Part shown: positions 1 to 57,106 of the stretch, one piece after another | Layout: the number at the start of each line of letters is the position of its first letter | Numbering within the stretch: the stretch's first letter is position 1 | DNA from: a virus | Taxonomy: Duplodnaviria > Caudoviricetes | Reading direction: 5' to 3' (one strand) | Virus record (IMG/VR): IMGVR_UViG_3300048897_000037 | Location: 1 to 57,106 of that record | Length of the DNA: 57,106 nucleotides | Position numbers and translations under genes: made by a program | Notes under the pieces: model-generated | The model's input: only the letters and a program-made list of their open reading frames with translations | Databases searched by the model: none | Told to the model about the DNA's origin: nothing

Positions 1-29
1 TCCTCCACGGGGGATGTGGAAGGAACAAG

Positions 30-215
30 ATGGCTGGAAAGCATCGAGACGAAGGCAGCGGCTGGGAGGTCGGCGAGCACGACCGTGGCGGCCGAGGCGA
101 CAGCAAGTCCAACGACAGCCGGGGCACCCCGAGCAAGAACAACGGTCCGCGAGTGAAGCCGGCCGTGACCATGGAAGAAGTCAAGAAGTGGACCGAGGGC
201 CGGGAGGGGAAGTGA
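30..215 (+). CDS. hypothetical early protein
   Basis: ORF after GGA-rich upstream sequence; TGA overlaps next GTG. Confidence 0.55.
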   Translation: MAGKHRDEGSGWEVGEHDRGGRGDSKSNDSRGTPSKNNGPRVKPAVTMEEVKKWTEGREGK

Positions 216-412
216 TCTTCCAGTTCGAGTACGCCCGACTGGGATCCATGATCAGCGTGGATGTCTTTGCCGGCAGCGATCCAGAGGCCCTGGACTTTTG
301 CGGGACCGTGGTGTTCGCCGAGGCCGTGTTCATGGCCTTCCAGGAGTCCCTGCAGGATGAGATCTTCACGTCTCTACATGAGATCTACTTCGTGGACCTG
401 GACAAGTCATGA
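212..412 (+). CDS. hypothetical protein
   Basis: GTGA overlap with previous gene, GGAGG RBS, high GC3 (VIFQFEYARLG...). Confidence 0.65.
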   Translation: MIFQFEYARLGSMISVDVFAGSDPEALDFCGTVVFAEAVFMAFQESLQDEIFTSLHEIYFVDLDKS

Positions 413-573
413 CCAGGGGCCGACCGCCGTGGTACCACCTCTGGCACAGCTGGTCTCACTGGACCCAGCCCGACTTTGACATTCTCAGGCTGAGGATGAT
501 CGGGTATCCGGACATCAAGATCCAGTACCGGAGATGCGTGGACTGTGGACGCATCCAGCTCAAGGAGTTGTAG
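409..573 (+). CDS. small Zn-finger-like protein (HxWxxW...RRCVDCG)
   Basis: ATGA-coupled 54-aa ORF translated by hand; below the ORF-track cutoff. Confidence 0.6.
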   Translation: MTRGRPPWYHLWHSWSHWTQPDFDILRLRMIGYPDIKIQYRRCVDCGRIQLKEL

Positions 574-791
574 TGAAGGTCCTGGCGATCGTCAACAGCT
601 TTGGCGTCGTCCACAACTGGGCCAACGGCAACTGCCGGGTGGTCCAGCGGGTCCGGGAGATCGAAACACGTGGGGGCCGGGAGCAGCACAAGGTGGTGCG
701 CCCGGCCCAGGTCCTGGTGTATCACCTGCCGGCCTGCCCGGCGTGCTGGGGCTCACAGAAGGGGCTCATGAACCTGGTGGAGACCATGTGA
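573..791 (+). CDS. hypothetical protein with CxxC
   Basis: AAGGAG RBS, GTG overlapping previous stop. Confidence 0.6.
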   Translation: MKVLAIVNSFGVVHNWANGNCRVVQRVREIETRGGREQHKVVRPAQVLVYHLPACPACWGSQKGLMNLVETM

Positions 792-1150
792 ACCCGATCA
801 AGTGGATCAAGGACACCTGGTGGCTGATCTGGCACAAAGACTTCACGTTGATGGAGTCCGAGTACCTGACCGTCTTGCTCACCGTGAGCCGCTGGGATGG
901 CAGCACCGGGGCCACCGTGATCACATCCAGGCCCTCGTGGTCCTCGTTCGCCATGATCTTCCGCGCCTACGAGGTACCTGAACTCAGCGCCGAAGGACAT
1001 GATCAACTAGTCCGGCTCCTGGAGCTACCCGGCGGCCCCAACCACGGCCAGATCACCGTGTGGCTCTGGCACCAGGGTGTGAGCCAGCCTGTGGACACCT
1101 GGGCTGGTGACCACCCCAAGTTCCCACGATTCATGATGGAGGAGCCGTGA
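788..1150 (+). CDS. hypothetical protein
   Basis: GTGA coupling, GGAG RBS (MNPIKWIKDTWW...). Confidence 0.65.
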   Translation: MNPIKWIKDTWWLIWHKDFTLMESEYLTVLLTVSRWDGSTGATVITSRPSWSSFAMIFRAYEVPELSAEGHDQLVRLLELPGGPNHGQITVWLWHQGVSQPVDTWAGDHPKFPRFMMEEP

Positions 1151-1245
1151 ACGGCGCCGAACAACTCACAGCGATCATCTTCGTGTCGTCCGTGATCTTC
1201 TTCCTGGGTCTCGCTTTTCTCGTGCTGAAGTACGGGAAGAAGTAG
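1147..1245 (+). CDS. small single-TM membrane protein
   Basis: GTGA coupling, GGAGGAG RBS; MNGAEQLTAIIFVSSVIFFLGLAFLVLKYGKK. Confidence 0.6.
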   Translation: MNGAEQLTAIIFVSSVIFFLGLAFLVLKYGKK

Positions 1246-1285
1246 CTTCCCGAGCCAGGTCACGCTGGCGCACCACTGGGAAGGG

Positions 1286-1336
1286 GAAGCCCCCCGATCA
1301 CCTATGAGGTCCTGGCCTCGTGATCGGGGGCTTCTC
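1286..1336 (+). terminator. intrinsic terminator-like hairpin
   Basis: GAAGCCCCCCGATCAC...GTGATCGGGGGCTTC inverted repeat after the left operon. Confidence 0.7.
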
Positions 1337-1371
1337 TAGTCGAAACACCAGATCAGGCCCATGCTGAGGTC

Positions 1372-1518
1372 ATGACCGTAGCCGTGTTGTTCCTCGTTGC
1401 AGCACTCATCCTGTTCGTCCTGGCCGCCTTCAAGGTCACCACTCCCCGAGTCGATCTAGGCTGGGCGGGCATGGTGCTCCTGACCGTAGCCATCTGGCTG
1501 ATCCCGGCCCTGCACTGA
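1372..1518 (+). CDS. small two-TM membrane protein
   Basis: 48-aa hydrophobic ORF MTVAVLFLVAALILFVLAAFK...; CATGCT -10 6 nt upstream (leaderless). Confidence 0.65.
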   Translation: MTVAVLFLVAALILFVLAAFKVTTPRVDLGWAGMVLLTVAIWLIPALH

Positions 1519-1555
1519 AAAAGCCCCCTGATCCAGTGGTCAGGGGGCTTTTTCA
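1516..1555. terminator. bidirectional intrinsic terminator
   Basis: perfect 16-bp IR TGAAAAAGCCCCCTGA/TCAGGGGGCTTTTTCA between convergent genes. Confidence 0.9.
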
Positions 1556-1563
1556 TGTGCTCA

Positions 1564-2598
1564 CTACTCGCGAGGGACCGGCGCCCCATTGGCCACCAGG
1601 AAGTTACCCGACCAGGTGTTGATCGTGGCCAGCAACGTGTCCGACGGCCCCCAGTGCCGGTCCGGGCCGAACCCGTTCCCGGTGACCGCCATGATCTGGG
1701 TGCCCGCGTAGGCCCGGAACACGTATCCGCCCCCGTTGAGCAGGTTCTGGGTCACCACCACCCCGCTGACCGGACCCTGGGTGATCTCGAACTGGAACGC
1801 CCCGTTGAGGGGACCACAGGGGATCCACGGCCCGAGGTCGATGACGTTGCCGCTGAACATGGCACCGGCCACACCCAGAACCTGGATACCATCGGAGTGA
1901 TCAGAGCACTGGGGAGCCGGGGCGTGGATCCAGTTGTTGGTCACCATCACCGTGTTCACCGGGCCGGAGTCCGAGGTTATGTGCAGCCCGTCATCCCAGC
2001 CGGTGACGTTGTTGCGGGTGAAGGTGAAGTTGTCGCCCCCGGACAGGCTGACCCCGCCGTGGATGGTGCAGTGGTCGACGGTGACGTTGTTCCCGGTGAA
2101 CACCACCCCGGCCGCCATGGTGCAGTTGCGCAGTGTCAGCCCGCTCACGGTGACCGTACCCAGGGCCGAGGCCGGGATGGACACACCCGTGTATGTGGTG
2201 TTGGCCTGCAGCCGGCCCACCAGCGGCCGTAGTTGGGTCCCAGCCGGTACCCCGGACCCACCAGCTGGTCCGGTGGCAAACGAGCCGATCCCAGGTGGTG
2301 GCGTGGTCGTTGGTGGGACCGTCGTCGGGGGCACAGTGGTCGGGGGCACCGTGGTGGGCGGAACGGTCGTCGGTGGAGCTGTGGTCGGCGGCGGTGTGGT
2401 GGGCCCGGCCGTGGGCAGATCCCCGCTGCAGCTCAGGTGCGAGCCCGTCAGGGTGCAGGTGAGCGCGAAGGTGCCGTCGGTGGTGACCACGGAGGCCGGG
2501 GCTGCACCGGCTGGCAGGGCGACCAGGACCAGACCAGCAGCCATCATGCCGGCGCCGAACGTGACTAGTTCGCGGATGTGCTCTTTGAGCCGTGTCAT
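1564..2598 (-). CDS. secreted right-handed beta-helix (pectin-lyase-fold) protein with Pro/Thr linker
   Basis: signal peptide (...LVLVALPAGA/AP), PPTTV repeats, PbH1-like repeats (NNVTVDHCTIHG, VTNNWIH, HSDGIQ); ATG 2598 lies 6 nt after a -10. Confidence 0.75.
   Translation of the reverse strand: MTRLKEHIRELVTFGAGMMAAGLVLVALPAGAAPASVVTTDGTFALTCTLTGSHLSCSGDLPTAGPTTPPPTTAPPTTVPPTTVPPTTVPPTTVPPTTTPPPGIGSFATGPAGGSGVPAGTQLRPLVGRLQANTTYTGVSIPASALGTVTVSGLTLRNCTMAAGVVFTGNNVTVDHCTIHGGVSLSGGDNFTFTRNNVTGWDDGLHITSDSGPVNTVMVTNNWIHAPAPQCSDHSDGIQVLGVAGAMFSGNVIDLGPWIPCGPLNGAFQFEITQGPVSGVVVTQNLLNGGGYVFRAYAGTQIMAVTGNGFGPDRHWGPSDTLLATINTWSGNFLVANGAPVPRE
2295..2406 (-). repeat. coding tandem repeat (PPTTV/PPTTA linker)
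   Basis: PTTPPPTTAPPTTVPPTTVPPTTVPPTTVPPTTTPPP in translation. Confidence 0.85.
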
Positions 2599-2604
2599 GA
2601 TCCG

Positions 2605-2633
2605 AGCGTGCACAGAGAAGTCTCTGGTGTCAA
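2605..2633 (-). promoter_or_regulatory. sigA/HrdB-type promoter
   Basis: TTGACA-N17-CACGCT on minus strand. Confidence 0.6.
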
Positions 2634-2639
2634 CCTGCC

Positions 2640-2668
2640 TGGCCACCCCTCTCCGGACGTGCTACAAT
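2640..2668 (+). promoter_or_regulatory. sigA-type promoter with extended -10
   Basis: TGGCCA-N17-TACAAT, TGn extension. Confidence 0.6.
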
Positions 2669-2674
2669 GGGGAC

Positions 2675-2796
2675 ATCATGACCGTTGGCACGGAAGTGAT
2701 GGCCATAGATGTGGCGCCTAGGACCTCAACCGGACCGACGATGGCGCCAATCGGCCAGAAGGGCCCCTGGATCCTGTCCCAGGGGCCCTTCTTCTT
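2675..2796 (+). ncRNA. putative small structured RNA 1
   Basis: own promoter; hairpins CATCAT-GA-CCGT/ACGG-AA-GTGATG and TGGCC..TGGCGCC/GGCGCCA..GGCCA; terminator follows. Confidence 0.5.
2757..2796 (+). terminator. intrinsic terminator
   Basis: AGAAGGGCCCCTGG/CCAGGGGCCCTTCT plus T-rich tail. Confidence 0.75.
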
Positions 2797-2824
2797 GCCC
2801 TGTGACCCCTCCCTGGGGTACGCT
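2795..2824 (+). promoter_or_regulatory. sigA-type promoter
   Basis: TTGCCC-N18-TACGCT. Confidence 0.55.
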
Positions 2825-2829
2825 TCCGG

Positions 2830-2960
2830 AACGGCATGGCGTGCCGGGTCTCTGGGTAGGGCTTGGATAGTCCCAGGACAAAAGCTCGGGGAACCTGGGC
2901 CAAGCAGGTGGAACCGAGCCTCCCCCTTGAACCCCCCTGGTCTTGTAGCAGGGGGGTTTC
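2830..2960 (+). ncRNA. putative small RNA 2 with kissing-loop motif (copy A, 2848-2919)
   Basis: two adjacent hairpins with complementary loops GGGCTTGGA / GGCCAAG; same architecture at 25432-25493. Confidence 0.6.
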
Positions 2961-2966
2961 TTGGTT
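2929..2966 (+). terminator. intrinsic terminator
   Basis: GAACCCCCCTG/CAGGGGGGTTT followed by CTTGGTTT. Confidence 0.7.
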
Positions 2967-2973
2967 TCAGGAC

Positions 2974-3002
2974 TTGCCCCCCACCCCTCCCCAGGGTATA
3001 GT
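2974..3002 (+). promoter_or_regulatory. sigA-type promoter
   Basis: TTGCCC-N17-TATAGT. Confidence 0.7.
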
Positions 3003-3018
3003 TATGATCATCTGGCAG

Positions 3019-3092
3019 GCCCCCTGTAGCTCAATGGGTCAGAGCACTCTCACCAAAGAGAGATTCCCGTTCGAACCGGGACGGGGGCACCA
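3019..3092 (+). tRNA. atypical or pseudo tRNA (Trp-like CCA in a 6-nt loop)
   Basis: D arm GCTC/GAGC, T arm TCCCG-TTCGAAC-CGGGA, encoded ACCA end; shortened anticodon loop/variable region, bulged acceptor stem. Confidence 0.65.
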
Positions 3093-3129
3093 GAACAACC
3101 AATCTCTTATCCCTTGAAAGGGGAATGCA

Positions 3130-3762
3130 ATGGACTACGCACTGAAGATCAAGAAGCTGAAAAGACTGAAGTGGGCCTGCCGAGCGATCGTGGCGACCGC
3201 CACCTTCGTTTCGGTCTGGGCGAACCAACTCCAAGCACAACGCAACGGAGCGAGCATCTTCATCTCGATCATGCCCCCACTCATCGTGATGGCAGGTTTC
3301 GAGTTGGTGAGCCGAATCCCGATCAGTAACGGGATCTGGGTCACGAGGTTCACTCGGCCCGTGGTTACCGCCAGCATCACCCTGGGCAGCGCCTGGTTGA
3401 GTTACTTCCACCAGCGCGACGCCTTCGGTCGCTACACGACCGACGTTTCCACCATCCGTGTCCTGCCACTGCTCATCGACGGCCTCATGGTCATCGCGGC
3501 GGTGTCCTTGGTCGAACTGAACGTCCAGGTAGCTTTCCTGGAGACCAAGCAGGCCGGCCTGGATGTGAGGGTTGAGCGGGCCCCACGGCCGGCAACCAAG
3601 GTGGTCGCGAAGGCGCCGTCGGGCAAGGAGCGGATCGCCCTGGTCCTAGCCCAGGCCCCCGATCTGGCTATCAAGGAGATCGCGGCCAAGGCTGGCGTGA
3701 GCTACAACTACGCTCACAGCATCGTCAAGGAGCTTCGGCCTCCACAGGCCATCGGGTCATGA
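3130..3762 (+). CDS. DUF2637/SpdA-like membrane protein with C-terminal HTH
   Basis: 4 TM segments, AWLSYFH and LPLLIDGLMVIA motifs, C-terminal IKEIAAKAGVSYNYA; GAAAGGGG RBS. Confidence 0.75.
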   Translation: MDYALKIKKLKRLKWACRAIVATATFVSVWANQLQAQRNGASIFISIMPPLIVMAGFELVSRIPISNGIWVTRFTRPVVTASITLGSAWLSYFHQRDAFGRYTTDVSTIRVLPLLIDGLMVIAAVSLVELNVQVAFLETKQAGLDVRVERAPRPATKVVAKAPSGKERIALVLAQAPDLAIKEIAAKAGVSYNYAHSIVKELRPPQAIGS

Positions 3763-3770
3763 GCCCACAC

Positions 3771-3805
3771 GAAAGGCCCCCAGGATCGCTCCTGGGGGCC
3801 TTTTC
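3771..3805. terminator. bidirectional terminator
   Basis: GAAAGGCCCCCAGGA/TCCTGGGGGCCTTTT between convergent genes. Confidence 0.85.
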
Positions 3806-3814
3806 TGTGTTCTC

Positions 3815-4042
3815 TTACTCCTCGTCGAGGTCGAGAACCTTGATAGCGGAGATGACACGCTTCCGAAGCTGGACATAGGCCTCGACCAAGGTGTCGATTC
3901 GGCCATCGTCGTACGAGTCGCCGAGACCGCGAATATCTTGATCGGTCAAGTGCGGGAGGAGCGGGGAGGGAGCCTCCTCAGGCTCCTCCCCGTCCACAAA
4001 TCCCAGCCAGAACATCTCTTCCGCGTGGGATCGGTCGTTCAC
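3815..4042 (-). CDS. hypothetical protein
   Basis: GTGA overlap with upstream gene; acidic 75 aa. Confidence 0.6.
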   Translation of the reverse strand: MNDRSHAEEMFWLGFVDGEEPEEAPSPLLPHLTDQDIRGLGDSYDDGRIDTLVEAYVQLRKRVISAIKVLDLDEE

Positions 4043-4866
4043 CGGGAACGGCGCCACGCGGGCAGGGCCTTGGTCTTGAGTCCAGGCCCGGTGGGGTTGC
4101 GGTTGTAGTGGTCGGTGATCTGATCGGCCACCGCCATGGGTACCCGCATCCGTCGGGCCGCCGCGATGGTCTCAGCGTCGTTGAGAAGGGCACTGGGGCC
4201 CCCGGCGTACTGACTGAGCCGGTTGTAGAGCCGGTCGAAGTCGATCTTCGTGCCGTACTCCGTCAGGAAGGCGGCCAGGGCCTCGATGATGACCGCGCTA
4301 CCGGCGTGGCGATCGTTGCCCCAGGCCCGGTTCAGCACCATGGCCACGTCTTGCAGGACGTTCGGCTCGTCGCCGGCCGCCTGAGACCGTCGGTACACCC
4401 GCTCCAGGGCCTTGATGCACTGCAGGGTGCCGTTTCCGCCCTGGCGCTGGATCACCCAGCCGTAGTACTTGGTGACCTTGTCGATGTCGACGGCCACCGG
4501 GTCGCCGACGATGAGTCGGGCCCGGAACCGGTCCATGGCGTTGGGCTGGCTGCCGTCGTTGAGGTCGAGGAACAGCTGTGCCTCCTCTTCCAGGGTCAGG
4601 TCGTTGAACACGTTGCACAGCATCTCGCCGTTGTTGTCAGTCATGATCTTCACGGCTGACCAACGGTGCCATCCATCGACGATCACCTGAGTCACGGCAT
4701 TCCGCCGGGACACAGTGATGACGCCGAGGGCGGCCGGGTTGAAGTTCTTGATGATCCCCTCGACCTTGCGGTCGCTGTAGATCTCGCGCTGAACCTTCCT
4801 GTCGATCTCAAGATCCTTAACAGGAAGAACCTCTGTGTGGAAGCGCTTGTCCAGGGGGTTACTCAC
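4039..4866 (-). CDS. ParB/Srx-like N-terminal domain protein (DUF6551-like)
   Basis: LEIDRKVQR, FNPAALGVITVSRR, IVDGWHRW motifs. Confidence 0.75.
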   Translation of the reverse strand: MSNPLDKRFHTEVLPVKDLEIDRKVQREIYSDRKVEGIIKNFNPAALGVITVSRRNAVTQVIVDGWHRWSAVKIMTDNNGEMLCNVFNDLTLEEEAQLFLDLNDGSQPNAMDRFRARLIVGDPVAVDIDKVTKYYGWVIQRQGGNGTLQCIKALERVYRRSQAAGDEPNVLQDVAMVLNRAWGNDRHAGSAVIIEALAAFLTEYGTKIDFDRLYNRLSQYAGGPSALLNDAETIAAARRMRVPMAVADQITDHYNRNPTGPGLKTKALPAWRRSR

Positions 4867-5645
4867 TAGAATTCCCTTCGAAGTTCCTTGACAATAAGCC
4901 GGACCGACTTGGTCAGACTGTCGATCTTTTCCTTGACCGCATCACGACTTTCCGGTGAAAGCGTATGCATCCCTCCGATGCGGAAGGCTTGCTCTAGAGC
5001 CGTATCTGCAGCCTTGATGATGTTCGTCAGTGCCTCGACCCTTTCTTCCTCCCTCATGGGGGACATTCGCCTCTGGGCATTGTTGACGGCACTGATTCGC
5101 TCGTAGCCGATGATGGGAGACCCAGGAGGACTGGCGTAAATTTCCCCCACAATCCTCGCCGCCTGATGATTTCCGTGGTTTGCCATATTCACGAGCATGT
5201 TGAGGCGATTGATCGAATTCTCACTCACCCCACAGGCACGAGAACAAACCACCCGGGCTCCCTCAATGGGAGGGAGTTTGGTTCTCTGCTTGGCTCCGGT
5301 GCGACGCCTCAGATCCCAGGCGCGGCACAACACCTTGAAGTTGACGTACAGCTCCATGTTGCGCTGATGGGGAAAAGGCTCCCCAGCGCGCACCTTGACC
5401 AGCTCATCGGCTGCCTCAGATGGCGTATCGAAAAACAACGCCGGCACCACGGACCAGCCCAGCATTTGATATGCCCTGAGTCGATTCAGTCCGTCCAGGA
5501 GAAGTCCTGAGTGGGCATCGACCAGGATCGGGTGTTTCAGACCGTTGTCGCGGATGTCCTCGGCGAGCGCCTTGATCTCGGCGTCAGTGGCTCGGGACGA
5601 TCGAGAGAAGTGGATCTTCTCCGACGTCACGTTGCCCTTCTTCAT
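4866..5645 (-). CDS. ParB N-terminal domain protein with HTH
   Basis: LAEDIRDNGLKHPILVD...LLDGLNRLRAY; CSRACGVSENSINR HTH. Confidence 0.8.
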   Translation of the reverse strand: MKKGNVTSEKIHFSRSSRATDAEIKALAEDIRDNGLKHPILVDAHSGLLLDGLNRLRAYQMLGWSVVPALFFDTPSEAADELVKVRAGEPFPHQRNMELYVNFKVLCRAWDLRRRTGAKQRTKLPPIEGARVVCSRACGVSENSINRLNMLVNMANHGNHQAARIVGEIYASPPGSPIIGYERISAVNNAQRRMSPMREEERVEALTNIIKAADTALEQAFRIGGMHTLSPESRDAVKEKIDSLTKSVRLIVKELRREF

Positions 5646-5720
5646 AGCTCGCTCCAGTTCTACCTACCCCAGGGGGGGGTGGGCAAGTGAAGCGTATACC
5701 TATGAATCCAGGTTCGACAA

Positions 5721-8159
5721 CTACCCGTTCAGGAACGTACCCAGGTACCGACCAAGATCAGGCCAGAACTCGCGGCCAGCCTGGCGGACCCGCTCCGTGC
5801 CCCGGATCGACTGGACCCGCAAACTGAACCGCCGGTTGCCCAGACCCCGCTCGCCCACCGTCCGGGCCCACTCCTGGTACATGGCGAACAGCTCCCCGCA
5901 CGGGATCTGGTACCCCTCGCCCTCCACCAGCACCCCGTCCAGGATCTTGTCATCCAGGAACCGGGCCACCGAGTCCGAGTCGTGCCGCTGCTCCAAGGCC
6001 TGGGCCACAATCTCCTCCGGCTCCTGCAGGCCATGGGCCAGGAATTCGCGTAGGCCGGCCAACAGCCAGTTCAGGATCCCGGCGGCCTCCGGGTACAGCA
6101 TCTTGCGAGCAAAGTCGGAGATCTCCCCTTCACCCCGGAACACGGTGGTGAACGGGATCAACTTGGTCCGGCGCCAGATCGCGTCGTCGTCGCTGTTGAA
6201 CTTGGGCGGGTTGTTGGTGGCGATCCACAGGGTGCACTCCGGCACCCACTCGATCGACTTCTCGTACAGGCCTCGGGAGGTCACCCGGTCCCGGCCGGAC
6301 AGGCGCTTGAGTAGGTCCTCATCGAAGCTGGCGTTCTCGGCGGTCTCCGAGGTGGTCACGAAACGCTTGCCCCGCAAGGCGTGCAGGTCAGCGTTGGGTC
6401 CCTGCTCATTGCGGGAGGCCCGGAACGCTCCGGCACCGGCCGTGGTGCCGTACTCCCCGAACACCTCCCGCATCGTGTCGATCAGTGTGGACTTCCCGGT
6501 ACCGGACGGCCCGTGGATCAGGAAGATGCTGCGTTGGTCTGCGTCGCCCAGCAGGGAGTACCCCAGCGCCCGCTGGATGTAGGCCCGCATGTTGGGGTTG
6601 GGGATGGCTTCGGCCATGAACTTCTCGAACCGGGGGCACTCGGCCTCCGGGAGGTAGCTGGTCCCCATGGTTTTCACCATCAGGAACTCCGGGGCGTGCT
6701 TGTGTAGCTGCTCCGTCTTCAGGTCCAGGACGCCGTTGCGCAGGTTGACCAGGTGACGTTCCGGCGCCCACTCCAGGGAGCTGTGACTCAACCCGAAGTC
6801 ACGGGCGGCGGCGATGGCGGCGTTGATCCGCTCCCGGTTGCGTGACTTGGTGATCCACTTCCGGAAGACGGTCGCCTTCTCCGGGTCCATCTGGGCTGCT
6901 TCCTCCAGCATGGACTCGGTGACCTTGACCCACTCCCGAGTGATGCCACCGGTGAAATCAGGGACCCAGGCGTCCCGCCACTCGTACCAGGTCTTCTCCT
7001 CATGCACGTAGCGCCAACGTCCCCGGATGGCCTCCACCAGCCTCATGCCATTGCCCACGTCGTCAAGGCTATAGTGCTTCTCTTCGATGGTGGTCTGTTC
7101 GTCAGCTGTGGGGACGAAATCAGCCACATCGCTGACTGTGGTCACATTTCGCCGGTCGCCGAACCCGGCCCGGGCCAGCGCCTGAGCGGCCTGGGTGTGA
7201 TCCCCGCCGTGGTTGAGCAGGGCGAAGGCGCCGAACTTGGTGTAGGGGACCTCTGCTTCGAAGATCGTCGAGGTACTGAACACGTACAGCCGGTCCCGGT
7301 CGTTGGCCCGACCGGTGGTCGCCGAGATCCCTTCGTTGATGCTCTTGCCCGGACGTACCCATTCCCGCTGCCCGTTCAGGCTGCCGGAGGCAACCTGCCA
7401 GCCATGCGGATCCAGGATGTCCAGCCAGTCGGTCTTCTGTTCGAAGTCGTCACCAGGGGTGAGCCCGGTCGAGTCGTACATCCGGGCCGGGAGCTGGGCC
7501 GGCACCACCACCGGAAGCGGAGGGGGTGTCCGGTCCAAGGCGGTCTTCAGCGCGGCGTGCAGCCGGTTGCGCTGCTCCCAGGTGATCTCCGGGAGCCGGC
7601 CGTGGTTGCCGTTGGTCAAGATCCAGGGCTGCCCGGATGGATGGCACTCGCCAGGAGTGGGGGCCACGATCACGTAGCCGCCGTCGCCTCGGGTTTCGGC
7701 CAGGCACTCCCGCATGATCCCGCCCCCGGGCGCCGGCCTGGGCGCATCCTGGGCGATCTTGGTGTTTCCGGGCACCTCGTGGTCGATGATCCGGTACAGG
7801 AGGTGCATGCCCCCGGACGGAGAGTCCTCGGCGTACCCATCCGGCCCGGTGAGCAGGTCCCAGATCCCCCCGGCGCCGGCCTCGTCCATCCGGTTGATGA
7901 TCTCGATGAGGGCGCCCGGGGCCTCCAAGGCCCGGCCCTCGATCTCGGTCATCTCCAGGTTCCCGGAGACTGCCCCACAGATCAGGGCGAGCCCGTACGC
8001 CTCGCCATTGCCCCACCAGGCGTCGATCAGCTCCGAGGAGGGCACCTCGACCTGGAACGGAGCCCACCGGAAGGCCGGTCGTTTGGTCCCGTTGGCCAGG
8101 ATTGGAACACAAGACACGCCTGCCGCTTGCCATTGACGGGCAACTTCAGCTACGCTCAC
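5721..8159 (-). CDS. DNA primase-polymerase / SF3 (D5/P4-type) helicase
   Basis: Prim-Pol motifs (KRP, SPSGGMHLLY, ETRGDGGYVIVAPT), D5_N, Walker A GPSGTGKST; GTG 8159 has GAAAGGA RBS (ORF open to 8201). Confidence 0.9.
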   Translation of the reverse strand: MSVAEVARQWQAAGVSCVPILANGTKRPAFRWAPFQVEVPSSELIDAWWGNGEAYGLALICGAVSGNLEMTEIEGRALEAPGALIEIINRMDEAGAGGIWDLLTGPDGYAEDSPSGGMHLLYRIIDHEVPGNTKIAQDAPRPAPGGGIMRECLAETRGDGGYVIVAPTPGECHPSGQPWILTNGNHGRLPEITWEQRNRLHAALKTALDRTPPPLPVVVPAQLPARMYDSTGLTPGDDFEQKTDWLDILDPHGWQVASGSLNGQREWVRPGKSINEGISATTGRANDRDRLYVFSTSTIFEAEVPYTKFGAFALLNHGGDHTQAAQALARAGFGDRRNVTTVSDVADFVPTADEQTTIEEKHYSLDDVGNGMRLVEAIRGRWRYVHEEKTWYEWRDAWVPDFTGGITREWVKVTESMLEEAAQMDPEKATVFRKWITKSRNRERINAAIAAARDFGLSHSSLEWAPERHLVNLRNGVLDLKTEQLHKHAPEFLMVKTMGTSYLPEAECPRFEKFMAEAIPNPNMRAYIQRALGYSLLGDADQRSIFLIHGPSGTGKSTLIDTMREVFGEYGTTAGAGAFRASRNEQGPNADLHALRGKRFVTTSETAENASFDEDLLKRLSGRDRVTSRGLYEKSIEWVPECTLWIATNNPPKFNSDDDAIWRRTKLIPFTTVFRGEGEISDFARKMLYPEAAGILNWLLAGLREFLAHGLQEPEEIVAQALEQRHDSDSVARFLDDKILDGVLVEGEGYQIPCGELFAMYQEWARTVGERGLGNRRFSLRVQSIRGTERVRQAGREFWPDLGRYLGTFLNG

Positions 8160-8309
8160 TCCGAGTCCTTTCATAGGCCCCCCTGGGTGTGCTACCAACA
8201 CATGGACCTGGGGGGGCTGAAGGATTTCTGATCTTGACCGGCAGCCCGGTGCCTTATCCTCGCACCCTCCGCCGTCTGAATCAACGGTCTGGCTCCCAAC
8301 CAGTCTGAG

Positions 8310-8352
8310 GGCCCCCGCTTCCCGGCAGAACCATTGGAAGCGGGGGCCTTCT
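8310..8352. terminator. terminator-like hairpin
   Basis: 13-bp IR GGCCCCCGCTTCC/GGAAGCGGGGGCC just after the stop at 8359. Confidence 0.75.
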
Positions 8353-8358
8353 CCATTT

Positions 8359-9057
8359 CTAGAACGGAATGTCCGAGTCCCCCGGCGCCCCGAACTGGGG
8401 ACCGCTGGACATGCGCTTCAGGCGGTCCATGACCTCCTGCTGCGCCGGGCTCAACACACTGATCCCGTCCGGGTTCAGCGATGTTGTCTGGGTCAACGAG
8501 GCCCGGGCTGCGGCCTCCAGGGGCGTCTCCATGGGACGCTCCGGCGGCAGCGGCAGGGAACGCTGCACCGGGACCTCCGTCGGAGCTTCCTGCTTCACCC
8601 GGTCGTCCACGTACACGGCGCTCGGGGTGAAGGTGGGATTGGCGGCGTACCACTTGTTGGCCCTGGCCACGGAGGCCGGGTCGGCCGACATGCTGGCGAT
8701 CTCGAACGGCGCGGACTGGCCTTGGGCGGCCCCACCTCGCTGCATCCGGACCAAGATCGGGTTGGGCTTGCCCACCCGAGGCTTCAGCACCCCGATCAGG
8801 CGACCCTGGCGCCACCAGGTCTTGCGAGCCAGGAGGCCAGCCTCCCCGTTCTCGTCGTACTGGTCCAGGTCCACCACATCCACGATCACAGCGTCACAGG
8901 GCGTGGTGGCCTTGCCCTCGTCGTCGTACTTGGTGAACTTGGTGGGGCTGTACTCCATGTACTCGATCGCCCACACCAGAAGCAGGTGGTTGACGATGTC
9001 TTTCGGGTAGAGCCGTGCCCCCCCGCTGTCATCAGGCTCATCCAGGCTCAGTGGCAT
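8359..9057 (-). CDS. putative ssDNA-binding protein
   Basis: acidic C-terminal DSDIPF tail; lies between exonuclease and primase. Confidence 0.55.
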   Translation of the reverse strand: MPLSLDEPDDSGGARLYPKDIVNHLLLVWAIEYMEYSPTKFTKYDDEGKATTPCDAVIVDVVDLDQYDENGEAGLLARKTWWRQGRLIGVLKPRVGKPNPILVRMQRGGAAQGQSAPFEIASMSADPASVARANKWYAANPTFTPSAVYVDDRVKQEAPTEVPVQRSLPLPPERPMETPLEAAARASLTQTTSLNPDGISVLSPAQQEVMDRLKRMSSGPQFGAPGDSDIPF

Positions 9058-9060
9058 GGT

Positions 9061-9249
9061 TCACTCCTCGGTTGCTGGTGCTGGTTCGTTGAGCTGTTGC
9101 TGTTGCGAGATGCGCAGGGTCTCGATCTCCGCCTCGGCCTCGGCCTTCGCGGTCTCCCAGCGTTCGATCATGGCGACAGCCTTGTCCCGTGCCTTGATCG
9201 CCGACGCCATGTCGGTGTACCAGGTCTCGTCGTTGTCCAATGTGTTCAC
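9061..9249 (-). CDS. small coiled-coil protein
   Basis: GTGA coupling with exonuclease gene. Confidence 0.6.
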   Translation of the reverse strand: MNTLDNDETWYTDMASAIKARDKAVAMIERWETAKAEAEAEIETLRISQQQQLNEPAPATEE

Positions 9250-10103
9250 CTCCCCGGGCATCCTGTGTTGTCCGCGCCCCGCTCCGGGTCACGGCCTGGG
9301 TCATACCAGGGACAGAACCCGCAGTGGTTGCCTGGGGTTGCGTCCATCTGTTCCCAGCGGTGCTCATTGCCCTTAGTCAATGGATCCAGCTCCACGACTT
9401 GGCGGGCGATCCCGTACATGCGTTCCAGTGCTGTCTCGGCCACAGCCCGGCTGTAGTCAGCCGACCAGACGTAGATCTTGGACAGGGTGCTGGCGCGCGG
9501 AAGGAAGACCAGCGCCACCTTCTTGACCGGGTAGCCGGCCCGTTCGAACAGGTATCCATAGATGTGGGTCTGGATCCGGTACCCGTCCGGTGGCCCTTCC
9601 TTGACCACCCTCCGCATCACGTCAACCCCGGCGGTCTTCCAGTCGATGACCGCCTCATGCTTCACGGAGTACAGGTCCGCATGACCGGTGACGATCTGGT
9701 CCAGAGCCAGCTCAGTCTCCGTGATCCACGGAGGCGTGTGCTCCTCCGTGGACAGGTTCTCCACCCACTCGGTGACGGCCTTGTCCAGCCAGGCATGGAT
9801 GGCGGTCCCGACGATGCTGGCCCACGGGTCGAACTCCACGTTGATACCTGGCAAGTCCACCAACCGGTACCCAATGCTGCGCTCACAGGGGTTGCCGATC
9901 TCGCTGGGCCCGATGTTAGTCTGCCACTCCCGGGGGTTCCGCTTGGCCTGCCACTTGATGATGTCCACCAGTTCCTGCTTCAGCAGGACACTGAACGGAT
10001 CCTGGCCCTCCACCGGCTCCTCGATCATGAGGCAGGTGGGGTGGGTGACCTGGTCCGGCGTCAGCAGCACGGACATCTCCAACCCGCAGGCCAAGCAGTT
10101 CAT
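9246..10103 (-). CDS. Cas4-like PD-(D/E)XK exonuclease
   Basis: IGPSEIGNPCER, GTAIH, GHADL, IDWKT, QxxxY, C-terminal CxxCPW...CP. Confidence 0.85.
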   Translation of the reverse strand: MNCLACGLEMSVLLTPDQVTHPTCLMIEEPVEGQDPFSVLLKQELVDIIKWQAKRNPREWQTNIGPSEIGNPCERSIGYRLVDLPGINVEFDPWASIVGTAIHAWLDKAVTEWVENLSTEEHTPPWITETELALDQIVTGHADLYSVKHEAVIDWKTAGVDVMRRVVKEGPPDGYRIQTHIYGYLFERAGYPVKKVALVFLPRASTLSKIYVWSADYSRAVAETALERMYGIARQVVELDPLTKGNEHRWEQMDATPGNHCGFCPWYDPGRDPERGADNTGCPGR

Positions 10104-10513
10104 ACGACCTCGGCCACCTTGTCCAGGTCGGCCCGGTACACCCACAGTCCCAGCAGGCCAAGGTCTTCAGCCTCGAACAGACCTTCCCGGTACCGCCGGA
10201 TCAGGAGTTCATGACTGACCCCGAGCTGCCCTGCCACGTCGTGCAGCGGCATCAGCTTCTTCAGGTGGATCTTGTGTTCGCGCAGGACGGCCAGCTGCTT
10301 CTTGGAGTGCAGCATGAACCGGCCCACTTTCATGGCGGTCTCCGGACGGATCCGGGTTCCTGGGTAGTCCTCCCAGGTGTTGTACGTCTGCGGGGACGTG
10401 TAGAGCAGGTCGGACATCGCGTTGCGCGACAGGCCCAGCCGTTCCCGCATCCTGCCAAGCTGCCCGAGCTGAACCGCCCGGTACCCGGCGGACATGATGT
10501 CGTCTTGAAGCAA
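10100..10513 (-). CDS. HTH DNA-binding protein (XRE-like plus second HTH)
   Basis: RERLGLSRNAMSDLLYTSPQTYNTWE; LHDVAGQLGVSHELL. Confidence 0.7.
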   Translation of the reverse strand: MLQDDIMSAGYRAVQLGQLGRMRERLGLSRNAMSDLLYTSPQTYNTWEDYPGTRIRPETAMKVGRFMLHSKKQLAVLREHKIHLKKLMPLHDVAGQLGVSHELLIRRYREGLFEAEDLGLLGLWVYRADLDKVAEVV

Positions 10514-10530
10514 CGCACCCCTCCCTAAGT

Positions 10531-10554
10531 GACCATGACCCTAGACCATGACCC
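10531..10554. repeat. 11-bp direct repeat, possible operator
   Basis: GACCATGACCC at 10531 and 10544. Confidence 0.6.
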
Positions 10555-10560
10555 CGACAG

Positions 10561-10597
10561 GAAACAGCCCCCCGGACCGTGTCCGAGGGGCTGTTTC
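10561..10597 (-). terminator. terminator hairpin
   Basis: GAAACAGCCCC..GGAC/GTCC..GGGGCTGTTTC. Confidence 0.75.
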
Positions 10598-10616
10598 TTC
10601 GGGGGGTGGAGAAAAG

Positions 10617-10958
10617 CTACGGGGTCGGCTCCGGAGCCGGGGCGGCCGGCGTGCCGTCGCCGTCAGCGTCGCCCAGCTCGACGCGGGCCGCGTCCAGGTC
10701 GGCCTTGATGTCGGCCACGGTCTGCACGGCGGCCGGATCACCGTCGGCGATCTGGGTCTGCAGGTCCGTGATCTGCGTGGACAGGTCGTTCAGCTTGGCG
10801 GCCACGTCGGCCTTGTAACCGTCGAAATCGGCCTTCAGGTCAGCCAGGTCGTCGGTGAGAGTCATGAGGAGCGCCTCCAGGGCGTCGAAACGAGGGGCGT
10901 AGTCCACGCCCGGGGGTACATGGACGTGGACGTGGATGTTGATATCTTCCGTTGCCAC
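10617..10958 (-). CDS. coiled-coil hypothetical protein
   Basis: GTG start divergent from TerL; acidic heptad repeats. Confidence 0.6.
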   Translation of the reverse strand: MATEDINIHVHVHVPPGVDYAPRFDALEALLMTLTDDLADLKADFDGYKADVAAKLNDLSTQITDLQTQIADGDPAAVQTVADIKADLDAARVELGDADGDGTPAAPAPEPTP

Positions 10959-10980
10959 ACCCTGGTTATACCATGATCGT

Positions 10981-12411
10981 GTGGCCCATTCACTCGCAGA
11001 GCGCGTGGCCCTCCTCCCAGAAGTTGAGCGGCGGGCCTGGTTTGAAACTCTGCCTGTCCGAATGGTCGACGAAGTCCTCCGGGATGAGTGGTGGTGGACC
11101 GCTCGCCCGGAGCAGGTCCCCCCTCCTGGGGAATGGCTAGTTTGCCTGGCTCTGGCCGGGCGCGGTTTCGGGAAGAGCCGTGCGGGTTCTGAGTGGATGG
11201 TGGAACGTGTCCTCAAGCATCCGTTTGACCGCCAAGGTGTCCCGACAGAATGGCTCGTAGTAGCAGACACTCTTTCGGACTCGCGGACGATCAACGCTGA
11301 AGGTCCTAGCGGCCTCCTCAACGTCCTCAACCGGCGCGGGGTAAAGCACCGGTATAAGCAGAACCCGCGCCCAATGATCTTGTTCCCCCAGGGAGCCAAG
11401 ATCTACCTCGAAGGGGCTGACACTCCAGACACAGGACGTGGGTACAACGCCGCTGGCATCCTCTGCGACGAGATGGCGAAGTGGCTGAAGCCCTACGAGA
11501 CCTGGTATCACGGCCTGCTGCCAGCACTCCGGGCCGACTTGGTGGACGACCACCCACGGGCGTTTGTCACGACCACGCCAAAGCCAATAGCCCTGCTGGA
11601 AGACTGGGTTTCCCGCACCGATGGAACGATCCATGTCATCTCCGGGTCCACATTCGACAATGCCAGCAACCTGTCCCGGCACGCCCTCGCCGAGATGAAG
11701 CGACAGTACGACGGTACGGCACTTGGTGAACAGGAGCTATACGGGAAGCTGCTGGAGCTTGGTGGCGGTGGCCTGTTCAAGCGCAAGGATCTCAACGACA
11801 ACCGGGTCCCGGGCGTGAAGCCCGAGGACATTGTGTCCACTGTGGTCGGTTGCGACCCCAACCTCACCGGCGAGGACGCCAACTTCGGCATCGTGGTGGC
11901 CTGCCGCTGCCGGGACGGGCACATGTACGTCCTGGCCGACCGGTCCACTCAGGACTCGGGGCGCTCGGCTGCCCTGAACGCCTGGCGGGCGGTGTCCGAG
12001 TTCCGGGCCGACCTTCTGGTCTACGAGGAGAACCTGGGCAAGCGGTACCTGGAGGAGGTTCTTCGGGACGCGTACAAGGAGTGCGTGGATCAGGGGCTGT
12101 TCCCTCCACACACCTCTCCCCCCATGCAGGCGGTCCACGCGAAGCACGGAAAGAAGACCCGGGCCGAGCCGGTGGCCATGCGGTCGGAGCAAGGCAGATT
12201 GCACATGGTCAATGTGTGGCCGGAGCTGGAGAAGGAGATGGTGAACTTCGATCCGGAGTCCACCCGGGAATCGCCGGACCGCATGGACGCCATGGTGCAC
12301 GCCTGCATCAAGCTGATGGCCGGGGAGCGCCGGCAGATGCGCATTGGGTACCCGGGGACCTACGACTTCCAGCTGGACCAGAGCATGTACGACCTGAACA
12401 GACTCATATGA
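10981..12411 (+). CDS. terL: terminase large subunit
   Basis: AGRGFGKS Walker A, ILCDE Walker B, TTTP, VVGCDP, SPDRMDA. Confidence 0.95.
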   Translation: MAHSLAERVALLPEVERRAWFETLPVRMVDEVLRDEWWWTARPEQVPPPGEWLVCLALAGRGFGKSRAGSEWMVERVLKHPFDRQGVPTEWLVVADTLSDSRTINAEGPSGLLNVLNRRGVKHRYKQNPRPMILFPQGAKIYLEGADTPDTGRGYNAAGILCDEMAKWLKPYETWYHGLLPALRADLVDDHPRAFVTTTPKPIALLEDWVSRTDGTIHVISGSTFDNASNLSRHALAEMKRQYDGTALGEQELYGKLLELGGGGLFKRKDLNDNRVPGVKPEDIVSTVVGCDPNLTGEDANFGIVVACRCRDGHMYVLADRSTQDSGRSAALNAWRAVSEFRADLLVYEENLGKRYLEEVLRDAYKECVDQGLFPPHTSPPMQAVHAKHGKKTRAEPVAMRSEQGRLHMVNVWPELEKEMVNFDPESTRESPDRMDAMVHACIKLMAGERRQMRIGYPGTYDFQLDQSMYDLNRLI

Positions 12412-12454
12412 TCGGTGCTGGCCCTTGCCATGGGCTCACCCGTACGCTATGGGC

Positions 12455-12742
12455 ATGCTGATCATCGGCCTGATCCTGGGCGTCCTCACAGTCGCGCGGC
12501 TCACTCGACTTGTGGTGACCGACCGACTTGGCGTGGACTTGCGCCGGTGGGTGGTGAACAAATGGGGGGCCGAGTCCCTGCCCTCCTACCTGGTGCATTG
12601 TCCCTGGTGTATGAGCATGTGGTTCGCGATTCCCGTGATGCCAGTGGCCGTGTTGTTCCCCAACAAATGGGTTCTGGCAGCCTTGGCCATCCCCCCCGCC
12701 TCGTACATCACCGGCCTGCTGGCAAAGGCAGAAGGGGAGTAA
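12455..12742 (+). CDS. DUF1360-like membrane protein
   Basis: VARLTRLVVTD...LVHCPWCMSMW; lies between TerL and portal. Confidence 0.75.
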   Translation: MLIIGLILGVLTVARLTRLVVTDRLGVDLRRWVVNKWGAESLPSYLVHCPWCMSMWFAIPVMPVAVLFPNKWVLAALAIPPASYITGLLAKAEGE

Positions 12743-12748
12743 CACCAC

Positions 12749-14659
12749 ATGGCCTTCACCCGCAGGAAGGCGGTGCCGACCGCCACCGGGCACGACGAAC
12801 CGGTGCAGAGTCTGGTCGCCTCGGCCGTCCGGATCACCAACCTGGAGGGTCGGGGCTGGCCGGCGTACAAGTTCGGGGACGTCACCTGGCAGACGGAGGC
12901 CTGGCGCCTCTACGACGTGATCGGGGAGCTGCACTTCCTAGCCAACTGGATCGGATCGGCTCTGTCGCGTGTGCGACTGTACGTCGCCGAGGTCGACGAC
13001 AACGGCCGGGTCCAGGGTGAAACCAAGGACAAGAAGGTGGCCGCGCTGGCCGACTCCTTGCTGGGCGGCCCAGCCCGGCGGCCGGAGCTGATCAAGGCGC
13101 TGGGAATCAACCTGACCATCGCCGGGGACGCCTACATCATCGGACGCGGGACGGACGACCCGAAGTCGGATGAGTGGTTCGTGCTCAGTTGCTCCGAGCT
13201 GAAGCGGTACACCCGGACCGGCCGCGTGGAGATGATCAGCTACACGGGCGAACCGGAGATCTTGGACCCCGAGACCGACATGATCATCCGGGTGTGGACG
13301 CCCCACCCCCGCCGGACTCTCTGGGCCGACTCCCCCACCCGGGCCGCCATGCCGATGCTGTTCGAGATCGAGCGGCTCACTCGGTACGTGTTCGCCCAGA
13401 TTGACTCCCGGCTGGTGTCCGCTGGGATCCTGCCCATCCCCAAGGAGACCTCGTTCCCAGACGAGGAAGGCCTGGAGACCAGTGGCGCCGAGGCTCTGGG
13501 CCAGGCCATCCTCCGATACGGCTCGGCCTCCCTGAAGGGGGAAGGCACGGCTGCCGGCGTGGTGCCGGTGGTGGTGGAGATGCCCCTGGAGGCACTGGGC
13601 AAGATCGGCGTGGTCGAGTTTGGGTCCACGCTCAGCTCCCAGGCCCTGGATCTGCGGGCCGAGGCCATCCGCCGGTTCGCCTTGAGCATGGACATCGACC
13701 CTTCCATCCTGTCCGGCGCCGGTGAAGCCAATCACTGGGGGGCCTGGCAGATCATGGAAGGGCAGGTGAAGATCCACATTGAGCCACTGATCGGCCGGGT
13801 GTGTGATGCCCTGACTCAGGCCTACCTGGTGGCCGCACTCAAGTCGATCAAGAAGGACCCTGACAAGTACGTCTACTGGTACGACACCGCGCCCCTCACC
13901 GTGCGTCCCGAGCGACTGAAAGACACCCGGGAGATGTACGACGCCGGCTTGGTGTCCGCCAACGCGGTCCGCCTGTCCGGGGACTACAAGGACTCCGACG
14001 CCCCCACCGATGAGGAACAGGCCCAGAAGTTCGTCCGCGAGCTGATGCTGCGCGACCCCAACCTGTTCCAGATCCCAGCCGTGCGCAACCTGGCTGGCTT
14101 CAGTGATGAGCTACTGCCCCCAGATAAAGTGTTCCCGCCACAAGGGAGTGGTCCCGGTGGCGGAGGGGCTGGGCCTCCTCCGCCACCGCCACCCCCCACC
14201 GGGATCAGCGACACCACCGCCGGCCCCATCCCGCAGGCCAGTGTCGCCCAGAACGCGCCCGGCGGCCCGCCCCCCGGCCCGCCAGCCGGCATCACGGCGG
14301 CGGCCAGTGTCGCTCCACTCAATCTGTTTGTCATCGCCAACGCCACGGTGCTGCGGGCGCTGGAGCTGGCCGGGAAGCGGCTGGCCGGCAACGACCGGCA
14401 ACAGTTCGGCTGCTCCCCCTATGAGCTGCACACCCGCATCCCGGTACAGGGCGAGGAGAAGGCCAAGAAGCTACTCAACGGGGTGTGGGAGCACCTGTCC
14501 GTGCTCGCCGAACAAGTGGACCCCACCCTGGACGTGACCCAGCTTCAGTTGGCCTTGGATGGTTACTGCACCGCGCTGCTGACGCACGGCAAGGCGCATC
14601 ATGTTGTGCTGCTTCGGGAGTACCTGACCCGGTCGGGGATCCTTCATGGGTCGCAATGA
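12749..14659 (+). CDS. portal protein
   Basis: position; WQTEAWRLYDVIGEL, RVWTPHPRR, SRLVSAGIL, ANHWGAW motifs of actinophage portals. Confidence 0.85.
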   Translation: MAFTRRKAVPTATGHDEPVQSLVASAVRITNLEGRGWPAYKFGDVTWQTEAWRLYDVIGELHFLANWIGSALSRVRLYVAEVDDNGRVQGETKDKKVAALADSLLGGPARRPELIKALGINLTIAGDAYIIGRGTDDPKSDEWFVLSCSELKRYTRTGRVEMISYTGEPEILDPETDMIIRVWTPHPRRTLWADSPTRAAMPMLFEIERLTRYVFAQIDSRLVSAGILPIPKETSFPDEEGLETSGAEALGQAILRYGSASLKGEGTAAGVVPVVVEMPLEALGKIGVVEFGSTLSSQALDLRAEAIRRFALSMDIDPSILSGAGEANHWGAWQIMEGQVKIHIEPLIGRVCDALTQAYLVAALKSIKKDPDKYVYWYDTAPLTVRPERLKDTREMYDAGLVSANAVRLSGDYKDSDAPTDEEQAQKFVRELMLRDPNLFQIPAVRNLAGFSDELLPPDKVFPPQGSGPGGGGAGPPPPPPPPTGISDTTAGPIPQASVAQNAPGGPPPGPPAGITAAASVAPLNLFVIANATVLRALELAGKRLAGNDRQQFGCSPYELHTRIPVQGEEKAKKLLNGVWEHLSVLAEQVDPTLDVTQLQLALDGYCTALLTHGKAHHVVLLREYLTRSGILHGSQ

Positions 14660-15353
14660 GGATGAGGCTCGACTGACCCAGGTGGTGGGGGGAGTCCTGC
14701 GGTCCTGGCTGGACAAGGCCCGTGCGGCCGTGATGAAGCCGTTCCAGCCGGACCCCACCCAGATCTACGGCCTTCAGGGGGCATGGGAGTCCAATGTGGA
14801 CACCATCCTTACGGAGATCGGGAAGATCGGACTGGGGGCTTGGAGTGAGGCGACCGGAGTACCGCCGGTGTCCCGGCACTCGTTCATCGTTGCCTACCTA
14901 TCGGACGTCCGGTCGCTACTGGTACGGATCCCCGATGAGGTGGCGAATCTGGTGTTCGCGGAAATCACGGATGGCGTGAACGCCGGGGAGAGCCGGGACC
15001 AGATCGCTGCCCGGATTGACAGGGTGCTCAGCTACACAGGGTCGGAGCGGTGGCCAAATCGAGCAAGAACCATTGCTCAGACGGAAACGACTCGGGCGCG
15101 TGCCGCTGGAACCATGGGTGCTGGCATCGAACAGAGCAGAGTGTCCGGCAAGCAGCTATCAAAGACCTGGCTGAGCCGTCATGATAACGACGTGCGGACT
15201 GATCATCGAGAGGTCGACGGGAAGACAGTCCCGGTCTGGATGCCCTTCCAGGTCGGTGTCTCCTCGATGCAGTTTCCGGGCGATCCCACTGCGCCCCCAG
15301 GAGAAGTGATCAACTGCCGCTGCAGTCTGGTGATCGGAGATGGAAATGGCTGA
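14646..15353 (+). CDS. MuF-like minor head protein
   Basis: RARTIAQTET, KTWLSRHDNDVRTDH, FPGDP...VINCRC. Confidence 0.85.
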   Translation: MGRNEDEARLTQVVGGVLRSWLDKARAAVMKPFQPDPTQIYGLQGAWESNVDTILTEIGKIGLGAWSEATGVPPVSRHSFIVAYLSDVRSLLVRIPDEVANLVFAEITDGVNAGESRDQIAARIDRVLSYTGSERWPNRARTIAQTETTRARAAGTMGAGIEQSRVSGKQLSKTWLSRHDNDVRTDHREVDGKTVPVWMPFQVGVSSMQFPGDPTAPPGEVINCRCSLVIGDGNG

Positions 15354-17688
15354 TCCCAACCCGGCACGGGGTATGCCGCTGCAATTGCAGAAGTACTGGC
15401 TGGCCGGCAAGGGGGCAGCCAAGATTCGGTGGAACATCCCCGGCGACTTCAAGCGGTGCGTGCGCAACCTGCGCAAGTACTTCCCCAAGAACCCCGAGGG
15501 CCTGTGCAACATCCTGCACACCAAGGCCACCGGAGGCCCGCCCGGACACGGCTCAGCGGAGAAGCCACTGCACGCCTTGCACGCCTCCATGGTGGGCCAC
15601 TACAACCTTGAAGCTCTCACGGCCGCCCAGGCCCTGATGGACAAGCAGCCCCAGCTGGGCCGGTACACCTGGGCCGCTCCCCTGGCCCCCATTGGCCGTC
15701 CCACGGCCGAGCCTCGGCGCTCCCGGGTGTTTGAGCCTGGCTCCCTGTACCACCGGACGCTGCCGCTGCCCCTGGACTTCCGGGAGCGCCAGGCGCCCGG
15801 CCACACCGGCGCCGTCACCGTGGGCCGGATCCTGGGCCTCACCTACGGGCCCGACCACCAGGGCAATGAGTACGCCTGGGGCTGGGGTGACTTTCTTGAC
15901 GAGTCAATTATCCCGGACGCAACAAAGGCTCGGTACCTGGCCGAGCAGGGCGTCTACGGCACCAGTCTGGACCCGGGCGGTCCGATCACGGCCGGCGTGG
16001 ATCCGGAGTCCGGCCAAGAACACATGATCAAGTTCGGTATCGGCGGGGCCACCATGGTGCCGATCGAGGCCTTCACCTTGATGCGGATGCACGTGTTCGA
16101 CAGCGAGGATGGCGACTGGCCCGAGGACGATCCGGATATGCAGGCCCTCATGGAGGGCGAGGACTGCGGGTGCGGCGAACCGAAGGCCATCACGGCCGCC
16201 GTGAACTCGTCCGGCTGGCGCGGACTCCCCCTGGCGCCTCGGGAAGCCGTGTTCGACAACGACGACGCAGTGAAGCGCATCACGGCCTGGGCCGGTGGGG
16301 ATGCGGCCAAGATGCAGAAGGCCTTCATGTGGCACAGCGACCAGGGCAACCCGTTGGACCCCACCAGCTATCGACTGCCACTGGGCGACATCATCAACGG
16401 CGAGCTGACCATCATCTTCCACGCCATCTACGCCGCCGCCGCGCTGATGTCGGGCGCCCACGGCGGCCTTCCGGATGTGTCCCCCCACGACGACGCCGAG
16501 ATCCGGAGCACCATCAGCGCGATCTACGCCGAGATGGCGCACGCCTTCGGCGACACCTCTGTCCGTGCCCCATGGGACCGGTCAGCACAGGAAGGAGTAC
16601 AGCTCAGCATGGACCAGTTCGCAGCAGCAGAACCCTATGGGGACGTCAAGTACGCCGACCCGGGCTACCGGGACGGCAAGAAGCGGTACCCGATTGACAC
16701 CGAGGAGCACTGCCGCGCGGCATGGTCCTACATCAATCAGGCTGACAACGCGAAGATGTATAACGCCACCCAGCTGAAGGCAATCAAGGACCGCATCATG
16801 GCTGCCGGGAAGAAGTTCGGCATCAAGTTCTCTGACAACAACGGGGACGAAGGCGCCAAGGAAGGTAGCAAGCAGGACATGGAGTACTCGTCCGCCGGAA
16901 TCCCGATCACCCCACCCAAGGCGTGGTTCGAGGATCCCAAGTTGCCCCGCAAGACCAAGCTCACCGTTACCCCGGAAGGTCGGGTGTACGGCCACCTGGC
17001 GGCCTGGAATGAGTGCCACCGCGACGTGGCGATGCGGGAGTGTGTGCTGGCGCCCAAGTCCATGTTGGACTATGCGCCGTTCCACCTGGGGTCCACGCTC
17101 ACGGCTGAGGGGGAGCTGATCGACACCGGGAAGATCGTCATGGACACCCGGCACGCCAACATCAACCTGGGGTACGCGGCCACCGCCATCCACTACGACA
17201 ACACGGGCGACGAGATCGCCACCATCCGCTGCGGCGAGGACGAGTTCGGCATCTGGTTTGCCGGAGCCGTGGTCCCCGAGGCGACCCCGGCGAAGATCGC
17301 CAAGCTGCGTCGGTCCCCTCTGTCCGGGGACTGGCGACGGGAAAAGGGATCCCTGGAGCTGACCGCCGCTCTGGCCGTCAACGCCCCCGCCTTCCCTGTG
17401 TACGCGATGGAGGACGACGAGCGCCTGGCCCTGGTTGCAGCCGGCTCGGTCTGGTACGACGACGGGGACTACATCCTGGCCTCTGATGTGCCGACTGGGA
17501 TCGCCAACGCCATCACCTCGGCTGTCAACGACGCCTTCGCTGCCCAGGAGGACGACAAGGCCGCCGAGGAGCGCGAGGAACGGTTGCGGGATCTGCTGGA
17601 AGACGACGAGATCTACGCTCGGCGGGACCGCCAGGAACGCCTCATGAAGGTGTTCACCGTCGACCAGACCGGAGTTCTTCAGCGATGA
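15346..17688 (+). CDS. capsid maturation protease with inserted domains
   Basis: HTGAVTVGRI, GRVYGHLAAW, LSGDWR motifs; DUF6582-like insert RYPIDTEEHCRAAWSYINQ. Confidence 0.7.
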   Translation: MADPNPARGMPLQLQKYWLAGKGAAKIRWNIPGDFKRCVRNLRKYFPKNPEGLCNILHTKATGGPPGHGSAEKPLHALHASMVGHYNLEALTAAQALMDKQPQLGRYTWAAPLAPIGRPTAEPRRSRVFEPGSLYHRTLPLPLDFRERQAPGHTGAVTVGRILGLTYGPDHQGNEYAWGWGDFLDESIIPDATKARYLAEQGVYGTSLDPGGPITAGVDPESGQEHMIKFGIGGATMVPIEAFTLMRMHVFDSEDGDWPEDDPDMQALMEGEDCGCGEPKAITAAVNSSGWRGLPLAPREAVFDNDDAVKRITAWAGGDAAKMQKAFMWHSDQGNPLDPTSYRLPLGDIINGELTIIFHAIYAAAALMSGAHGGLPDVSPHDDAEIRSTISAIYAEMAHAFGDTSVRAPWDRSAQEGVQLSMDQFAAAEPYGDVKYADPGYRDGKKRYPIDTEEHCRAAWSYINQADNAKMYNATQLKAIKDRIMAAGKKFGIKFSDNNGDEGAKEGSKQDMEYSSAGIPITPPKAWFEDPKLPRKTKLTVTPEGRVYGHLAAWNECHRDVAMRECVLAPKSMLDYAPFHLGSTLTAEGELIDTGKIVMDTRHANINLGYAATAIHYDNTGDEIATIRCGEDEFGIWFAGAVVPEATPAKIAKLRRSPLSGDWRREKGSLELTAALAVNAPAFPVYAMEDDERLALVAAGSVWYDDGDYILASDVPTGIANAITSAVNDAFAAQEDDKAAEEREERLRDLLEDDEIYARRDRQERLMKVFTVDQTGVLQR

Positions 17689-17912
17689 CCGCACCCATGC
17701 CAGCCCCCGCCGCGCCCGCTCCTGCTGCCCCCGCCCCGGCTCCTGTTGATCCAAATGCGGCCCCGCCTGCGCCGGCTCCAACAGATCAGGGTGGACAATC
17801 AGCCACGGATGCTGCTGGGGATGACTTGGGCGCCTGGCAGGCAGCAGCCGAGATGGACAGCCGGCTCACGGTCCTCCGTCGACCCGATGTAGCAAGTGGA
17901 CAGATGGGATAA
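17685..17912 (+). CDS. small Pro/Ala-rich protein
   Basis: ATGA coupling; fills the gap before the giant gene. Confidence 0.55.
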   Translation: MTAPMPAPAAPAPAAPAPAPVDPNAAPPAPAPTDQGGQSATDAAGDDLGAWQAAAEMDSRLTVLRRPDVASGQMG

Positions 17913-17915
17913 ACC

Positions 17916-20900
17916 GTGGGACTGGGCAGCTTTTGGGACCCGAACGACCACCCTCGCGGGTGGCACGGTCGGTTCGCGAAGAAGTGGAAAATCTCCGACA
18001 CGCTTCGGAAGCTGCTCGACGGTTTCACCCCTCGTACGTTCCAGTCGGACAGTCAGGCTGGCCAGTACGCCTTCAACCAGGGCCACAAGAACGGGCCGTT
18101 CTCCTCCGTTGAGCTGACCCGGCTCCGCAAGGACTGGGACGAGGCGCAGGACCACATCAGGGCTGGGGACATGGATCCCCAGACCAAGGCCTTCGACGAC
18201 ATGATGCAGTCCCACATGCATCCGACGTCGGACGGCTTGATCGCCACCACTACGTTCGGCGCGGATGCCTTGGGGCTGCGACCCGACCAGTTGCACGACG
18301 GTCCGGGCGGCATCACCGACCTGTTCGGCACCGTGCTGGGCAACAAGGGATACCAGGCCGTACACCTTGGTACGGATGTCACGCCCGGACAGCATGGTCC
18401 CGGCAAGATCAGCGCCACCATCATGGTGCCGGCCGGAACCCGGGTCGCCTTCCCTGGCCAGTCCCCCCAGGACCGGGGCTTCTTCCTGGACAAGGAACAG
18501 CCCCTGCTCGTCACCCGGATCGACCCGGACGGCATGGGCGGCTGGCGCATCGCTGCGGTCGCCGAACCGCACCCAGGCGTGGGTGCCTCTCAGGTCAGCC
18601 AGGACCTCAACCCCGGTCGCAAGGGGGTAGGCCTCACCCCTGAGGAGCGAGCCGCCCGACTGGCGGAACCATCCACCATGCCAGCACCGGCCACCCCCCA
18701 GGCTGCCCCGGCCACCGAGGCCGTCATGCGCCCCGAGTCGGTGCAGGCGCCCGCCGTGGGCCGCACCCCGGAGCAGGAGGCGGCGCGGGTCCAGCGCGCC
18801 CAGGCTGGGCGGCAGGCCAACGTCAACGAGGGCAACCCCCCGGTCCAGGCCCCACTGCCCACGCCCAACCCTCGGCCAGCCCCAGCCCCACCACCGGCCG
18901 CCGGGCCCCCGTCGCCCACCGGGGTACCGGACCGCAACGAGCCCATCCACGCCCCCTCCATCGGAGGAACAGGCAACGAAGGCAAGTCGGCTTCTGAGAT
19001 TGCCAACCGGCCACCAGAGCCGGCTCCGGAGCCTCCACCGGCGCTGTCCCCGGCAGAGCAGGGCAAGTCGCTCAAAGACGCCTATGTGGAGAGTGGCATC
19101 GAGTCCCCGGCTGCCGGCCCGCACCGGGCTGCCTTCAACCGGGCCTACCTGAACGCCAAGAGTCAGAACGGGCACCCGGAGCAGGCTCTCCGCAACCTGG
19201 AAGCCGACATCAAGTCGGTCGAGGAGAAGGCGGCCGAACAGAAGGTTCACCCCAGTGACCGGGCCGACATGCTCACCGCCGAGGCCGATGCCAAGTCAAT
19301 GAACGACCTGGCCGACCTGATCGCCACACACTTCGGACTACCTCGGGCCAAGAAGGAGGAGAAGGCTCCTAGCTCCCCGGTGCAGCGCACCGGGGCACCT
19401 GATGAGTTCCTGGGCGAGAAGAAGCCGGGCGCCCGCGAAGCCCGCAAGGTGTCCGGGCAGCCATCCCGTAGCGCCACCGGCCTCACCGAGCACGAACAGG
19501 CCGGCGCCGGGCCAGGTACGGCCGGCGTGGGTGGGCGCAAGGAGGGGGCTCCGGAGACTCCCGCGCCGCGCGGCTCCACTGGCACCACCAAGGAGACCCA
19601 GAAGCCCACGGTCAGCGCTGCCCGGGTGAAGGCCGGCGACGTAGTCCTGGCGCGCAAGGATGAGAACGGTAACTGGGTCCACACGTCACGCAAGACGGGC
19701 GCGACTCCGATCACGGTGACCGGCAAGCAGACTGGCAACGGGGCCCACATCATTGAGGGAACCGATCCTGAAGGCAACAAGGTCACCCTTCAGCCGATCC
19801 GTGGCCAGAACGTTTTGCACCGCCACCAGGAGAAGGCGCCCAAGGCGCCGGCCGCCAAGAAGGCGGCCAAGGCTGCGGCGCCCCAGGAGAAGCCGCTCTC
19901 TCACGACGAGATCGCCAAGCGTTCGGCCGAGATGCTGGCCCGTCCACCGGCTACCGGAGGCAAGGAGCAGCCACCGCTAACCGAGGCGGATCACCGGGAG
20001 ATGCTGGCCGGCAACAGCAAGGATCAGCTCCGCAAGATCGGTGAAGACCTGGGCGTCTCGGTGTCCGATAAGGACTCCAAGGCGTCCATGATCGACAAGA
20101 TCGCACCGGCTGCCGCTGCCGACACCGCCAAGCGGCGGGCCGAACGCGTGGCCGGCGAAGGTCCGAGCCCGGCCCTGGGGGAGCGTCAGAGCGCCGACAC
20201 CCCTGCCGTGGACCGTGTTCTGAAGGCCTACAACGACATCGTGGCCCAGGGCGACGGACACGACCGTCGTGTGTCCATTGCGGACATTCGGGCCGAGGTG
20301 GGCGGCGACCTGTCCCGGGCCGAACTGACCCGGGCGCTGCGGGAGATTGGTCGCGGCAACTCCGAGCACGGCGGCTTGCTGTCGCGTGGGGTGAAGCCGG
20401 ACGCCCGCACTGAGGCCAGCGGCATGGACATGGGCGGGGAGAAGGTTCACTTCCTGCAGCTCCCGCGCCCAGGCGAGAAGGAGCGTGGTAAGGAGACCAC
20501 CCCGGTCCCGAAGGAGGAGCCAGCCAAGGCGGTCGCCAAGGCGGCCAAGGCTGTACCGACCAAGGCCCCTGCGAAGGAAACCGGCGACCAGGCCGAGGTC
20601 TCCAAGGTTGCGAGCGCCTTCCATGCGGATTGGCAGAAGACGCAGGCACCCGAGGGGTCTGGCCGCAAGCCCAAGTTCAAGACGACCAAGGACGAAGCCT
20701 GGATCAAGAAGCACGGCACCGATCAGGTCGATATCGCCAACACCTCGTACGCTGATCTGCCCGACGACTGGCAGAAGGAAAACCGAGACGCGGCGGAGGT
20801 AGTGCAGCGCATCCTCAAGGAGCACGGCGGCACTGTTGATCTTTCTGACGAGAAGACGCGCCTTGAGGTTGGCGACCAGATCCACAAGGCTTGGCTGTCC

Positions 20901-23900
20901 CGGGAAAACAACAGCCACGCCAAGGGTGGTGAGCTGGACAAGCCTTTCTCGGAACTCTCCCGCGCAGAGCAGGACAAGGACACCGACCAACTGAAGGTCG
21001 CCATGGAGGTCCTGTCTCCGGCGAAGAAGGGCGGCACCAGTCCCGAAACAGTGTCGGCGGTCAAGCAGGCGTACGAGAACATCGTGGCCCGGCGCGGACC
21101 TGATGGTGACCGCAAGGTGTCCCTGCAGGACATTCGCCAAGAGTTGGATCTGCAGCACGGCTTCAGTCGGCCCGAGGTCGACAAGGCGCTGAAGGAGCTG
21201 GGCCGTGGTGGGTCGGAGCATGGTGGCCTGATCAGCGGTACCACCAACCCCAGCAACCGGGAGGCCGCCGGGGCCATGAAGATGGGCGGCGAGGACGTCC
21301 ACTTCCTGCAGCTACCGCGTCCCGGTGAGGCTGGCCGTGGCGGGGAGGTCACGCCCAACGCTCCCGAGTCTTCTGCTGAAGCGGATGCGGTACGGAACCT
21401 GGCTCCCGCCGACCAGAGCATCTATCACCGTGCCCGGGAAAGCGGGCAGACTCATGAACAGGCCATGGCGACGGTGGCTACCCCTGCGCCGGCAGCCGAG
21501 GCTAAGCCCTTGGAGAAGATGACCAAGGCTGAGCTACTGGCCCACCCTGATGCTGCAGGAGCCAAGCAGTCCTGGACCAAGGACAAGATCAAGCAGCACA
21601 TCCAGGCAGCGCAAGGTGCCAAGACTGCTGCGGCACAACAGGAAGCGGCGAAGGTTGTAGGGAAGGCCGCCCCGCGTCCCACTACACCCATCGACAACGC
21701 CCCCCGGGCCAACGAGTTCACCAAGGCCTGGGACACGGCCGGGATCCCGGAGGCACCGGGCTCGGCCGGGCGCTCCATGAAGGAGATCCGCTCCGACCTG
21801 GCCGAGGGGAAGATCGATCCCGCTGAAGGTGTCCGGCGCATGGAGTCGGAGATCTCCTTCAACAAGGAAGAACTGTCCCAAGTGGAGGCTGACCTCCGCG
21901 CCCCGGACCTAACCGACAAGCAACGGGCTGATCTGCAGGCACAGCACGCCAAGCTCACCGAAGGAGTGAAGGCGCAGGAGAAGGCGTCCGAGTTCCTGCG
22001 CTCCCACTTCGGTGGCGAAGGCGACAAGCCCACCGTGGAGGAAGTGAAGGCGTTCCTTCCGGAAGGTTCGGAGCGCTTCCTGGACAAGGCAACCCCGGAC
22101 GAGATGCGAGATGTTGCCCGGATTCAGGGGCTGGACGAGCCGAAGGGCTCCACGGCCGAGGAGATGTTCAATGACCTGTTGAAGCAGACCGTTGATCGGG
22201 CACTCAAAGAAAAGCGGGAAGAGGGTGCCAGTAAGGCGGCCAAGGCTGAAGCGGCCCGCCTGAAGAAGGAAGCCCGAGAAGCCGGCAAGGCTGGGTTCCG
22301 ACCGGGCGGTGCCAAGCACCTGGACGCGGCGAAGATCGCCGAGGGTTTGGACCTGGGCGAGGACAACAGCTACGTCCAGGACGCCCAGGCTGAGCTGAAC
22401 GACGGCAAGACCCCGAAGCAGGTCGCCGACCGTGTTCGGTTCATGGCCCAGGGGCTGGCCAACAGTAACGCGATCATCCATGGATCTGTTGCTGCCGGCC
22501 ACGAGACGCCCGACGACAAGATGCACCGGGAGACCAAGCTCGCCGAGGGTCGGGCCGCCGTGGCCAAGCTGGAGGAACTGGCCAAGCGGATCGAGGAGTC
22601 CAAGCGCCCCCGCAAGCCTCGGGCGCCGTCCACGAAGCTGACCCCCACGGATCATGTGGCGGCCAGGGAGGCGGCCAAGGCGACCGGTACCCCGGTGGCC
22701 GAGGTGCGCTCCGCTATGGAGGACGCCAAGAAGGCCGACGCCAAGTTGCAGGAGCTGGGCATCCCCACCACGGCCGACGAGCTACACGCCCGGGTGATCG
22801 CGCGCGCCTCAGGGCCGTTCAATGACGCCAAGACCGCCGAGGAAGCACGCCGGGCTGCGACATCCATGCATGGCAACCTGACCCTGGCCGAGATCCGCAA
22901 GATGGGTGCGGAGCACGGCATCACGGGCCGGTCCAAGAAGGACATCACCGACAAGATCATTGAGCGCCGGTTCCCGCCAGAGCCAGGCGCCCCAACTCGG
23001 CTCACTGGTGGCCAGTTCGACCAGTTGAAGGCCGGCGACCCCATCGACATCCACTTGGGCGGCAGCAAGACGCGCAAGGACTCGGTGGCCAAGGTGGACC
23101 CGGATGGCACCCTGCACACGAAGGGTGGCTACAAGTACGGACCCACCAGCGACGTGCAGATCTCCCGGGGCGGAGCGGCCGACACCCGGCCATCCACGCC
23201 GGCTCGCAGCGCCCAGGTGGAGCGGGCCCGGAAGACGGCCGACGTGGTGGCCGAGGTTCACGAACTGGTGGGCAATGGGGCCAGCCCCGACGCCATCCGG
23301 GCCCGGCTGCGCACGGCCGGCCAGGCCAACGGAATCGACACTGCTGAGCTGCAGTCCCTGGCTGATGACCCACAGGCGCTCACCAAGGCGGCTGACAAGC
23401 TGGGCACCTCGGCCGGCCTGTCCCGGGTGGGGGACGTCGGATCCACGACGCCGTTCAACCGGACCAGTCACGAAGGACCCAGTGGCCGGGATCTGGGCAA
23501 CGGGGAGAACGTCCGGGTGACCCGTCCAGGCCACACTGCACGCCTCAGTAACGGCGAGGATGTCACCATCAGCCGGCCCAAGGTGCACCCGGTGTCGGCC
23601 GAGCCAGCGAAGGCAACCCCGGCGAAGCGGGCGGCCAAGAAGGCTCTCCCGGGCCCCCAGGCCAGTCCTCAGGAAGCCTTGGCGGCACTGAACAATGCGA
23701 ACAGCTCCACCACCCGTGAAGAGGCACACGGGATGATCGAACACTTCACGCGTGACGAGCTGATCAGCATGGCCAAGGAGCTGTCAGTTCCCAGCGCCAG
23801 CAGCAAGAGCAAGAAGGCTCTCCGTGATGACATCGTTCATGCGACGGTGGGAGTTCGAGCTGACTCTGAGGCAACCCGTGACCTTCTCCGAGCCCCGCGC

Positions 23901-24821
23901 GCCGGAGACAACGGCTTCCTGCCGACTGACCAGGAGCGACTGGGTGGCCGCCTTGCAGCGGCCAAGAAGGCAGCCAAGGGGGCCGGCCCGGCCGCTGAGC
24001 CACGACTCAGCCCTGCAGCGGAGCAGGCCCGCCTGGAGCAGGAGCGGGCTGACAACATGGCCCGGCTGGCGGCGGCCAAGGCAGTGAAGAAGGCCGCCCC
24101 GACCAAGGCCGCGCCCGCCAAGAAGGAGCGGTTCAGCGAGGCGGCGGCCGAGAAGCAGTTCGGTCCGCAGCCTGGGGAGGCCCGCATTGAGTCTGGCAAG
24201 TTCTCCGACAAGCCGTTGCGTCAGCAGACCTGGGGCGGCCGGGCTCAACCCAATGACGTCCGGTTCCACGAAGATGGAGCTATTGGCAGTGCCCTGAGTT
24301 CGATGGGCCAAGACAAGCGCCTGGATGTTGGTGGCGAGCCGCTCTACAACGTGCTGGGTCAGATCGCCACGGACGTGAACCGTGGAAACATCACCCCGGC
24401 CCAGGGCCTGGAGCGGTACAAGGCCTTGGCGGCTCGACTTCCAGAAGGCAGCAATGCAAGGAAGGAGCTGGAGTACGCCATCCAGAAGATTGACTCCCCT
24501 CCGCGCAAGCCAAACCTGCCAGAGGGGACCCCGGACTACCTTCGGAAGCTGGCTGACCGGTTGGCCGAGATCCCCATTGCCCGCAAGGATGTTGGACGCA
24601 CTGGACGCAAGGGTGAGCTGGACCAGGTGGAGGAGCTGGCCCGACTGTTGACTGACGGAGAGCCCAAGTCTCGATTCACGGCGCAATCCGCACTGGAGAG
24701 GATGATGGGTACCCGGCACGAGAGCGACAGTGACGCCGGGGACCAGCAGATCCTTGCAGCCATCCAGGAAGCACTGAAGGATGAGGAAAGAGCACGGATG
24801 GCCGCCCGTAAGGCGAAGTAG
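17916..24821 (+). CDS. giant multidomain head-associated/ejected protein (degenerate ART, wHTH x2, RyR-like, HeH repeats, GrpE-like)
   Basis: 2301-aa ORF in head module; N-terminal WDPNDHPRGWHGRF motif; domain motifs listed in findings. Confidence 0.75.
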   Translation: MGLGSFWDPNDHPRGWHGRFAKKWKISDTLRKLLDGFTPRTFQSDSQAGQYAFNQGHKNGPFSSVELTRLRKDWDEAQDHIRAGDMDPQTKAFDDMMQSHMHPTSDGLIATTTFGADALGLRPDQLHDGPGGITDLFGTVLGNKGYQAVHLGTDVTPGQHGPGKISATIMVPAGTRVAFPGQSPQDRGFFLDKEQPLLVTRIDPDGMGGWRIAAVAEPHPGVGASQVSQDLNPGRKGVGLTPEERAARLAEPSTMPAPATPQAAPATEAVMRPESVQAPAVGRTPEQEAARVQRAQAGRQANVNEGNPPVQAPLPTPNPRPAPAPPPAAGPPSPTGVPDRNEPIHAPSIGGTGNEGKSASEIANRPPEPAPEPPPALSPAEQGKSLKDAYVESGIESPAAGPHRAAFNRAYLNAKSQNGHPEQALRNLEADIKSVEEKAAEQKVHPSDRADMLTAEADAKSMNDLADLIATHFGLPRAKKEEKAPSSPVQRTGAPDEFLGEKKPGAREARKVSGQPSRSATGLTEHEQAGAGPGTAGVGGRKEGAPETPAPRGSTGTTKETQKPTVSAARVKAGDVVLARKDENGNWVHTSRKTGATPITVTGKQTGNGAHIIEGTDPEGNKVTLQPIRGQNVLHRHQEKAPKAPAAKKAAKAAAPQEKPLSHDEIAKRSAEMLARPPATGGKEQPPLTEADHREMLAGNSKDQLRKIGEDLGVSVSDKDSKASMIDKIAPAAAADTAKRRAERVAGEGPSPALGERQSADTPAVDRVLKAYNDIVAQGDGHDRRVSIADIRAEVGGDLSRAELTRALREIGRGNSEHGGLLSRGVKPDARTEASGMDMGGEKVHFLQLPRPGEKERGKETTPVPKEEPAKAVAKAAKAVPTKAPAKETGDQAEVSKVASAFHADWQKTQAPEGSGRKPKFKTTKDEAWIKKHGTDQVDIANTSYADLPDDWQKENRDAAEVVQRILKEHGGTVDLSDEKTRLEVGDQIHKAWLSRENNSHAKGGELDKPFSELSRAEQDKDTDQLKVAMEVLSPAKKGGTSPETVSAVKQAYENIVARRGPDGDRKVSLQDIRQELDLQHGFSRPEVDKALKELGRGGSEHGGLISGTTNPSNREAAGAMKMGGEDVHFLQLPRPGEAGRGGEVTPNAPESSAEADAVRNLAPADQSIYHRARESGQTHEQAMATVATPAPAAEAKPLEKMTKAELLAHPDAAGAKQSWTKDKIKQHIQAAQGAKTAAAQQEAAKVVGKAAPRPTTPIDNAPRANEFTKAWDTAGIPEAPGSAGRSMKEIRSDLAEGKIDPAEGVRRMESEISFNKEELSQVEADLRAPDLTDKQRADLQAQHAKLTEGVKAQEKASEFLRSHFGGEGDKPTVEEVKAFLPEGSERFLDKATPDEMRDVARIQGLDEPKGSTAEEMFNDLLKQTVDRALKEKREEGASKAAKAEAARLKKEAREAGKAGFRPGGAKHLDAAKIAEGLDLGEDNSYVQDAQAELNDGKTPKQVADRVRFMAQGLANSNAIIHGSVAAGHETPDDKMHRETKLAEGRAAVAKLEELAKRIEESKRPRKPRAPSTKLTPTDHVAAREAAKATGTPVAEVRSAMEDAKKADAKLQELGIPTTADELHARVIARASGPFNDAKTAEEARRAATSMHGNLTLAEIRKMGAEHGITGRSKKDITDKIIERRFPPEPGAPTRLTGGQFDQLKAGDPIDIHLGGSKTRKDSVAKVDPDGTLHTKGGYKYGPTSDVQISRGGAADTRPSTPARSAQVERARKTADVVAEVHELVGNGASPDAIRARLRTAGQANGIDTAELQSLADDPQALTKAADKLGTSAGLSRVGDVGSTTPFNRTSHEGPSGRDLGNGENVRVTRPGHTARLSNGEDVTISRPKVHPVSAEPAKATPAKRAAKKALPGPQASPQEALAALNNANSSTTREEAHGMIEHFTRDELISMAKELSVPSASSKSKKALRDDIVHATVGVRADSEATRDLLRAPRAGDNGFLPTDQERLGGRLAAAKKAAKGAGPAAEPRLSPAAEQARLEQERADNMARLAAAKAVKKAAPTKAAPAKKERFSEAAAEKQFGPQPGEARIESGKFSDKPLRQQTWGGRAQPNDVRFHEDGAIGSALSSMGQDKRLDVGGEPLYNVLGQIATDVNRGNITPAQGLERYKALAARLPEGSNARKELEYAIQKIDSPPRKPNLPEGTPDYLRKLADRLAEIPIARKDVGRTGRKGELDQVEELARLLTDGEPKSRFTAQSALERMMGTRHESDSDAGDQQILAAIQEALKDEERARMAARKAK

Positions 24822-24833
24822 AAGGAGAAGATC

Positions 24834-25004
24834 ATGCCCTGCGCTTGCAACGGTGGTGCGACTCAGTCGACGGCTGCCCAAGACAAGGAGTACGAGGTCA
24901 AGCTGCCCAACGGGCGCACAGAGTACGTGCGCGGGGAGCACGCGGCCAAGGTCGCGGCGACCATGGGCGGTCCCGGTACCACGTACTCCGCCACTGGACG
25001 CTGA
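24834..25004 (+). CDS. small protein (MPCACNGG...) of the kind found before actinophage capsid genes
   Basis: AAGGAG RBS, 56 aa, followed by terminator. Confidence 0.7.
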   Translation: MPCACNGGATQSTAAQDKEYEVKLPNGRTEYVRGEHAAKVAATMGGPGTTYSATGR

Positions 25005-25006
25005 AC

Positions 25007-25042
25007 GCAAAGAAGCCCCCACCGAAATGGAGGCTTCTTTGC
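25007..25042. terminator. bidirectional terminator
   Basis: GCAAAGAAGCC/GGCTTCTTTGC IR where the head operon and the antisense RNA operon converge. Confidence 0.8.
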
Positions 25043-25065
25043 TGCTGGCCTAGATCCCTCTACCA

Positions 25066-25147
25066 ACCCCACCCTGGAGGGAAGCTGAGCGACCCCGAAG
25101 GGTTTCTGCTACCTGGCTGGCAGCTTCGTCAGGCTTAACGGTGGGAC
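25066..25147 (-). ncRNA. type I hammerhead ribozyme
   Basis: minus strand GTTAAGC-CTGACGA-A-GCTGCC-AGCCA-GGTAGC-A-GAAA-CCC-TTCG-GGG-TC-GCTCAGC: complete core, GUC site, UUCG-capped stem III. Confidence 0.75.
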
Positions 25148-25192
25148 TTGCACCTCTCATCACACCTCACCAGCACGGAGAGGTCTTAAGCG

Positions 25193-25266
25193 TGATCCGA
25201 GGAGGGGTCGAACCTCCGACGCGCGGGTTAAGGGCCCGCCGCTCTTGACCGCTGAGCTACCGGATC
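25193..25266 (-). tRNA. tRNA-Lys(CTT), C33 variant, no encoded CCA
   Basis: GATCCGG/TCGGATC acceptor, GCTC/GAGC D stem, GCGGG-CCCTTAA-CCCGC, GGAGG-TTCGACC-CCTCC. Confidence 0.9.
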
Positions 25267-25273
25267 GGGTGGC

Positions 25274-25346
25274 TGGAACTGGTGTCCCAGTCGAGGGGAC
25301 TTCTACACGGTAGCGACCCGTGTTTTCGTGAGGCCTCAACCAGCCC
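25274..25346 (-). ncRNA. tRNA-like cloverleaf RNA
   Basis: GGCTGGT/ACCAGTT then CCA; ACACGG-GTCGCTA-CCGTGT; GTCCC-CTCGACT-GGGAC T-arm-like. Confidence 0.5.
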
Positions 25347-25351
25347 AACCG

Positions 25352-25427
25352 TGGCGCAGGTCGGATTCGAACCGACGATCTCGGGCTTATGGGGCCCACG
25401 GGGACGACCGAACTCCCCTACCGCGCT
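25352..25427 (-). tRNA. tRNA-Met(CAT), initiator-like, C33 variant
   Basis: AGCGCGG/CTGCGCC (A1xC72 mismatch), G11:C24, TGGGC-CCCATAA-GCCCG, GTCGG-TTCGAAT-CCGAC. Confidence 0.88.
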
Positions 25428-25431
25428 CTGT

Positions 25432-25493
25432 TGGTGCCACGCTGCTTGGACAGCCGCACCACTAGACCTGCTACTCCAAGCCCGCTGGTCCAG
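25432..25493 (-). ncRNA. kissing-loop RNA motif (copy B)
   Basis: CTGGACC..GGGCTTGGA..GGTCTAG plus TGGTGC-G-GCTG-TCCAAG-CAGC-GTG-GCACCA. Confidence 0.6.
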
Positions 25494-25500
25494 GTAACCC

Positions 25501-25529
25501 ACCCTACCCAGGCCTCTTGACGGTTGCAA
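25501..25529 (-). promoter_or_regulatory. promoter of the antisense RNA operon
   Basis: TTGCAA-N17-TAGGGT. Confidence 0.65.
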
Positions 25530-25545
25530 CATGTTGATCTACCCT
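25517..25545 (+). promoter_or_regulatory. promoter of the capsid operon
   Basis: TTGACG-N17-TACCCT, overlapping the divergent promoter. Confidence 0.6.
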
Positions 25546-25642
25546 TCGCCCAACAGGTGTCTGGCTTCTGTGCCGGCTTGCTGAGCGGTGGATGCGGCCT
25601 GTCCCTCACCAAGGATGATCGACTTCCTTGTGAGGAGTGACA

Positions 25643-27373
25643 GTGTTCCAAATCCCCGAGGACCTGGACCAGTTCAGTGTCTCCAGCTTGCAGGATCTGG
25701 CCAAGATCGCGCGTGACGAGTACACCGCGCTGAAGGAAAACGTCCGTATCGAGACGGTCACCGCTGAGGAAATCGAGCGCCTGGAGGAACTCCAGGGCTT
25801 CGTGTTCAGCACCGTTCCCACGGAGATCGCCGCGCGCCAGGAGCTGTCCGACCGGTTCACGGCGGCCACCACCGAGCCCAACACCGAGGAGCCGGCCGAG
25901 GAGGCCCCCGCCACTGAGGAGCCGGCGGTTGAGGCCGTCGTGGCCTCCACCAAGGTCACCGTGGCCGACATGAAGGCGGCCGGCGGCGGCAACACCGAGG
26001 TCACCCCCGCCGGGACGACCCGCCAGTCCTACTCCACGCTGGTCGCCTCGGCGACGGTTCAGGCGCAGGGCGGCAGCTACGAGTCCGGCCAGGTCCTGAC
26101 CAGCCTCCTGGACGTGGCCAAGGTGTTCGAGGCCCGCTCCATGGCCCACAACTCGATGGCCGCCCGTGGCATGTCCACGATGACCTCGGGCCCGGTGTCC
26201 TCGCCAGTGGCCCAGCTGGTCCGCAACTACCCGGACGAGTTCTCCGTGTCCGGCACGGATGACGACTACGAGAAGCTGCTCAAGGTCGCCAACGAGGCCC
26301 GACTGCCCGGCGGATCCTTGCTCGCCTCGGTGGAGCTGGACCGCAAGCGTCTCAACACTGAGGCCCCGTACCGGGACTCTCTGGTTGCCGCGCAGGGTTG
26401 GTGTGCTCCCTCGGAGACTGACTACGACATCTGTCTGCAGATCACCACGGACGGCCTGTTCGACGCCCCCGAGGTGCAGGCCCGCCGGGGCGGCATCCGG
26501 CACAACACGGGCCTGGAGTTCGACACGATCTTCGGCGACGGCACCGGGTTCTTCAACCTGACTGAGGCCCAGGTTGCGGCCGGCACCACCAAGACCTGCG
26601 TCGAGATCCCCTGCCCCAGCTTCACTGACACCCGACTGGGTGTCACCGGCCTCTGCCTGACCGGCAACATCCTGGCCATCCGGGGCTACCCGGAGATGAC
26701 CGCCACGTTCACCCGGGGTGCCCTGGCGGCGTCCGCGCACCAGATCAACCGGGAGCAGATCGCGGTCGTGGCGGCCGGCTCCACGGCGGTGTCGCTGGCC
26801 AACCAGCCGTACACCTCCGACGGCAGTGTCGTGTCGCAGGTTCTCAGCGCGGTCGAGATGGCCATTGTGGACATCAAGTACCGGCTGCGGCTGCAGCGCT
26901 CGGCCACCCTGGAAGTGCTCATGCCGTTCTGGATGGGCGCCCAGATGCGGGCCGACTGGATTCGGCGCAACGCCACCGGGTCTGGCCCGGACGCTCTCAC
27001 CCTGGCTGACTCGGCGATCAGCGCGGCCTACGCGGCCCGTGGGGCCCGGGTCCAGTACGTGTACGACTGGCAGGACGCCTTCTCCTCGGCGTCGCTGTCG
27101 GGCGGCGGCCCTGGCGCGGACACTCCGATGACTGAGCTGCCCACCTCCCTGCAGTTCATCGTGTACCCGTCGGGTACGTGGGTCAGGGCGGTGTCCGACG
27201 TCATCACCCTGAACTCGGTCTACGACAGCACCAAGCTGGCCACCAACCAGGTCACGCACCTGTTCACGGAAACCGGCTGGGCGATGTTGAAGATGTGCCC
27301 ACTGTCTCGCATCTACACCGTGGCCATCTGCCCCAACGGCAGCACTGGGGTTCAGCGCGCGGTGACTTGCTAA
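25643..27373 (+). CDS. major capsid (hexamer) protein with N-terminal scaffold-like region
   Basis: LVAAQGWCAPSETDYD, ARRGGI, K-C-EIPCP-F motifs of cluster-B-like MCPs; GAGGAG RBS (alternative start 25637). Confidence 0.88.
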   Translation: MFQIPEDLDQFSVSSLQDLAKIARDEYTALKENVRIETVTAEEIERLEELQGFVFSTVPTEIAARQELSDRFTAATTEPNTEEPAEEAPATEEPAVEAVVASTKVTVADMKAAGGGNTEVTPAGTTRQSYSTLVASATVQAQGGSYESGQVLTSLLDVAKVFEARSMAHNSMAARGMSTMTSGPVSSPVAQLVRNYPDEFSVSGTDDDYEKLLKVANEARLPGGSLLASVELDRKRLNTEAPYRDSLVAAQGWCAPSETDYDICLQITTDGLFDAPEVQARRGGIRHNTGLEFDTIFGDGTGFFNLTEAQVAAGTTKTCVEIPCPSFTDTRLGVTGLCLTGNILAIRGYPEMTATFTRGALAASAHQINREQIAVVAAGSTAVSLANQPYTSDGSVVSQVLSAVEMAIVDIKYRLRLQRSATLEVLMPFWMGAQMRADWIRRNATGSGPDALTLADSAISAAYAARGARVQYVYDWQDAFSSASLSGGGPGADTPMTELPTSLQFIVYPSGTWVRAVSDVITLNSVYDSTKLATNQVTHLFTETGWAMLKMCPLSRIYTVAICPNGSTGVQRAVTC

Positions 27374-27382
27374 GAGCGTGAC

Positions 27383-27410
27383 CGAGGGGCCGGGAACCCG
27401 GCCCCTCGTT
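27383..27410 (+). terminator. hairpin after MCP (terminator or attenuator)
   Basis: CGAGGGGCCGGG/CCCGGCCCCTCG. Confidence 0.7.
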
Positions 27411-27431
27411 ACCTCTTAGGAAGGAGGTCCG

Positions 27432-28277
27432 ATGGCTACCATCTCCAACGCTTTCACACTGATCGACGCTCCTCCGGTTCCACCGCGACCGTATGGGCTG
27501 TTCGATGTCGCCCTCGGGCCGATGCCGTTCCCGGAGCTGGGCGCCATGGGCGCCCCCATCCAGTACGTGCCCGACACGTGCGAGGACGACGTCTTCCTGT
27601 ACGCCATGAACTGCCCGGCGGTCAGTGGATCCAAGACGTTCTCCCCGATCGACCCGGCTGTGTCCGGCAACCCGTTCGGCGTGATCACCTCCTACCAGTG
27701 CTCCTCCATCGGGTACTCGTTCGACGAAGCCCGGCAGCGCGTCCTGACCCGCATGCAGTTGCGGGAGCAGCGTGCGGTGGAGCGCCGAGTGTGGCAGGGA
27801 TCGCCGCTGGGCGGCATTGGCGGCATTCCGGGCCTGTTCCAGGGGGCCACCAGCCTGGGTACAGCCTCATGCCCCACGGTGGCGGTACAGCTGCTGGAGC
27901 AGGCTCTGGCTGACAACGCCGTAGTGGGCGGTCTACTCCATGCCCGGCCAGGCATGTCCTCGCACCTGTCCCGGTCCTACCAACTGCAGCCTCCCAAGGG
28001 TCGTCAGATCAACACCTGGCTGGGGACTCCGGTGGTGTTCGGGCAGGGGTACGACGGGTCCGGCCCGGCCGGACAGGCTGCCACTGCCGGCGCCGAGTGG
28101 ATGTACGCCTCGGGCCGGGTCCTGATCTGGCAGTCCGATGTGGATGTACCCCCGATCGGTCCCAACATGAACCTGGCCACCAATACTGTGTTCACTTTCG
28201 CGGAGAAGATCTTCAACGTGATCGTCGAATGTGGAGTGTGGGCCGTCCAGGTCACTCGCGATTGCAGCACCCTGTGA
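27432..28277 (+). CDS. probable major capsid pentamer protein
   Basis: position after MCP; PPRPYGLF, EQRAVE, LGTPVVFGQGY, WMYASG motifs. Confidence 0.65.
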   Translation: MATISNAFTLIDAPPVPPRPYGLFDVALGPMPFPELGAMGAPIQYVPDTCEDDVFLYAMNCPAVSGSKTFSPIDPAVSGNPFGVITSYQCSSIGYSFDEARQRVLTRMQLREQRAVERRVWQGSPLGGIGGIPGLFQGATSLGTASCPTVAVQLLEQALADNAVVGGLLHARPGMSSHLSRSYQLQPPKGRQINTWLGTPVVFGQGYDGSGPAGQAATAGAEWMYASGRVLIWQSDVDVPPIGPNMNLATNTVFTFAEKIFNVIVECGVWAVQVTRDCSTL

Positions 28278-28311
28278 TGTCCGCGCCTACAGTGCCGGAG
28301 ATTGGACGATC

Positions 28312-29022
28312 ATGACTACGGTGTGTTACACCCCCTGGAAAATCCCACGGGTCCGGGTAACCCAGCTCAACTCCTGTGGGGTTCCGGTGACGGGATGCTC
28401 CACTGTGGTCAGTGACGGCATCATCTCGATCGCCATGACCAAGGAGTACGAGGCCCGGCAGGAGTTCTTCGTCAAGAACGGTGACGGTGTCTTCTGTGTC
28501 CGGGAGACCAACCCGCCGGTCCTGAAGTGGATCAACCTGGTGCTGACGTTCTGCAACGTCGACCCCGAGATGGTCAACATCATGTCGGCCGAACCCCTGG
28601 TCCTCAACGACGCAGTGTCCCCGGTCTCCACCGGCTACTCCACCGAGGAGGGCTCGGCGGCCAACGTCAACTTCGCACTGGAGGGTTGGACCCGGATCTC
28701 TGGTGCTGGGGTTGCCTGCACTGGCGGCCAGGAGTACGGCTACACCCTGTTCCCTTGGATCGTGGAAGGGACCATCGGTGACCTCACCTACGAGAACGGT
28801 GCAGCCAACTTCGTCCTCAACGCCCGGACCAAGGCCGGCGGCGGCTGGGGCACGGGACCGTACATGGTCGACTACTCCGACAACCCGGCTGGATCCACCA
28901 CCCGGATCCCGCTTCTCACGCCCATCGGCTCTCGGCAGCACGAGCGGATGTTCCTTACCCGCCTGGCTCCGCCCACGTCGGTGTGTGGTTGCCAGCAGCT
29001 GTCCAGCCTGACCCCAAGCTGA
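28312..29022 (+). CDS. major tail protein
   Basis: RVRVTQLNSCG, LTFCNVDP, YGYTLFPW, WGTGPY. Confidence 0.75.
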   Translation: MTTVCYTPWKIPRVRVTQLNSCGVPVTGCSTVVSDGIISIAMTKEYEARQEFFVKNGDGVFCVRETNPPVLKWINLVLTFCNVDPEMVNIMSAEPLVLNDAVSPVSTGYSTEEGSAANVNFALEGWTRISGAGVACTGGQEYGYTLFPWIVEGTIGDLTYENGAANFVLNARTKAGGGWGTGPYMVDYSDNPAGSTTRIPLLTPIGSRQHERMFLTRLAPPTSVCGCQQLSSLTPS

Positions 29023-29046
29023 TCATCAACCCAGGAAGAGGTCGCC

Positions 29047-30075
29047 ATGAGCGCGTTCATCTTCGCTGGTGGCGACCCTTCCAAGGTTGATGTCAGCGGT
29101 TACACCAAGGGGGATCTGCTCGCCGCCGATGCGACGGGCACCCTGCAGCCGGTCGCCGTCGGACCTGACACGGATGTCCTCACCGCTGATTCAGCGGCCA
29201 CCGAGGGCGTGGACTGGCAGGCTGGCGGCGGAGGCGGTGGCGGGGTCAACACCGTGTTCGGCCGCTCCGGCAACGTGGTGGCCGTGGCCGGGGACTACAC
29301 CAAGGCTCAGGTCGGCCTGGCCAACGTGGCCAACTCCTTGCAGCTGGTGGCGGCCAGCAACCTGTCCGACCTGACCAACGTGGTCACGGCCCGGACCAAC
29401 CTGGGCCTGGGCACGGCGGCCACCCAGAACACAGGTGCCTTCGACGCGGCCGGCGCGGCTGCGGCGGCGCAGGCGGCCTCCCAGCCACTGGACAGTGACC
29501 TGACCACCATCGCCGGGTTGTCCTCGGCGACGGGCAACGTGATCCAGGGTGTTGCTGGGGTGTGGGCCGCCCAGACCCCAGCCCAGGTGAAGACGTCCCT
29601 GATCCTGGTGAAGGGTGACGTGGGCCTCGGCAACGTCGACAACACCTCGGACGCCAACAAGCCAGTCAGCACCGCCCAGCAGACCGCCTTGAACCTGAAG
29701 GCCAACCTGGCGAGTCCCACCTTCACCGGTACCGTCACCATGGCCAAGAGTGTGAACACCCCGGTGGTGCTCACTGACAGCTCCCCTGTGACAGTGGACG
29801 CGTCGCTGGGGAACTTCTTCCGCCTCACTCTGACCGGGTCCGGGCACACGCTGGGAAACCCCAGCAACCTGACCGACGGCCAGATGATCCTGTTCGAGAT
29901 CATCCAGGCGGCCGGTGGTGGGAACACCTTGGCGCTGGACACCAAGTACTCCTTCGGGACCGGGATCACCAGTTTCACCATGACCAGCACCGCCAGCAAG
30001 AGGGACTTCCTCGGTGTGGTCTACAACCTGGCGGCCGACAAGCTGTATGTGATTGCCCTGGCCCAGGGGTACTAA
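29047..30075 (+). CDS. virion fibre / minor structural protein
   Basis: fibre repeats VFGRSGNVVA, KGDVGLGNVDNTSDANKPVSTAQQTAL, NLASPTFTGTVT. Confidence 0.7.
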   Translation: MSAFIFAGGDPSKVDVSGYTKGDLLAADATGTLQPVAVGPDTDVLTADSAATEGVDWQAGGGGGGGVNTVFGRSGNVVAVAGDYTKAQVGLANVANSLQLVAASNLSDLTNVVTARTNLGLGTAATQNTGAFDAAGAAAAAQAASQPLDSDLTTIAGLSSATGNVIQGVAGVWAAQTPAQVKTSLILVKGDVGLGNVDNTSDANKPVSTAQQTALNLKANLASPTFTGTVTMAKSVNTPVVLTDSSPVTVDASLGNFFRLTLTGSGHTLGNPSNLTDGQMILFEIIQAAGGGNTLALDTKYSFGTGITSFTMTSTASKRDFLGVVYNLAADKLYVIALAQGY

Positions 30076-30575
30076 TGGTCTCCTTCTACGGCGCCGGGGA
30101 CGTCGGCTCCATTGGGTTCTTCAACCAGGGGGGTGGCATCTCCCTGGGCGTTCAGATGACCCTCCCGGCTGGGACGGTCACCGCCGGGAGATGGTTCTAC
30201 CCGGACCAGCCAGTGGGGACTTTGACCTGGACCTTGTGGAACAGCGCAGGGACCATTCAGCTGGCCACGGCGTCTGCTGACGCAGTGACCCAGCAGACGT
30301 TTGTCACCTTCACCACCGGGTCAGTCAACCTGCCCCTGCACGTGGCGGCCGGGACGTACTGGAGCGTCATCAACACCAGTGGTCCCTACTCTGCTATCCC
30401 TGGGTTCTTCGGTGGGGGCTCGGTCACCCGCAACGGGCTCACCTTCGTGACCTCAGGGTTCAACACGACAGTGGGGTCTTTCCCCAACAGTCCTTCCTCG
30501 GCGTCGTACCTTTCCGACATCGTGTTCACCCCGGATGGCACCCGGGTCCCCGACTTCATGCCATTCTTTCGGTAG
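30075..30575 (+). CDS. DUF4082-like beta-sandwich structural protein
   Basis: SLGV...AGTVTAGRWF, TLWN, AAGTYWS, Y..DIVF pattern. Confidence 0.55.
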   Translation: MVSFYGAGDVGSIGFFNQGGGISLGVQMTLPAGTVTAGRWFYPDQPVGTLTWTLWNSAGTIQLATASADAVTQQTFVTFTTGSVNLPLHVAAGTYWSVINTSGPYSAIPGFFGGGSVTRNGLTFVTSGFNTTVGSFPNSPSSASYLSDIVFTPDGTRVPDFMPFFR

Positions 30576-30584
30576 GAGGGGATC

Positions 30585-31694
30585 ATGACCACATCAATGG
30601 TGCAGGGCATCGGCGGACCGCTCACCTTGGAGGTGCGGCAGTTCGACGGTGGTCCCTTGGTCAACCTGGATTCCCTGCCCACCATCACCATCACCTCCCT
30701 GGCCGATGGGGCAGTGGTGCTTGGACCCACCACTGCCGGGGTGATCAACCCGACCACGGGTGTGTACTTCTACCAGTGGTCGGCCCCGGTCTCCACTGGC
30801 CTGTACCTGGATGTGTGGTCAGGATCCATCTCCGGCAACCCCCACCAGGGTTCCGAGATGATCAGCGTGTACGCCCCCTCCACGGTGACCGCCGGCCCCT
30901 GTGAATCCGGCTGGGACATCGACACCTCCTGCTGCGCGGAGTGGAGCACCTACTCATCCGAGCTGCAGGCGGCGGCCAAGTCCTACGCCTCCCTGGTCCT
31001 GTGGGCGGCCACCGGGCGTCGGTTCGGTCTCTGCACCCAAGTGGTGCGGCCGTGTGGTCGGTACTGTTCTGGGAATGACGGGCTGGGAACCTACGGGTAC
31101 TACTGGAACGGGGAGGGTTTCTTCGTCCCCTATCTGTTCGCAGGTGAGTGGCGTAACTGCTGGTGTGGAGTGGGGATCGGGTGCCTCTCCTGTCGGCCTG
31201 ACTGTCAGGTCTATCTGGAGGGACCCGTCAACTCCATCATCTCGGTGGTGCAGGACGGGGAGCTTATCGACCCCGCAACCTACCGGGTCGACAATGGAAC
31301 CTGGCTGGTTCGTACTCACGACCAATCCACCGACGACTGCTGGACCCTGCGTCAAGACTTCAACCTGAACACTGGACCCAACACCCTGATCGTGTCGTAC
31401 CTGCAGGGCATGCCAGTCCCGGCCGCCCTGCAGCGCGCTGGCGGGGAACTGGCCTGTGAGTGGGCCAAGGCCTGCACTGGGGCGGCGTGCCGGCTTCCCC
31501 AGCGGGTCACATCCATCTCCCGGCAGGGTGTGACGGTGTCCCTGGCCGACATTGATGATCTCCTGGAGCGGGGCCTCACCGGTGTGCCCACAGTGGACAA
31601 CGTGATCCATGCCTTCAACCCGTACCGGCTGCAATCCCGCATGCAAGTGCTGAGCCCCGACATCCCCACCGGCCGGAAGACGACCTGGCCATGA
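30585..31694 (+). CDS. head-to-tail adaptor
   Basis: LWAATGRRFG-C-VRPC, LACEWAKAC, RLPQRVTSISRQGV, TGVPTVD. Confidence 0.75.
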   Translation: MTTSMVQGIGGPLTLEVRQFDGGPLVNLDSLPTITITSLADGAVVLGPTTAGVINPTTGVYFYQWSAPVSTGLYLDVWSGSISGNPHQGSEMISVYAPSTVTAGPCESGWDIDTSCCAEWSTYSSELQAAAKSYASLVLWAATGRRFGLCTQVVRPCGRYCSGNDGLGTYGYYWNGEGFFVPYLFAGEWRNCWCGVGIGCLSCRPDCQVYLEGPVNSIISVVQDGELIDPATYRVDNGTWLVRTHDQSTDDCWTLRQDFNLNTGPNTLIVSYLQGMPVPAALQRAGGELACEWAKACTGAACRLPQRVTSISRQGVTVSLADIDDLLERGLTGVPTVDNVIHAFNPYRLQSRMQVLSPDIPTGRKTTWP

Positions 31695-32290
31695 GTTTCC
31701 CCTTCCCTGACCCTGTCATCTATTTGGCCCAGCTGGCCAAGGCGTGCCTATCCCAGGCCATCACCGAGGTGGGGAACCTGGTCAACGATGTGACCATCTG
31801 GAAACCCCCGGCCGAGGTGTGTTTCCGGGTGTCCACGCAGATCCCGTTTGACATGGACAAGTACCAGGACCTGTGCTGCAACGGCCTGGGCTACGTGGCC
31901 CTGGCCGGGACGTGGCCTTCAGCAGAATCGTTCCCGCAGCAGGACATCAACCGGCAAGCCGCCACCCGGTGCGCTCCCCCCGCCTGGGCTGAGGAGTACC
32001 GCATGGGTCTGGTTCGATGCCTTCCGGTGGTAACCCAGGGGGAAGGCTTCCAGGAGGGCGGGATGCCCACCTGCGCGGAGTGGAACCAGGCATCCATCCA
32101 GAACATGTGGGACTCGGTCGTCCTGCGCAAGGCCACCTGCTGCTTCCGGGTGGCCGTCATCACTGATGACACTGGGTTCTTTGACGGGATGTCCGTGGTG
32201 ATGGACCGCCAGGTGCAGGGGCCGCCCCTGGGTGGTTGCGTGGAGAGGTATGTGAACGTCCAGGTCCAGCACCCGAACTGCGACTGCTGA
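31691..32290 (+). CDS. head-tail connector / tail terminator-like protein
   Basis: position; Cys-rich, GLVRC and GPPLGGCV motifs. Confidence 0.6.
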   Translation: MSFPFPDPVIYLAQLAKACLSQAITEVGNLVNDVTIWKPPAEVCFRVSTQIPFDMDKYQDLCCNGLGYVALAGTWPSAESFPQQDINRQAATRCAPPAWAEEYRMGLVRCLPVVTQGEGFQEGGMPTCAEWNQASIQNMWDSVVLRKATCCFRVAVITDDTGFFDGMSVVMDRQVQGPPLGGCVERYVNVQVQHPNCDC

Positions 32291-32430
32291 TGCGTGTTGT
32301 CCAGGTCCTGGCGCTGAAAAGCTTCGACACCTTCGAAGCTGGCCAGGTGTACTGGTTGGGCATGGATGAGAGGCTCGCCCACCTGATCGTCAACTGCTAC
32401 TTTCGACTGATCCACGATCCAGGAGTGTGA
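32290..32430 (+). CDS. small hypothetical protein
   Basis: TGATG coupling, 46 aa. Confidence 0.55.
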   Translation: MRVVQVLALKSFDTFEAGQVYWLGMDERLAHLIVNCYFRLIHDPGV

Positions 32431-32434
32431 GCCA

Positions 32435-32929
32435 ATGGTCGCCAAGGTGAAGGTGAACTTCCCCTTGGCGGTGTTCGCCTCCGAGCGCGCGGCCTCCGAG
32501 TTCATGGAGGTGATCCTTCAGGAGATGGCCACTGGGGCCCGCGCCATTGCTGCCACGGGCACGTACTCCACCGGCGAACTGGCTTCCTCCATTGAGATCC
32601 AGGGTCCCCTGGTAGTGGGTATGCAGATCCGGGGCGCCATCGGCTCCCGCCTGGACTACGCACTGGCTGTGCATGACGGCGCCAAGCAGCACTGGATCTT
32701 CCCCAAGGGGGCCTGGGGTGTTATGCGGTTTGGATCCCGCAAACGCCCACAGCTGAAGTTCTACTGGCGCCGAGAAGGGAGGGTGGCGTTCTTCCCTCAC
32801 ATCCCAGGCGGCCGTGGTCGGATCGGGCTGTCCCATCCAGGCATCAGGTACGGGAAGAGGTTCCTGGAGATTCCCATGGTTGCAGTGGCGAGGAGACATG
32901 GCTTGAAGATCCGGGCCAGGGACGTATGA
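32435..32929 (+). CDS. HK97 gp10-like tail completion protein
   Basis: TGELASSI, YALAVHDGAK-H-I-P, HPG...FL. Confidence 0.7.
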   Translation: MVAKVKVNFPLAVFASERAASEFMEVILQEMATGARAIAATGTYSTGELASSIEIQGPLVVGMQIRGAIGSRLDYALAVHDGAKQHWIFPKGAWGVMRFGSRKRPQLKFYWRREGRVAFFPHIPGGRGRIGLSHPGIRYGKRFLEIPMVAVARRHGLKIRARDV

Positions 32930-32937
32930 TCACCGCC

Positions 32938-33297
32938 ATGACTGAACCCACTCCTGACGAGGTAGCCCGCAAGACCCAGATCGTTTCAGTCGGTGGCAGA
33001 TCCATCGTGATCCGCGAGCTGACTGAACTGCAGATGATGCACCTAGCCCGGTATGCCAACATCCTGCAGCACGAGGACGTTGCCACGAACGCCAAGCTGG
33101 AGGCCGTGGAGAAGATGCTGAACATCCTGCACGCCTGCGTGGCCAACGAGCAGGACCGGGCACTCCTGGTTTCCGCCGAGGAGGCAGGGGAGGTCTCCCT
33201 CACCGACCTGGTGTCGTTCGTGAAGACGTCTCAGGCCGAAGAAGAACCGAAGCCGGCAGTACGGCGTGGCCGTGTCGCAGCCCGACGTAGCAAGTAG
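32938..33297 (+). CDS. tail assembly chaperone
   Basis: position before TMP; TATGAT -10 7 nt upstream (alternative start 32926). Confidence 0.6.
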   Translation: MTEPTPDEVARKTQIVSVGGRSIVIRELTELQMMHLARYANILQHEDVATNAKLEAVEKMLNILHACVANEQDRALLVSAEEAGEVSLTDLVSFVKTSQAEEEPKPAVRRGRVAARRSK

Positions 33298-33829
33298 CTC
33301 GTTCCAGGTCCCCCAGTTCAACCGGAGCCCGGTCCGGTCCCTGCGCCCCACCCCCATACCTTTCACCGTGGCAGGGCTGGAGTTCGAGATCCCAGCCCTG
33401 CCGGCGGCCGACTGGTTGAACATCTTCATGCAGGACTGGACCCCGGACGACGTTCTCCTGGACCTGCTGGACAACGGGGTCGACGTGGTCTTCAAGCTGG
33501 AACCGGATGAGGTCGAGGACCTTGTCATGAACATCATCGAGGAGGCCACCGGCCGGGACTGGTGGGTGGCGCTGCGCCTCATCGGAGCTGTCCAGGGGGG
33601 ATGGCACGTCCTGGGCGCGGAGATGGTCCTGCGACACGTGGACCCGGAGAAACTTTCCCTGGCCGGGTGGCTGGACGCCATGACCTTGCTGATGCTGCAG
33701 TCCCTGGACAAGGACAACGTGACCATGTTCGTGTCCCAGCTGGAGTTGCCCCCGGTGAAGGTGCGCGCGGAGATCATGGAAGAGATCGAAATGTCCCAGG
33801 ACCAGTTCATGTCCCTGATGAGGGGCTAG
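33266..33829 (+). CDS. tail assembly chaperone 2
   Basis: immediately precedes TMP; IPALPAADWL, ATGRDWWVALRL. Confidence 0.65.
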   Translation: MAVSQPDVASSSFQVPQFNRSPVRSLRPTPIPFTVAGLEFEIPALPAADWLNIFMQDWTPDDVLLDLLDNGVDVVFKLEPDEVEDLVMNIIEEATGRDWWVALRLIGAVQGGWHVLGAEMVLRHVDPEKLSLAGWLDAMTLLMLQSLDKDNVTMFVSQLELPPVKVRAEIMEEIEMSQDQFMSLMRG

Positions 33830-33897
33830 CCCTATCATGATCTGGTAGCGCTTCGCCAAGACGGCCTACACCCAATGCTCCGAGGGGTGGTGACGTC

Positions 33898-35931
33898 ATG
33901 GCTATCGAAGGTCCCGGGCATGGGGAGACCATCGGTGAAGTCTCCATGGACGTCACCGCCGACGTCTCCCATTTTCCCAAGGACGTCGAGCAGGGCGTAG
34001 AGCGCGCCAGTACCGGGGTCGAGCCGGAGCTGAAGAAGGCCGGCGACAAGTGGGGCAAGACACTCTCCGACAACTTGGCCGGGCGCCTCCGCAAGGAGGC
34101 CCCCAAGATCGGCAAGGATTTCGAAGAGGCCCTTAACAAGGAGAAGGTCACCGCCACCGTCAAGGTGGGCACCGACGTCGAGGTGGACCGGGACCCTGTG
34201 GTCAAGGGGATCCGCAAGGCCATCGCGGATGTCGAGAAGGAACTGTCCGGGGCTGACACCAGTGGCTTCACGCTGTTCGGCAAGAACGTGGGGCAGGCAG
34301 TTCAGGACGGCATCGGGGCCGTCTTCAACGTATCCGGCAAGTCCCCGCTCATCGTTCTGCTGATCCCTGTCTTCGCTGCCATCGTCGGCCTGGTCGGGGC
34401 CCTCATTCAGTCCCTTACCATCGTGGGCGCGCTGCTCACCACCCTTCCTGCCATCCTCGGCGGCCTGGGTCTAAGCGCCGTCGCCCTTTACAGCGCGTTC
34501 AAGGGGCTGGGCACCGCCATCCAGGCTGCCTTCGCCGCCAAAAATGCCAGAGAACTCAATAAGGCGATCAAGGACCTGACGCCTGGCGCCCAAGAGTTTG
34601 TCAAAAACCTTCTCCCGCTCCGGTCGATCTTCAACGACATCTCCAAGGCAACACAAAACGAGTTCTTCCGGCATGCCGCGCCGGCAGTGAACCAGTTTGT
34701 TGACCTCTTGAAGTTCGCCGGGCCGTACATCACCCAACTGGCAACCACTCTCGGCATCATGGCCGACAAGCTGTCCGGCTTTTTTGGAGACGAGAAGACC
34801 CGCGCCTTCCTCTCCATGTTCGGCAATGACACCAGCAACTGGCTGAGTGGCTTCGGCGATGCGATCAAGAAGCTTCTGGAGGGGTTCCGCGACATAGGCA
34901 TCGCGGCTGAGCCGTTCCTGGTGAACTTCGGGGAGCAGTTCAACCAGTTCATTACTGGGTTCGCCGGGTTCCTTACTCAGCTGGCCAACGACCCCGATAC
35001 CCAGAAGTTCTTCAAAAGCATGGAGAACTCGGTCGCTTCGCTATTGGGCCTGCTGAACGCTGCATCGGACTTTGTCTTCACGTTCATGAACCAACTGGAC
35101 CAGGCGGGGGGCACCAAACTCCTGGACGCGTTGATCGACGTGTTCAACCAGTGGACCTTCATCCTCCAAGGCAAGCCAGGCACCGAAGTTCTGAAGGGAA
35201 TCATCACCCTCGGCGTCGGAGCTATCTACATCGTCGGTGGCCTCATCAGTGCCTTGCTGATCTTCATTGCCGACCTGCAAATCGCCGGGGAATACCTCGG
35301 TTGGCTTGGTGGCAAGATCGTCGACTTCCTGGGGTGGGCCCGGAAGAAGTGGGACGAGTTCTGGGACAAGTTCGGCGAGGGTCTCAGCGGCGTGGAGAAC
35401 AACGCGGCTCAGGCCTTCGATAACATCAAGACCAGCATCGGAAACACTATCGGCAACGTCATCGCCACCATCAAGGGCCTCCCTGGCAAGGCGGCCGACG
35501 CATTGGGGAACCTGGGTTCCGCTCTGTTCCACGCGGGGGCCTCACTGTTGCAAGGGTTCATCAACGGCATCGCCAGCAAGGTCCCCAACCTGAGTGACCT
35601 GATGCGCACGGTGGTCCACGCTGCTACCGATTGGTTGCCCGGCTCCCCGGCCAAGAAGGGTCCCCTGTCCGGCTCCGGGTACAGCCTCCTGCGTGGCCAG
35701 CGAATGATGGAAGAGTTCGCCAAGGGCATCGCCATGGGCGTGCCCTTGGTGGCCAGTGCCACCAACACGGCGGTGTCTTCGGTGAACTTCGGTCCGGGCG
35801 CTGTTAACGCCAACTTCTACGGGTCCACCCCCACTGAGGCTCAGGCCCAGACTTTGGGCAACGGTGTGGCTGCCGGTATCGGTGGCATGTTGGCGGCCCG
35901 ACAAGCGCGTGCAGCGATCAGGAGTATGTGA
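33898..35931 (+). CDS. tape measure protein
   Basis: long Ala/Gly-rich amphipathic helices; LPGSPAKKGPLSG motif near C-terminus. Confidence 0.85.
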   Translation: MAIEGPGHGETIGEVSMDVTADVSHFPKDVEQGVERASTGVEPELKKAGDKWGKTLSDNLAGRLRKEAPKIGKDFEEALNKEKVTATVKVGTDVEVDRDPVVKGIRKAIADVEKELSGADTSGFTLFGKNVGQAVQDGIGAVFNVSGKSPLIVLLIPVFAAIVGLVGALIQSLTIVGALLTTLPAILGGLGLSAVALYSAFKGLGTAIQAAFAAKNARELNKAIKDLTPGAQEFVKNLLPLRSIFNDISKATQNEFFRHAAPAVNQFVDLLKFAGPYITQLATTLGIMADKLSGFFGDEKTRAFLSMFGNDTSNWLSGFGDAIKKLLEGFRDIGIAAEPFLVNFGEQFNQFITGFAGFLTQLANDPDTQKFFKSMENSVASLLGLLNAASDFVFTFMNQLDQAGGTKLLDALIDVFNQWTFILQGKPGTEVLKGIITLGVGAIYIVGGLISALLIFIADLQIAGEYLGWLGGKIVDFLGWARKKWDEFWDKFGEGLSGVENNAAQAFDNIKTSIGNTIGNVIATIKGLPGKAADALGNLGSALFHAGASLLQGFINGIASKVPNLSDLMRTVVHAATDWLPGSPAKKGPLSGSGYSLLRGQRMMEEFAKGIAMGVPLVASATNTAVSSVNFGPGAVNANFYGSTPTEAQAQTLGNGVAAGIGGMLAARQARAAIRSM

Positions 35932-38618
35932 TGGGCGACTACAACCCTTACCGGCCCTACATTCTGGGCGAGGAGTGGGTGCCGATTCGCCAGGCCTCCT
36001 ACAGCTACAGCCAGGATGCCAACAGCTTCGAGCGCGGCACCAAGTTCACCACCACTCAGTCGTACAACCTGACGGAGGGTCGGTTCTACGTCGACCAGTT
36101 GAACCCCAACTTCTACCGCAACCAGATCATGAACATCTCCGTGTATCCGTACGGAGTGGCGGCGGCCGACGCGGGCCCGATCCGGCGGGTGGTGATCCCC
36201 TGCAACTCGGGAACCATCGCCAACCTGGGTACCCCCAACTCAGTGTGGGGGGCCTTGCTGCAGTCCTCCAGTGTGGCCGAAGCGGTATCCAATCCAGGCG
36301 CGGATAAGGGTGTCATCATCGCCTACAACGTGCTCACAGGCGAGGTCACCCAGCTCACCCGTACCGTCACCATGAACTTCGCCGTCAACCAGTACGCCCA
36401 GGCGCTGGCCGGCAAGCGGATCGTCGGGCTGAACTGGCTCTACAACGCGACCATCTCCCCCGCCGACGGGCTTACCTTCCTGGAGCCCATCCCGGTCAGC
36501 TTCATGCCGATGTCTTTGGAGGGCAGCGGCGGCACCACCATCCTCAACTGGCAGGACCCCATCCGAGGAACCACATTCGCCGGGGACGCTGCCCTGTCCC
36601 GCATGCGGATCGGGGACCAGGCGGTCTACTACACCAACACGGTGTACCCGTACACGATCGAGACCATGCCGTGGCGGTACGAGGAGCTGCAACGGTTCGA
36701 GACCACCAACGCCAACCCGATCAACATGGTTCTGAAGATCACCTCCCAGTTCTTCACCAGCATCGGATCAGCAGTGTCGGTGTTTCTCTCCTACTCCGCG
36801 CTGGAGGTCTTGTTCTGCGAGGAGACCCGGCTGGCCACTGGCTCCCGGGTCTACAACAACTCGCAGCTTTCCTCGGTGCTGGCCTCCAACCCCACCGGCG
36901 GCCGGGAGTTGCCGTACGCCTTGGGCGCCAACGCCATCACCTTGCGTCACCCGCAGACCTGGGCGGCCAACCCCACCCTTCCGGCCGGCCAGTACCTGGT
37001 CACGTTGTCGCAGGGCAACTGGGGGGACGTCCGGACCACCGACACCTCCGGTCACCCGGAGCCCACCATCAACGCGATCCACCAGTACTACGAGATCCCC
37101 AGCCACCCCGGCATCCAGATCAACATTCCGACCCCCACCACAGATCTGATCGTTGACAACACCCTGACCGAGACGTCGACCCAGATCCTGCCTCAGATCT
37201 CCTTGCACGCCAGCGGCGGCACCGTCATGACCGAGGTGCACGTGTATGGCCAGCAGTCCCAAGGTCAGGTGTGGGGAAACCAGACGGTTGCCCAGAAGAT
37301 CGCGGACAACATGGGGGTGGCCCGGTCCTACCCCAACATTCGCTTCTGGGCTCGTCGGTTCGGTGACACCACGGTCCCGTTGACGGTGACCAGTGGGGCT
37401 TCTGTTGCCAGCATTGCTGCCGCTGACTTTGATGATCTTGATGACATCATCGATGGTTGGAAGCAAGTCGATCTCCGGTTCCCCCAGGCCCACATCCCCT
37501 CCATGGGACTGAGCACCTTCCCCACCTTCACCTGGTCAGCTACAGGAGAACTGGCCGGCAATCGGTGGGAAGTTCTCGGCGCCACAGCTCCGGCCCTGAG
37601 CGGCATTGTAGGCAACAACTGGAACCTGGCCACTGTGCAGCTCGGAACAGCCACCTACGCCCCACCCTCCGGTACGGCACTGTTCGAAACGTGGATGCCG
37701 CAGTACGCCCCCATGGTCTCCGGCTCGGCGGGCGACATTACCTCCGACGTGGCCGTGATGTTCAGCGTGGACATGCCCGTCGTCGACGGGTTCTTCCTCA
37801 GCACCCAGAACCAGACCCTGACCGGAATAGGCCTGGAGTGCGGGGTGGATCCGTGGTTCATCCCCAGCACCCTGGAGTACCGGAAGATCTTCTGGAGCAC
37901 CACCTCCGGCACCTCTGTTCCCCTGTCCGGGTTCGGGTACTACGAACTGCAGCGCATGGACACTCTCACCGATTGGCAGACCATCGCCTTGGTGACCAGC
38001 CCCACGGTGTCCTCGTTCAACGACTACGAGCTGCGGGTGGGGGCCAACATCACCACCAGCTACCGGATCCGGGCGGTCAACAACTACCTGTTCCCCGGCG
38101 ACTGGAGTACCACTCTCACCGGAATTCACGTCACAGCACCAGGATGCTCTGGGTTGGGGATGACCAGCACCAACGCCCATGTGCTCCTGTTCACCAGCAA
38201 CGCGGTGCAGAACGGCGTCCGCAACCTGGCCTACTCCATGGCCTGGCAAGGGGGGGGAGCGGTCACTGAGAACTTCACCTTCCCTGAGGCCAGTTGGAAC
38301 ACGCTGCAACCCATGTTCCAGCGAGACTTTTTCACTGCTCTACGCCCAACCGAGCGCGGAGGCGTGGAGTTCGAGCGGACCATCCTGGTTCAGGCTGCCG
38401 CCATCTCTGCCCCCACCGTTCCCGACTTCACCTCACTGCGGGACCTGGCCTGGGATCAACTTCCGTACGTGTGTGTGCGGGACCAGGACGGAAACCGGTG
38501 GTTCGCCAACATCACTGTCCCCAGTGGACAGGTATCCCTTAACCGTTCCCTTTACATCGCCACTGTCCACATTGCTGAGGTGACCGACACGGCCGCCCAG
38601 GTGGAGGTGTCCAGCTGA
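35931..38618 (+). CDS. minor tail protein (large, beta-rich, FN3-like C-terminal region)
   Basis: directly after TMP; YELQR...SYRIRAVN. Confidence 0.7.
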   Translation: MGDYNPYRPYILGEEWVPIRQASYSYSQDANSFERGTKFTTTQSYNLTEGRFYVDQLNPNFYRNQIMNISVYPYGVAAADAGPIRRVVIPCNSGTIANLGTPNSVWGALLQSSSVAEAVSNPGADKGVIIAYNVLTGEVTQLTRTVTMNFAVNQYAQALAGKRIVGLNWLYNATISPADGLTFLEPIPVSFMPMSLEGSGGTTILNWQDPIRGTTFAGDAALSRMRIGDQAVYYTNTVYPYTIETMPWRYEELQRFETTNANPINMVLKITSQFFTSIGSAVSVFLSYSALEVLFCEETRLATGSRVYNNSQLSSVLASNPTGGRELPYALGANAITLRHPQTWAANPTLPAGQYLVTLSQGNWGDVRTTDTSGHPEPTINAIHQYYEIPSHPGIQINIPTPTTDLIVDNTLTETSTQILPQISLHASGGTVMTEVHVYGQQSQGQVWGNQTVAQKIADNMGVARSYPNIRFWARRFGDTTVPLTVTSGASVASIAAADFDDLDDIIDGWKQVDLRFPQAHIPSMGLSTFPTFTWSATGELAGNRWEVLGATAPALSGIVGNNWNLATVQLGTATYAPPSGTALFETWMPQYAPMVSGSAGDITSDVAVMFSVDMPVVDGFFLSTQNQTLTGIGLECGVDPWFIPSTLEYRKIFWSTTSGTSVPLSGFGYYELQRMDTLTDWQTIALVTSPTVSSFNDYELRVGANITTSYRIRAVNNYLFPGDWSTTLTGIHVTAPGCSGLGMTSTNAHVLLFTSNAVQNGVRNLAYSMAWQGGGAVTENFTFPEASWNTLQPMFQRDFFTALRPTERGGVEFERTILVQAAAISAPTVPDFTSLRDLAWDQLPYVCVRDQDGNRWFANITVPSGQVSLNRSLYIATVHIAEVTDTAAQVEVSS

Positions 38619-39670
38619 TGGCGTTCACCACCAACACTTTCAACACCACCTTGGATCAGGCGCGCTGGGTGGGGCAGCGGTCCAACTCGTTCCTGTTCCG
38701 GGTGGTGGATGCGGACGGGTTCAACCGGGGAACGGTCACACCGGTGCGTACCGGCACCGGGTTGTCTCATGACACTGGTCGCACCATCAAGCGCCAGATC
38801 ACACTAGAGTTCGGCGTACAGGACAGCGCCTTCCTGAACCCCGTGTCGGACCGGCTGCTGATCTTCTTTGTGGTTCCAGGAGTGGGGCAGTTCCAGCTGG
38901 GCCGCTACATCTTCACCGATGAGACATCGGCCGTGTATGTGAATGGCCGCAAGCTTCTCACCGGGGTCCTCAACGATGAGATGTACCTGGTCGACCAGCC
39001 CATCCTGCAAGGAATCAGCGGGGATGGGACCAACACGGTGTCGTTGGTGATCCCCCAGGTCCTGGCCGGTCTGCCTGTCACGTTCCAGGCCGGGTACACC
39101 CAGTTCGGATCAAAGCAGTCATTCTCCATCGGGACCAACCGGGGACAGGTTCTCAATCAACTCGCCCTAGCCGGGGCGTACTGGTCTCCCTGGTTCGACA
39201 ACAACGGGGTCCTGCAGTTTCTCCCCTCCTTCGACCCGGCCCGCCAGATCCCCGACTTCGACTTCGACGCCGGCACCAGTGTCCAAGGGCAGACTGTTCC
39301 CACCACCACCAACCTGTTGACGGCACCCAACCGGTTCATCGTCATCTCCAACAATGCCGAATCCAACAGCGCGGCGGCCGGGTTCGCTGACGTTCCCGAC
39401 AGTGCCCCCAACTCCATCGTCAACCGGGGCTTTGTCATCGCCCAGGTGTCCCAGCTGCAGGCGGCCGACCAGTCCCAGGCCCGAGGTATGGCGTTCACCT
39501 TGGCCAACCAGAACAGCATCATTGAAACGGTGGAACTGACCACGGCAGTGGATCCTCGCCACGACTCCTACAACGTGATCCGGTGGCAGGGTGAGTTGTG
39601 GCTTGAACTGGCGTGGGCGATCAACTTTGATGGCACCATGACACATTCCCTGCGCCGGGCCTACCGGTGA
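38618..39670 (+). CDS. minor tail (hub-like) protein
   Basis: position; QLGRY, WFDNNGVL, PNRFIV, DPRHD motifs. Confidence 0.7.
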   Translation: MAFTTNTFNTTLDQARWVGQRSNSFLFRVVDADGFNRGTVTPVRTGTGLSHDTGRTIKRQITLEFGVQDSAFLNPVSDRLLIFFVVPGVGQFQLGRYIFTDETSAVYVNGRKLLTGVLNDEMYLVDQPILQGISGDGTNTVSLVIPQVLAGLPVTFQAGYTQFGSKQSFSIGTNRGQVLNQLALAGAYWSPWFDNNGVLQFLPSFDPARQIPDFDFDAGTSVQGQTVPTTTNLLTAPNRFIVISNNAESNSAAAGFADVPDSAPNSIVNRGFVIAQVSQLQAADQSQARGMAFTLANQNSIIETVELTTAVDPRHDSYNVIRWQGELWLELAWAINFDGTMTHSLRRAYR

Positions 39671-40260
39671 ACCACGACACCGAGGCGCTCACGGCGGCGG
39701 CCCAGCAGGTGGTGGCCGACGCCAAGCGCCTCGGCTTGGTCTGGACCATGCAGAACGGAACGGTTACCTCAACTAATCCGATCAAGGTTCAGATGGACGG
39801 GGACGCCGTCTCCATCCTGGTGACCTCAATGGTGGGGGTGGTGTCCCTTAAACAGCGGGTCTACATCATCCAGGTACCCCCGGCTGGGAACTTCATCGTG
39901 GGCACGGTCAACCTGTCCAAGGTATCGGATGGATCCTGGGCCTCCATGACCCTGCTCAACGGGTGGACCAACGTGGGCTCGGCCGAGGTAACTGCCCAGT
40001 ACCGGTTGGTCCCATCCCCACCCAACACCCTGCAGATCGTGGGTGAAATCGTGGCTGGGACCATCACGGACGGCACCGTTATAGCCAATCTCAACGACGG
40101 GTTCCGCCCCATCCATTCGGTGACGTTTCCTCTGGCGTGCAACCCCACCAACCGGGCCGCCGTGTTGAGAATGACCAGTGCCGGCGACCTCACCATTTTC
40201 GGACTGGTTGCAGGCACCGTGCAGATCTACTTCAACACTCTCATCCCCCTGGACGCCTGA
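39667..40260 (+). CDS. minor tail / tail-tip protein
   Basis: GTVTSTNPIKVQMDGD N-terminus; W...TLLNGW, LNDGFRP C-terminal beta domain. Confidence 0.7.
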   Translation: MNHDTEALTAAAQQVVADAKRLGLVWTMQNGTVTSTNPIKVQMDGDAVSILVTSMVGVVSLKQRVYIIQVPPAGNFIVGTVNLSKVSDGSWASMTLLNGWTNVGSAEVTAQYRLVPSPPNTLQIVGEIVAGTITDGTVIANLNDGFRPIHSVTFPLACNPTNRAAVLRMTSAGDLTIFGLVAGTVQIYFNTLIPLDA

Positions 40261-41318
40261 TGAGAGTGGTGGTGTTCCCCGCCGACGCAGCGGCCTGTGG
40301 CCACAACCGGATCATCTGGCCCAGCAACGTCCTTCAGGCCCAGGGCGTGAGCATCTACATCGTCCCGCCCAAAGGGGACACGGGGTTCCTCATCAAGACC
40401 GAGGAGCAACCCGACGGCTCACAGCGTCTCGTCCAACTCACCGCCCCCGACTGTGACGTGGTTGTCCTGCAACGCCCCTCTCATGAGCTGCAGCCCCAAC
40501 TGATCCGGGCCCTGCGCAGTGCCGGGATTGCCGTGGTGGTGGACATGGACGATGACATGTCCACGGTGCACCCAGGCAACGTGGCGTTCCGGAACTACCA
40601 CACCAAGTCACGGACCCCGTTCTCCTGGCGCACCGCGTTCGAGGCGTGCAAGGAGGCCACCCTGGTCACCACCTCCACGGAGGCCTTGCAGAAGACGTAC
40701 GCCAAGCACGGCCGTGGCATGGTGCTGGACAACTTCATCCCCGAGGTGGTGCTCAACCCGGACTTCGTGCAACCGGCGACCGACGGGTTCGGCTGGGCTG
40801 GCACCCTGAAGTCACACCCGGACGACCTGCACACTGCTCGCGGCGTCCAAGCCTTGGTCGACGACGGGTTCCCTCTGCGCATCGTGGGCGACGGGAAGGG
40901 GGTGAAGGAAGCGCTGAAGCTGCGCCAGGACCCCTCTGCCACCGGCCTGGTCCAACTGGACGTGTGGTGCAAGACGATCGCCGCCACGTACAGCGTGGGC
41001 ATGGTTCCCCTGGCGCCCACCGTGTTCAACACGGCCAAGTCCCGGCTCAAAGGGATCGAACACATGGCTATAGGGGTCCCTTGGGTAGCCTCCCCCCGGG
41101 CGGAGTACCGTCGACTGCACCGGGAGTCTGGGTGCGGGTTCCTGGCCGACACACCCAAGGAGTGGGTTGGCCACCTGCGCCGGCTCCTCACCGATGAGGT
41201 GCTTCGCAAGGAGCAGGCCGAGATGGGCAGGGAGTTCATGAAGGATCAGACGTACCAGGCGCAGGCCTGGCGCTGGCAGGAAGCGTGGACCCGGGCATTG
41301 GAGATCCAGCGTGGCTGA
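40260..41318 (+). CDS. glycosyltransferase (GT-B fold)
   Basis: VVVLQR, VVDMDDD, FGWAG, PLAPTVFNTAKSRLKGIEHMAIGVPWVAS. Confidence 0.85.
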   Translation: MRVVVFPADAAACGHNRIIWPSNVLQAQGVSIYIVPPKGDTGFLIKTEEQPDGSQRLVQLTAPDCDVVVLQRPSHELQPQLIRALRSAGIAVVVDMDDDMSTVHPGNVAFRNYHTKSRTPFSWRTAFEACKEATLVTTSTEALQKTYAKHGRGMVLDNFIPEVVLNPDFVQPATDGFGWAGTLKSHPDDLHTARGVQALVDDGFPLRIVGDGKGVKEALKLRQDPSATGLVQLDVWCKTIAATYSVGMVPLAPTVFNTAKSRLKGIEHMAIGVPWVASPRAEYRRLHRESGCGFLADTPKEWVGHLRRLLTDEVLRKEQAEMGREFMKDQTYQAQAWRWQEAWTRALEIQRG

Positions 41319-41616
41319 GACATATGGCACCAGGATGAATCGGGCCACTCTGAAAGGCCTCCTGCTGGCCATTGAAGCCAACGACACCCAGTACCACATT
41401 CGGTACTCCCTGGTACTGCGTGCGGCCGGCACTGCCGCCGAGCTGGGGTTCGCCGTCGGCATCCGGATCGACCCGGAGGAGCCGGAGTGGCCGGTCATCT
41501 ACATCGAGTTGCCCACCGGCCAGGTGTCCTGGCACATGCCCCAGCACCCGGTGCCGTACGACGGGCACAGTACCGAGGAGAAGTACCGCCGGATCCAGGA
41601 GTACATCAATGGATGA
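41311..41616 (+). CDS. conserved phage hypothetical protein
   Basis: IYIELPTGQVSWH...YDGHSTEEKYRRI. Confidence 0.7.
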   Translation: MAETYGTRMNRATLKGLLLAIEANDTQYHIRYSLVLRAAGTAAELGFAVGIRIDPEEPEWPVIYIELPTGQVSWHMPQHPVPYDGHSTEEKYRRIQEYING

Positions 41617-41725
41617 TCACAAGAATGACGTCAACACCTGCCTCAACATCGGGACCATCGGGACACTGGTGGCGTTCCTGGCCTACGCCGGCCTCCTGTT
41701 GGGAGCCTGGCTGGTGCTGAAGTGA
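41609..41725 (+). CDS. small membrane protein
   Basis: AGGAG RBS, single TM, GTGA coupling to next gene. Confidence 0.55.
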   Translation: MDDHKNDVNTCLNIGTIGTLVAFLAYAGLLLGAWLVLK

Positions 41726-42414
41726 GTGACCGTTGGCGCTGCGCCATCATCCCCACCACGGGGCGTGCCTGTCTTCGGGATGCGGTGGCCGCGATCCAGC
41801 CTCAGGTGGATCGGGTGGCGCTCATCTACACCACCAACACTCCGGAGAACCACGTCAACACGGGGATGTGGACCTGGGACACCAAGGAGCCCCGGAATAT
41901 CTCCCGGTGGTGGAACCGGGGGCTCCAGTTCGTCCAGGACGACCTGATCAATCACAAGATCTCTATGCAGGCCAATGGTTTCGAGCCACGTAACACCGAT
42001 GAGTGGGACGTGGCCATCCTCAACGACGACGCCATTGTTCCTGAAGGCTGGTTCGAGGCGGTCTCCAGTGCCATGCGGGGATACGGGGCAGCGGCGGCCT
42101 GTTCCGTTGGTGGCGGGGTCAGCACCACATTCCTGACCGAGCCAGGACCTGTCCCAGGGTGGCCCAACCCGCTCACCGGGTACGCCTTCATGCTGGCCGG
42201 CGAGAAGGGCCTGCGAGCCAATGAGGATCTGCACTGGTATTTTACGGACAACTACATCGACTGGGAGTCACGAAAGCTGGGCGGCACCGTGGTGATCCCC
42301 GGTTTCCCGGTCCAGCACCTGTATCCCAACGGTCAGATGGATCCTGACCTTCAGGTCCGGACCGGGGTGGATGCGCAGGTCTTTGTTGATCTCTACGGAA
42401 TGAGGCCCTGGTGA
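41722..42414 (+). CDS. glycosyltransferase (GT-A/GT2-like)
   Basis: AIIPT, NISRWWNRGL, ILNDD, W.FTDN. Confidence 0.8.
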   Translation: MSDRWRCAIIPTTGRACLRDAVAAIQPQVDRVALIYTTNTPENHVNTGMWTWDTKEPRNISRWWNRGLQFVQDDLINHKISMQANGFEPRNTDEWDVAILNDDAIVPEGWFEAVSSAMRGYGAAAACSVGGGVSTTFLTEPGPVPGWPNPLTGYAFMLAGEKGLRANEDLHWYFTDNYIDWESRKLGGTVVIPGFPVQHLYPNGQMDPDLQVRTGVDAQVFVDLYGMRPW

Positions 42415-42722
42415 TCTTGAATCCCGAGTACATAGGACTGATCGAAAGGCTCGAAGCCTATCTCCGGAGCCGAAACGTCACAATCCCAGTCCAGATCATC
42501 AAGGTCCAAGAGGAGCTTGGCGAAGTTGCTGAAGCCTTCGTGGGCTTCATGGGCCTGAACCCCCGCAAGGGCATCACTCATACCCCCGAGGATGTGGCCC
42601 TGGAACTGGCTGACGTGGTAATGACCGCTCTGGTGGGCATCAAAATGGCCGGGTTCGAACCTGACTACATCCTGGGACTGCAGGCCAAGAAGGCAGAGGA
42701 GCGATTGAATGACGCGGCATGA
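42411..42722 (+). CDS. MazG-like nucleotide pyrophosphohydrolase
   Basis: KVQEELGEVAEA...GLNPRKG...ELADV. Confidence 0.85.
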   Translation: MILNPEYIGLIERLEAYLRSRNVTIPVQIIKVQEELGEVAEAFVGFMGLNPRKGITHTPEDVALELADVVMTALVGIKMAGFEPDYILGLQAKKAEERLNDAA

Positions 42723-43434
42723 GTTCCTGGCCGCCCTGCACGATCTGCTGCGGCCCAAGGTGTACCTGGAGGTGGGCGTCCATGAGGGCGCCTCCCTGGC
42801 CCTGGCTGTGCACTCCACGGTGGCCATCGGGATCGACCCCAAGCCGCTGACTACTTCGGTGGGCAACCAGAACATCTACACCATGACCTCGGACGTCTAC
42901 TTCGCCGGTCCTCCCAGCGGTCCAGCGCCGAGCCTCCACCTCCCGATCGACCTGGCCTTCATCGACGGGTCGCACTTGTTTGAGGATGCCCTGCGCGACT
43001 TCATCAACATCGAGCGGCACTGCGGACCCAAGTCGGTGGTGGTGTTCGATGACGTGCTCCCGTACAACCAGGCCATCGCCGAGCGGATCCAGCCGGAGGG
43101 GGACTGGACCGGGGATGTGTGGAAGGTCTGGTCCATCCTGCAGGACTACCGGGGAGACCTGGAGATCCACGCCGTGGACACGTCCCCTACGGGGACCCTG
43201 GTGGTGTTCGGGTTCGGCATCCCCCTACTCTTCTCGTCCCTGCACACCAACTACAACAAGATCGTGTCGGACTGGTCCGAGGACGACGCTGTGCCAGGAT
43301 ACGTGCTGAGGCGTGACAACGCCCTGCAGCCGGAAGCTGCACTCGCCCTGGTCAAGGAGCAGGTATGCGCATCGCCGTTACAGGGGGGGCCGGCTTCATC
43401 GGCCGAGCCGTCCTCCACCGAGCCCGGGGCCTAG
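42709..43434 (+). CDS. class I SAM-dependent methyltransferase (Methyltransf_24-like)
   Basis: YLEVGVHEGASL, IDLAFIDGSH, VVFDDVLP, WTGDVWK. Confidence 0.85.
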   Translation: MTRHEFLAALHDLLRPKVYLEVGVHEGASLALAVHSTVAIGIDPKPLTTSVGNQNIYTMTSDVYFAGPPSGPAPSLHLPIDLAFIDGSHLFEDALRDFINIERHCGPKSVVVFDDVLPYNQAIAERIQPEGDWTGDVWKVWSILQDYRGDLEIHAVDTSPTGTLVVFGFGIPLLFSSLHTNYNKIVSDWSEDDAVPGYVLRRDNALQPEAALALVKEQVCASPLQGGPASSAEPSSTEPGA

Positions 43435-44195
43435 GGCACGAAGTCTGGAGATTCGACCGGGCCGACGGCCACGATGTGCTCACCGACCTGTCCAACCTGG
43501 ACGGGGCCGAGTGCGTCATCCACCTGGCCGGCGCCCTGGGCACCTCGGAGCTGTTCGACTTCCCCGAGCACGCCGTGGAAGTCAACATCAAGGGGACCTT
43601 GGCCATCCTGAAATGGTGCGCCCGCAACAAGGCCAGGTTCGTGGGCATCACCATGCCCGACTCGGACTGGGCGAACGTGTACCAGGCCACCAAGCTGTGC
43701 TCCATGAAGCTGGCCACGGCCTGGCACCACAACTTCGGGGTACCGGTGAGTCACGTCCGGGCGTTCAACGCCTACGGTCCGGGCCAGAAGCACGGGGCGG
43801 GGCACCCGCAGAAGTTCCTGCCCACCTTCGCCTCCTTGGCCTGGCGGGGGGAGCCCATCCCGATCTGGGGGGACGGGCTGCAGTCGGTGGACCCCATCCA
43901 TGTGGATGAGGTGGCCCGGATGCTGGTGGACGCCACTCGGTTCGGCAACGACGAGATCTTCGATGCCGGCACCGGGGTGGCAGTCACCGTGAACCGGATC
44001 GCCACGTTCGTGAACCGGGTGTGCGGGCAGCCGGACACCAACGTGGTCCACTACCCGATGCGACTGGGGGAGACCCCGCAGACCCACATCCGGGCCAAGG
44101 GAGCCGGCTGGGATCTGCTGGACTGGCGGCCCACGTTGGATTGGGAGCGGATGAAGGAGACCGTGGAGTGGTACAAGCCGACCCACCTCGCGTAG
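43365..44195 (+). CDS. NAD-dependent epimerase/dehydratase
   Basis: VTGGAGFIG, HLAG, YQATK, FNAYGPGQ, IWGDG. Confidence 0.9.
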   Translation: MRIAVTGGAGFIGRAVLHRARGLGHEVWRFDRADGHDVLTDLSNLDGAECVIHLAGALGTSELFDFPEHAVEVNIKGTLAILKWCARNKARFVGITMPDSDWANVYQATKLCSMKLATAWHHNFGVPVSHVRAFNAYGPGQKHGAGHPQKFLPTFASLAWRGEPIPIWGDGLQSVDPIHVDEVARMLVDATRFGNDEIFDAGTGVAVTVNRIATFVNRVCGQPDTNVVHYPMRLGETPQTHIRAKGAGWDLLDWRPTLDWERMKETVEWYKPTHLA

Positions 44196-44881
44196 CCCTC
44201 TACACGGCCATCTGGGGCGGCTACGAGACTCCCAAGCCGCTCCCGGTCGGGCTGACCTGTCACGCGTACCTGTTCACTGACTCGGTGGCCACGGCGCTGC
44301 AGGCCTCGGCGCTGGGATGGTGCGCCAAGGTGGAGGAGGATCACTACTTCCCCGAGGAATACCTGTCCACGCATGGGGACCCGGAGATCGTGGTCCCCAT
44401 GCTGAACCACAAGTGGTTCAAGATGCACCCGGGGGAGGTGCTACCCGACTACGACGTCTCCCTGTGGATCGACGGGTCCATGGAACTTATCGTGGATGAC
44501 TACGCGGAACGATGCCTGGCCGCTCTCGGAGATGACGACTGGTCCTGCGTGCCACATCCAGCCCGTTCCTGCATCTACCCCGAGGCTGACTACTCCGCCA
44601 CACTCACATGGCGGTACGACGCGGACAGCATCCTTGCTCAGAAGGCGCATTATGAGCAGTTCCACCCACCCGGTACGGGACTGATCGCCACCGGTGCTAA
44701 TGCTCGCCGGCACACCCCTGCGGTCCTGGAGCTTTCGCGGCTCTGGTGGGACGAATGCGTCAACTGGAGCCATCAAGATCAGCTCTCGCTTCCGGTTCTG
44801 CTCCGACTATGGGAGGACAAGGTTCGATGGAATTCCAGGATGACATGGCACCAGGACTGGATCCTGCACGAGCACGGCTAG
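44168..44881 (+). CDS. glycosyltransferase (DUF616/MUCI70-like)
   Basis: LYTAIWGGYE, LFTD, SLWIDGS, HPARSCIYPEA, QDQLSLP. Confidence 0.8.
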   Translation: MVQADPPRVALYTAIWGGYETPKPLPVGLTCHAYLFTDSVATALQASALGWCAKVEEDHYFPEEYLSTHGDPEIVVPMLNHKWFKMHPGEVLPDYDVSLWIDGSMELIVDDYAERCLAALGDDDWSCVPHPARSCIYPEADYSATLTWRYDADSILAQKAHYEQFHPPGTGLIATGANARRHTPAVLELSRLWWDECVNWSHQDQLSLPVLLRLWEDKVRWNSRMTWHQDWILHEHG

Positions 44882-45123
44882 TTGAAGCACTCATCGATTA
44901 CGGCTGGCTGGACGACCGTCGGCCTGAGCCTCAGTCCGACAGCGCTCAAGCCTTCGCCCGATACGTCTTCGAACAGCGGGCCACGCTTGCTCCCTGGGAA
45001 GTGGAACACTTCGCTGCGCTAGCTGGGATCGTGCTGGACCACAACCCGGACCCGCACGACACCGATCTGGCAGGCACCGTCCTGGCTGTGATGGAGTTCT
45101 ACAAGGACAAGCTCAGTGGCTGA
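44845..45123 (+). CDS. hypothetical protein
   Basis: fills operon; start uncertain (44827 or 44845). Confidence 0.55.
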   Translation: MAPGLDPARARLVEALIDYGWLDDRRPEPQSDSAQAFARYVFEQRATLAPWEVEHFAALAGIVLDHNPDPHDTDLAGTVLAVMEFYKDKLSG

Positions 45124-45367
45124 ACAATCTCCCGTAGGTACCGTCATTCACGGCTTCGCTCACGGCTGGTTCGGTCGGGATCACTACGACTGCATCCGGG
45201 TCGAAGCGATCGGCGCTGACTGGCTGGTCGGTCGTACAACAGACGGTCATTCCAGGGCAACTACCTGTCTCCCTTTCCGGACGGATGAGTTCTGGCACGC
45301 CATGAAGGAAGCCTCCACGGACTACAGCTACTGCCGAGAAGCAAGGGGCTCCTGTGACTTCGACTGA
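45116..45367 (+). CDS. hypothetical protein
   Basis: VGTVIHGFAHGWFGRDHYDCIRVEAIGADW. Confidence 0.65.
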   Translation: MAEQSPVGTVIHGFAHGWFGRDHYDCIRVEAIGADWLVGRTTDGHSRATTCLPFRTDEFWHAMKEASTDYSYCREARGSCDFD

Positions 45368-45977
45368 GCACTACGACCTGGACCTAGTGACCCAGAAGCT
45401 ACGTCCCGGAGTCACCGTATGCATCGCCGCACATCCAGCCCGGCTCCAGAACGGGATGCTGGCACGTGCGCTGGCCTCGGTGAACGCACAGACGAAGCAG
45501 CCAGAGGCCATCGCGGTGGTCAACGACACCGAGCGCAAGGGTGCCGGATGGACACGGCGCACCCTGCTGGATCTCGTGCAGACAGAGTGGATTGCATGGC
45601 TTGACTCCGACGATGAGTGGCTGCCCGAGCACCTTGCCAAGCTCACGGAGGTAGCAGCTTCGACAGACTCCGTGTTTGTGAACTCCTGGTTCCATGGGAA
45701 CGAGCCCTTCAAGCACATGGGGATCCCCCTGGACCCGTGCAACATTCACCATACGACCATGACGGTCCTGGTCCGGACTGACATCGCTAAGCGGGTGGGG
45801 TTCCAGGACACCCAGCCGCCCCCGTTCAGCAACGAGGACTGGGGGTTCATCACCGGGGTGGCGGCCATCTGCTGCGCCGAGGGGTTGAAGATGACCCATT
45901 TGCCCGAGAGGACCTGGCACTACCACCAACAGGGCCAGAACACCAGTGGTCAACCGACCCAAGGGGACGCCCGGTAG
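45354..45977 (+). CDS. glycosyltransferase family 2
   Basis: RALASV, WIAWLDSDDEWLPEHL, NEDWGF. Confidence 0.85.
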   Translation: MTSTEHYDLDLVTQKLRPGVTVCIAAHPARLQNGMLARALASVNAQTKQPEAIAVVNDTERKGAGWTRRTLLDLVQTEWIAWLDSDDEWLPEHLAKLTEVAASTDSVFVNSWFHGNEPFKHMGIPLDPCNIHHTTMTVLVRTDIAKRVGFQDTQPPPFSNEDWGFITGVAAICCAEGLKMTHLPERTWHYHQQGQNTSGQPTQGDAR

Positions 45978-45991
45978 CTCATACTGTGCCG

Positions 45992-46852
45992 GTGACGCTC
46001 AAGTTCCCCGACGTGTCGCACCACAACGCGCCCCTGTCACTGCTGGGCGCGTCAGCGGTGATCGCCAAGGCGACCGAGGGGGCCACCTTCAGGGACCCCT
46101 ACTACGTCAACTTCCGGGCCCAGGCGGCGGCCATGAAGGTCCCGTTCATGGGGTACCACTGGGTGAACACCGACTCCATCGCCGGTCAGGCCCGCAACGC
46201 TTTTGCCGTCATGGGGGCCACCCCCTGCATGTGGGACGCCGAGGCCGCCGGGGTCACAGTTCCTCGCCTGGTCGACCTGACCAACCAGTACCGGGGGTTG
46301 GGCGGGGTGGTGCACATGGTGTACCTGCCCCACTGGTGGTGGCACGACCACATGGGTGCCCCCGACCTGTCTCCGCTGTCCAAGCTCGGCCTGAATCTGG
46401 TGTCCAGCAACTACACCACCTACACCGATTCCGGCCCCGGCTGGGCCCCGTATGGGGGTATGGCCCCTGTTCAATGGCAGTACTCGGACAACACCCCGTT
46501 CAACGGGAAGCCGCTCGACTTCAACGCCTACAAGGGGACGGCTGAGCAGTATCAGGCACTCATCTCAGGAGGAACCGTGGCACTTACCAAGGCGGACGTG
46601 GACGCAGTTGTGGCCGGCGTCTTCGAGCACATCATCAACGCGGTGTCCCAGGGCTACTCCCAACCGTTCAGTGAGTACGTGAAGTGGATCCATCAGAACA
46701 ACCTGGACATTGCCTCGCTCAACTCCAAGCTGGACCGCATCATGGCTCTGCTGGCGGCCGGGGACGGGAATGGTGGCCTCACCACGGAGCAGGTCCAGGA
46801 AATTGCTGACGCAAGGATTGCTTCCTCTTCCGTCACTCCACCCGCCCCCTGA
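45992..46852 (+). CDS. endolysin (GH25 lysozyme)
   Basis: DVSHHN, IAKATEG, GYHW, WDAE, WQYSD, DFNAY (alternative start 45986). Confidence 0.9.
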   Translation: MTLKFPDVSHHNAPLSLLGASAVIAKATEGATFRDPYYVNFRAQAAAMKVPFMGYHWVNTDSIAGQARNAFAVMGATPCMWDAEAAGVTVPRLVDLTNQYRGLGGVVHMVYLPHWWWHDHMGAPDLSPLSKLGLNLVSSNYTTYTDSGPGWAPYGGMAPVQWQYSDNTPFNGKPLDFNAYKGTAEQYQALISGGTVALTKADVDAVVAGVFEHIINAVSQGYSQPFSEYVKWIHQNNLDIASLNSKLDRIMALLAAGDGNGGLTTEQVQEIADARIASSSVTPPAP

Positions 46853-46870
46853 TCAACTACTCTCAGGTTC

Positions 46871-47236
46871 ATGAACATGAAGAACCCCCACATCATCTGG
46901 GCCTCCGTGGCCATCGTGTTCATGCTGATCGCCGGCTCAGTAACGCTGACCGCCATGGGTAAAGACACCACGGTCATTCTCACGTTGGCTGCTGCCGTAG
47001 CCGTCCCTGTGCTGGGTGCTTTTGGGGCCGCCATCTACCAGAAGGTGGACCAGGTGAAGGAGATCTCCAACGGCACTACGAAGCGACATGAGGAGCGGGC
47101 GGAGGCACTCCAGGCTGAACTGAAGCTGGCCCATGAAAAGATCGTCCAGATGGCCCTCCAGTCCCAGCCCCCACCTATCCCGGGCCCGGATGGGGTAACC
47201 ACGGTGACCACCACCACGAAGACGGATCCAGCATGA
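46871..47236 (+). CDS. putative holin
   Basis: two TM helices plus coiled coil directly after endolysin. Confidence 0.65.
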   Translation: MNMKNPHIIWASVAIVFMLIAGSVTLTAMGKDTTVILTLAAAVAVPVLGAFGAAIYQKVDQVKEISNGTTKRHEERAEALQAELKLAHEKIVQMALQSQPPPIPGPDGVTTVTTTTKTDPA

Positions 47237-47451
47237 GCGACCCAGTAGCCATCATCGCGGCCTGCAGTGGGGGGGTGGTCGCCATCATCACCGCCTACGG
47301 TGCGATCCAGGCCAAGAAGACCCACACCATCGTCAACAGCCGCACCGACAAGATGCTGGCCCACCAGGCGGCCACCGATGAACGGGTGGACCAGCTGGAG
47401 GCCGAGCTACGCACCCGGGGGGATGGATCCGTACCAGAGGTGAGGCTGTGA
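47233..47451 (+). CDS. small membrane protein (lysis-associated)
   Basis: N-terminal TM plus coiled coil; ATGA coupling. Confidence 0.6.
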   Translation: MSDPVAIIAACSGGVVAIITAYGAIQAKKTHTIVNSRTDKMLAHQAATDERVDQLEAELRTRGDGSVPEVRL

Positions 47452-47777
47452 CCACCCATCGTCGGTACTTCTTCGAATACCCGGGGCAGTGGCCAGGACG
47501 GCCGGAGGGCTGGGAGCTGGCCCGGCAGACCTTGGAGCATCACTGCCGCGTCAGCTGGTGGTTCAGTGATCCACAAGTGGAAGGCCAGCCGTTTGCACGA
47601 CTGGCCTTCGGGATCACGGTGAGCGCCCGGGATCAGTGGTGGTGCCACCGGCGGGCCATGGGTTTGGCGACCGACGTGTTCAGGCGCCTGGGCGTCGCCG
47701 AGGAGCACGTCCCGGTCCCGACATGGGAAGCGCTAGCCCCGCATACGAACCGTGGTCGCTATCGAGTTCCCCGCTGA
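47448..47777 (+). CDS. hypothetical protein
   Basis: GTGA coupling, GAGG RBS. Confidence 0.6.
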   Translation: MTTHRRYFFEYPGQWPGRPEGWELARQTLEHHCRVSWWFSDPQVEGQPFARLAFGITVSARDQWWCHRRAMGLATDVFRRLGVAEEHVPVPTWEALAPHTNRGRYRVPR

Positions 47778-47967
47778 GCCCCAGGCAGCCCAGCACGTTT
47801 TCCAGGTCTTCCTCGGGCCACTCCTCCTTCTCGGCCACCCGCTGGATGAGCGCCTTGGCCGTCTTCGACTCCTGCAGGCGGTGTTGACGCAGCTGCTCGC
47901 GCTGCTGGGCCGACAGCTGGGCGTAGGTGTCGTGGGGCCCGCTGCTGATGTCCTTGAAGCTGCTCAC
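47680..47967 (-). CDS. hypothetical protein
   Basis: coupled to upstream gene; convergent overlap with 47448-47777. Confidence 0.55.
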   Translation of the reverse strand: MSSFKDISSGPHDTYAQLSAQQREQLRQHRLQESKTAKALIQRVAEKEEWPEEDLENVLGCLGLSGELDSDHGSYAGLALPMSGPGRAPRRRPGA

Positions 47968-48173
47968 AGCTCCGTCACCTCAATGTGAGGGCCCGCCTCG
48001 ATGACAACGTTAACGAGGCGCTTGGAGCCGATGCGCTCAACGTGCATCATTACGGGCTGATCGGGTACGACGTCAATGATGATTCGAGTGAGCATCGGCC
48101 ACTCAGGCAGTAGGCCAGCCTCATGTAGAGCCTTCATGAAGTGCCTGCCTTGGATGTAGTCGATCTCACTCAC
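47964..48173 (-). CDS. hypothetical protein
   Basis: 4-nt overlaps on both sides. Confidence 0.6.
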   Translation of the reverse strand: MSEIDYIQGRHFMKALHEAGLLPEWPMLTRIIIDVVPDQPVMMHVERIGSKRLVNVVIEAGPHIEVTEL

Positions 48174-48358
48174 AACGGATCCACCCCTTCATGGTCGGCC
48201 TCATGCTCGGCGAGGATGTCGCCGGCCACCAAGGTGTCGATGCGCAACTTCTCAGCGGCGTAGAACGTGGGCGCTACACCAGGCTCCGGGTACCAGGGTC
48301 CGTAGATCTGGCACTCGTGCGTCTTGTGACTGAGTTCGCCACAGTTTCTGCACCTCAT
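48170..48358 (-). CDS. zinc-knuckle (CCHC) protein
   Basis: CRNCGELSHKTHEC. Confidence 0.65.
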   Translation of the reverse strand: MRCRNCGELSHKTHECQIYGPWYPEPGVAPTFYAAEKLRIDTLVAGDILAEHEADHEGVDPL

Positions 48359-48600
48359 GCTGCCGGCTTCCTGTAGTTGAAGATGTGATCGCGGGTGACT
48401 TTGCCCCAGCGCACGTCGTTGGGAAGCCCACCCACGTGCCAGAAAAGATCATTGAACGGACACTGGTAGGTGGACTTGTGTGGATGATGTTGGCGCCCAA
48501 TGCGACGAGCTGCCTTGCGTTCCAGGTAGATGATCTTCTGGCAGCTATCACACCACCCTGTTACCGGCTTGTTGGTGGAGTCGAACGGTCCTTGTCCCAT
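48355..48600 (-). CDS. Zn-binding hypothetical protein
   Basis: CDSC...AYQC-like STYQCP...WHVG. Confidence 0.6.
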   Translation of the reverse strand: MGQGPFDSTNKPVTGWCDSCQKIIYLERKAARRIGRQHHPHKSTYQCPFNDLFWHVGGLPNDVRWGKVTRDHIFNYRKPAA

Positions 48601-48604
48601 GCGT

Positions 48605-49036
48605 TCATGACACCTCACGATCTCTGGCCAGTCGAGCAAGGGCACGGTTGAAGTCACCGGAGAGGGCGTCCTGGTCCTGCTTGAGGGCCGCGCGGTCCTG
48701 GATGGCACCGGCAGCCAGGGCCCGAGGGTTGAGGGCCCTGAAACGGCGCTGAGGCAGTGGCGGGATATCGAACTCGTCCCCGAGCCAGACCAGGCCAACA
48801 TCCGGGTTCCAGTCCAGCACCGACGTGGTGCGAGTCAACTCACGGAACACCCGTCGGTTCCTGGCCGCCTCATCCCGCTGGGCCCGGACCTCGCGATCAC
48901 TGGCCCGTGTGGCCCTCCCTGGTGCCCGGTGCCGGCCTTCCGGCTGCGGGTCGGGCATCAGGGCGGCCACCCGGAACATGAGGGCCAGGCAGAAGCTCAG
49001 CGCCTGGAAGCCCCACTGGTTCAGCCTGGCCTTCAT
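48605..49036 (-). CDS. hypothetical protein
   Basis: operon position, RBS. Confidence 0.6.
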   Translation of the reverse strand: MKARLNQWGFQALSFCLALMFRVAALMPDPQPEGRHRAPGRATRASDREVRAQRDEAARNRRVFRELTRTTSVLDWNPDVGLVWLGDEFDIPPLPQRRFRALNPRALAAGAIQDRAALKQDQDALSGDFNRALARLARDREVS

Positions 49037-49210
49037 CTACTTCCCCTTCTGCTGCTGGTCTCGCTTGTACCGGGCGGCGTTCTCCCGGGCGATGCGCTGG
49101 TTCTCCCGGTCACGCCGGGCTGCCTCGGCGGCCTCCCGGTCACGCTGCTGGCGCCGGAGAGCCTCCTGGGCGTGCTGGACCGCCCTGCGCTTGGTCTCCT
49201 CGTCAGTCAC
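49037..49210 (-). CDS. charged helical protein
   Basis: GTGA coupling; R/E/Q-rich. Confidence 0.5.
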   Translation of the reverse strand: MTDEETKRRAVQHAQEALRRQQRDREAAEAARRDRENQRIARENAARYKRDQQQKGK

Positions 49211-49437
49211 TTCTTGTTCTTCTTCGCCTGTTGCTGTGCTTCCCACTCGGCTGCTTTGCGGCGGGCCTTCTCGGCGTTGGCCCGGTCCTGGGCATCCTTG
49301 CGGGCAGCTGCCTCACGGTTGAGTCGAGCCCGTTCCTCGTGCCGCTTTTGCTGTTCAGCCGCTCGCTCGGCTCGTTGTCGAGCCTTCGCCTCCTCGGATT
49401 CGCGCCTCTGGCGGTCCTCCTGCGACTCCCTGACCAT
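49207..49437 (-). CDS. charged helical protein
   Basis: GAGGAG RBS; R/E/A/K-rich. Confidence 0.55.
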   Translation of the reverse strand: MVRESQEDRQRRESEEAKARQRAERAAEQQKRHEERARLNREAAARKDAQDRANAEKARRKAAEWEAQQQAKKNKK

Positions 49438-49606
49438 CCAACAACTCCTCTGGTAGTGCCAGTAGAAGCCGGCGTAGCCGGTACCACTGGTGGGTTTCGA
49501 TCATGACTGTGCTGAAACTGGGCTTGGGCCAGAGTTCGGCGACAAAGCCCAGGGCCTCGTTGGCGAGCTGGAGCCTACGCTCCTCGCGCAGACTTGGATC
49601 TTCCAC
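49355..49606 (-). CDS. hypothetical protein
   Basis: AAGGAG upstream; fills gap. Confidence 0.5.
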   Translation of the reverse strand: MEDPSLREERRLQLANEALGFVAELWPKPSFSTVMIETHQWYRLRRLLLALPEELLDGQGVAGGPPEARIRGGEGSTTSRASG

Positions 49607-50066
49607 TTACTGTGATCTCCTTCAATGTTTCCAGAATACCAAGGACGATGAAGCACCCGGTGCTGTTCAGTGCTTCAATGTCCTCGCCCACGTAGACCTT
49701 GGCCAGCCGGGTGTACTCCACGATCCGGGAATCATCCTTGAACACCCCGGCCGCCTTGAGGGCGTCCTCTGTGGAGCGTGCCAGCTTGCACAGGTCGCCC
49801 GGCGGGTTGGTGCTGGGGTACGGGCGCTTGCTGTACGGCACCGTCTTGGGCCGCCAGAAGCAGAACACCATCCTGGCCACCACCGGGCCATCCCAGGGCA
49901 CATGGCCTTCCGGGAGGACCGCCCTGGCGGCAGTGATCACGTCACTGCGCCAGGGGGCGGTCCTCTTGTTGGCCTCCACGATCACGGCGGCGTGCTGGGC
50001 GTTGCCCCGGTTGATGACCCGCTTGGATCCTTGCGGGGCCGGCTCCCCGTACGCCCTGATGATCAC
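49575..50066 (-). CDS. rusA: RusA family Holliday junction resolvase
   Basis: GEPAPQGSKR, PGDLCKLARSTEDAL, FKDDSRIV. Confidence 0.88.
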   Translation of the reverse strand: MIIRAYGEPAPQGSKRVINRGNAQHAAVIVEANKRTAPWRSDVITAARAVLPEGHVPWDGPVVARMVFCFWRPKTVPYSKRPYPSTNPPGDLCKLARSTEDALKAAGVFKDDSRIVEYTRLAKVYVGEDIEALNSTGCFIVLGILETLKEITVSGRSKSARGA

Positions 50067-50506
50067 TCGAACGTCACCCCGGTGACACTGGTGATGAGTT
50101 TCTTGAACTCGAACAGCGTCAGGTTGAAGCCGGAGTGGAAGAGGTTCGCTTCCTGTTCCAGGCTAAGGCCCAACAGTTCAGTTGCCTTGTCGGGGATGTA
50201 GCTCACCTCGCCGGTTGCAGGATCGACGCAGCGGCCGTAGCCGTGCGCTCCCGCTAGGGGACGAAAACCAGCCATCACTGTGACGTGGCCGGCAAGGCAC
50301 ATCACGGTTCCGCAGTTCTCCAAATCCTGGAACTGTCCCTGGAGTTGGTAGCCATCATCCTCAGCCCAATTAACCCATGGCCCAGATCCAACGGGGAATC
50401 CGTCATTGGAACCATGGGTACTGTTCCACAACCGCTGATCCCAGCGCTTGGGTTCGGCTTCGATGGCCTTCACGGCCAGCTTGAGCAACTCAGGATCCTT
50501 GATCAT
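50063..50506 (-). CDS. conserved phage hypothetical protein
   Basis: P..WDQ..W, CGTVMCLAGH, A.ELLGL...A..LF. Confidence 0.65.
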   Translation of the reverse strand: MIKDPELLKLAVKAIEAEPKRWDQRLWNSTHGSNDGFPVGSGPWVNWAEDDGYQLQGQFQDLENCGTVMCLAGHVTVMAGFRPLAGAHGYGRCVDPATGEVSYIPDKATELLGLSLEQEANLFHSGFNLTLFEFKKLITSVTGVTFE

Positions 50507-50888
50507 CTGTCTCCACCTCCGTGGGCTCGGCGACCAATCGGAATGATCGGACGCGGTACTTCTCAGCGATGTCACGGTGCACCAGCAGGAAGCTGGCTTC
50601 GTCGAACTCCGTGGTCGTCACCGGGCGCATGTAGTGCTCCACCAGGGCCGGGTAGTCCTCCATGAGGCGCTTCACTGCGATGCGCCTGCTGGGCCGGTTG
50701 GTGAGCACCTTGCGCCCATTGATGGTGGCCGCGTCAGCGTCGCCCATGGCCAGTTCCAGCCGTTCCCGCCGTCGTTGCTCCTCGCCCCTCCAGGCTTCGG
50801 CAGCCCACTTAGCGTCCTTCCAGGACTCAAGCAGCTCGGCCTGGATCTCGCGGGTGGCCTCGTTGGCGTGCCTGTCAGGAACGGACAT
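50490..50888 (-). CDS. hypothetical protein (resembles the C-terminal part of YqaJ-type proteins)
   Basis: AMGDADAATINGRKVLT, FD...HRDIAEKY...RSFRL; GGAGG RBS. Confidence 0.6.
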   Translation of the reverse strand: MSVPDRHANEATREIQAELLESWKDAKWAAEAWRGEEQRRRERLELAMGDADAATINGRKVLTNRPSRRIAVKRLMEDYPALVEHYMRPVTTTEFDEASFLLVHRDIAEKYRVRSFRLVAEPTEVETDDQGS

Positions 50889-51087
50889 AGCGCCTCCCGT
50901 AGATGATCACGAACAGCCACCAGAACAGCGACATCGCCATGGTCAGGAGCAGGGCCGGCCAGAACGTCTTGGCGGTCAGAGGCTTACCGCTGGCCAGCAG
51001 TGTCTCGTTGATCGGGAACACAGTCACGAAGAAGGTGCAGTACCCGAACCAGAAGATGGCCAGGATCCAGAAGACCAGGAGGTTCAT
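50875..51087 (-). CDS. two-TM membrane protein
   Basis: MNLLVFWILAIFWFG...; TGATG coupling. Confidence 0.6.
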   Translation of the reverse strand: MNLLVFWILAIFWFGYCTFFVTVFPINETLLASGKPLTAKTFWPALLLTMAMSLFWWLFVIIYGRRYVRS

Positions 51088-51335
51088 CAGACGCCGTCGT
51101 TCAGGTCGGCCGGGTCCGTCTTCCTGACCGTGTCCGAGCCCCAGTCGCTCTCGTTGTAGGGCTTCTCCTGCTCCCGCTTCAACAGCTCCTGCTCCCATTC
51201 ATCGGGCCCGTATTCGCCCTGAGGGTCGTAGTCTGGGTCGCCGGGTTCGGCTGCCGGCTTGCTCAGGTGCTGCACGACCCCATACACAACAAGGCCCCCA
51301 CCGACGATGATGAGGGCCCAACCAAGCTTGTTCAC
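51087..51335 (-). CDS. single-TM protein with acidic tail
   Basis: GGAGG RBS, N-terminal TM. Confidence 0.6.
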   Translation of the reverse strand: MNKLGWALIIVGGGLVVYGVVQHLSKPAAEPGDPDYDPQGEYGPDEWEQELLKREQEKPYNESDWGSDTVRKTDPADLNDGV

Positions 51336-51670
51336 TGTGAACCTCCGTTGCTGTTGGCCACCATGGAGATGATGGACAGAACTACATCCTTGCTGACGTA
51401 CCCGAGGGGGGCGTTGAGCATCCGGATCCGGTAGTCGATCTCGCGGAACTGCTCCTGCTTGATCCGGGCCATGCGCTCCAGGACCTTGTTGGTCCCGTTC
51501 ATCACGGCCTGCGCCGCGATCTGCTGCAGGTCACCTTGCAGGCCACGCACCTCCAGGGGGGCCATGCCCATCTGGACCATGTTGGCGCCGAACTCTGCGA
51601 TGTCGCCGGGGGTGAGCCCCGGCAGGGGGCGGGCGTACTGGACGTCCACCTCCCGCAGGTCCTTGCTCAT
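51332..51670 (-). CDS. hypothetical protein
   Basis: ATGA coupling. Confidence 0.65.
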   Translation of the reverse strand: MSKDLREVDVQYARPLPGLTPGDIAEFGANMVQMGMAPLEVRGLQGDLQQIAAQAVMNGTNKVLERMARIKQEQFREIDYRIRMLNAPLGYVSKDVVLSIISMVANSNGGSQ

Positions 51671-51966
51671 GCGTTGCTGCCCTTCGGGAGTGGTATGCCG
51701 GCTGCTGCTGCTGCCTGACGACGGTGGTACCCGATCTCTTCCTGGTACTCCGTCCGCTGGGTCTCGTGCCGGTCACCGGGGCGGTAGCCGGCACTGTCGT
51801 AGGTACCGTTTTCGGCTCGCTCCTTCAGAACCGCCTCGTACTCATCGATCTGCCACCGATAGCTCTGGTGATACCAGCTGAGGCTCGGATCTTCGAGATT
51901 CTCCTTGTAACGCTGGATGATCTCCTTGATCCGGGCGCTGGTCATCTCGTGCGGGCTCATGCACAT
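51667..51966 (-). CDS. hypothetical protein
   Basis: AAAGGAG RBS before ATG 51966. Confidence 0.65.
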   Translation of the reverse strand: MCMSPHEMTSARIKEIIQRYKENLEDPSLSWYHQSYRWQIDEYEAVLKERAENGTYDSAGYRPGDRHETQRTEYQEEIGYHRRQAAAAAGIPLPKGSNA

Positions 51967-51992
51967 GGGCTGTGCTCCTTTCCGTGAGACCA

Positions 51993-52022
51993 AGCCTACC
52001 CAGGGGTCCCTGGGGATGCCAA
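51993..52022 (-). promoter_or_regulatory. promoter containing palindrome CCCAGGG-N2-CCCTGGG
   Basis: TTGGCA-N18-TAGGCT. Confidence 0.55.
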
Positions 52023-52172
52023 CTTTGCCTGAACATGATCTTGTCCGGCCCGCAAGGCATCCTGGGGCCGGACGTTCTTGCCCGATTGGTAGCCACAGGA
52101 ACACACGGCTACGTAGACATACTCGCTGGAGAAGTACGGGTACTCCTCCAGCGATATTGAATGCCAGTTCAT
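51996..52172 (-). CDS. small CxC...H protein
   Basis: AAAGGA RBS; VAVCSCGY...DH. Confidence 0.55.
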   Translation of the reverse strand: MNWHSISLEEYPYFSSEYVYVAVCSCGYQSGKNVRPQDALRAGQDHVQAKLASPGTPG

Positions 52173-52528
52173 GACAAGATCCTTTCGTCGGTTACAGGCG
52201 TCCACTTCCCGCCCACCTTGATCTCCGTCTTCAGCTCCTCGGCCGGGATGGTGTACCCGTCCAGGACGGCCTCCACCATGGAGGCCCGGCCAGTCTCGAT
52301 CCTGAGCCAGAGCAGGAACTTCGGGTGCTCGGCCATGCGCCGGAACGCCGCCTTCTTGTTCTGCAACTGGGAGCGTTCCTCGCGGGACTCGCCCCGGGCG
52401 CCGGACGGGTGATGGATCACTCGGACCCCGGTGTCGCGCTTGTTCTGGTTCTGGCCGCCGGACCCACCGGACCGGAAGGTCTGCACCTCGCAGTCATGGA
52501 TCGAGACGGACAGGATGCGACGCCTCAT
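52169..52528 (-). CDS. RF-1-domain peptidyl-tRNA hydrolase (GGQ; ArfB/release-factor-like)
   Basis: EVQTFRSGGSGGQNQNKRDTGVRVIHHPSG...ERSQLQNKKAAF. Confidence 0.9.
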   Translation of the reverse strand: MRRRILSVSIHDCEVQTFRSGGSGGQNQNKRDTGVRVIHHPSGARGESREERSQLQNKKAAFRRMAEHPKFLLWLRIETGRASMVEAVLDGYTIPAEELKTEIKVGGKWTPVTDERILS

Positions 52529-52728
52529 GATCTCCACTCCGCATCTTTGCGGTCTGCACAGGGCCAGAAGCCACCGCAGTAGTTGCATACCGCGTGAGTC
52601 TGGTGGTCTTCGGACGGGTACCACGGAGAATGCCGGTCGCAGATCCGGTCCAGCCGGGCGCCAAAATCCATGATCGTCTTGGCCTGGTTCACGAAGCGCT
52701 CCGGGTAGTACTTGCTCTGATCCTCCAT
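52525..52728 (-). CDS. Zn-binding hypothetical protein
   Basis: H.P...CNYCGGFWPC; GGAGG RBS. Confidence 0.6.
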   Translation of the reverse strand: MEDQSKYYPERFVNQAKTIMDFGARLDRICDRHSPWYPSEDHQTHAVCNYCGGFWPCADRKDAEWRS

Positions 52729-52742
52729 GATCATCACCTCCC

Positions 52743-53009
52743 TCACGGCATGTGGTGTGACGGCTCAACTTCCTCCACGGCGAACAGCTCCTGCTGCCCG
52801 TCCAGAACCTGTGGTGCCGGCGCCCGCGTCGACCCGGTGCAATGGGGGCACAGACGTACCTCGGAGTAGAACCCGGAGTGCAACGTCCCCCGCCACACGT
52901 GCCAGCCCCGGGCTCGGAGTCGGTCGTCGGAGGGGGTACCACCCCCCAGGTCCAGGTACACGCCCTGGCAGCCGCCCAGCTTGTTGCGGTCGCAGTACAC
53001 GTTGCTCAT
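52743..53009 (-). CDS. Cys-rich hypothetical protein
   Basis: CD....C...RARGW...LCPHC. Confidence 0.6.
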   Translation of the reverse strand: MSNVYCDRNKLGGCQGVYLDLGGGTPSDDRLRARGWHVWRGTLHSGFYSEVRLCPHCTGSTRAPAPQVLDGQQELFAVEEVEPSHHMP

Positions 53010-53299
53010 GAACGCTCCTTGACGTACACCTCAAGCCATTCTGAGATCCGGGCATGCATGTCGAAAGGGGTATGTGAGTCCCTGGCGTTCTGGAAGCGCA
53101 GCAACTCGTCCGGCCGCCACTGCAGGAAACTGATCAACAGCCCTTGCAGTGCCTGCGCCTGGGCCTGCTCAAACCGTTGCGCGGTCAGGAGCAGGTGGGC
53201 CTGGTGCAGGGCTTCCACGGGGTCCAGGCCGGCGTGCAGGGCATGGGCCAGGACCTCCTTGGTGTGCCGGTACGTCTCCTGGTCCAGGACGTCTTTCAC
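53006..53299 (-). CDS. hypothetical protein
   Basis: GTGA coupling. Confidence 0.55.
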   Translation of the reverse strand: MKDVLDQETYRHTKEVLAHALHAGLDPVEALHQAHLLLTAQRFEQAQAQALQGLLISFLQWRPDELLRFQNARDSHTPFDMHARISEWLEVYVKERS

Positions 53300-53487
53300 T
53301 GGGCCACCCGCACCTCGGTAAGGATCTCCACGCCGTGGCCTGCCCAGTTCGAATGGGTCTCGGCCCAGTAGTCCCGATCCTTGGTGCTGGAGAACGGGAT
53401 CGGCAACTTGGGGGTGCAGGTGTTGCACATGGCCACGTGGAACACCTGGATGTTGGCCTTGCCGTGGATCCTGAGTGTCTCCTGCAT
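53296..53487 (-). CDS. CxxC/His hypothetical protein
   Basis: GGGAGG RBS; CNTC...H...GH. Confidence 0.6.
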   Translation of the reverse strand: MQETLRIHGKANIQVFHVAMCNTCTPKLPIPFSSTKDRDYWAETHSNWAGHGVEILTEVRVAQ

Positions 53488-53556
53488 CTGGCCTCCCAAA
53501 GCCCAGCGGCCCGGCCGCGACATTGGCTGTCTACGACCGGGCCGGGTTCCTCTTCG

Positions 53557-53585
53557 ATACTACCCAGGGATCCCTCCCCAGACAA
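53557..53585 (-). promoter_or_regulatory. sigA-type promoter
   Basis: TTGTCT-N17-TAGTAT with AGGGATCCCT palindrome in spacer. Confidence 0.6.
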
Positions 53586-53588
53586 AGG

Positions 53589-53858
53589 CTATGCGTCCAC
53601 CCGTTCCTCGCGGAGCAGGCGCCGGCCTTCCTCCACCAGGCGCTGCACCGTTCCGATGCGGCTGCCGATCGACTCGGCCAGGCTGGAGTAGCTATACGCC
53701 TTACTCTCGATCAGCTGCACTGCCAGGGTCCGGCGTTCCCGGCCCAGCAGTGGCAGCAGGTGCTGGGACATCCGGGTGATGTTCTCGGCCATCGCCACGA
53801 TGCGCTCGGCTTCGGGCAGCGCGTCAAGCTCCGCCCACATTGCCTCCTCCCATGCCAT
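53589..53858 (-). CDS. HTH DNA-binding protein
   Basis: YSYSSLAESIGSRIGTVQRLVEEGR; AAGGAGG RBS. Confidence 0.65.
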   Translation of the reverse strand: MAWEEAMWAELDALPEAERIVAMAENITRMSQHLLPLLGRERRTLAVQLIESKAYSYSSLAESIGSRIGTVQRLVEEGRRLLREERVDA

Positions 53859-53983
53859 GACTTCCTCCTTGCATTGCTTGTCTCAGCAACATCTTCAGTT
53901 GCTGCGTGTCCACCAGGGAGGTATCCCCCCCCTGGGACCAAGCATACGTCGCATCGGACAACTGTTCAACAGTGAAGATCCAC

Positions 53984-54466
53984 TCAGGCTGCCCGCAACT
54001 CACTGGTACCGCCATCCTTGACCACCTTCATGAACTCGCCGGGCACCCGACTGGGAAGCTCGATCACTGCGTCAGGGCCGTCCCAGGGGATCACCACGGT
54101 CCAGATCCCCCGGCGCCTGGCCTTGCCAATGGCGTCCAGTGTGCCGGTAGAGTTGTTCCGGAGGAAGGCCACGCAGAGGTCACCTCCAGCGGCCATCATC
54201 TGCTCGTTGCGGACCGGACCGGCGGCCTTGCCGTACAGGTCCCAGTCAGCCGGCCACGTGGTCAACATGACCATTTCGGCTATCTCCGACACGTGGGCCC
54301 AGCTGTTGGCGATCTCATCTGCGCCGGTCGGGCACGCGCCGTGGATCAGCTCGAAGCCCTGACCCATGGTGTCGGCCATGTTCAGGGTGGCGTCCAGGAC
54401 CTCGTAGATCCTGTTGATGCCCCACTGGCCCGTCCAGTTCCGGGAGCCGGTAACGATAACTCTCAT
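53984..54466 (-). CDS. SLOG-family (DUF2493/YspA-like) protein
   Basis: MRVIVTGSRNW, IHGACPTGAD, PADW..YGKAAGPVRN, STGT. Confidence 0.85.
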   Translation of the reverse strand: MRVIVTGSRNWTGQWGINRIYEVLDATLNMADTMGQGFELIHGACPTGADEIANSWAHVSEIAEMVMLTTWPADWDLYGKAAGPVRNEQMMAAGGDLCVAFLRNNSTGTLDAIGKARRRGIWTVVIPWDGPDAVIELPSRVPGEFMKVVKDGGTSELRAA

Positions 54467-55044
54467 TCGATATCTCCTTCGGCAAGTTTCCTCAGTCCAG
54501 GCGCCTTGGCTGCCTCGGCATCGGCCAGGACGCGGTTCATCACATACTCGTCCAGGGCCTCACCGAACACGTCCGGGATGTCCCAGCCCAGGGACCGCAG
54601 CCGGAACAGCTGGGTCATGACAGCAGTGGCACCCCGGCCGTCCAGGACCGTGACTTCCATGGTGTCTTCTATAGCCTGCTGCCAGCCCCGGTCCACCTGC
54701 AGGAACGGGATCAGCTCCAGCAGAACCACCACCATCCCCGCCCCAGTGATGGTCCAGCGACCGATGGGTGGCATGTCAGTGGAACCCAGCTCGTTGACGT
54801 GCACGTGCGGCTCGGGGCAGTGATCGTTGCAGCCACGTCGCATGAACTCGGCCTGCGGGATGGCTTTCATCATCTCGGGGTTGGTGCCGGTCATGGAGCT
54901 GAGGCTCCGGATAACTAGGAACTCCTTGCTATTGACGGCGAGGACCGCCTGGGGAGTGGCCCGCATCTTGTTGTTCTTGTAGACCAGGCGACCTTTCAGG
55001 TCCACCACCCCGGCCATCCATCCCAGCCGACCCGGGGGAATCAT
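54463..55044 (-). CDS. LAGLIDADG-like protein
   Basis: LGWMAGVVDLKGRL N-terminal helix; RW.ITG...LL..LIPFL. Confidence 0.55.
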   Translation of the reverse strand: MIPPGRLGWMAGVVDLKGRLVYKNNKMRATPQAVLAVNSKEFLVIRSLSSMTGTNPEMMKAIPQAEFMRRGCNDHCPEPHVHVNELGSTDMPPIGRWTITGAGMVVVLLELIPFLQVDRGWQQAIEDTMEVTVLDGRGATAVMTQLFRLRSLGWDIPDVFGEALDEYVMNRVLADAEAAKAPGLRKLAEGDIE

Positions 55045-55349
55045 TCGCTGAACCGATCAATGTAGGCCGGTTCGATCCGAGCGATCGGGGAAAGAGTCAT
55101 GTAGACCTCGACCACCTCCACTTGGATGTCGCGTTTACGGTCCGACAAGTCCCAGATACGCCAAGCTCCTATTGCCTCCCTTTCGGCATCCTCCCGACTG
55201 GTGTAATCCAATGAGGCGTAGGAGGAACGGTGCCACTTTCCCCAGCTTTCTCCGTCGCCGAAGTTGGAGAATCGTATCCGGACTCGGAAAAAGGTGGACT
55301 CCCCGTCGTCCACCATGCTGTCAGTGCTCACTCTCACCCTCCTCGTCAT
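55041..55349 (-). CDS. hypothetical protein
   Basis: operon position; start uncertain. Confidence 0.55.
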   Translation of the reverse strand: MTRRVRVSTDSMVDDGESTFFRVRIRFSNFGDGESWGKWHRSSYASLDYTSREDAEREAIGAWRIWDLSDRKRDIQVEVVEVYMTLSPIARIEPAYIDRFSE

Positions 55350-55545
55350 CCAGATAATCGAAGTATCGATTCAATAGCTTCATTCTGATCAGGAGATACA
55401 TACCCCAGTCGCCTTGCCAACGGAACTTCCACTCACGTGGACCAATTTCCCTTGTCTTGATGTTCACGGAATGCGTACGCCGGTAGCTAGGAATCCAGTC
55501 CAGTTGTATCACGCACCAGCAGAACGCCCTAAGCCACCGGTTCAC
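55321..55545 (-). CDS. hypothetical protein
   Basis: operon position. Confidence 0.5.
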   Translation of the reverse strand: MNRWLRAFCWCVIQLDWIPSYRRTHSVNIKTREIGPREWKFRWQGDWGMYLLIRMKLLNRYFDYLDDEEGESEH

Positions 55546-55819
55546 GGCCGGCCTTCAGCATGGCCATGGTGTCCCGGGCATTCTGCAGCGACCGGTTGAC
55601 GGCCGCCCGGACAGAGCCATAGGCCCCGTTGCGGGCCACACGCTGCTCCAGGAGCAGAGGTTCCCGGTCGGGGGCAGCTTCCTTGGCCTGCAGGTTCTTG
55701 ATGTCCTTCAGGATGTCCTCCAGGGCCAGGATGTAGCCGTCCACGTAGGCCATCTGAACTTCCCTGGCCTGTTCGGTGACGGCGACCTTGTCCAGGTCCT
55801 TGAATGCGTAATGGGTCAC
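55529..55819 (-). CDS. hypothetical protein
   Basis: GGAGGA RBS, GTGA coupling, high GC3. Confidence 0.6.
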   Translation of the reverse strand: MTHYAFKDLDKVAVTEQAREVQMAYVDGYILALEDILKDIKNLQAKEAAPDREPLLLEQRVARNGAYGSVRAAVNRSLQNARDTMAMLKAGREPVA

Positions 55820-56019
55820 TCGTCGTCCTCCTTCAGTCGAGCCAGGACTTCGGCGTCCTGCTTGATGATGGCCTGTCCACTTTGGACAACCAAGGTGCGG
55901 TGTTGACAGTCACACCAAGTCTTAGCCTGGTGCGGTATGAATGGAGCTGGGTGAGGTAGAAACCGGTCTACTGTCGGGCATTCGTCATGGCGTTGGTCCT
56001 TGCACGGCGCGCAGATCAT
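55816..56019 (-). CDS. Cys/His Zn-binding protein
   Basis: MICAPC....H..C...CDCQHR. Confidence 0.6.
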   Translation of the reverse strand: MICAPCKDQRHDECPTVDRFLPHPAPFIPHQAKTWCDCQHRTLVVQSGQAIIKQDAEVLARLKEDDE

Positions 56020-56224
56020 TGGTCTTCTCCACCCATGTTTTGTATGCGATGTCAGATAGTTCCTGCGCCCAGTTCATCAGAGAATTCAATTGCTGGAGAG
56101 TCATTCCATTGAGCTGCTGCCGAGCTTTGCCTCGGTTACCGGTGATCAGAAGTCCGAGCAGCACCCGGGAGCCATCGGCACCGAACTGGATCTTGTTCCT
56201 GATTCCCTCCGCTTCGCTGGTCAT
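55985..56224 (-). CDS. hypothetical protein (paralogue of 56221-56403)
   Basis: ATGA coupling; similarity to neighbour. Confidence 0.6.
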   Translation of the reverse strand: MTSEAEGIRNKIQFGADGSRVLLGLLITGNRGKARQQLNGMTLQQLNSLMNWAQELSDIAYKTWVEKTNDLRAVQGPTP

Positions 56225-56403
56225 GGCCGGCTCATCTTCTTAATCCGGGTGGCGTAGGCCATCTCTTCCAAGCTGATGGCCCAGGTCTCCAGGACTCGCA
56301 GCTCGTTGGGAAGCATTTTGTCCAGAAGTTCCTGAGCATGGAGATGGTCGCCGTTCATGATGGCCACCAGGATCTCGGTCTTCGTATACGGGGTCTCGTT
56401 CAC
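56221..56403 (-). CDS. hypothetical protein
   Basis: GTGA coupling (VNETPYTKTEILVAI...). Confidence 0.6.
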   Translation of the reverse strand: MNETPYTKTEILVAIMNGDHLHAQELLDKMLPNELRVLETWAISLEEMAYATRIKKMSRP

Positions 56404-56678
56404 TTCGCCGCGTTCAGGCACTTGACCTTCCCCTTCTCCTGGACCGTCTTGGCCGGGCAGTCGGCGATCCCGACCACCCACACGATCCAGCCGTCCTTGT
56501 CGTTGCCGGTGGTGCACGGATGGGTGGCGCCGTGGCCCTGGTTGTCGTCGCAGCGCGGGAACTGGGACACGTCCTGGATGTTCGTGTTCTGGATCTTGGG
56601 TGCGTGGTCGGCGCACCCGGCCGGGGCCGCCGCGCTCATGGCGAGGACGGCGGCGGCCAGGGCAAGCGTCTTGATCAT
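56400..56678 (-). CDS. small secreted or lipoprotein-like Cys-rich protein
   Basis: signal peptide MIKTLALAAAVLAMSAAAPAGC; 4 further Cys. Confidence 0.65.
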   Translation of the reverse strand: MIKTLALAAAVLAMSAAAPAGCADHAPKIQNTNIQDVSQFPRCDDNQGHGATHPCTTGNDKDGWIVWVVGIADCPAKTVQEKGKVKCLNAAK

Positions 56679-56854
56679 CTCTGTCCTTCTTCCTGGTGAC
56701 GGTGCCACTCATCGTGCTGGTCGGCCTTCAGCTCCAGTCGGTACTCATCCCCGCCGAAGAACGCCGTGCAGCACTCCTCACACTCGTACCGGAATTGCCC
56801 GGGCTCTACTTCGTAGACGGCGCCCAAGATCGTTCCGTCGCTTTCGATCTTCAC
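56675..56854 (-). CDS. small CxxC/His protein
   Basis: AAGGAG RBS; hand translation FRYECEECC...HDEWH, 59 aa. Confidence 0.55.
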   Translation of the reverse strand: MKIESDGTILGAVYEVEPGQFRYECEECCTAFFGGDEYRLELKADQHDEWHRHQEEGQR

Positions 56855-57102
56855 TTGGTCTCCTTGATGGGCACCACGACAGCCGGCACCAGCACGATCG
56901 TGCCGTCCGGCTCTCGGGTCACCAGGTATCGATCATGGGTGGCCAGGCCACGGAGGCTGGCCCTTCCACGCTTGTCCAGCGTCACCAGTTGACGGTCCCT
57001 CGGGGGGTACTGGATGCCCCCACGGACCGCGCTCACAACGCCCGGATCGTCGGTCTCGCCCCTCAGGTAGGCGGCGAACTGCTCGGGGTCATCAGTGATC
57101 AT
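56851..57102 (-). CDS. AbrB/MazE-like DNA-binding protein (start at window edge)
   Basis: VTLDKRGRASL...YLVTREPDGTIVLVP. Confidence 0.55.
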   Translation of the reverse strand: MITDDPEQFAAYLRGETDDPGVVSAVRGGIQYPPRDRQLVTLDKRGRASLRGLATHDRYLVTREPDGTIVLVPAVVVPIKETK

Positions 57103-57106
57103 TTCT

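What the first reader, a model, noticed from the sequence alone, without database searches (positions are those of the whole stretch)
2640..3092. Island of three tandem promoter-driven small RNAs
About 450 nt without a credible ORF is organised as promoter-RNA-terminator (2640-2796), promoter-RNA-terminator (2795-2966) and promoter-tRNA-like RNA (2974-3092). Each new -35 starts at or just after the previous terminator tail, and all three promoter regions contain ACCCCTC. This looks like a modular sRNA array.
Basis: partly seen in the sequence, partly recalled or inferred. Interest (0 to 1): 0.7.

Follow-up and report, generated by a model that had tools for sequence, protein, structure and literature searches.

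The report
Phage promoter-terminator array with leader tRNA-like
A 530-base non-coding control region of an uncultured soil phage holds two short promoter-to-terminator units and then a gene promoter, and in that gene's leader a tRNA-shaped insert has replaced a hairpin that all relatives keep.

Summary
The window is a whole IMG/VR phage record, GC 64%, actinophage-like. Positions 2600-3129 are a divergent non-coding region.

P1 (2640-2668) and P2 (2795-2824) are each followed by about 120-135 nt without a conserved ORF. Each stretch ends in a GC-rich hairpin plus U-rich tail (T1 2758-2796, T2 2930-2969) that runs into the next -35.

P2 and P3 are copies of one promoter module carrying the palindrome ACCCC-N5-GGGGT. 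The same module precedes the ParB/replication operon.

A close metagenomic relative keeps the promoters and T1, with one compensatory pair in T1. It has one extra module and lacks the ATG-2678 frame.

The third unit is not a stand-alone sRNA. P3 is the conserved promoter of the DUF2637/HTH gene at 3130-3762.

In 10 of 10 relatives the leader of that gene carries a covarying hairpin. Here its inner 28 nt are replaced by a 70-nt tRNA-like element (Rfam tRNA, 40.7 bits). This element has a 6-nt anticodon loop, and its apparent 3' CCA belongs to the conserved flank.

No transcript data exist, so function is inferred. This is a new variant of known kinds, of moderate interest.

The parts
2597..2634 (-). 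Context: divergent promoter and probable leaderless start of the secreted beta-helix gene. TTGACA 2634-2629, 17-nt spacer, CACGCT 2611-2606, ATG 2599-2597.
   Evidence: Read directly. 45 of 47 positions (2593-2639) are identical in L005. Pfam Beta_helix on ORF 1564-2646. The start at 2599 is my inference from the signal-peptide-like MTRLKEH... sequence.
2640..2668 (+). P1: TGGCCA-17-TACAAT with an extended -10 (TGc). Predicted start near A2675.
   Evidence: Promoter scan. In L005 the -10 reads TACCAT and the TG is kept. 22 of 29 positions are identical.
2675..2796 (+). RNA1, a predicted non-coding transcript of about 120 nt. It has a variable 5' part, a conserved core at 2713-2746 and terminator T1.
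   Evidence: Fold energy -65.3 kcal/mol, z -4.87, 0 of 200 shuffles as good. Core: 31 of 34 positions identical to L005. 5' part: 11 of 44 identical, with 21 gap columns.
2758..2796 (+). T1: 13-bp GC-rich hairpin (2758-2770 with 2779-2791) followed by TTCTTG.
   Evidence: Fold. The pair 2768-2781 is U-A here and C-G in L005, X2 and X4. The ortholog is flagged as terminator-like in L005.
2795..2832 (+). P2 module: -35 TTGCCC 2795-2800; palindrome ACCCC-TCCCT-GGGGT 2805-2819; -10 TACGCT 2819-2824; conserved TTCCGGAAC 2824-2832.
   Evidence: 32 of 36 positions identical to L005. Two 40-nt copies, 90% alike, lie 100 nt apart in L005. Not flagged by the scan.
2830..2969 (+). RNA2, a predicted non-coding transcript of about 135 nt. 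It contains a conserved C-rich stretch GAGCCTCCCCC (2916-2926) and ends at T2 (stem 2930-2939 with 2949-2958, tail 2959-2969).
   Evidence: Fold; the z-score is only -1.07. 62 of 92 window positions are identical to L005, which also has a 133-nt insertion. In run X2 the body 2833-2951 is replaced by 87 other letters.
2974..3002 (+). P3: TTGCCC-17-TATAGT with ACCCC-TCCCC-AGGGT (2983-2997). This is the promoter of the DUF2637/HTH gene.
   Evidence: Scan. 50 of 53 positions identical to L005. An equivalent promoter lies 100-165 nt upstream of the homologous gene in all 19 metagenome loci.
3011..3094 (+). Leader stem-loop. The closing stem UCUGG (3011-3015) with CCAGA (3090-3094) is conserved in relatives. 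Here it encloses the tRNA-like insert.
   Evidence: Fold. The flanks are identical in L005, X3 and X4, where the enclosed part is a 28-nt hairpin.
3020..3089 (+). tRNA-like insert of 70 nt. D arm 3029-3045; anticodon stem 3047-3051 with 3058-3062; 6-nt loop ACCAAA 3052-3057; 2-nt variable region; T arm 3065-3081; acceptor of 6 pairs.
   Evidence: ARAGORN. Rfam tRNA 40.7 bits, with 8 nt where the model has 11. Cloverleaf minimum-energy fold. Absent from L004/L005, X3 and X4.
3111..3132 (+). Small hairpin CCCTT-GAA-AGGGG that overlaps the Shine-Dalgarno sequence, followed by ATG 3130.
   Evidence: Folds of the window and of 10 relatives. The sequence CCCTGAAAGGGGA is conserved across the loci.
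3130..3762 (+). DUF2637-family membrane protein with a C-terminal HTH, expressed as a single-gene unit.
   Evidence: 8 of 10 family members match PF10935 (best E 3.8e-12); the window's own copy does not match. Alignment A3. An RNA-library contig covers 3316-3543.
3772..3811 (.). T3: 14-bp hairpin AAAGGCCCCCAGGA/TCCTGGGGGCCTTT with a T-rich tail, closing the unit.
   Evidence: Read. Not scanned with the terminator tool.
5665..5686 (-). Promoter of the ParB/replication operon carrying the same module: TTGCCC followed by ACCCC-CCCCT-GGGGTA.
   Evidence: The same module sits at the equivalent place in L004/L005.

Best explanation
Positions 2600-3129 are the early or immunity-type control region of an uncultured soil actinophage. 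They hold three same-direction transcription units.

Units 1 and 2 (P1-RNA1-T1 and P2-RNA2-T2) make short non-coding transcripts of about 120 and 135 nt. Each stops at an intrinsic terminator whose U-tail abuts the next -35.

Unit 3 is the monocistronic mRNA of a DUF2637/HTH membrane protein: P3, leader, gene 3130-3762 and terminator T3.

P2, P3 and the ParB-operon promoter share a palindrome, ACCCC-N5-GGGGT, that overlaps the spacer and the -10. It most likely binds one dimeric phage regulator, so these promoters would be switched together.

In the whole phage family the leader of unit 3 begins with a three-tier RNA hairpin. In this phage the inner part of that hairpin has been exchanged for a tRNA-shaped element with an intact elbow and acceptor but a defective anticodon arm. 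I infer that the element does not decode. I infer that it acts as a structured 5' leader module that RNase P and 3'-end nucleases can cut out, releasing a roughly 74-nt RNA and re-setting the 5' end of the mRNA 37 nt before the ATG.

Shown by the analyses: the sequence architecture, its conservation, covariation of the family hairpin, the allele replacement, and the absence of a conserved ORF.

Inferred: transcription, termination, processing, regulator binding, and any trans-acting role of RNA1 and RNA2.
For: Record and neighbours.
- the window is a whole virus record.
- neighbouring genes and actinophage-like relatives.

Architecture.
- P1 and P3 found, 2 against 0.1 expected.
- RNA1 folds with z -4.87, and the tRNA-like adopts a cloverleaf.

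Close relatives.
- 19 related metagenome loci. Two are close (96% aa), but they are identical to each other over this region and so count as one comparator.
- identity to L005 forms a mosaic. Minus promoter 96%, P1 76%, RNA1 core 91%, T1 84%, P2 89%, P3 94%, rest of leader 98%. Against these, RNA1 5' part 25% and tRNA-like 17%. L005 has an extra P2 module followed by its own hairpin.
- compensatory U-A to C-G change in T1.
- T1 and T2 orthologs are flagged as terminators.

Shared promoter module.
- with at most one mismatch, the palindrome marks P2, P3 and the ParB promoter (five of the seven hits, counting both strands of the palindrome). The two other one-mismatch hits (15358, 46445) were not followed up.
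- a related promoter precedes the homologous gene in 19 of 19 loci.

Leader hairpin and its replacement.
- the leader hairpin is present in 10 of 10 relatives folded, and the closing stem in 9 of 10.
- 94.3% of cells are paired. 5 of 13 pairs change on both sides (4 of 500 shuffles reach this). Covariation score 0.263 against 0.135 (0 of 500). Slid controls pair at most 48.5%. G-U pairs are present.
- runs X3 and X4 carry the 28-nt hairpin allele exactly between 3019 and 3090. X2 carries a third allele of 82 letters.
- the tRNA-like calls.
Against: - No transcript evidence. The one RNA library that holds any of this DNA gives a single 228-nt contig inside the gene, and DNA carry-over in that library is not excluded.
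- P2, T1 and T2 are not flagged in the window by the simple scan.
- The RNA2 fold is not better than shuffles (z -1.07; 27 of 200 shuffles as good).
- The close comparison rests on about three lineages: the window, L004/L005 (the same allele as X3 and X4), and X2. Their flanking coding DNA is 89% identical, so some of the apparent conservation may only reflect recent divergence.
- No convincing antisense target of RNA1, RNA2 or the leader was found in the phage. The best match is 13 nt at E 0.09.
- The tRNA-like allele is seen only in this record and in its probable source run X1.
- The regulator and the nucleases are not identified.
Confidence: 0.55

Rival explanations
1. Attenuation or antitermination cascade. 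P1, P2 and P3 are tandem promoters that all serve the DUF2637/HTH gene. T1 and T2 are regulated or leaky stops, as at lambda pR'-tR' with its 6S RNA, or as with HK022 put RNA. On this reading the short RNAs are by-products, or elements that act in cis on RNA polymerase, not trans-acting sRNAs.
For: All three promoters face one single-gene unit that ends at T3. The terminator tails are short and interrupted (TTCTTG, TCTTGGTTT) and fail the strict scan, so read-through is plausible. The most conserved part of RNA1 is a structured core just upstream of T1. No trans target was found. The comparison with lambda and HK022 is recalled, not tested.
Against: The gene has its own well-conserved promoter in 19 of 19 relatives, and 17 of those lack the upstream modules. 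The module bodies are replaced or duplicated between close relatives, which is odd for a tuned attenuator. No Q-like or N-like factor was looked for or found.
Confidence: 0.2
2. DNA-level array. The repeated modules are mainly operator and promoter sites that bind or titrate a phage regulator, or RNA polymerase. On this reading the hairpins and the transcribed bodies have no function as RNA.
For: What is conserved is the promoter/palindrome modules, not the bodies. The palindrome ACCCC-N5-GGGGT also marks the ParB-operon promoter. In distant relatives the GGGAGGGGT motif occurs in the opposite orientation near another promoter-like site (my reading). Distant relatives carry an 8-bp-arm inverted repeat at the same promoter position.
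Against: T1 keeps its stem through a compensatory change and is followed by a U-tract on the + strand only. The RNA1 core (31 of 34 positions) is conserved although it lies outside any promoter module. Every module, including the extra one in L005, ends in a strong hairpin directly before the next -35.
Confidence: 0.12
3. The tRNA-like element is a working tRNA or a tRNA decoy. It could be an unusual decoder with a 6-nt or 8-nt anticodon loop that shifts the reading frame, or a bait for host tRNA-cleaving defence nucleases.
For: The T arm, the D-loop GG and six G-C acceptor pairs are intact, and A73 plus CCA follow. The phage carries two ordinary tRNAs elsewhere. A role of phage tRNAs in evading anticodon nucleases has been proposed (PMC10264068; I saw only the search listing with the start of the abstract, and my term search inside the paper found none of my terms).
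Against: The anticodon arm plus variable region is 3 nt short and there is no U33. The 5' acceptor strand carries one extra base or a C-C mismatch. The CCA is the conserved flank of the family hairpin and is predicted to pair with the leader. The score of 40.7 bits is below the phage's own tRNAs at 55.8 and 47.4. Close relatives do without it. No relative of its anticodon arm turned up: 0 matches in genome contigs and 1 chance match in viral contigs.
Confidence: 0.08
4. A small protein is made from the near-leaderless ATG at 2678, or from another short frame in the region.
For: The ATG lies 10 nt after the P1 -10. GC at third codon positions in that frame is about 0.8 over 2680-2770.
Against: The same third-position phase belongs to the minus-strand gene just upstream. 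Over the whole frame GC3 is 0.67. The frame would have to run through two terminators. L005 lacks the ATG region (20-nt gap) and shifts frame at 1-nt gaps. X2 has GTG in place of the ATG plus many frame-breaking deletions. The 71-aa membrane protein gene that sits here in distant relatives has no trace in 2600-3130.
Confidence: 0.03

Closest known systems
Abundant small non-coding RNAs made from the early lytic promoter Pleft of mycobacteriophages L5, D29 and StarStuff (PMC5712189; I read passages through a term search)
   Same: A non-coding stretch of about 500 bp lies between an early promoter and the first early genes of an actinophage. It has no conserved ORF and is rich in insertions and deletions between close relatives.
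   Different: There is no DNA similarity: blastn of 2560-3140 against 50,697 phage records gave no match. According to the paper, that RNA comes from one promoter and no canonical stem-loop terminator defines its 3' end. Here there are two or three promoter-terminator modules. Expression is shown for those phages and not here.
C4 RNA of phages P1/P7 and CI RNA of satellite phage P4: sRNAs cut out of an mRNA leader by RNase P
   Same: A small structured RNA with a tRNA-type acceptor end sits in the leader of the transcript that it precedes, and would be released by tRNA-processing enzymes.
   Different: Those RNAs are antisense immunity regulators with known targets and are not tRNA homologues. 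The Rfam search of 2400-3400 at E up to 10 gave only tRNA at this place and no C4 family match. No target complementarity was found here.
tRNA genes (Rfam RF00005) and phage-encoded tRNAs
   Same: Cloverleaf with standard D and T arms, scoring above the family's gathering score.
   Different: 6-nt anticodon loop, 2-nt variable region, irregular acceptor, location inside an mRNA leader, and absence from close relatives.
tRNA-like processing signals such as mascRNA at the MALAT1 3' end (PMC8457004; search listing and start of abstract only) and tRNA punctuation of organelle transcripts (recalled)
   Same: A tRNA-shaped element inside a longer transcript is flanked by a leader-trailer pairing, and could mark where the transcript is cut.
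   Different: Those are eukaryotic or organellar systems. Here the element is in a phage mRNA leader, and no cutting has been shown.
Repeated early promoters with repressor sites in actinophages, such as the phiC31 conserved inverted repeats and the cluster A stoperators (recalled)
   Same: One short conserved element recurs at several early promoters of a phage (P2, P3 and the ParB operon).
   Different: The sequence is different. No repressor has been identified and binding is untested.

Membership tests
tRNA (RF00005) | Score at or above Rfam's gathering score of 29 bits | tested here: met
   40.7 bits, E 5.7e-07, in sensitive mode. Not reported with the default filters over the whole window. 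The phage's other tRNAs score 55.8 and 47.4 bits.
tRNA (RF00005) | 5-bp anticodon stem with a 7-nt loop (U33, purine 37) and a variable region of 4-5 nt | tested here: not met
   The stem is 5 bp, but the loop is the 6-nt ACCAAA with no U33, and the variable region is 2 nt. The model's 11 positions are filled by 8 nt.
tRNA (RF00005) | 7-bp acceptor stem with two bases before the D stem | tested here: inconclusive
   There are six pairs in either register: a C-C mismatch at 1-72 in the Rfam register, or a U-C mismatch at 7-66 plus three connector bases in the ARAGORN register.
tRNA (RF00005) | T arm with a GTTCGAA-type loop and GG in the D loop (elbow) | tested here: met
   TCCCG-TTCGAAC-CGGGA and D loop AATGGGTCA.
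tRNA (RF00005) | Aminoacylation and decoding | not testable with these tools
No amino-acid identity could be assigned.
Intrinsic (Rho-independent) terminator | GC-rich hairpin directly followed by a U-rich tract on the transcribed strand | tested here: inconclusive
   T1 and T2 have stems of 13 and 10 bp with tails TTCTTG and TCTTGGTTT. They fail the strict scan in the window. Their orthologs in L005 pass it.
Sigma-70/sigma-A type promoter | -35 and -10 hexamers 16-18 nt apart | tested here: met
   P1 and P3 pass the scan with 9 of 12 matches each. P2 has TTGCCC-18-TACGCT (only 3 of 6 in the -10), does not pass, and is supported by paralogy and conservation.
Trans-acting base-pairing sRNA | A discrete stable transcript with a conserved seed complementary to a target | tested here: inconclusive
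   No transcript data. Conserved single-stranded candidates exist: the RNA1 core at 2713-2746 and the C-rich 2919-2926. No significant complement was found within the phage. The host is unknown.
C4/CI leader-embedded antisense RNA (Rfam C4 family) | Match to the family model | tested here: not met
   No such match in the E<=10 search of 2400-3400 or in the whole-window gathering search.
Phage attP core within a tRNA gene | An integrase gene nearby and identity to a host tRNA 3' part | tested here: not met
   No PF00589 or PF00239 match in the record, which is 88% complete. No genome in the species collection holds the anticodon-arm 20-mer.

The most novel reading that the evidence does not exclude
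The leader of the DUF2637/HTH gene is a swap site where soil actinophages exchange structured RNA cassettes inside a fixed closing stem. Three alleles are seen: the family hairpin, a tRNA-shaped element, and an uncharacterised 82-nt allele.

On this reading the tRNA-shaped cassette has been co-opted as an RNase-P-dependent switch or as a released regulatory or decoy RNA. The upstream promoter-terminator modules would form a fast-evolving array of expressed sRNA cassettes, which varies in copy number (two modules here, three in the relative) and serves host takeover or counter-defence.
Probability: 0.15. Interest if true: 0.75.

Novelty: new variant of a known kind. Interest (0 to 1): 0.45.

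Why it matters
Phage-encoded regulatory RNAs in actinophages are poorly understood. The best-known case, the Pleft RNAs of L5 and D29, still has no mechanism.

This locus offers a compact architecture that is well defined by comparison: identical promoter/operator modules, each closed by a terminator, with bodies that are replaced or duplicated between near-identical phages.

It also shows a natural experiment. A covarying leader hairpin kept across a whole phage family has been replaced by a tRNA-shaped element. That gives a direct way to ask what a tRNA fold does inside a bacterial mRNA leader, whether in processing, stability or regulator escape.

If the RNAs are not made, the result is still useful: it is a map of a co-regulated early promoter set and of a new conserved leader structure that is not in Rfam.

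Tried and rejected
- Phage record searches. blastn of 2560-3140 and tblastn of the 210-aa protein against 50,697 phage records gave no match. The primase finds only relatives at about 32% identity.
- IMG/VR. The 210-aa protein found no relative. The primase found one locus, L003, at 35% identity, which is not syntenic and has no tRNA.
- Pattern searches. The 37-nt tRNA-like pattern gave 0 hits. The 20-nt anticodon-arm pattern gave 1 chance hit inside a coding region of a low-GC phage. A leader/RBS consensus pattern gave 1 chance hit in coding DNA.
- Species genome collection. The family alignment found no relative and the 20-mer gave 0 hits, so there is no prophage copy and no host clue.
- Paralogy. 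The tRNA-like is not a paralogue of the phage's Lys or Met tRNAs, nor of the Arg and Tyr tRNAs in related loci.
- Antisense targets. None found within the phage.
- Sequencing runs. The only RNA library gave one contig inside the gene and nothing over 2640-3129. Contigs cannot show absence, so this counts neither way.
- Earlier findings of this scan: none.
- Literature. A search for 6-nt anticodon loops found one unrelated paper. Searches for tRNA-like elements in phage leaders, and for promoter-terminator ncRNA arrays in actinophages, found nothing specific. So "not in print" rests only on these searches of open-access text. Supplementary files were not opened.
- NCBIfam scan: failed on a coordinate slip of mine and was not repeated.
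- attP reading: rejected, because no integrase is present.
Full report
WHAT THE WINDOW IS

The 57,106-base window is a complete IMG/VR virus record, classed as linear and 88% complete by CheckV. Its GC content is about 64%. Its prim-pol/D5-type primase is about 32% identical to primases of Arthrobacter phages, and most hits come from actinophages.

The genes around the finding are as follows.
- On the minus strand, a secreted right-handed beta-helix protein (ORF 1564-2646; Pfam Beta_helix).
- On the plus strand, a 210-aa protein at 3130-3762.
- Then, on the minus strand, two ParB-like genes and the primase.

The 210-aa protein belongs to DUF2637: 8 of 10 family members match PF10935, although the window's own copy does not. 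It has membrane helices and a C-terminal HTH.

CHECKING THE OBSERVATION

Promoters. The consensus scan of 2400-3400 finds two promoter-like sites against 0.1 expected.
- P1: TGGCCA-17-TACAAT at 2640-2668, with TG before the -10.
- P3: TTGCCC-17-TATAGT at 2974-3002.
- P2: TTGCCC-18-TACGCT at 2795-2824. The scan does not flag it, because only 3 of 6 bases in the -10 match. It shares a 16-nt repeat with P3, ACCCCTCCCTGGGGTA against ACCCCTCCCCAGGGTA.

Terminators. The two hairpins are clear in the folds.
- T1 is a 13-bp stem (2758-2770 with 2779-2791) followed by TTCTTG.
- T2 is a 10-bp stem (2930-2939 with 2949-2958) followed by TCTTGGTTT.
- Neither passes the strict terminator scan in the window.
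- The -35 of P2 begins 3 nt after T1, and the -35 of P3 begins 15 nt after T2.

The ACCCCTC motif. It occurs at 2645, 2805 and 2983. The 7-mer is not over-represented in the window as a whole (12 found, 16.7 expected). Three copies on one strand within 345 nt is unlikely by chance: Poisson about 8e-6 per window, about 0.003 over all windows.

The tRNA-like element. ARAGORN reports 3019-3092 as 'tRNA-???' with a two-base anticodon. Rfam's tRNA model scores 40.7 bits, against a gathering score of 29, in the sensitive search. The element is lost with the default filters.

CODING POTENTIAL

The frame from ATG 2678 to 3001 has GC1/2/3 of 0.59/0.64/0.67. Real genes here have GC3 of 0.82-0.87. A local rise of third-position GC at 2680-2770 is in the same phase as the minus-strand gene and is weak. 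Comparison with relatives, described below, removes the ORF.

CLOSE RELATIVES

IMG/VR and the GenBank phage collection gave no useful relative. A metagenome scan with the 210-aa protein gave 19 loci.
- L004 and L005 are 96% identical in protein. They are identical to each other over this region, so they count as one comparator.
- The other 17 loci are 33-44% identical.

The alignment of 2590-3140 with L005 shows a mosaic.

Conserved segments:
- minus-strand promoter region, 45 of 47 positions identical
- P1, 22 of 29
- a core of RNA1 (2713-2746), 31 of 34
- T1, 32 of 38
- P2 module, 32 of 36
- P3 module, 50 of 53
- leader after the insert, 39 of 40

Variable segments:
- the 5' part of RNA1, 11 of 44 with 21 gap columns
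- the RNA2 body, where 62 of 92 window positions are identical and L005 carries 133 extra bases
- T2

Other points from this comparison:
- The 20-nt gap removes ATG 2678, and further 1-nt gaps shift the frame.
- The T1 pair 2768-2781 is U-A here and C-G in L005.
- The extra 133 bases in L005 are one more module. It is a second copy of the 40-nt P2 block, 90% identical and 100 nt away. The roughly 60-nt transcript that runs from the first copy to it ends in its own 14-bp hairpin, directly before the second copy's -35.
- In L005 the scan tool flags T1 and T2 as terminator-like: 3 found against 0.6 expected.

Contigs of three DNA runs laid on 2500-3800 agree with this picture and add a third lineage.
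- X4 and X3 carry the L005-type allele.
- X2 has GTG in place of ATG 2678 and many 1-7-nt deletions across 2673-2712.
- X2 has the same compensatory T1 pair.
- In X2, 87 other letters replace 2833-2951.
- In X2, 82 other letters replace 3016-3087. The tool did not print them.

THE PROMOTER MODULE

The element shared by P2 and P3 is a palindrome, ACCCC-N5-GGGGT, which ends in the first T of the -10.
- With at most one mismatch it occurs in the window at P2, at P3 and in front of the ParB/replication operon (5665-5686, minus strand). There are two other one-mismatch hits, which I did not follow up. That makes 7 matches, counting both strands of the palindrome, against 1.9 expected.
- The same module sits at the equivalent ParB promoter in L004/L005.
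- In all 19 loci a -35-like TTGACA or TTGCnn, a C-rich ACCC(C)...CCTGGGT stretch and a TAnnnT-type -10 lie 100-165 nt upstream of the homologous gene.
- In most of the distant relatives this stretch forms an inverted repeat with 8-bp arms.
- In many relatives a hairpin with a T-rich tail abuts that -35.

I read the palindrome as an operator for one dimeric regulator. That is inference.

THE THIRD UNIT

P3 is the gene's own promoter. The gene is a single-gene unit closed by a 14-bp hairpin at 3772-3803.

The leaders of 10 relatives fold into the same three-tier hairpin near the 5' end. The mid and apical stems are present in 10 of 10, and the closing stem CUGG/CCAG, or CCGG/CCGG, in 9 of 10. 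A small hairpin over the Shine-Dalgarno sequence follows.

The structure was counted on alignment A6, which has 9 sequences. The L007 row is truncated at its 5' side by my coordinate slip, and its gap cells are set aside. Results:
- 94.3% of cells pair.
- 5 of 13 pairs change on both sides; 4 of 500 shuffles reach this.
- The covariation score is 0.263 against 0.135; 0 of 500 shuffles reach it.
- Slid controls pair at most 48.5%.
- G-U pairs occur.

It is therefore an RNA structure. It has no Rfam family: the gathering search of the 19 loci gave only one tRNA.

In the window the closing stem is kept (3011-3015 with 3090-3094). The inner 28 nt, which are GAGCGCCGAGGCGCGAGCCCGCGCTACG in L005, X3 and X4, are replaced by the 70-nt tRNA-like at 3020-3089.

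It follows that the apparent encoded CCA (3090-3092) is the conserved 3' strand of the family stem. Likewise G3019 belongs to the conserved 5' flank.

ANATOMY OF THE tRNA-LIKE ELEMENT

- The D arm, T arm (TTCGAAC loop) and D-loop GG are standard.
- The acceptor has six G-C or G-U pairs in either register, with one mismatch or one extra base.
- The anticodon stem is a perfect 5 bp, but the loop is the 6-nt ACCAAA with no U33.
- The variable region is 2 nt, so this part is 3 nt shorter than the model.
- It scores below the phage's own tRNA-Lys (55.8 bits) and tRNA-Met (47.4 bits).
- It is not a paralogue of those tRNAs, nor of the tRNAs in related loci.
- No integrase is present in the record.
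- Its anticodon-arm 20-mer is absent from the species genome collection.

I conclude that it is a tRNA-shaped leader element and not a decoder or an attP remnant. Its intact acceptor/T-arm half and its A73-CCA context make it a plausible substrate for RNase P and 3'-end trimming. That is inference from general knowledge of those enzymes.

WHAT STANDS IN THIS PLACE IN DISTANT RELATIVES

Of the 13 sources examined (the window and 12 loci), eight loci carry a conserved gene for a 71-78-aa single-pass membrane protein upstream of the promoter. One of these, L015, also has a normal tRNA-Arg just before that gene. The window and L005 have no trace of this gene in the region. The promoter-terminator modules are therefore a feature of the window's own lineage.

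FUNCTION

Nothing shows transcription. The only RNA library holding related sequence gives one 228-nt contig inside the gene. No antisense target stands out within the phage.

My best reading, at 0.55, has three parts: two short terminated non-coding transcripts; a gene whose leader carries a processable tRNA-like module; and co-regulation through the shared operator.

The main rival, at 0.2, is that T1 and T2 are regulated stops in a tandem-promoter cascade feeding the gene. A purely DNA-level operator array (0.12), a working or decoy tRNA (0.08) and a small protein (0.03) are less likely, for the reasons given under each rival.

COMPARISON WITH WHAT IS KNOWN

- The closest described case is the roughly 500-bp non-coding early region of mycobacteriophages L5, D29 and StarStuff. 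It gives very abundant small RNAs from Pleft and is rich in indels (PMC5712189, passages read). There is no sequence similarity to it, and that region lacks the promoter-terminator punctuation seen here.
- Leader-embedded, RNase-P-processed phage RNAs (P1 C4 and P4 CI, recalled) and tRNA-like processing signals (mascRNA; PMC8457004, abstract start only) are functional analogies, not family membership.
- I found no printed description of a tRNA-like element replacing a conserved leader hairpin in a phage. I also found none of 6-nt-loop tRNA-likes in actinophages. These statements rest on the open-access text searches. Supplementary files were not seen.

VERDICT

This is a new variant of known kinds, of moderate interest (0.45). 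It is limited by the lack of expression data, the unknown host and the small number of independent comparators.

Noticed in passing
L005:1600-1645 and the equivalent leaders of L006-L022 (for example L011:1972-2019): A conserved three-tier RNA hairpin lies in the 5' leader of DUF2637/HTH genes of a soil phage group. It shows covariation (5 of 13 pairs change on both sides), its apical loops vary (GCGA, AUCU, ACUU, AUGU, GUA), and it has no Rfam family.
   Followed up: yes
window 3111-3123 and all related loci: A conserved small hairpin, CCCU(U)GAAAGGGG, pairs the G-run of the Shine-Dalgarno sequence of the DUF2637 gene with an upstream C-run. It may control translation.
   Followed up: partly
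window 2597-2646: The beta-helix gene probably starts at ATG 2599 (MTRLKEH..., signal-peptide-like) and not at GTG 2646. TTGACA-17-CACGCT ends 6 nt before that ATG, which suggests a leaderless mRNA. The spacer holds the inverted repeat CAGAGA/TCTCTG.
   Followed up: partly
L011:1716-1931, L013:2449-2664, L015:1457-1672, L018:3396-3611 and others: A conserved gene for a 71-78-aa single-pass membrane protein (MT.EG.AL.LGAVATL...GGLIVPRDKST) lies upstream of the DUF2637 gene in distant relatives. It is absent from the window and from L005, where the non-coding modules sit instead.
   Followed up: partly
L011:~1160-1200, L013, L016-L018, L020-L022 (minus strand): A C-rich block of about 40 nt, CATCCCCCCACCCTACCAACCCCCACCCCTCCCTAGCAAGG, is nearly identical in eight distant loci, 560-850 nt upstream of the DUF2637 gene. 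Read on the plus strand, it looks like a promoter with the GGGAGGGGT motif reversed in its spacer.
   Followed up: no
window 25192-25427 (-): Two ordinary phage tRNA genes, Lys(CTT) and Met(CAT), neither with an encoded CCA. Rfam scores are 55.8 and 47.4 bits.
   Followed up: partly
window 17916-24821 (+): A single open frame of 2301 codons lies in the structural region. I did not analyse it.
   Followed up: no
window 3772-3811: A strong symmetric hairpin, AAAGGCCCCCAGGA/TCCTGGGGGCCTTT, lies between the convergent DUF2637 gene and the minus-strand operon. It is probably a two-way terminator, and its stem sequence resembles that of T1.
   Followed up: no
window 2836-2859: A 7-codon frame (ATG...TAG) inside the first hairpin of RNA2 keeps its length in L005 (MACRVSG here, MVCRVLV there). 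It has no Shine-Dalgarno sequence and lies within a conserved stem, so it is probably structural and not translated.
   Followed up: partly

What the first reader, a model, noticed from the sequence alone, without database searches (positions are those of the whole stretch)
2848..2919. Kissing-loop RNA motif present twice with different stems but shared loops (copy A)
Copy A (+): GTC-T-CTGGG[TA GGGCTTGGA TAGT]CCCAG-GAC, AAAA, then GCTCGG-GGA-ACCTG[GGCCAAG]CAGGT-GGAA-CCGAGC. Copy B (-, 25432-25493): CTGGACC-A-GC[GGGCTTGGAGTA]GC-A-GGTCTAG, then TGGTGC-G-GCTG[TCCAAG]CAGC-GTG-GCACCA. The outer stems differ in sequence yet pair in both copies, while GGGCTTGGA and CTG..CCAAG-CAG are kept and CUUGG/CCAAG are complementary. 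That is the pattern expected of a conserved RNA fold. Both copies lie near the 5' end of predicted transcripts. I do not recognise the family. Possible roles (inference): 5' exonuclease block, protein sponge, or pRNA-like hand-in-hand oligomer.
Basis: partly seen in the sequence, partly recalled or inferred. Interest (0 to 1): 0.82.

Follow-up and report, generated by a model that had tools for sequence, protein, structure and literature searches.

The report
Twin-hairpin RNA beside phage tRNA genes
An uncultured soil phage carries two copies of a short two-hairpin element, each just after a promoter and next to tRNA genes; it looks like a real small structured RNA, but it has no known relatives and its job is unproven.

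Summary
Both copies exist exactly as described (2848-2919 +; 25432-25493 -). The window is a whole 57-kb virus record, actinophage-like. The shared words alone are at chance level genome-wide, A and B are not significantly alike by BLAST or by a covariance model, and folding z-scores are ordinary. What exceeds chance is the combination. Both copies lie in the two largest non-coding gaps. All four conserved words sit in loops of strong local hairpins (1 of 3000 random draws as good). None of 124 chance sites elsewhere carrying both words has such hairpins. Both copies have the same polarity: promoter, hairpin 1, hairpin 2, tRNA. Copy A is a free-standing promoter-to-terminator unit. Copy B is the 5' leader abutting tRNA-Met. 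No Rfam family fits. I found no homologue in IMG/VR, metagenome or GTDB pattern scans, in 3 related phages, or in 151 Actinomycetota genomes. In two near-identical strains the copy-A unit is swapped for other sequence. Best reading (about 0.45): an orphan small structured RNA expressed with accessory tRNA cassettes, whose conserved loops are the working surface. The loop-loop kiss is plausible (5-7 bp) but unproven with two copies. Interest is moderate.

The parts
2795..2824 (+). Promoter P2 of unit A. The -35 is TTGCCC at 2795-2800, the spacer is 18 nt, and the -10 is TACGCT at 2819-2824. The predicted start is about 2831.
   Evidence: Read by eye; the tool scan did not flag it. It shares a 26-nt motif with P3 (2 matches against 0.04 expected). 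In two related strains the homology breaks at 2830-2832.
2848..2879 (+). Hairpin 1 of copy A: 3 bp, a 1-nt bulge, then 5 bp. The 15-nt loop holds GGGCTTGGA at 2859-2867.
   Evidence: -11.0 kcal/mol. Ensemble probability is about 0.3 in the full transcript.
2884..2919 (+). Hairpin 2 of copy A: 6 bp, a 3x4 internal loop, then 5 bp. The 7-nt loop is GGCCAAG. The conserved word CCAAGCAG lies at 2900-2907, followed by GTGGAACC.
   Evidence: present in both MFE and centroid; -18.9 kcal/mol, as low in 0.5% of controls.
2932..2967 (+). Intrinsic terminator t2 that ends unit A. The stem is 2932-2939/2949-2956, followed by a T-rich tail.
   Evidence: Formed in both MFE and centroid.
2974..3002 (+). Promoter P3 (TTGCCC-17-TATAGT), in front of the odd tRNA.
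   Evidence: Flagged; shares a motif with P2.
3019..3092 (+). tRNA-like gene with a 6-nt anticodon loop (ACCAAA) and an encoded CCA end.
   Evidence: ARAGORN reports 'tRNA-???'. The Rfam tRNA model scores 40.7 bits.
25501..25529 (-). Promoter of unit B. The -35 is TTGCAA at 25529-25524, the spacer is 17 nt, and the -10 is TAGGGT at 25506-25501. The predicted start is about 25495-25493.
   Evidence: Read by eye. Not flagged, because the -10 matches only 3 of 6 positions of the E. coli consensus.
25462..25493 (-). Hairpin 1 of copy B: 7 bp including one G-U, an A/A mismatch, then 2 bp. The 12-nt loop holds GGGCTTGGA at 25483-25475.
   Evidence: MFE; -12.2 kcal/mol; kept when tRNA-Met is attached.
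25432..25461 (-). Hairpin 2 of copy B: 6 bp, a 1x3 internal loop, then 4 bp. The 6-nt loop is TCCAAG. CCAAGCAG lies at 25449-25442, followed by C and then GTGGCACC.
   Evidence: MFE and centroid; -14.4 kcal/mol.
25351..25427 (-). tRNA-Met(CAT), 4 nt downstream of copy B.
25192..25266 (-). tRNA-Lys(CTT), the second gene of the same predicted transcript.
25008..25043 (.). An 11-bp hairpin between the small conserved ORF (24834-25004) and the tRNA cassette. It is the likely end of both convergent transcripts.
   Evidence: Read; not tested.

Best explanation
The two copies are paralogues of a small structured non-coding RNA domain of about 62-72 nt. It consists of two adjacent imperfect hairpins, and it is expressed as the first element of two accessory RNA cassettes of an uncultured soil actinophage.

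In cassette A a sigma-70-type promoter, the element and an intrinsic terminator form a free-standing unit of about 135 nt. Here the element itself is the product, as for an sRNA gene.

In cassette B the same domain starts at about +1 of a tRNA-Met/tRNA-Lys precursor and ends 4 nt before tRNA-Met. RNase P cleavage would therefore release it as a small RNA of about 70 nt.

The stems serve only to present two apical loops. The sequences of those loops are held constant (GGGCUUGGA, and CCAAG with its closing CAG), and they are the working surface. The loops can pair with each other over 5-7 bp. In cis this would clamp the two hairpins into a compact V. In trans it would link copies or bind a partner carrying the same words.

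Shown: the sequence, the hairpins, their position and polarity, and the lack of any known family.

Inferred: transcription, RNase P release, loop-loop pairing and action in trans.
For: - All four conserved words lie in loops of local hairpins that are far stronger than background. The sum is -56.5 against -24.9 +/- 7.9 kcal/mol, with 1 of 3000 draws as low. Against intergenic controls the fractions are 0.006 and 0.013.
- 0 of 124 chance sites with both words have such hairpins.
- Both copies lie in the two largest non-coding gaps. Both run in the same order: promoter, H1, H2, tRNA.
- Unit A is bounded by a promoter paralogous to P3 and by a terminator. In two other strains exactly this stretch, 2831/2833 to 2951, is exchanged while the flanks stay 86-98% alike. 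It therefore behaves as a gene-like cassette.
- The copy-B hairpins are the MFE and the centroid, with or without tRNA-Met attached.
- The hairpins are more stable on the predicted RNA strand than on the opposite strand in 4 of 4 cases (sum -56.5 against -46.9).
- Loop-loop complementarity of this length has a chance of 4.2% for A and 0.34% for B.
- The stems share no alignable sequence while the loops are identical.
Against: - There are only two copies, and no homologue anywhere that I searched. Pattern scans gave nothing convincing. 0 of 3 related phages have it, and 0 of 151 Actinomycetota genomes.
- The shared words alone are at chance level.
- blastn gives E = 0.34 and the covariance model gives 1.9-6.2 bits.
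- Fold z-scores are ordinary: +0.37, -0.81 and -1.01.
- In the full unit-A transcript the MFE is a different long-range fold, and the drawn hairpins hold only about 0.27-0.33 of the ensemble.
- The loops do not vary between copies, so nothing tests the kiss by covariation.
- The copy-A unit is not kept at 80% or more in the two closest strains, so it is dispensable or fast-changing.
- Promoters P2 and PB were called by eye and not by the scan tool.
- I have no expression data.
Confidence: 0.45

Rival explanations
1. Chance resemblance. Two unrelated pairs of leader or spacer hairpins in hairpin-rich non-coding RNA regions happen to share two short words. There is no common element.
For: - Shared 9-mer plus 8-mer pairs with 6-nt complementarity are as common in shuffled genomes (5-18) as in the real one (12).
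- blastn gives E = 0.34.
- The covariance model of A alone scores B at 1.9-6.2 bits.
- Fold z-scores are unremarkable.
- No third copy and no homologue were found.
- The tRNA cassette holds other hairpins too.
Against: - About 10 such chance pairs per genome, times the squared non-coding share (0.078 squared), gives about 0.06 expected pairs with both sites in non-coding DNA. This is my inference.
- On top of that, all four words sit in strong hairpin loops (1 of 3000; 0.006 and 0.013; 0 of 124 chance sites).
- The polarity towards promoter and tRNA is the same in both copies.
Confidence: 0.17
2. A cis-acting modifier of RNA polymerase that works like the put RNAs of phage HK022. The nascent twin hairpin would bind the elongating polymerase and suppress pausing or termination downstream. 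In unit A that means read-through of t2 into the odd tRNA and gene 3130-3762. In unit B it means protecting the untranslated tRNA transcript.
For: - The anatomy matches what PMC9378689 says of put (passages read). Put has two copies per phage, each about 70 nt, with two stem-loops carrying bulges and with sequence similarity between copies. One copy lies just after its promoter, and the structure is V-shaped.
- Copy A is followed 12 nt later by an intrinsic terminator.
- Hairpin 1 of A holds a -10-like word (TAGGGC, at +27 to +32 of the predicted transcript). This recalls the -10-like pause element at +23 to +28 of putL.
Against: - There is no terminator between copy B and its tRNAs.
- After gene 3130-3762, and after tRNA-Lys, transcription would run antisense into converging genes, so long-range read-through has no obvious use.
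- P3 already serves the odd tRNA.
- The -10-like word lacks the final T.
- My model R2 finds nothing in HK022 at E up to 1.
- Put does not need complementary loops.
Confidence: 0.1
3. A 5'-terminal protective or processing structure. The hairpins would simply block 5'-end-dependent decay (RNase J, RNase E) or set up RNase P processing, and the loop words would have no role of their own.
For: - Copy B begins within about 3 nt of the predicted start.
- It directly abuts tRNA-Met, and the cloverleaf and both hairpins fold side by side.
Against: - Copy A has a 17-nt unpaired 5' tail and has nothing downstream to protect but its own terminator.
- The stems have changed completely while the loops are identical. 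That is the opposite of what a purely structural block predicts.
Confidence: 0.1
4. A DNA-level site. The inverted words GCTTGG...CCAAGC just downstream of two promoters would be operator half-sites for a phage regulator, or recombination sites used in cassette exchange.
For: - Both copies lie directly downstream of promoters.
- The unit-A cassette is exchanged between strains, with breakpoints beside it.
Against: - The spacing between the two words differs by 7 bp (32 against 25 nt), which would put the half-sites on different helix faces.
- The local hairpins around each word would be unexplained.
- The hairpins are stronger on the transcribed strand in 4 of 4 cases, and one stem pair is G-U.
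- The exchange breakpoints lie at the transcription start and in the terminator, not at the words.
Confidence: 0.06

Closest known systems
HK022 putL/putR antiterminator RNAs
   Same: Two copies per phage genome. Each is about 70 nt with two adjacent imperfect stem-loops. Both are promoter-proximal on early-type transcripts, and sequence similarity is limited to parts of the element (PMC9378689, passages read).
   Different: - The host is an enterobacterium.
- Put is not described with loop-loop complementarity (none in the passages read).
- Put acts on long operons with terminators, which copy B lacks.
- There is no similarity by my covariance model.
- Rfam 15 reports no family at all in HK022, so no curated put model was available to test against.
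T-box leader (RF00230), Stem III plus T-box sequence
   Same: The conserved 3' strand of hairpin 2, GTGG[A/C]ACC preceded by CCAAGCAG, equals the core GGTGG[C/A]ACCGC seen in six T-box leaders that my pattern pulled out. The element lies beside tRNA genes, and copy A is followed by a terminator.
   Different: - RF00230 does not match the window at E up to 10. It does match those six leaders at E 5e-15 to 6e-9.
- There is no Stem I.
- Only a 4-bp remnant of an antiterminator can be drawn, and there is no second helix (my reading).
- Copy B has no regulated gene and no terminator.
Small stable RNAs encoded within phage tRNA clusters (T4 species 1 and 2 RNAs; recalled, no paper retrieved)
   Same: Short structured RNAs of unknown function, co-transcribed with phage tRNAs and released by the tRNA-processing enzymes.
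   Different: Different phage, host and size. No sequence comparison was made here.
Kissing-loop RNAs such as antisense copy-number controllers, and riboswitch loop-loop clamps (recalled)
   Same: Short complementary apical loops of 6-7 nt on stable stems. The two stems arise from a common base, as in loop-loop clamped riboswitch arms.
   Different: In those systems the kiss is supported by covariation or structures. Here the loops are identical in both copies and nothing tests the pairing.
Phage tRNA cassettes as counter-defence against host tRNA nucleases
   Same: The element travels with accessory tRNA genes (Met, Lys and an aberrant tRNA). PMC10264068 (abstract and passages) proposes that phage tRNAs with changed anticodon loops replace host tRNAs cut by VapC-type enzymes. 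PMC5175351 (passages) shows that five mycobacterial VapCs cut tRNA-Trp(CCA) in the anticodon loop.
   Different: Those papers concern tRNAs, not a non-tRNA hairpin element. Any decoy role of the element is my inference.

Membership tests
HK022 put RNA | About 70 nt with two adjacent stem-loops carrying bulges, in two copies per phage, downstream of promoters | tested here: met
   for the hairpins. The promoters were read by eye and supported. The family description is from PMC9378689.
HK022 put RNA | Sequence and structure similarity to putL/putR | tested here: not met
   Model R2 gives no match in the HK022 genome at E up to 1. Rfam 15 has no family hitting HK022, so no curated model exists to test the window against.
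HK022 put RNA | Suppresses downstream terminators by binding the RNA polymerase beta' zinc-binding domain | not testable with these tools
   A terminator follows copy A. None follows copy B before the tRNAs.
T-box leader (RF00230) | Match to the family covariance model | tested here: not met
   There is no RF00230 row at E up to 10 for 2600-3150 or 25150-25650. The positive controls L142, L143, L145, L150, L153 and L174 all match (6 of 6, E 5e-15 to 6e-9).
T-box leader (RF00230) | T-box core word in the 5' strand of an antiterminator that competes with a terminator | tested here: not met
   The core word is present in both copies. However, it lies on the 3' strand of hairpin 2. Only 4 bp (2905-2908 with 2936-2939) of an antiterminator can be drawn in A, and none in B (my reading).
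tRNA (RF00005) | Cloverleaf recognised by ARAGORN or Rfam | tested here: not met
   Searches find only the three neighbouring tRNAs. With thresholds relaxed to 50-70%, ARAGORN calls overlapping junk across both regions.
Small self-cleaving ribozymes (hammerhead, twister, pistol, hatchet, HDV-like) | Match to any Rfam ribozyme model | tested here: not met
   None is listed at E up to 10. The only ribozyme-class row is a truncated RNase P model at 10.8 bits, E = 7.
Intramolecular kissing-loop motif | Complementary apical loops | tested here: met
   5 bp in A and 6 bp in B within the loops, or 6-7 bp with the closing pair. The chance is 4.2% and 0.34% of 40,000 draws each.
Intramolecular kissing-loop motif | Covariation between the two loops across homologues | tested here: inconclusive
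   The loops are identical in the only two copies, and no further homologue was found.

The most novel reading that the evidence does not exclude
The element is an RNA mimic aimed at tRNA-Trp biology.

The loop of hairpin 2 reads like an anticodon loop with anticodon CCA. In B it is U-CCA-A-G and in A it is GG-CCA-A-G. The pattern of U33, the anticodon and A37 is general tRNA knowledge, recalled here.

The loop of hairpin 1 presents the Trp codon UGG followed by A. The 3' strand of hairpin 2 carries the T-box-type word that, in T-box leaders, binds a tRNA 3' end.

Co-encoded with replacement tRNAs and an aberrant tRNA whose 6-nt loop also reads CCAA, the element could act in two ways. It could be a decoy for host anticodon nucleases that cut tRNA-Trp, as five mycobacterial VapCs do (PMC5175351). 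Or it could be a clamp on the tRNA-Trp anticodon loop. Either way it would be an RNA-based counter-defence module.
Probability: 0.06. Interest if true: 0.85.

Novelty: new variant of a known kind. Interest (0 to 1): 0.4.

Why it matters
If real, this is a new small structured RNA that phages carry together with accessory tRNA genes. That would add a non-tRNA component to cassettes now discussed as counter-measures to host tRNA-cutting defences. It would also be a compact natural example of two hairpins clamped by a loop-loop helix.

The exchange of exactly the promoter-to-terminator unit between near-identical strains suggests that small RNA genes are swapped as cassettes in these phages. At present the element is an orphan with two copies. 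The value of the finding is that of a well-defined candidate for a simple expression and probing test, not of an established family.

Tried and rejected
- **Rfam.** At gathering score over the whole window, and at E up to 10 over both regions, I found only the tRNAs and noise.
- **Pattern scans, viral contigs.** None has the hairpins, and they reduce to 101 distinct sites. Two stricter patterns gave 0. A third gave 24 stretches, 15 of them already seen.
- **Pattern scan, metagenome contigs.** 16 stretches, either chance hits or T-box leaders.
- **Pattern scan, GTDB genomes.** 23 stretches, all chance.
- **Last viral pattern.** It was rejected by the tool's format rule and I did not resend it.
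- **Synteny.** Three relatives were found through the major capsid protein at 71-73% identity. They have no tRNA cassette and no element. The 210-aa neighbour protein has homologues in two of them. Upstream of the G003 homologue there is a promoter and leader but no element, and ARAGORN finds no tRNA in either locus. It has no close relatives in IMG/VR.
- **tRNA-Met neighbours.** In Arthrobacter phage Racecar and Streptomyces phage Annadreamy there is no such leader.
- **Covariance models.** R1 and R2 found no third copy. The next-best match scores 20.2 bits at 48863-48913 and lies inside an ORF. There were no matches in 151 sampled Actinomycetota genomes or in HK022.
- **Relaxed ARAGORN.** Uninformative.
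- **Loop-to-tRNA duplex predictions.** They mostly use stem nucleotides of the tRNAs and were set aside.
- **Sequencing runs.** No RNA holder is listed, so I have no expression data. Parts of 2853-2945 had no cover in the laid contigs.
- **Literature.** Searches for a described equivalent found none. That covers these four searches only. Supplementary files were not consulted.

Full report
**What the window is.** The window is a complete IMG/VR virus record of 57,106 bp, estimated 88% complete. It is actinophage-like. Its major head protein (25637-27373, phrog_777, E 2.6e-120) is closest among cultured phages to Actinoplanes phage phiAsp2 at 45% identity. Three uncultured relatives share that protein at 71-73% identity. 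A crude gene map based on third-position GC leaves about 4.45 kb (8%) non-coding. The two largest gaps are 2647-3129 (483 nt) and 25005-25636 (632 nt). Copy A and copy B lie in these two gaps.

**The observation.** The pattern of the two loop words occurs once on each strand of the record, and not at all when the pattern is read backwards.

**Is it more than chance?** Several tests say no.
- Pairs of loci that share any 9-mer plus any 8-mer at similar spacing number 1336 in this genome.
- Those in which the two words are also complementary over 6 nt or more fill 12 locus-pair bins. Twelve second-order Markov shuffles gave 5-18.
- blastn of the two intergenic regions aligns the elements over 58 columns at 69% identity, E = 0.34.
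- MAFFT aligns them out of register.
- Folding energies are ordinary against dinucleotide shuffles: z = +0.37 for A and -0.81 for B.

Other tests say yes.
- I forced each 5-nt core (CTTGG or CCAAG) to stay unpaired and enclosed by a stem drawn from 16 nt on either side. The four hairpins then score -11.0, -18.9, -12.2 and -14.4 kcal/mol.
- Among 6000 random genome positions, the fractions at least as low are 0.117, 0.005, 0.076 and 0.031.
- The sum of -56.5 is reached in 1 of 3000 simulated quartets, whose mean is -24.9 with sd 7.9.
- Against intergenic positions only (8208 positions, elements excluded), adjacent pairs as good as A make up 0.006 and as good as B 0.013.
- As an outside control, 0 of 23 GTDB sites and 0 of 101 distinct viral sites that carry both words by chance have a hairpin sum as low as copy B.
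- About 10 chance word pairs per genome, times the squared non-coding share, gives about 0.06 expected pairs in non-coding DNA (my inference). With the hairpin result on top, coincidence is unlikely, though the criteria were chosen after the fact.

**Anatomy and context of copy A.** The region 2640-3130 holds three small units on the + strand.
- **Unit 1.** A promoter flagged by the scan (2640-2668) is followed by a strongly structured 126-nt stretch. That stretch ends in a 14-bp terminator stem (z = -4.87, 0 of 200 shuffles as stable).
- **Unit 2.** A second promoter (2795-2824) was read by eye. It shares a 26-nt motif with the third promoter: 2 matches against 0.04 expected, and 0 of 100 shuffles with two matches. 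It is followed by a 17-nt tail, the element (2848-2919), and an intrinsic terminator 12 nt later (2932-2967).
- **Unit 3.** The flagged promoter 2974-3002 is followed by an aberrant tRNA (3019-3092) and then the 210-aa gene at 3130.

Unit 2 therefore contains nothing but the element. When the whole predicted transcript (2831-2967) is folded, the MFE is a different long-range fold.

**Anatomy and context of copy B.** On the minus strand, TTGCAA-17 nt-TAGGGT (25529-25501, by eye, not flagged) places the start at about 25495-25493, which is the first base of hairpin 1. Hairpin 2 ends 4 nt before tRNA-Met (25427-25351). tRNA-Lys(CTT) follows after 84 nt. Both hairpins are the MFE and the centroid, and they persist when tRNA-Met is attached, which then folds as a cloverleaf beside them. 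The whole cassette is an insertion compared with the three relatives. There, the small conserved ORF (MPCACNGG...) is followed by a terminator and then the capsid gene, with no tRNA (0 tRNAs in 3 loci).

**What is conserved.** The stems share no alignable sequence. Three things are kept:
- the loop-1 word GGGCTTGGA;
- CTG, 1-2 nt, CCAAG, CAG around loop 2;
- GTGG[A/C]ACC on the 3' strand of hairpin 2.

The loops can pair over 5 bp in A and 6 bp in B, or 6-7 bp if a closing pair opens. Loops of these sizes drawn from the genome reach that in 4.2% and 0.34% of 40,000 draws. The hairpins are more stable on the predicted RNA strand in 4 of 4 cases. In the structure-fitted alignment, 34 of 36 cells pair and 6 of 19 pairs differ on both sides, against 23-38% of cells paired when partners are slid. 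That alignment leans towards the structure and has only two rows.

**Relatives.** None was found.
- Rfam has no family for it.
- Exact-word scans of IMG/VR gave only chance sites or nothing.
- The metagenome scan gave 16 sites and the GTDB scan 23, at about the expected chance number and from unrelated taxa.
- The two-copy model R2 finds no third copy in the window (best other match 20.2 bits, inside an ORF). It finds nothing in the 3 relatives, in 151 sampled Actinomycetota genomes, or in HK022.
- In G003, the homologue of the 210-aa gene (39% identity) has a promoter and a structured leader upstream, but no element and no tRNA.

**Near-identical strains.** Contigs from two other soil or rhizosphere runs, from two studies, keep the flanks. 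In X2 these are 2554-2832 with 40 changes and 26 gaps, 2952-3015 with 4 changes, and 3088-3350 with 5 changes. X2 replaces 2833-2951 with 87 other letters and 3016-3087 with 82 others. X3 replaces 2831-3087 with 278 letters. The left breakpoint is the predicted transcription start and the right one lies in the terminator. The unit therefore behaves as an exchangeable RNA-gene cassette. The replacing letters were not shown, so I cannot tell whether they hold a diverged twin hairpin. This result cuts both ways: it supports the promoter and unit boundaries, and it shows that the copy-A sequence itself is not held fixed.

**Mechanism.** I commit to a small structured RNA that acts through its loops. 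Unit A has the form of an sRNA gene. Unit B would deliver the same domain by tRNA processing. Diverged stems with fixed loops are what a loop-reading partner, or a loop-loop contact between copies, would produce. A purely protective 5' structure would conserve stems and not loops, and it does not fit the 17-nt tail of A.

The anatomy is strikingly like the HK022 put RNAs: two copies, about 70 nt, two bulged stem-loops, promoter-proximal and V-shaped (PMC9378689, passages). But copy B has no terminator to overcome, and both units run into converging genes.

**The T-box lead.** Five of the 16 metagenome hits and one of the 23 GTDB hits that I tested are T-box leaders (6 of 6 tested, E 5e-15 to 6e-9, all below the family's gathering score). 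In them the two loop words form Stem III and the GTGG[A/C]ACC word is the T-box core. This is partly a selection effect of my pattern. The window itself does not match RF00230, the word lies on the wrong strand of its hairpin, and only a 4-bp antiterminator remnant can be drawn. The element is therefore not a T-box.

Still, the word, the CCA-type loop of hairpin 2, the UGG in loop 1, and the neighbouring tRNA with a CCAA loop keep a tRNA-Trp-related reading alive at low probability. Actinobacterial VapC toxins are known to cut tRNA-Trp in the anticodon loop (PMC5175351, passages). Phage tRNAs have been proposed as counter-measures to such enzymes (PMC10264068, abstract and passages).

**Verdict.** The interpretation as a conserved RNA fold with kissing loops is plausible but rests on two copies. 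The element belongs to no known family. Its function is open. Its closest functional analogies are put-type twin hairpins and the small stable RNAs of phage tRNA clusters.

Noticed in passing
window 3019-3092 (+): This tRNA-like gene has a perfect 5-bp anticodon stem but a 6-nt loop (ACCAAA). Its T arm and D arm are good and it encodes the CCA end. ARAGORN calls it 'tRNA-???' with a 2-nt anticodon, and the Rfam tRNA model scores 40.7 bits. No other IMG/VR contig has this anticodon arm with a T loop. blastn against cultured phages matches only its 5' third. In strain X2 this stretch is replaced by 82 other letters.
   Followed up: partly
window 2640-2800 (+): This is a separate small unit upstream of copy A. 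The flagged promoter at 2640-2668 is followed by a 126-nt stretch with a highly significant fold (z = -4.87) that ends in a 14-bp terminator stem. It may be another small RNA or a leaderless mini-ORF.
   Followed up: partly
window 52169-52942 (-): A 257-aa protein with an RF-1 (peptide chain release factor / peptidyl-tRNA hydrolase) domain, PF00472, E 1.5e-15. It is a translation-related accessory gene in the same phage as the tRNA cassettes.
   Followed up: no
window 2795-2824 and 2973-3002; G002 and G003 record ends: There is a phage-specific promoter family, TTGCCC-N5-CCCCTCCC-N2-GGGTA. A 21-nt piece of it recurs at 95% identity near the ends of two related phage records.
   Followed up: partly
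window 25050-25560: The tRNA-Met/tRNA-Lys cassette, with its own promoter, is an insertion between the conserved small ORF (24834-25004) and the capsid gene. The three relatives have only a terminator there.
   Followed up: yes
window 2831-3087 compared with runs X2 and X3: Near-identical strains in other soil or rhizosphere metagenomes keep the flanks. They swap the promoter-to-terminator unit and the tRNA for other sequence of similar length.
   Followed up: partly
window 17916-24821 (+): A single 2301-aa ORF lies just upstream of the capsid gene. I did not examine it.
   Followed up: no
L142, L143, L145, L150, L153, L174: Six loci fetched by my pattern are T-box leaders by E-value (5e-15 to 6e-9), yet all score below Rfam's gathering threshold of 93 bits (53-77 bits). 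They are missed at the default threshold.
   Followed up: yes
window, whole: The 8-mer CCAAGCAG occurs 7 times against 2.3 +/- 1.5 expected, and 0 of 100 shuffles have 7. The 9-mer GGGCTTGGA has a third exact copy at 14836-14844, inside a gene.
   Followed up: no
window 2852-2861 and 25510-25501 (-): A third shared word, CTGGGTAGGG, lies in the 5' arm and loop of hairpin 1 in copy A. In copy B it lies 21 nt further upstream, where it overlaps the -10 of the promoter. The single-copy covariance model preferred this shifted register.
   Followed up: partly

Follow-up and report, generated by a model that had tools for sequence, protein, structure and literature searches.

The minus strand of the window (the whole 57,106-nt stretch of viral DNA analysed here) contains, between positions 25529 and 25005, a promoter-like site, a tRNA-Met(CAU) gene, an 84-nt cloverleaf-shaped spacer, a tRNA-Lys(CUU) gene and a 187-nt trailer, in that order (Table 1). 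The trailer is probably a structured RNA centred on a type-I hammerhead with an A·A mismatch at positions 10.1/11.1, in which the flanking sequences clasp the two halves together and the last hairpin acts as a terminator. Its sequence places it in a family that recurs in phages and is apparently uncatalogued; thus, the element is not unique to this phage. On balance, we favor a reading in which the cassette is a small tRNA operon, antisense to its surroundings and putatively transcribed independently, in a soil actinophage-like virus, and in which the hammerhead would provide a ribozyme step in the processing or turnover of the phage tRNA transcript, with a logic like that of the theta ribozymes.

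Table 1. Coordinates of the cassette, its parts and the neighbouring features.
Feature	Position	Strand	Remark
Small ORF after the 2301-aa gene	24834-25004	+	Stop 3 nt before the terminal hairpin
Hammerhead-containing RNA element	25005-25191	-	Whole trailer as one unit; starts 1 nt after tRNA-Lys
Strong hairpin at the end of the element	25007-25043	both	16 bp; z = -8.1; 0/200 shuffles as good
Terminal hairpin of the element	25040-25009	-	
P1	25183-25178 with 25158-25153	-	
Pseudoknot A	25175-25170 with 25048-25043	-	
Pseudoknot B	25145-25140 with 25073-25068	-	
Stem I	25139-25133 with 25090-25084	-	7 positions, one A·C mismatch
Core CUGACGA	25132-25126	-	
A10.1 and A11.1	25125 and 25107	-	A·A mismatch
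Stem II	25124-25119 with 25113-25108	-	6 bp
GAA (G12 A13 A14)	25106-25104	-	
Stem III	25103-25092	-	4 bp, UUCG loop
A15.1 paired with U16.1	25103 with 25092	-	
C17	25091	-	
Predicted self-cleavage site, 3′ of C17	between 25091 and 25090	-	From hammerhead numbering
P5	25082-25077 with 25060-25055	-	
tRNA-Lys(CUU), C33	25192-25266	-	ARAGORN; RF00005 55.8 bits
Cloverleaf-shaped spacer	25267-25350	-	12-bp closing stem with one bulge, three hairpins
tRNA-Met(CAU), initiator-like, C33	25351-25427	-	ARAGORN; RF00005 47.4 bits
Leader before tRNA-Met	25428-25500	-	No supported structure
Promoter-like site TTGCAA-N17-TAGGGT	25501-25529	-	Exact match; putative, weak
Promoter-like site TTGACG-N17-TACCCT	25517-25545	+	Faces the capsid gene
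Capsid gene	start 25637	+	

The hammerhead trailer

The initial annotation divided the trailer into a structured spacer, a hammerhead and a terminator; these are all parts of one RNA element of ~187 nt. The hammerhead itself was correctly recognized and forms a complete type-I motif (25139-25084, minus strand), although it is missed by Rfam. The core comprises C3 U4 G5 A6 N7 G8 A9, G12 A13 A14, the A15.1-U16.1 pair and an H17 nucleotide, and is surrounded by three helices with stem I open. The order of the strands (5′ strand of stem I, CUGANGA, stem II hairpin, GAA, stem III hairpin, C17 and 3′ strand of stem I) is that given for the type-I hammerhead (RF00163) in the available text of PMC3088659, and the stem III hairpin likewise begins with A15.1 and ends with U16.1. 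All core bases and all seven helices of the window copy are intact, and the motif is predicted from its sequence to self-cleave. The Watson-Crick pair expected at 10.1-11.1 (usually G-C) is replaced by A·A. According to section 8 of PMC3088659, this is the most conserved pair of stem II, and mispairs other than U·U cleave less well; U·U is the only natural mismatch reported in that section.

Additionally, stem I continues on either side into a conserved domain with two hairpins and two pseudoknots, which would tie the 5′ and 3′ halves of the trailer together; such a domain was not found in the available text of PMC3088659. In pseudoknot A, the 5′ hairpin loop would pair with the 3′ tail, and in pseudoknot B, the linker preceding stem I would pair with the 3′ hairpin loop. 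At the expected pseudoknot places, the window contains complements of 7 bp (A) and 9 bp (B). In cross-sequence controls, complements of these lengths arose in 1 of 26 pairings for A and in 5 of 26 for B; G/C-rich strands common to related members confound this comparison. Relative to the predicted minimum-energy fold of the 148-nt trailer, the hammerhead fold is less stable by 6.1 kcal/mol, and an upstream strand, GCUUAAG, competes for the 5′ strand of stem I.

In alignments, the terminal hairpin falls on that of the group-2 relatives and on the tail behind it. Its position directly behind the stop codon of the plus-strand small ORF suggests that it probably terminates transcription on both strands. 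Of the bidirectional terminator proposed earlier, the strong hairpin stands, but it goes unlisted in a terminator scan, since there is no 5-of-8 T run behind it; the 3′ arm is itself U-rich. Rfam terminator-type models match the hairpin weakly on both strands. RsmY and Thr-leader identities for the trailer were rejected, as their scores were far below thresholds and reflect the terminal hairpin.

Searches with the Rfam hammerhead models, run on 901, 201 and 65 nt and on the whole record, yielded nothing at E≤10, and the HDV-like ribozyme models in Rfam gave no match in the region at the same threshold. A hammerhead descriptor matched once in the window, and not at all in 400 dinucleotide shuffles (both strands) or in 1.13 Mb from 136 other viral loci; the descriptor and the search patterns were written after the window sequence was known, and 118 of the control loci contain a 15-mer of the window hammerhead. 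That 15-nt key, present in at least 118 IMG/VR loci, was discarded as a marker of relatives, the loci being chance matches whose flanks have no similarity. A covariance model (R1) built from four other phage sequences, with the window left out, found positions 25005-25185 over its full length when run on the 57 kb with filters off (19.1 bits, E 1.9e-4, next match 5.5 bits), and positions 25005-25189 at 22.2 bits with default filters; these E-values are rough, and a window score of 19-22 bits is modest. A 15.9-bit match of the same model in a relative (G001), antisense to two tRNAs, was treated as spurious.

Relatives in other phages

IMG/VR contains dozens of relatives of the element. A core-based pattern with A at both 10.1 and 11.1 retrieved 25 loci with many different stem sequences; stem II has at least 3 bp in all 25, and at least three contiguous stem-I pairs are present in 23. 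A flank-based pattern that left the core free retrieved 27 loci, in which 10.1/11.1 is G-C, U·U, A·A, C·A or A·G. The G-C-bearing homolog from an Enterobacter phage is scored by the Rfam model Hammerhead_1 (RF00163; 28.7 bits, E 7.5e-4), which links the family to known type-I hammerheads. None of the A·A members was scored by this model, and the window element, unlike RF00163 members, is matched by no Rfam model; surveys based on these models therefore undercount A·A members. A second link is the copy in Mycobacterium phage Gaia, which has U3 and A8 instead of C3 and G8, a core covariation described for true hammerheads in section 8 of PMC3088659. Two pattern matches were rejected as members: L143, the third match, lies in an apparent coding region with a poor stem II, and L161 has no stem I. 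A blastn search with a group-2 element found nothing. Hypothetical proteins are annotated over some of the members, for example Constance gene 68.

The fold is conserved across relatives. Among the nine members of group 1, 96.6% of cells pair, compared with 34-41% when the partner is slid, and 23 of the 36 pairs, with both pseudoknots included, change on both sides, a level reached in none of 500 shuffles. These compensatory changes indicate selection on the fold. The genomic settings vary and include tRNA arrays, spaces between ORFs and a site after the terminator of a capsid gene. A same-strand tRNA lies within 150 nt of nine of the 27 flank-selected elements; the Gaia copy begins 1 nt behind tRNA-Ser, and that of Mycobacterium phage phiGD24-3 likewise begins directly behind a tRNA and occupies the space from tRNA-Ser to tRNA-Trp. 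In one phage the two flanking halves occur in permuted order.

Three sequencing runs (X3, X4 and X5) provided near-identical variant contigs, in which parts of the stretch are uncovered, so that a missing part is not evidence of absence. RNA runs shared a fraction of 0.05 or less of the sequence words with the stretch and are no guide to expression. One X4 contig has exactly positions 25001-25189 swapped for 117 other letters, which points to modularity of the element, and in X3 and X4 a plain hairpin directly follows tRNA-Lys instead. Since these phages lack the element, it is not needed for the tRNAs. Such presence/absence polymorphism with exact boundaries, together with the very different settings and the permuted halves, would also fit a remnant without activity, or else a selfish, mobile module moving between phage intergenic regions and tRNA arrays; in either case the operon would gain only its terminator hairpin. 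The single-stranded motifs that are conserved in group 1 are missing from the window copy, which further scores low and carries the A·A mismatch. Decay, however, should strike the core bases first, whereas core and helices are complete here, and selection has acted on the fold across the relatives. A remnant or selfish module is therefore unlikely, and a functional ribozyme element remains the preferred reading.

A wider proposal is that these elements form an undescribed hammerhead class, in which stem I is clasped by the two hairpins and two pseudoknots and a mismatch at 10.1/11.1 is allowed. The class would be widespread in actinobacterial phages, occur also in enterobacterial phages, and lie repeatedly right after tRNA genes, whose transcripts it would process or regulate by self-cleavage; in the window it would be accompanied by two tRNAs with U33 changed to C33 that might escape anticodon nucleases. 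We put this forward tentatively, at somewhat less than an even chance for the proposal in its entirety. Type-I hammerheads share a phage intergenic setting with the window element according to the available text of PMC3088659. A search of main texts, few of them from subscription journals, turned up no report of hammerheads next to phage tRNAs and none of an A·A pair at 10.1/11.1; the supplements of PMC3088659 may list such members. Hammerheads are abundant in phages, where their jobs are mostly unknown; a covarying domain round the ribozyme and repeated adjacency to tRNAs would suggest a testable function, the processing or control of phage tRNA transcripts. The clasp also poses a structural puzzle, as it would replace the usual contacts between stems I and II and put up with mispairing at 10.1/11.1, where stem II is most conserved.

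Setting and other parts of the cassette

The view of the cassette as a self-contained, RNA-only, antisense unit inserted between genes of the head module is supported. ORFs in the cassette encode only 37-91 aa and all overlap the tRNAs or structured RNA, in agreement with the earlier statement that no credible ORF is present. The proposed insertion in the head module is borne out by five distinct related contigs (L002, which equals L006, L003, L004, L007 and L008; capsid proteins 62-73% identical), in all of which a tRNA upstream of the capsid gene is absent. L002, L003, L004 and L007 have only about 120-150 nt after the small ORF, and this stretch contains a hairpin in L002-L004. Just 290 nt upstream of the capsid gene are present in L008, and the sequence there is different. 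When the complete region was compared with the INPHARED phages by blastn, tRNA-Met was the sole match, and blastn-short of the cassette against the loci of the relatives matched only T-arm words. The capsid protein found no relative among genome contigs. An odd tRNA of the window at 3019-3092 was considered as a homolog of the CUA tRNA of the relatives, but is not clearly homologous.

The minus-strand promoter named by the initial annotation is present exactly as written, but a sigma-70 consensus scan (two hexamers, each with at least 4/6 consensus matches) gave no site in 24500-26000. TAGGGT agrees with TATAAT at three of six positions and presumably fits the TANNNT form common in actinobacteria; the chance expectation for the minus-strand pattern with up to two mismatches is 1.52 per window. 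Indirect support for this site comes from an X4 contig, which keeps 25496-25684 and replaces 25428-25495, which places the break about 5-6 nt beyond the -10 hexamer, at the expected start of a transcript. A second promoter-like site overlaps it back to back on the plus strand and faces the capsid gene; it is the sole match in the window to TTGACN-N16-18-TANNNT (chance expectation 0.84).

The leader that follows had been described as a kissing-loop RNA. This description is not upheld: the fold of 25428-25510 is unexceptional (z = -0.51, 49 of 200 shuffles as good), and the X4 contig carries 85 other letters in place of 25428-25495.

The spacer between the tRNAs had been called a tRNA-like cloverleaf. 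Its predicted fold is indeed a cloverleaf (z = -2.07, equalled by 5 of 200 shuffles), and a cloverleaf of equal or lower energy was found in none of 1000 shuffles and in 12 of 1902 real 84-nt windows, but it is not recognizable as a tRNA by RF00005 (nothing at E≤10, also when the search was confined to 91 nt) or by default ARAGORN. ARAGORN called it, as "Ala(cgc)" at 25275-25350, only at the 80% threshold, at which six extra calls, the spacer and five others, arise in 801 nt. A change in X4 (25348 A>G) converts a G·U of the closing stem to G-C, and X5 has 25312 A>G and one inserted base, which give an 8-nt anticodon-like loop. A 22-nt key from the T-like arm had no matches in IMG/VR. The spacer is probably either a decayed tRNA or a structured spacer, most likely the former.

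These results bear on the earlier interpretation of the whole cassette as a set of separate functional RNAs (a kissing-loop RNA, a tRNA decoy, a structured spacer and a ribozyme) acting with a GGQ-domain protein against host defence. The greater-than-chance stability of the cloverleaf and the change that keeps its closing stem paired are in its favor, and the ORF at 52169-52528 indeed encodes an RF-1 domain (PF00472, E 2.9e-16). However, a variant carries other sequence in place of the leader, which shows no significant structure; no tRNA model recognizes the cloverleaf, its anticodon-like loop varies in length and its key finds no relative; the spacer, ribozyme and terminator after tRNA-Lys are one element; and the GGQ ORF is linked to the cassette only by their presence in one genome. 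Such a multi-RNA system is thus very improbable.

The two tRNAs and the proposed path of the transcript

Both tRNA genes reported initially are called by default ARAGORN and score well above the RF00005 gathering score of 29 bits. Bacterial initiator tRNAs are distinguished by the lack of a Watson-Crick pair at 1:72 and by consecutive G-C pairs at 29:41, 30:40 and 31:39. The tRNA-Met has an A1×C72 mismatch, and thus no Watson-Crick pair at 1:72, together with G11:C24, G28-C42, G29-C41 and G30-C40; its 31:39 pair is C-G, flipped from the G-C of the nearest phage genes. Five of the seven closest phage tRNA-Met genes compared also have a 1:72 mismatch, mostly U1×C72.

In the favored reading, host polymerase would start near 25495, and RNase P and 3′ processing enzymes would release the tRNAs. 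The hammerhead would then cut at the predicted site and separate a tRNA-bearing precursor with a 2′,3′-cyclic phosphate end from an 86-nt 3′ piece that has a 5′-OH and carries the terminator hairpin. As the predicted cut lies ~100 nt from the tRNA 3′ end, it cannot itself make the mature end. The closest parallel is provided by the theta ribozymes, which, in the available text of PMC10879173, are small self-cleaving ribozymes directly beside phage tRNA genes, as the window element is predicted to be, and for which a part in viral tRNA maturation or regulation is likewise proposed. The theta ribozymes (PMC10879173) are HDV-like rather than hammerheads, have a cleavage site that abuts the tRNA instead of one so far downstream, and come from gut phages with recoding, whereas the element described here is found in soil and actinobacterial phages. 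If the proposed role is correct, the partnership of small ribozymes and tRNAs in phages, exemplified by the theta ribozymes, would have a second, independent example.

The base before the anticodon is C33 in both tRNAs, and the anticodon loop of tRNA-Lys reads CC-CUU-AA. All seven compared phage tRNA-Met genes have T33, and 37 other ARAGORN calls in the loci analysed, several of them duplicates, have T in 35, C in one and A in one. Position 25233, base 33 of tRNA-Lys, is U33 in two contigs each of runs X3 and X5, one of these U33 contigs being joined to the same trailer as in the window; C33 in tRNA-Lys is therefore recent. Lysine is encoded by AAG in 515 of 542 codons (40 long ORFs), and since AAG is already the main codon, rare-codon supply does not explain the tRNA-Lys gene.

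Because C33 occurs in both anticodon loops, these observations are open to an explanation in which the cassette supplies a tRNA-Lys and an initiator-like tRNA-Met with altered loops (C33 in both, and the flipped 31:39 pair in tRNA-Met) that host anticodon nucleases could not cut, the hammerhead being transcript plumbing. This anti-defence supply, which is compatible with hammerhead processing of the transcript, is possible but on the doubtful side. The available text of PMC10264068 names tRNA-Lys and initiator tRNA as classic nuclease targets and argues that anticodon-loop changes in phage tRNAs block VapC-, PrrC- and colicin-type enzymes; the tRNAs described there resemble those of the window in having anticodon loops off the norm at or near nuclease cleavage sites. 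They come from tRNA-rich mycobacteriophages and enteric phages, and position 33 is not treated (no occurrence in a search of the available text of PMC10264068). Drift in a dispensable gene, with C33 as a mildly harmful mutation, would explain the change just as well, and two observations are a small sample. Two neighbouring C33 phage tRNAs would be a clean test case for the idea of nuclease-resistant phage tRNAs.

Structured non-tRNA RNA beside phage tRNAs has a precedent in the tRNA cluster of phage T4, in which small stable RNAs of this kind, of unknown function, are co-transcribed with the tRNAs; to our knowledge, none of them contains a ribozyme.

Genomic setting of the cassette and its tRNAs

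The window, an IMG/VR virus record of 57,106 bases with an estimated completeness of 88% and a G+C content of 64%, encodes a capsid protein with 45% identity to that of Actinoplanes phage phiAsp2; many other actinophage capsids are more distant relatives. The minus-strand RNA cassette occupies the gap between a small ORF and the capsid gene (see table). Because none of the IMG/VR and metagenome contigs compared, whose capsids are 62-73% identical (L002, the same as L006, L003, L004, L007 and L008), has a tRNA upstream of the capsid gene, the cassette is an insertion. Only ~120-150 nt follow the homologous small ORF in L002, L003, L004 and L007, with a hairpin in this stretch in L002-L004, and L008 has a different sequence in the 290 nt that its contig provides upstream of the capsid gene. 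Another contig, L005 (94% identical), ends at the capsid start. The genomes of these relatives have other tRNAs at other places.

Coordinates of the features discussed (window positions unless a locus is named)
Feature	Coordinates	Strand	Remarks
tRNA-like gene	3019-3092	+	
2301-aa ORF	17916-24821		
Small ORF	24834-25004	+	weak DUF7196 match; comes after 2301-aa ORF
R1 match	25005-25185	-	
16-bp hairpin	25007-25043		
tRNA-Lys(CUU)	25192-25266	-	ARAGORN, Rfam
tRNA-Met(CAU)	25351-25427	-	ARAGORN, Rfam
Promoter-like site	25517-25545	+	
Capsid gene	25637-27373	+	
RF-1-domain ORF	52169-52528	-	119 aa
tRNA loci of G001/G002	L133 1365-1435; L134 1599-1669; L135 1500-1575; L136 1501-1576; L130-L132		
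Skipping-rope match	L141 3589-3683	-	
Second R1 match	L147 4019-4125	+	
Gaia match	L167 1201-1349		
Constance element	L168 1201-1348		
SDFMU_EhYP element	L170 1163-1340		

ARAGORN and Rfam concur on both tRNAs of the initial annotation. The tRNA-Met is initiator-like, with a 1:72 mismatch, a purine 11:pyrimidine 24 pair and successive G-C pairs in its anticodon stem, and differs from its nearest phage homologs by U33C and a flipped 31:39 pair. U33 is near-universal in tRNAs; both cassette tRNAs have C at this position (25233 in tRNA-Lys and 25392 in tRNA-Met, minus strand), and the base before the anticodon in 37 other ARAGORN calls from the loci examined, several of them duplicates, is T in 35, C in one and A in one. 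The C33 of tRNA-Lys is recent and polymorphic, because contigs from sequencing runs X3 and X5 read U33 at 25233; one such contig runs on into the same trailer as the window's. AAG accounts for 95% of the Lys codons, and therefore rare-codon supply is not the reason for the tRNA-Lys gene. Loop changes in phage tRNAs are hypothesized to defeat host tRNA nucleases (PMC10264068), a proposal that the C33 tRNAs fit; position 33 is not treated in that article.

The spacer between the two tRNAs, previously described as a tRNA-like cloverleaf, does fold as a cloverleaf with a stability above chance, but it matches no tRNA model, and the threshold needed for ARAGORN to report it gives false calls as well. 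One variant base converts a G.U to a G-C pair in its closing stem, and another variant has an anticodon-like loop one base longer. Our interpretation is that it is a decayed tRNA or a structured spacer.

The promoter proposed for the cassette (TTGCAA-N17-TAGGGT) is present letter for letter, but it is not called by a consensus scan and carries no statistical weight. Its best indirect support is a break point in a nearly identical 986-nt contig of run X4, in which 25428-25495 are swapped for 85 other letters and the window sequence is rejoined at 25496, a few bases past the -10 hexamer. The exchanged part is the very leader that had been described as a kissing-loop RNA, which has no more structure than shuffles (z = -0.51). 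The sole window match to TTGACN-N16-18-TANNNT, on the plus strand ~90 nt ahead of the start of the capsid gene, overlaps the minus-strand site back to back, which suggests a divergent promoter pair.

Elsewhere in the window, the intergenic gap ahead of an ORF starting at 3130 contains a third tRNA-like gene with a 6-nt anticodon loop and the ARAGORN anticodon 'cc'; RF00005 scores it at 40.7 bits when searched locally, and it is absent from the whole-window gathering search. The related phages G001 and G002 have tRNA-Leu(GAG), tRNA-Leu(CAA) and tRNA-Met, a tRNA whose anticodon loop has 6 nt ('tt'), an amber-suppressor-like tRNA with a CUA anticodon, and interrupted or truncated tRNA pieces in their arrays. 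An ORF with an RF-1 (GGQ) domain (PF00472, E 2.9e-16) is similar to small peptidyl-tRNA hydrolase or ribosome-rescue factors; nothing was found that links it to the cassette.

A hammerhead core with structured flanks

The hammerhead of the initial annotation is readable on the minus strand under standard numbering as the stem I 5' strand, CUGACGA, A, a 6-bp stem II, A, GAA, a 4-bp stem III (A15.1 to U16.1, UUCG loop), C17 and the stem I 3' strand, although the Rfam hammerhead models give no match in the window at E<=10, even when only 65 nt are searched. A descriptor of hammerhead features with a 10.1/11.1 mismatch permitted matches once in the window, and neither in 400 dinucleotide shuffles of it (both strands) nor in 1.13 Mb of other viral loci, 118 of them chosen for the same 15-mer; these numbers are somewhat weakened by the descriptor having been written with the sequence already seen. 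The 16-bp hairpin is far above shuffles in stability (z = -8.1).

An IMG/VR search with a pattern keeping the core, two extra A's and stem III gave three loci, two of which are full hammerheads whose stems I and II differ. A second pattern, which itself fixes three stem-III pairs and the first stem-II pair, gave 25 loci. Stem II is longer than forced in all 25, and at least three contiguous stem-I pairs, in many different sequences, are present in 23; the exceptions are L158 (two contiguous pairs) and L161 (none). Most of the G+C-rich copies belong to tRNA arrays and share the strand of the tRNAs. Eight of the 25 are AT-rich and lie between ORFs. In a group of AT-rich phage contigs (L144, L145, L146, L150, L152, L159, L162 and L166), the A.A hammerhead recurs without the large flanks; its stem II is 8-9 bp long, and it lies directly after a stop codon and shortly ahead of the next gene's ribosome-binding site.

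Nine G+C-rich members (alignment A2, ~150 nt) share a 5' hairpin and a 3' hairpin with two pseudoknots, between the 5' hairpin loop and the 3' tail and between the pre-stem-I linker and the 3' hairpin loop; we call this flank domain the clasp. Pairing is present in 96.6% of cells and falls to 34-41% once the partners are shifted by 1-3 columns, both sides change in 23 of the 36 pairs, both pseudoknots covary, and none of 500 shuffles attains the observed pairing values. Four further members (alignment A4) show the same architecture with other letters plus a terminal hairpin, and the window's trailer aligns with them in the flanks, including the tail past the terminal hairpin. A covariance model from these four sequences, excluding the window (R1), has a single credible match in the whole window, at full model length (19.1 bits, E 1.9e-4; 22.2 bits with default filters; next-best match 5.5 bits). 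Therefore, what had been annotated as a separate structured spacer, hammerhead and terminator is one RNA.

In the X4 contig exactly 25001-25189 are exchanged for 117 other letters, and a loose end from run X3 has a plain hairpin directly 3' of tRNA-Lys. The element is thus a discrete, exchangeable module that the tRNAs do not need. The first element of L147 is followed ~90 nt downstream by a weak second R1 match (20 bits), possibly a degenerate tandem copy. L141, a 125-kb high-GC phage contig, has a clasped hammerhead and, ~200 nt downstream of it, a below-threshold match to skipping-rope RNA (28.5 bits; gathering 36.7).

Relationship to the hammerhead family

Three observations argue that the element belongs to the true hammerhead family. 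First, a pattern of the 3' flank only, with the core left free, gave 27 loci, all with cores that read as hammerheads except L172, in which the script located none; their 10.1/11.1 positions are G-C, U.U, A.A, C.A or A.G. Second, Rfam Hammerhead_1 scores the G-C copy of Enterobacter phage SDFMU_EhYP (28.7 bits, E 7.5e-4) and gives no match to the A.A copies of Gaia and phiGD24-3 (same search) or of five other records; the 10.1/11.1 mismatch therefore explains the Rfam blind spot. Third, C3 and G8 are replaced by U3 and A8 in the Gaia copy, a core covariation known from natural hammerheads (PMC3088659, section 8). The same section describes 10.1/11.1 as the most conserved pair after 15.1-16.1, and reports a natural U.U mismatch there and lower activity of other mispairs in earlier mutagenesis.

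The clasp is circularly permuted in the SDFMU_EhYP copy: behind its canonical G-C hammerhead come first the 3' flank domain and then the 5' one, which suggests that the clasp is a separate domain. The capsid genes of this phage are followed by a terminator-like hairpin, and the copy sits between that hairpin and the gene for tail tubular protein A. The element is not represented by a family in Rfam 15, and neither a hammerhead next to phage tRNAs nor an A.A pair at 10.1/11.1 nor the clasp is described in the literature covered, which is incomplete; the supplements of PMC3088659 may list some members.

tRNA neighborhood and predicted cleavage

In 9 of the 27 flank-selected elements, a same-strand tRNA is no more than 150 nt away from where the element is estimated to end on either side. 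The window's element begins 1 nt past tRNA-Lys, the BLAST match in Mycobacterium phage Gaia begins 1 nt past tRNA-Ser(cga), and that of M. abscessus phage phiGD24-3 occupies the gap between tRNA-Ser(tga) and tRNA-Trp.

We infer the following mechanism, self-cleavage included. The transcript would be cut at the predicted site between 25091 and 25090, so that the part bearing the tRNAs would end in a cyclic phosphate and an 86-nt piece with the terminator hairpin would be released. The predicted cut is ~100 nt from the tRNA end, so the mature terminus would not be made by it. One role of cleavage could be to detach the tRNAs from a 3' hairpin that resists nucleases, another to separate neighboring tRNAs in arrays. 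Three features speak against activity: the window's motif has the 10.1/11.1 mismatch, the predicted energy minimum beats the hammerhead fold by 6.1 kcal/mol, and stem I faces competition from an upstream strand. In logic, the closest precedent is the theta ribozymes, which lie beside phage tRNAs and are proposed to act in tRNA maturation or regulation (PMC10879173); these are HDV-like, whereas the window's element is built on a hammerhead.

The element of Arthrobacter phage Constance has no annotated tRNA beside it and is largely overlapped by gene 68 ('hypothetical protein'), which may be a spurious protein call on top of an RNA gene. Gaia gene 147, also a 'hypothetical protein', overlaps the element by ~10 nt.
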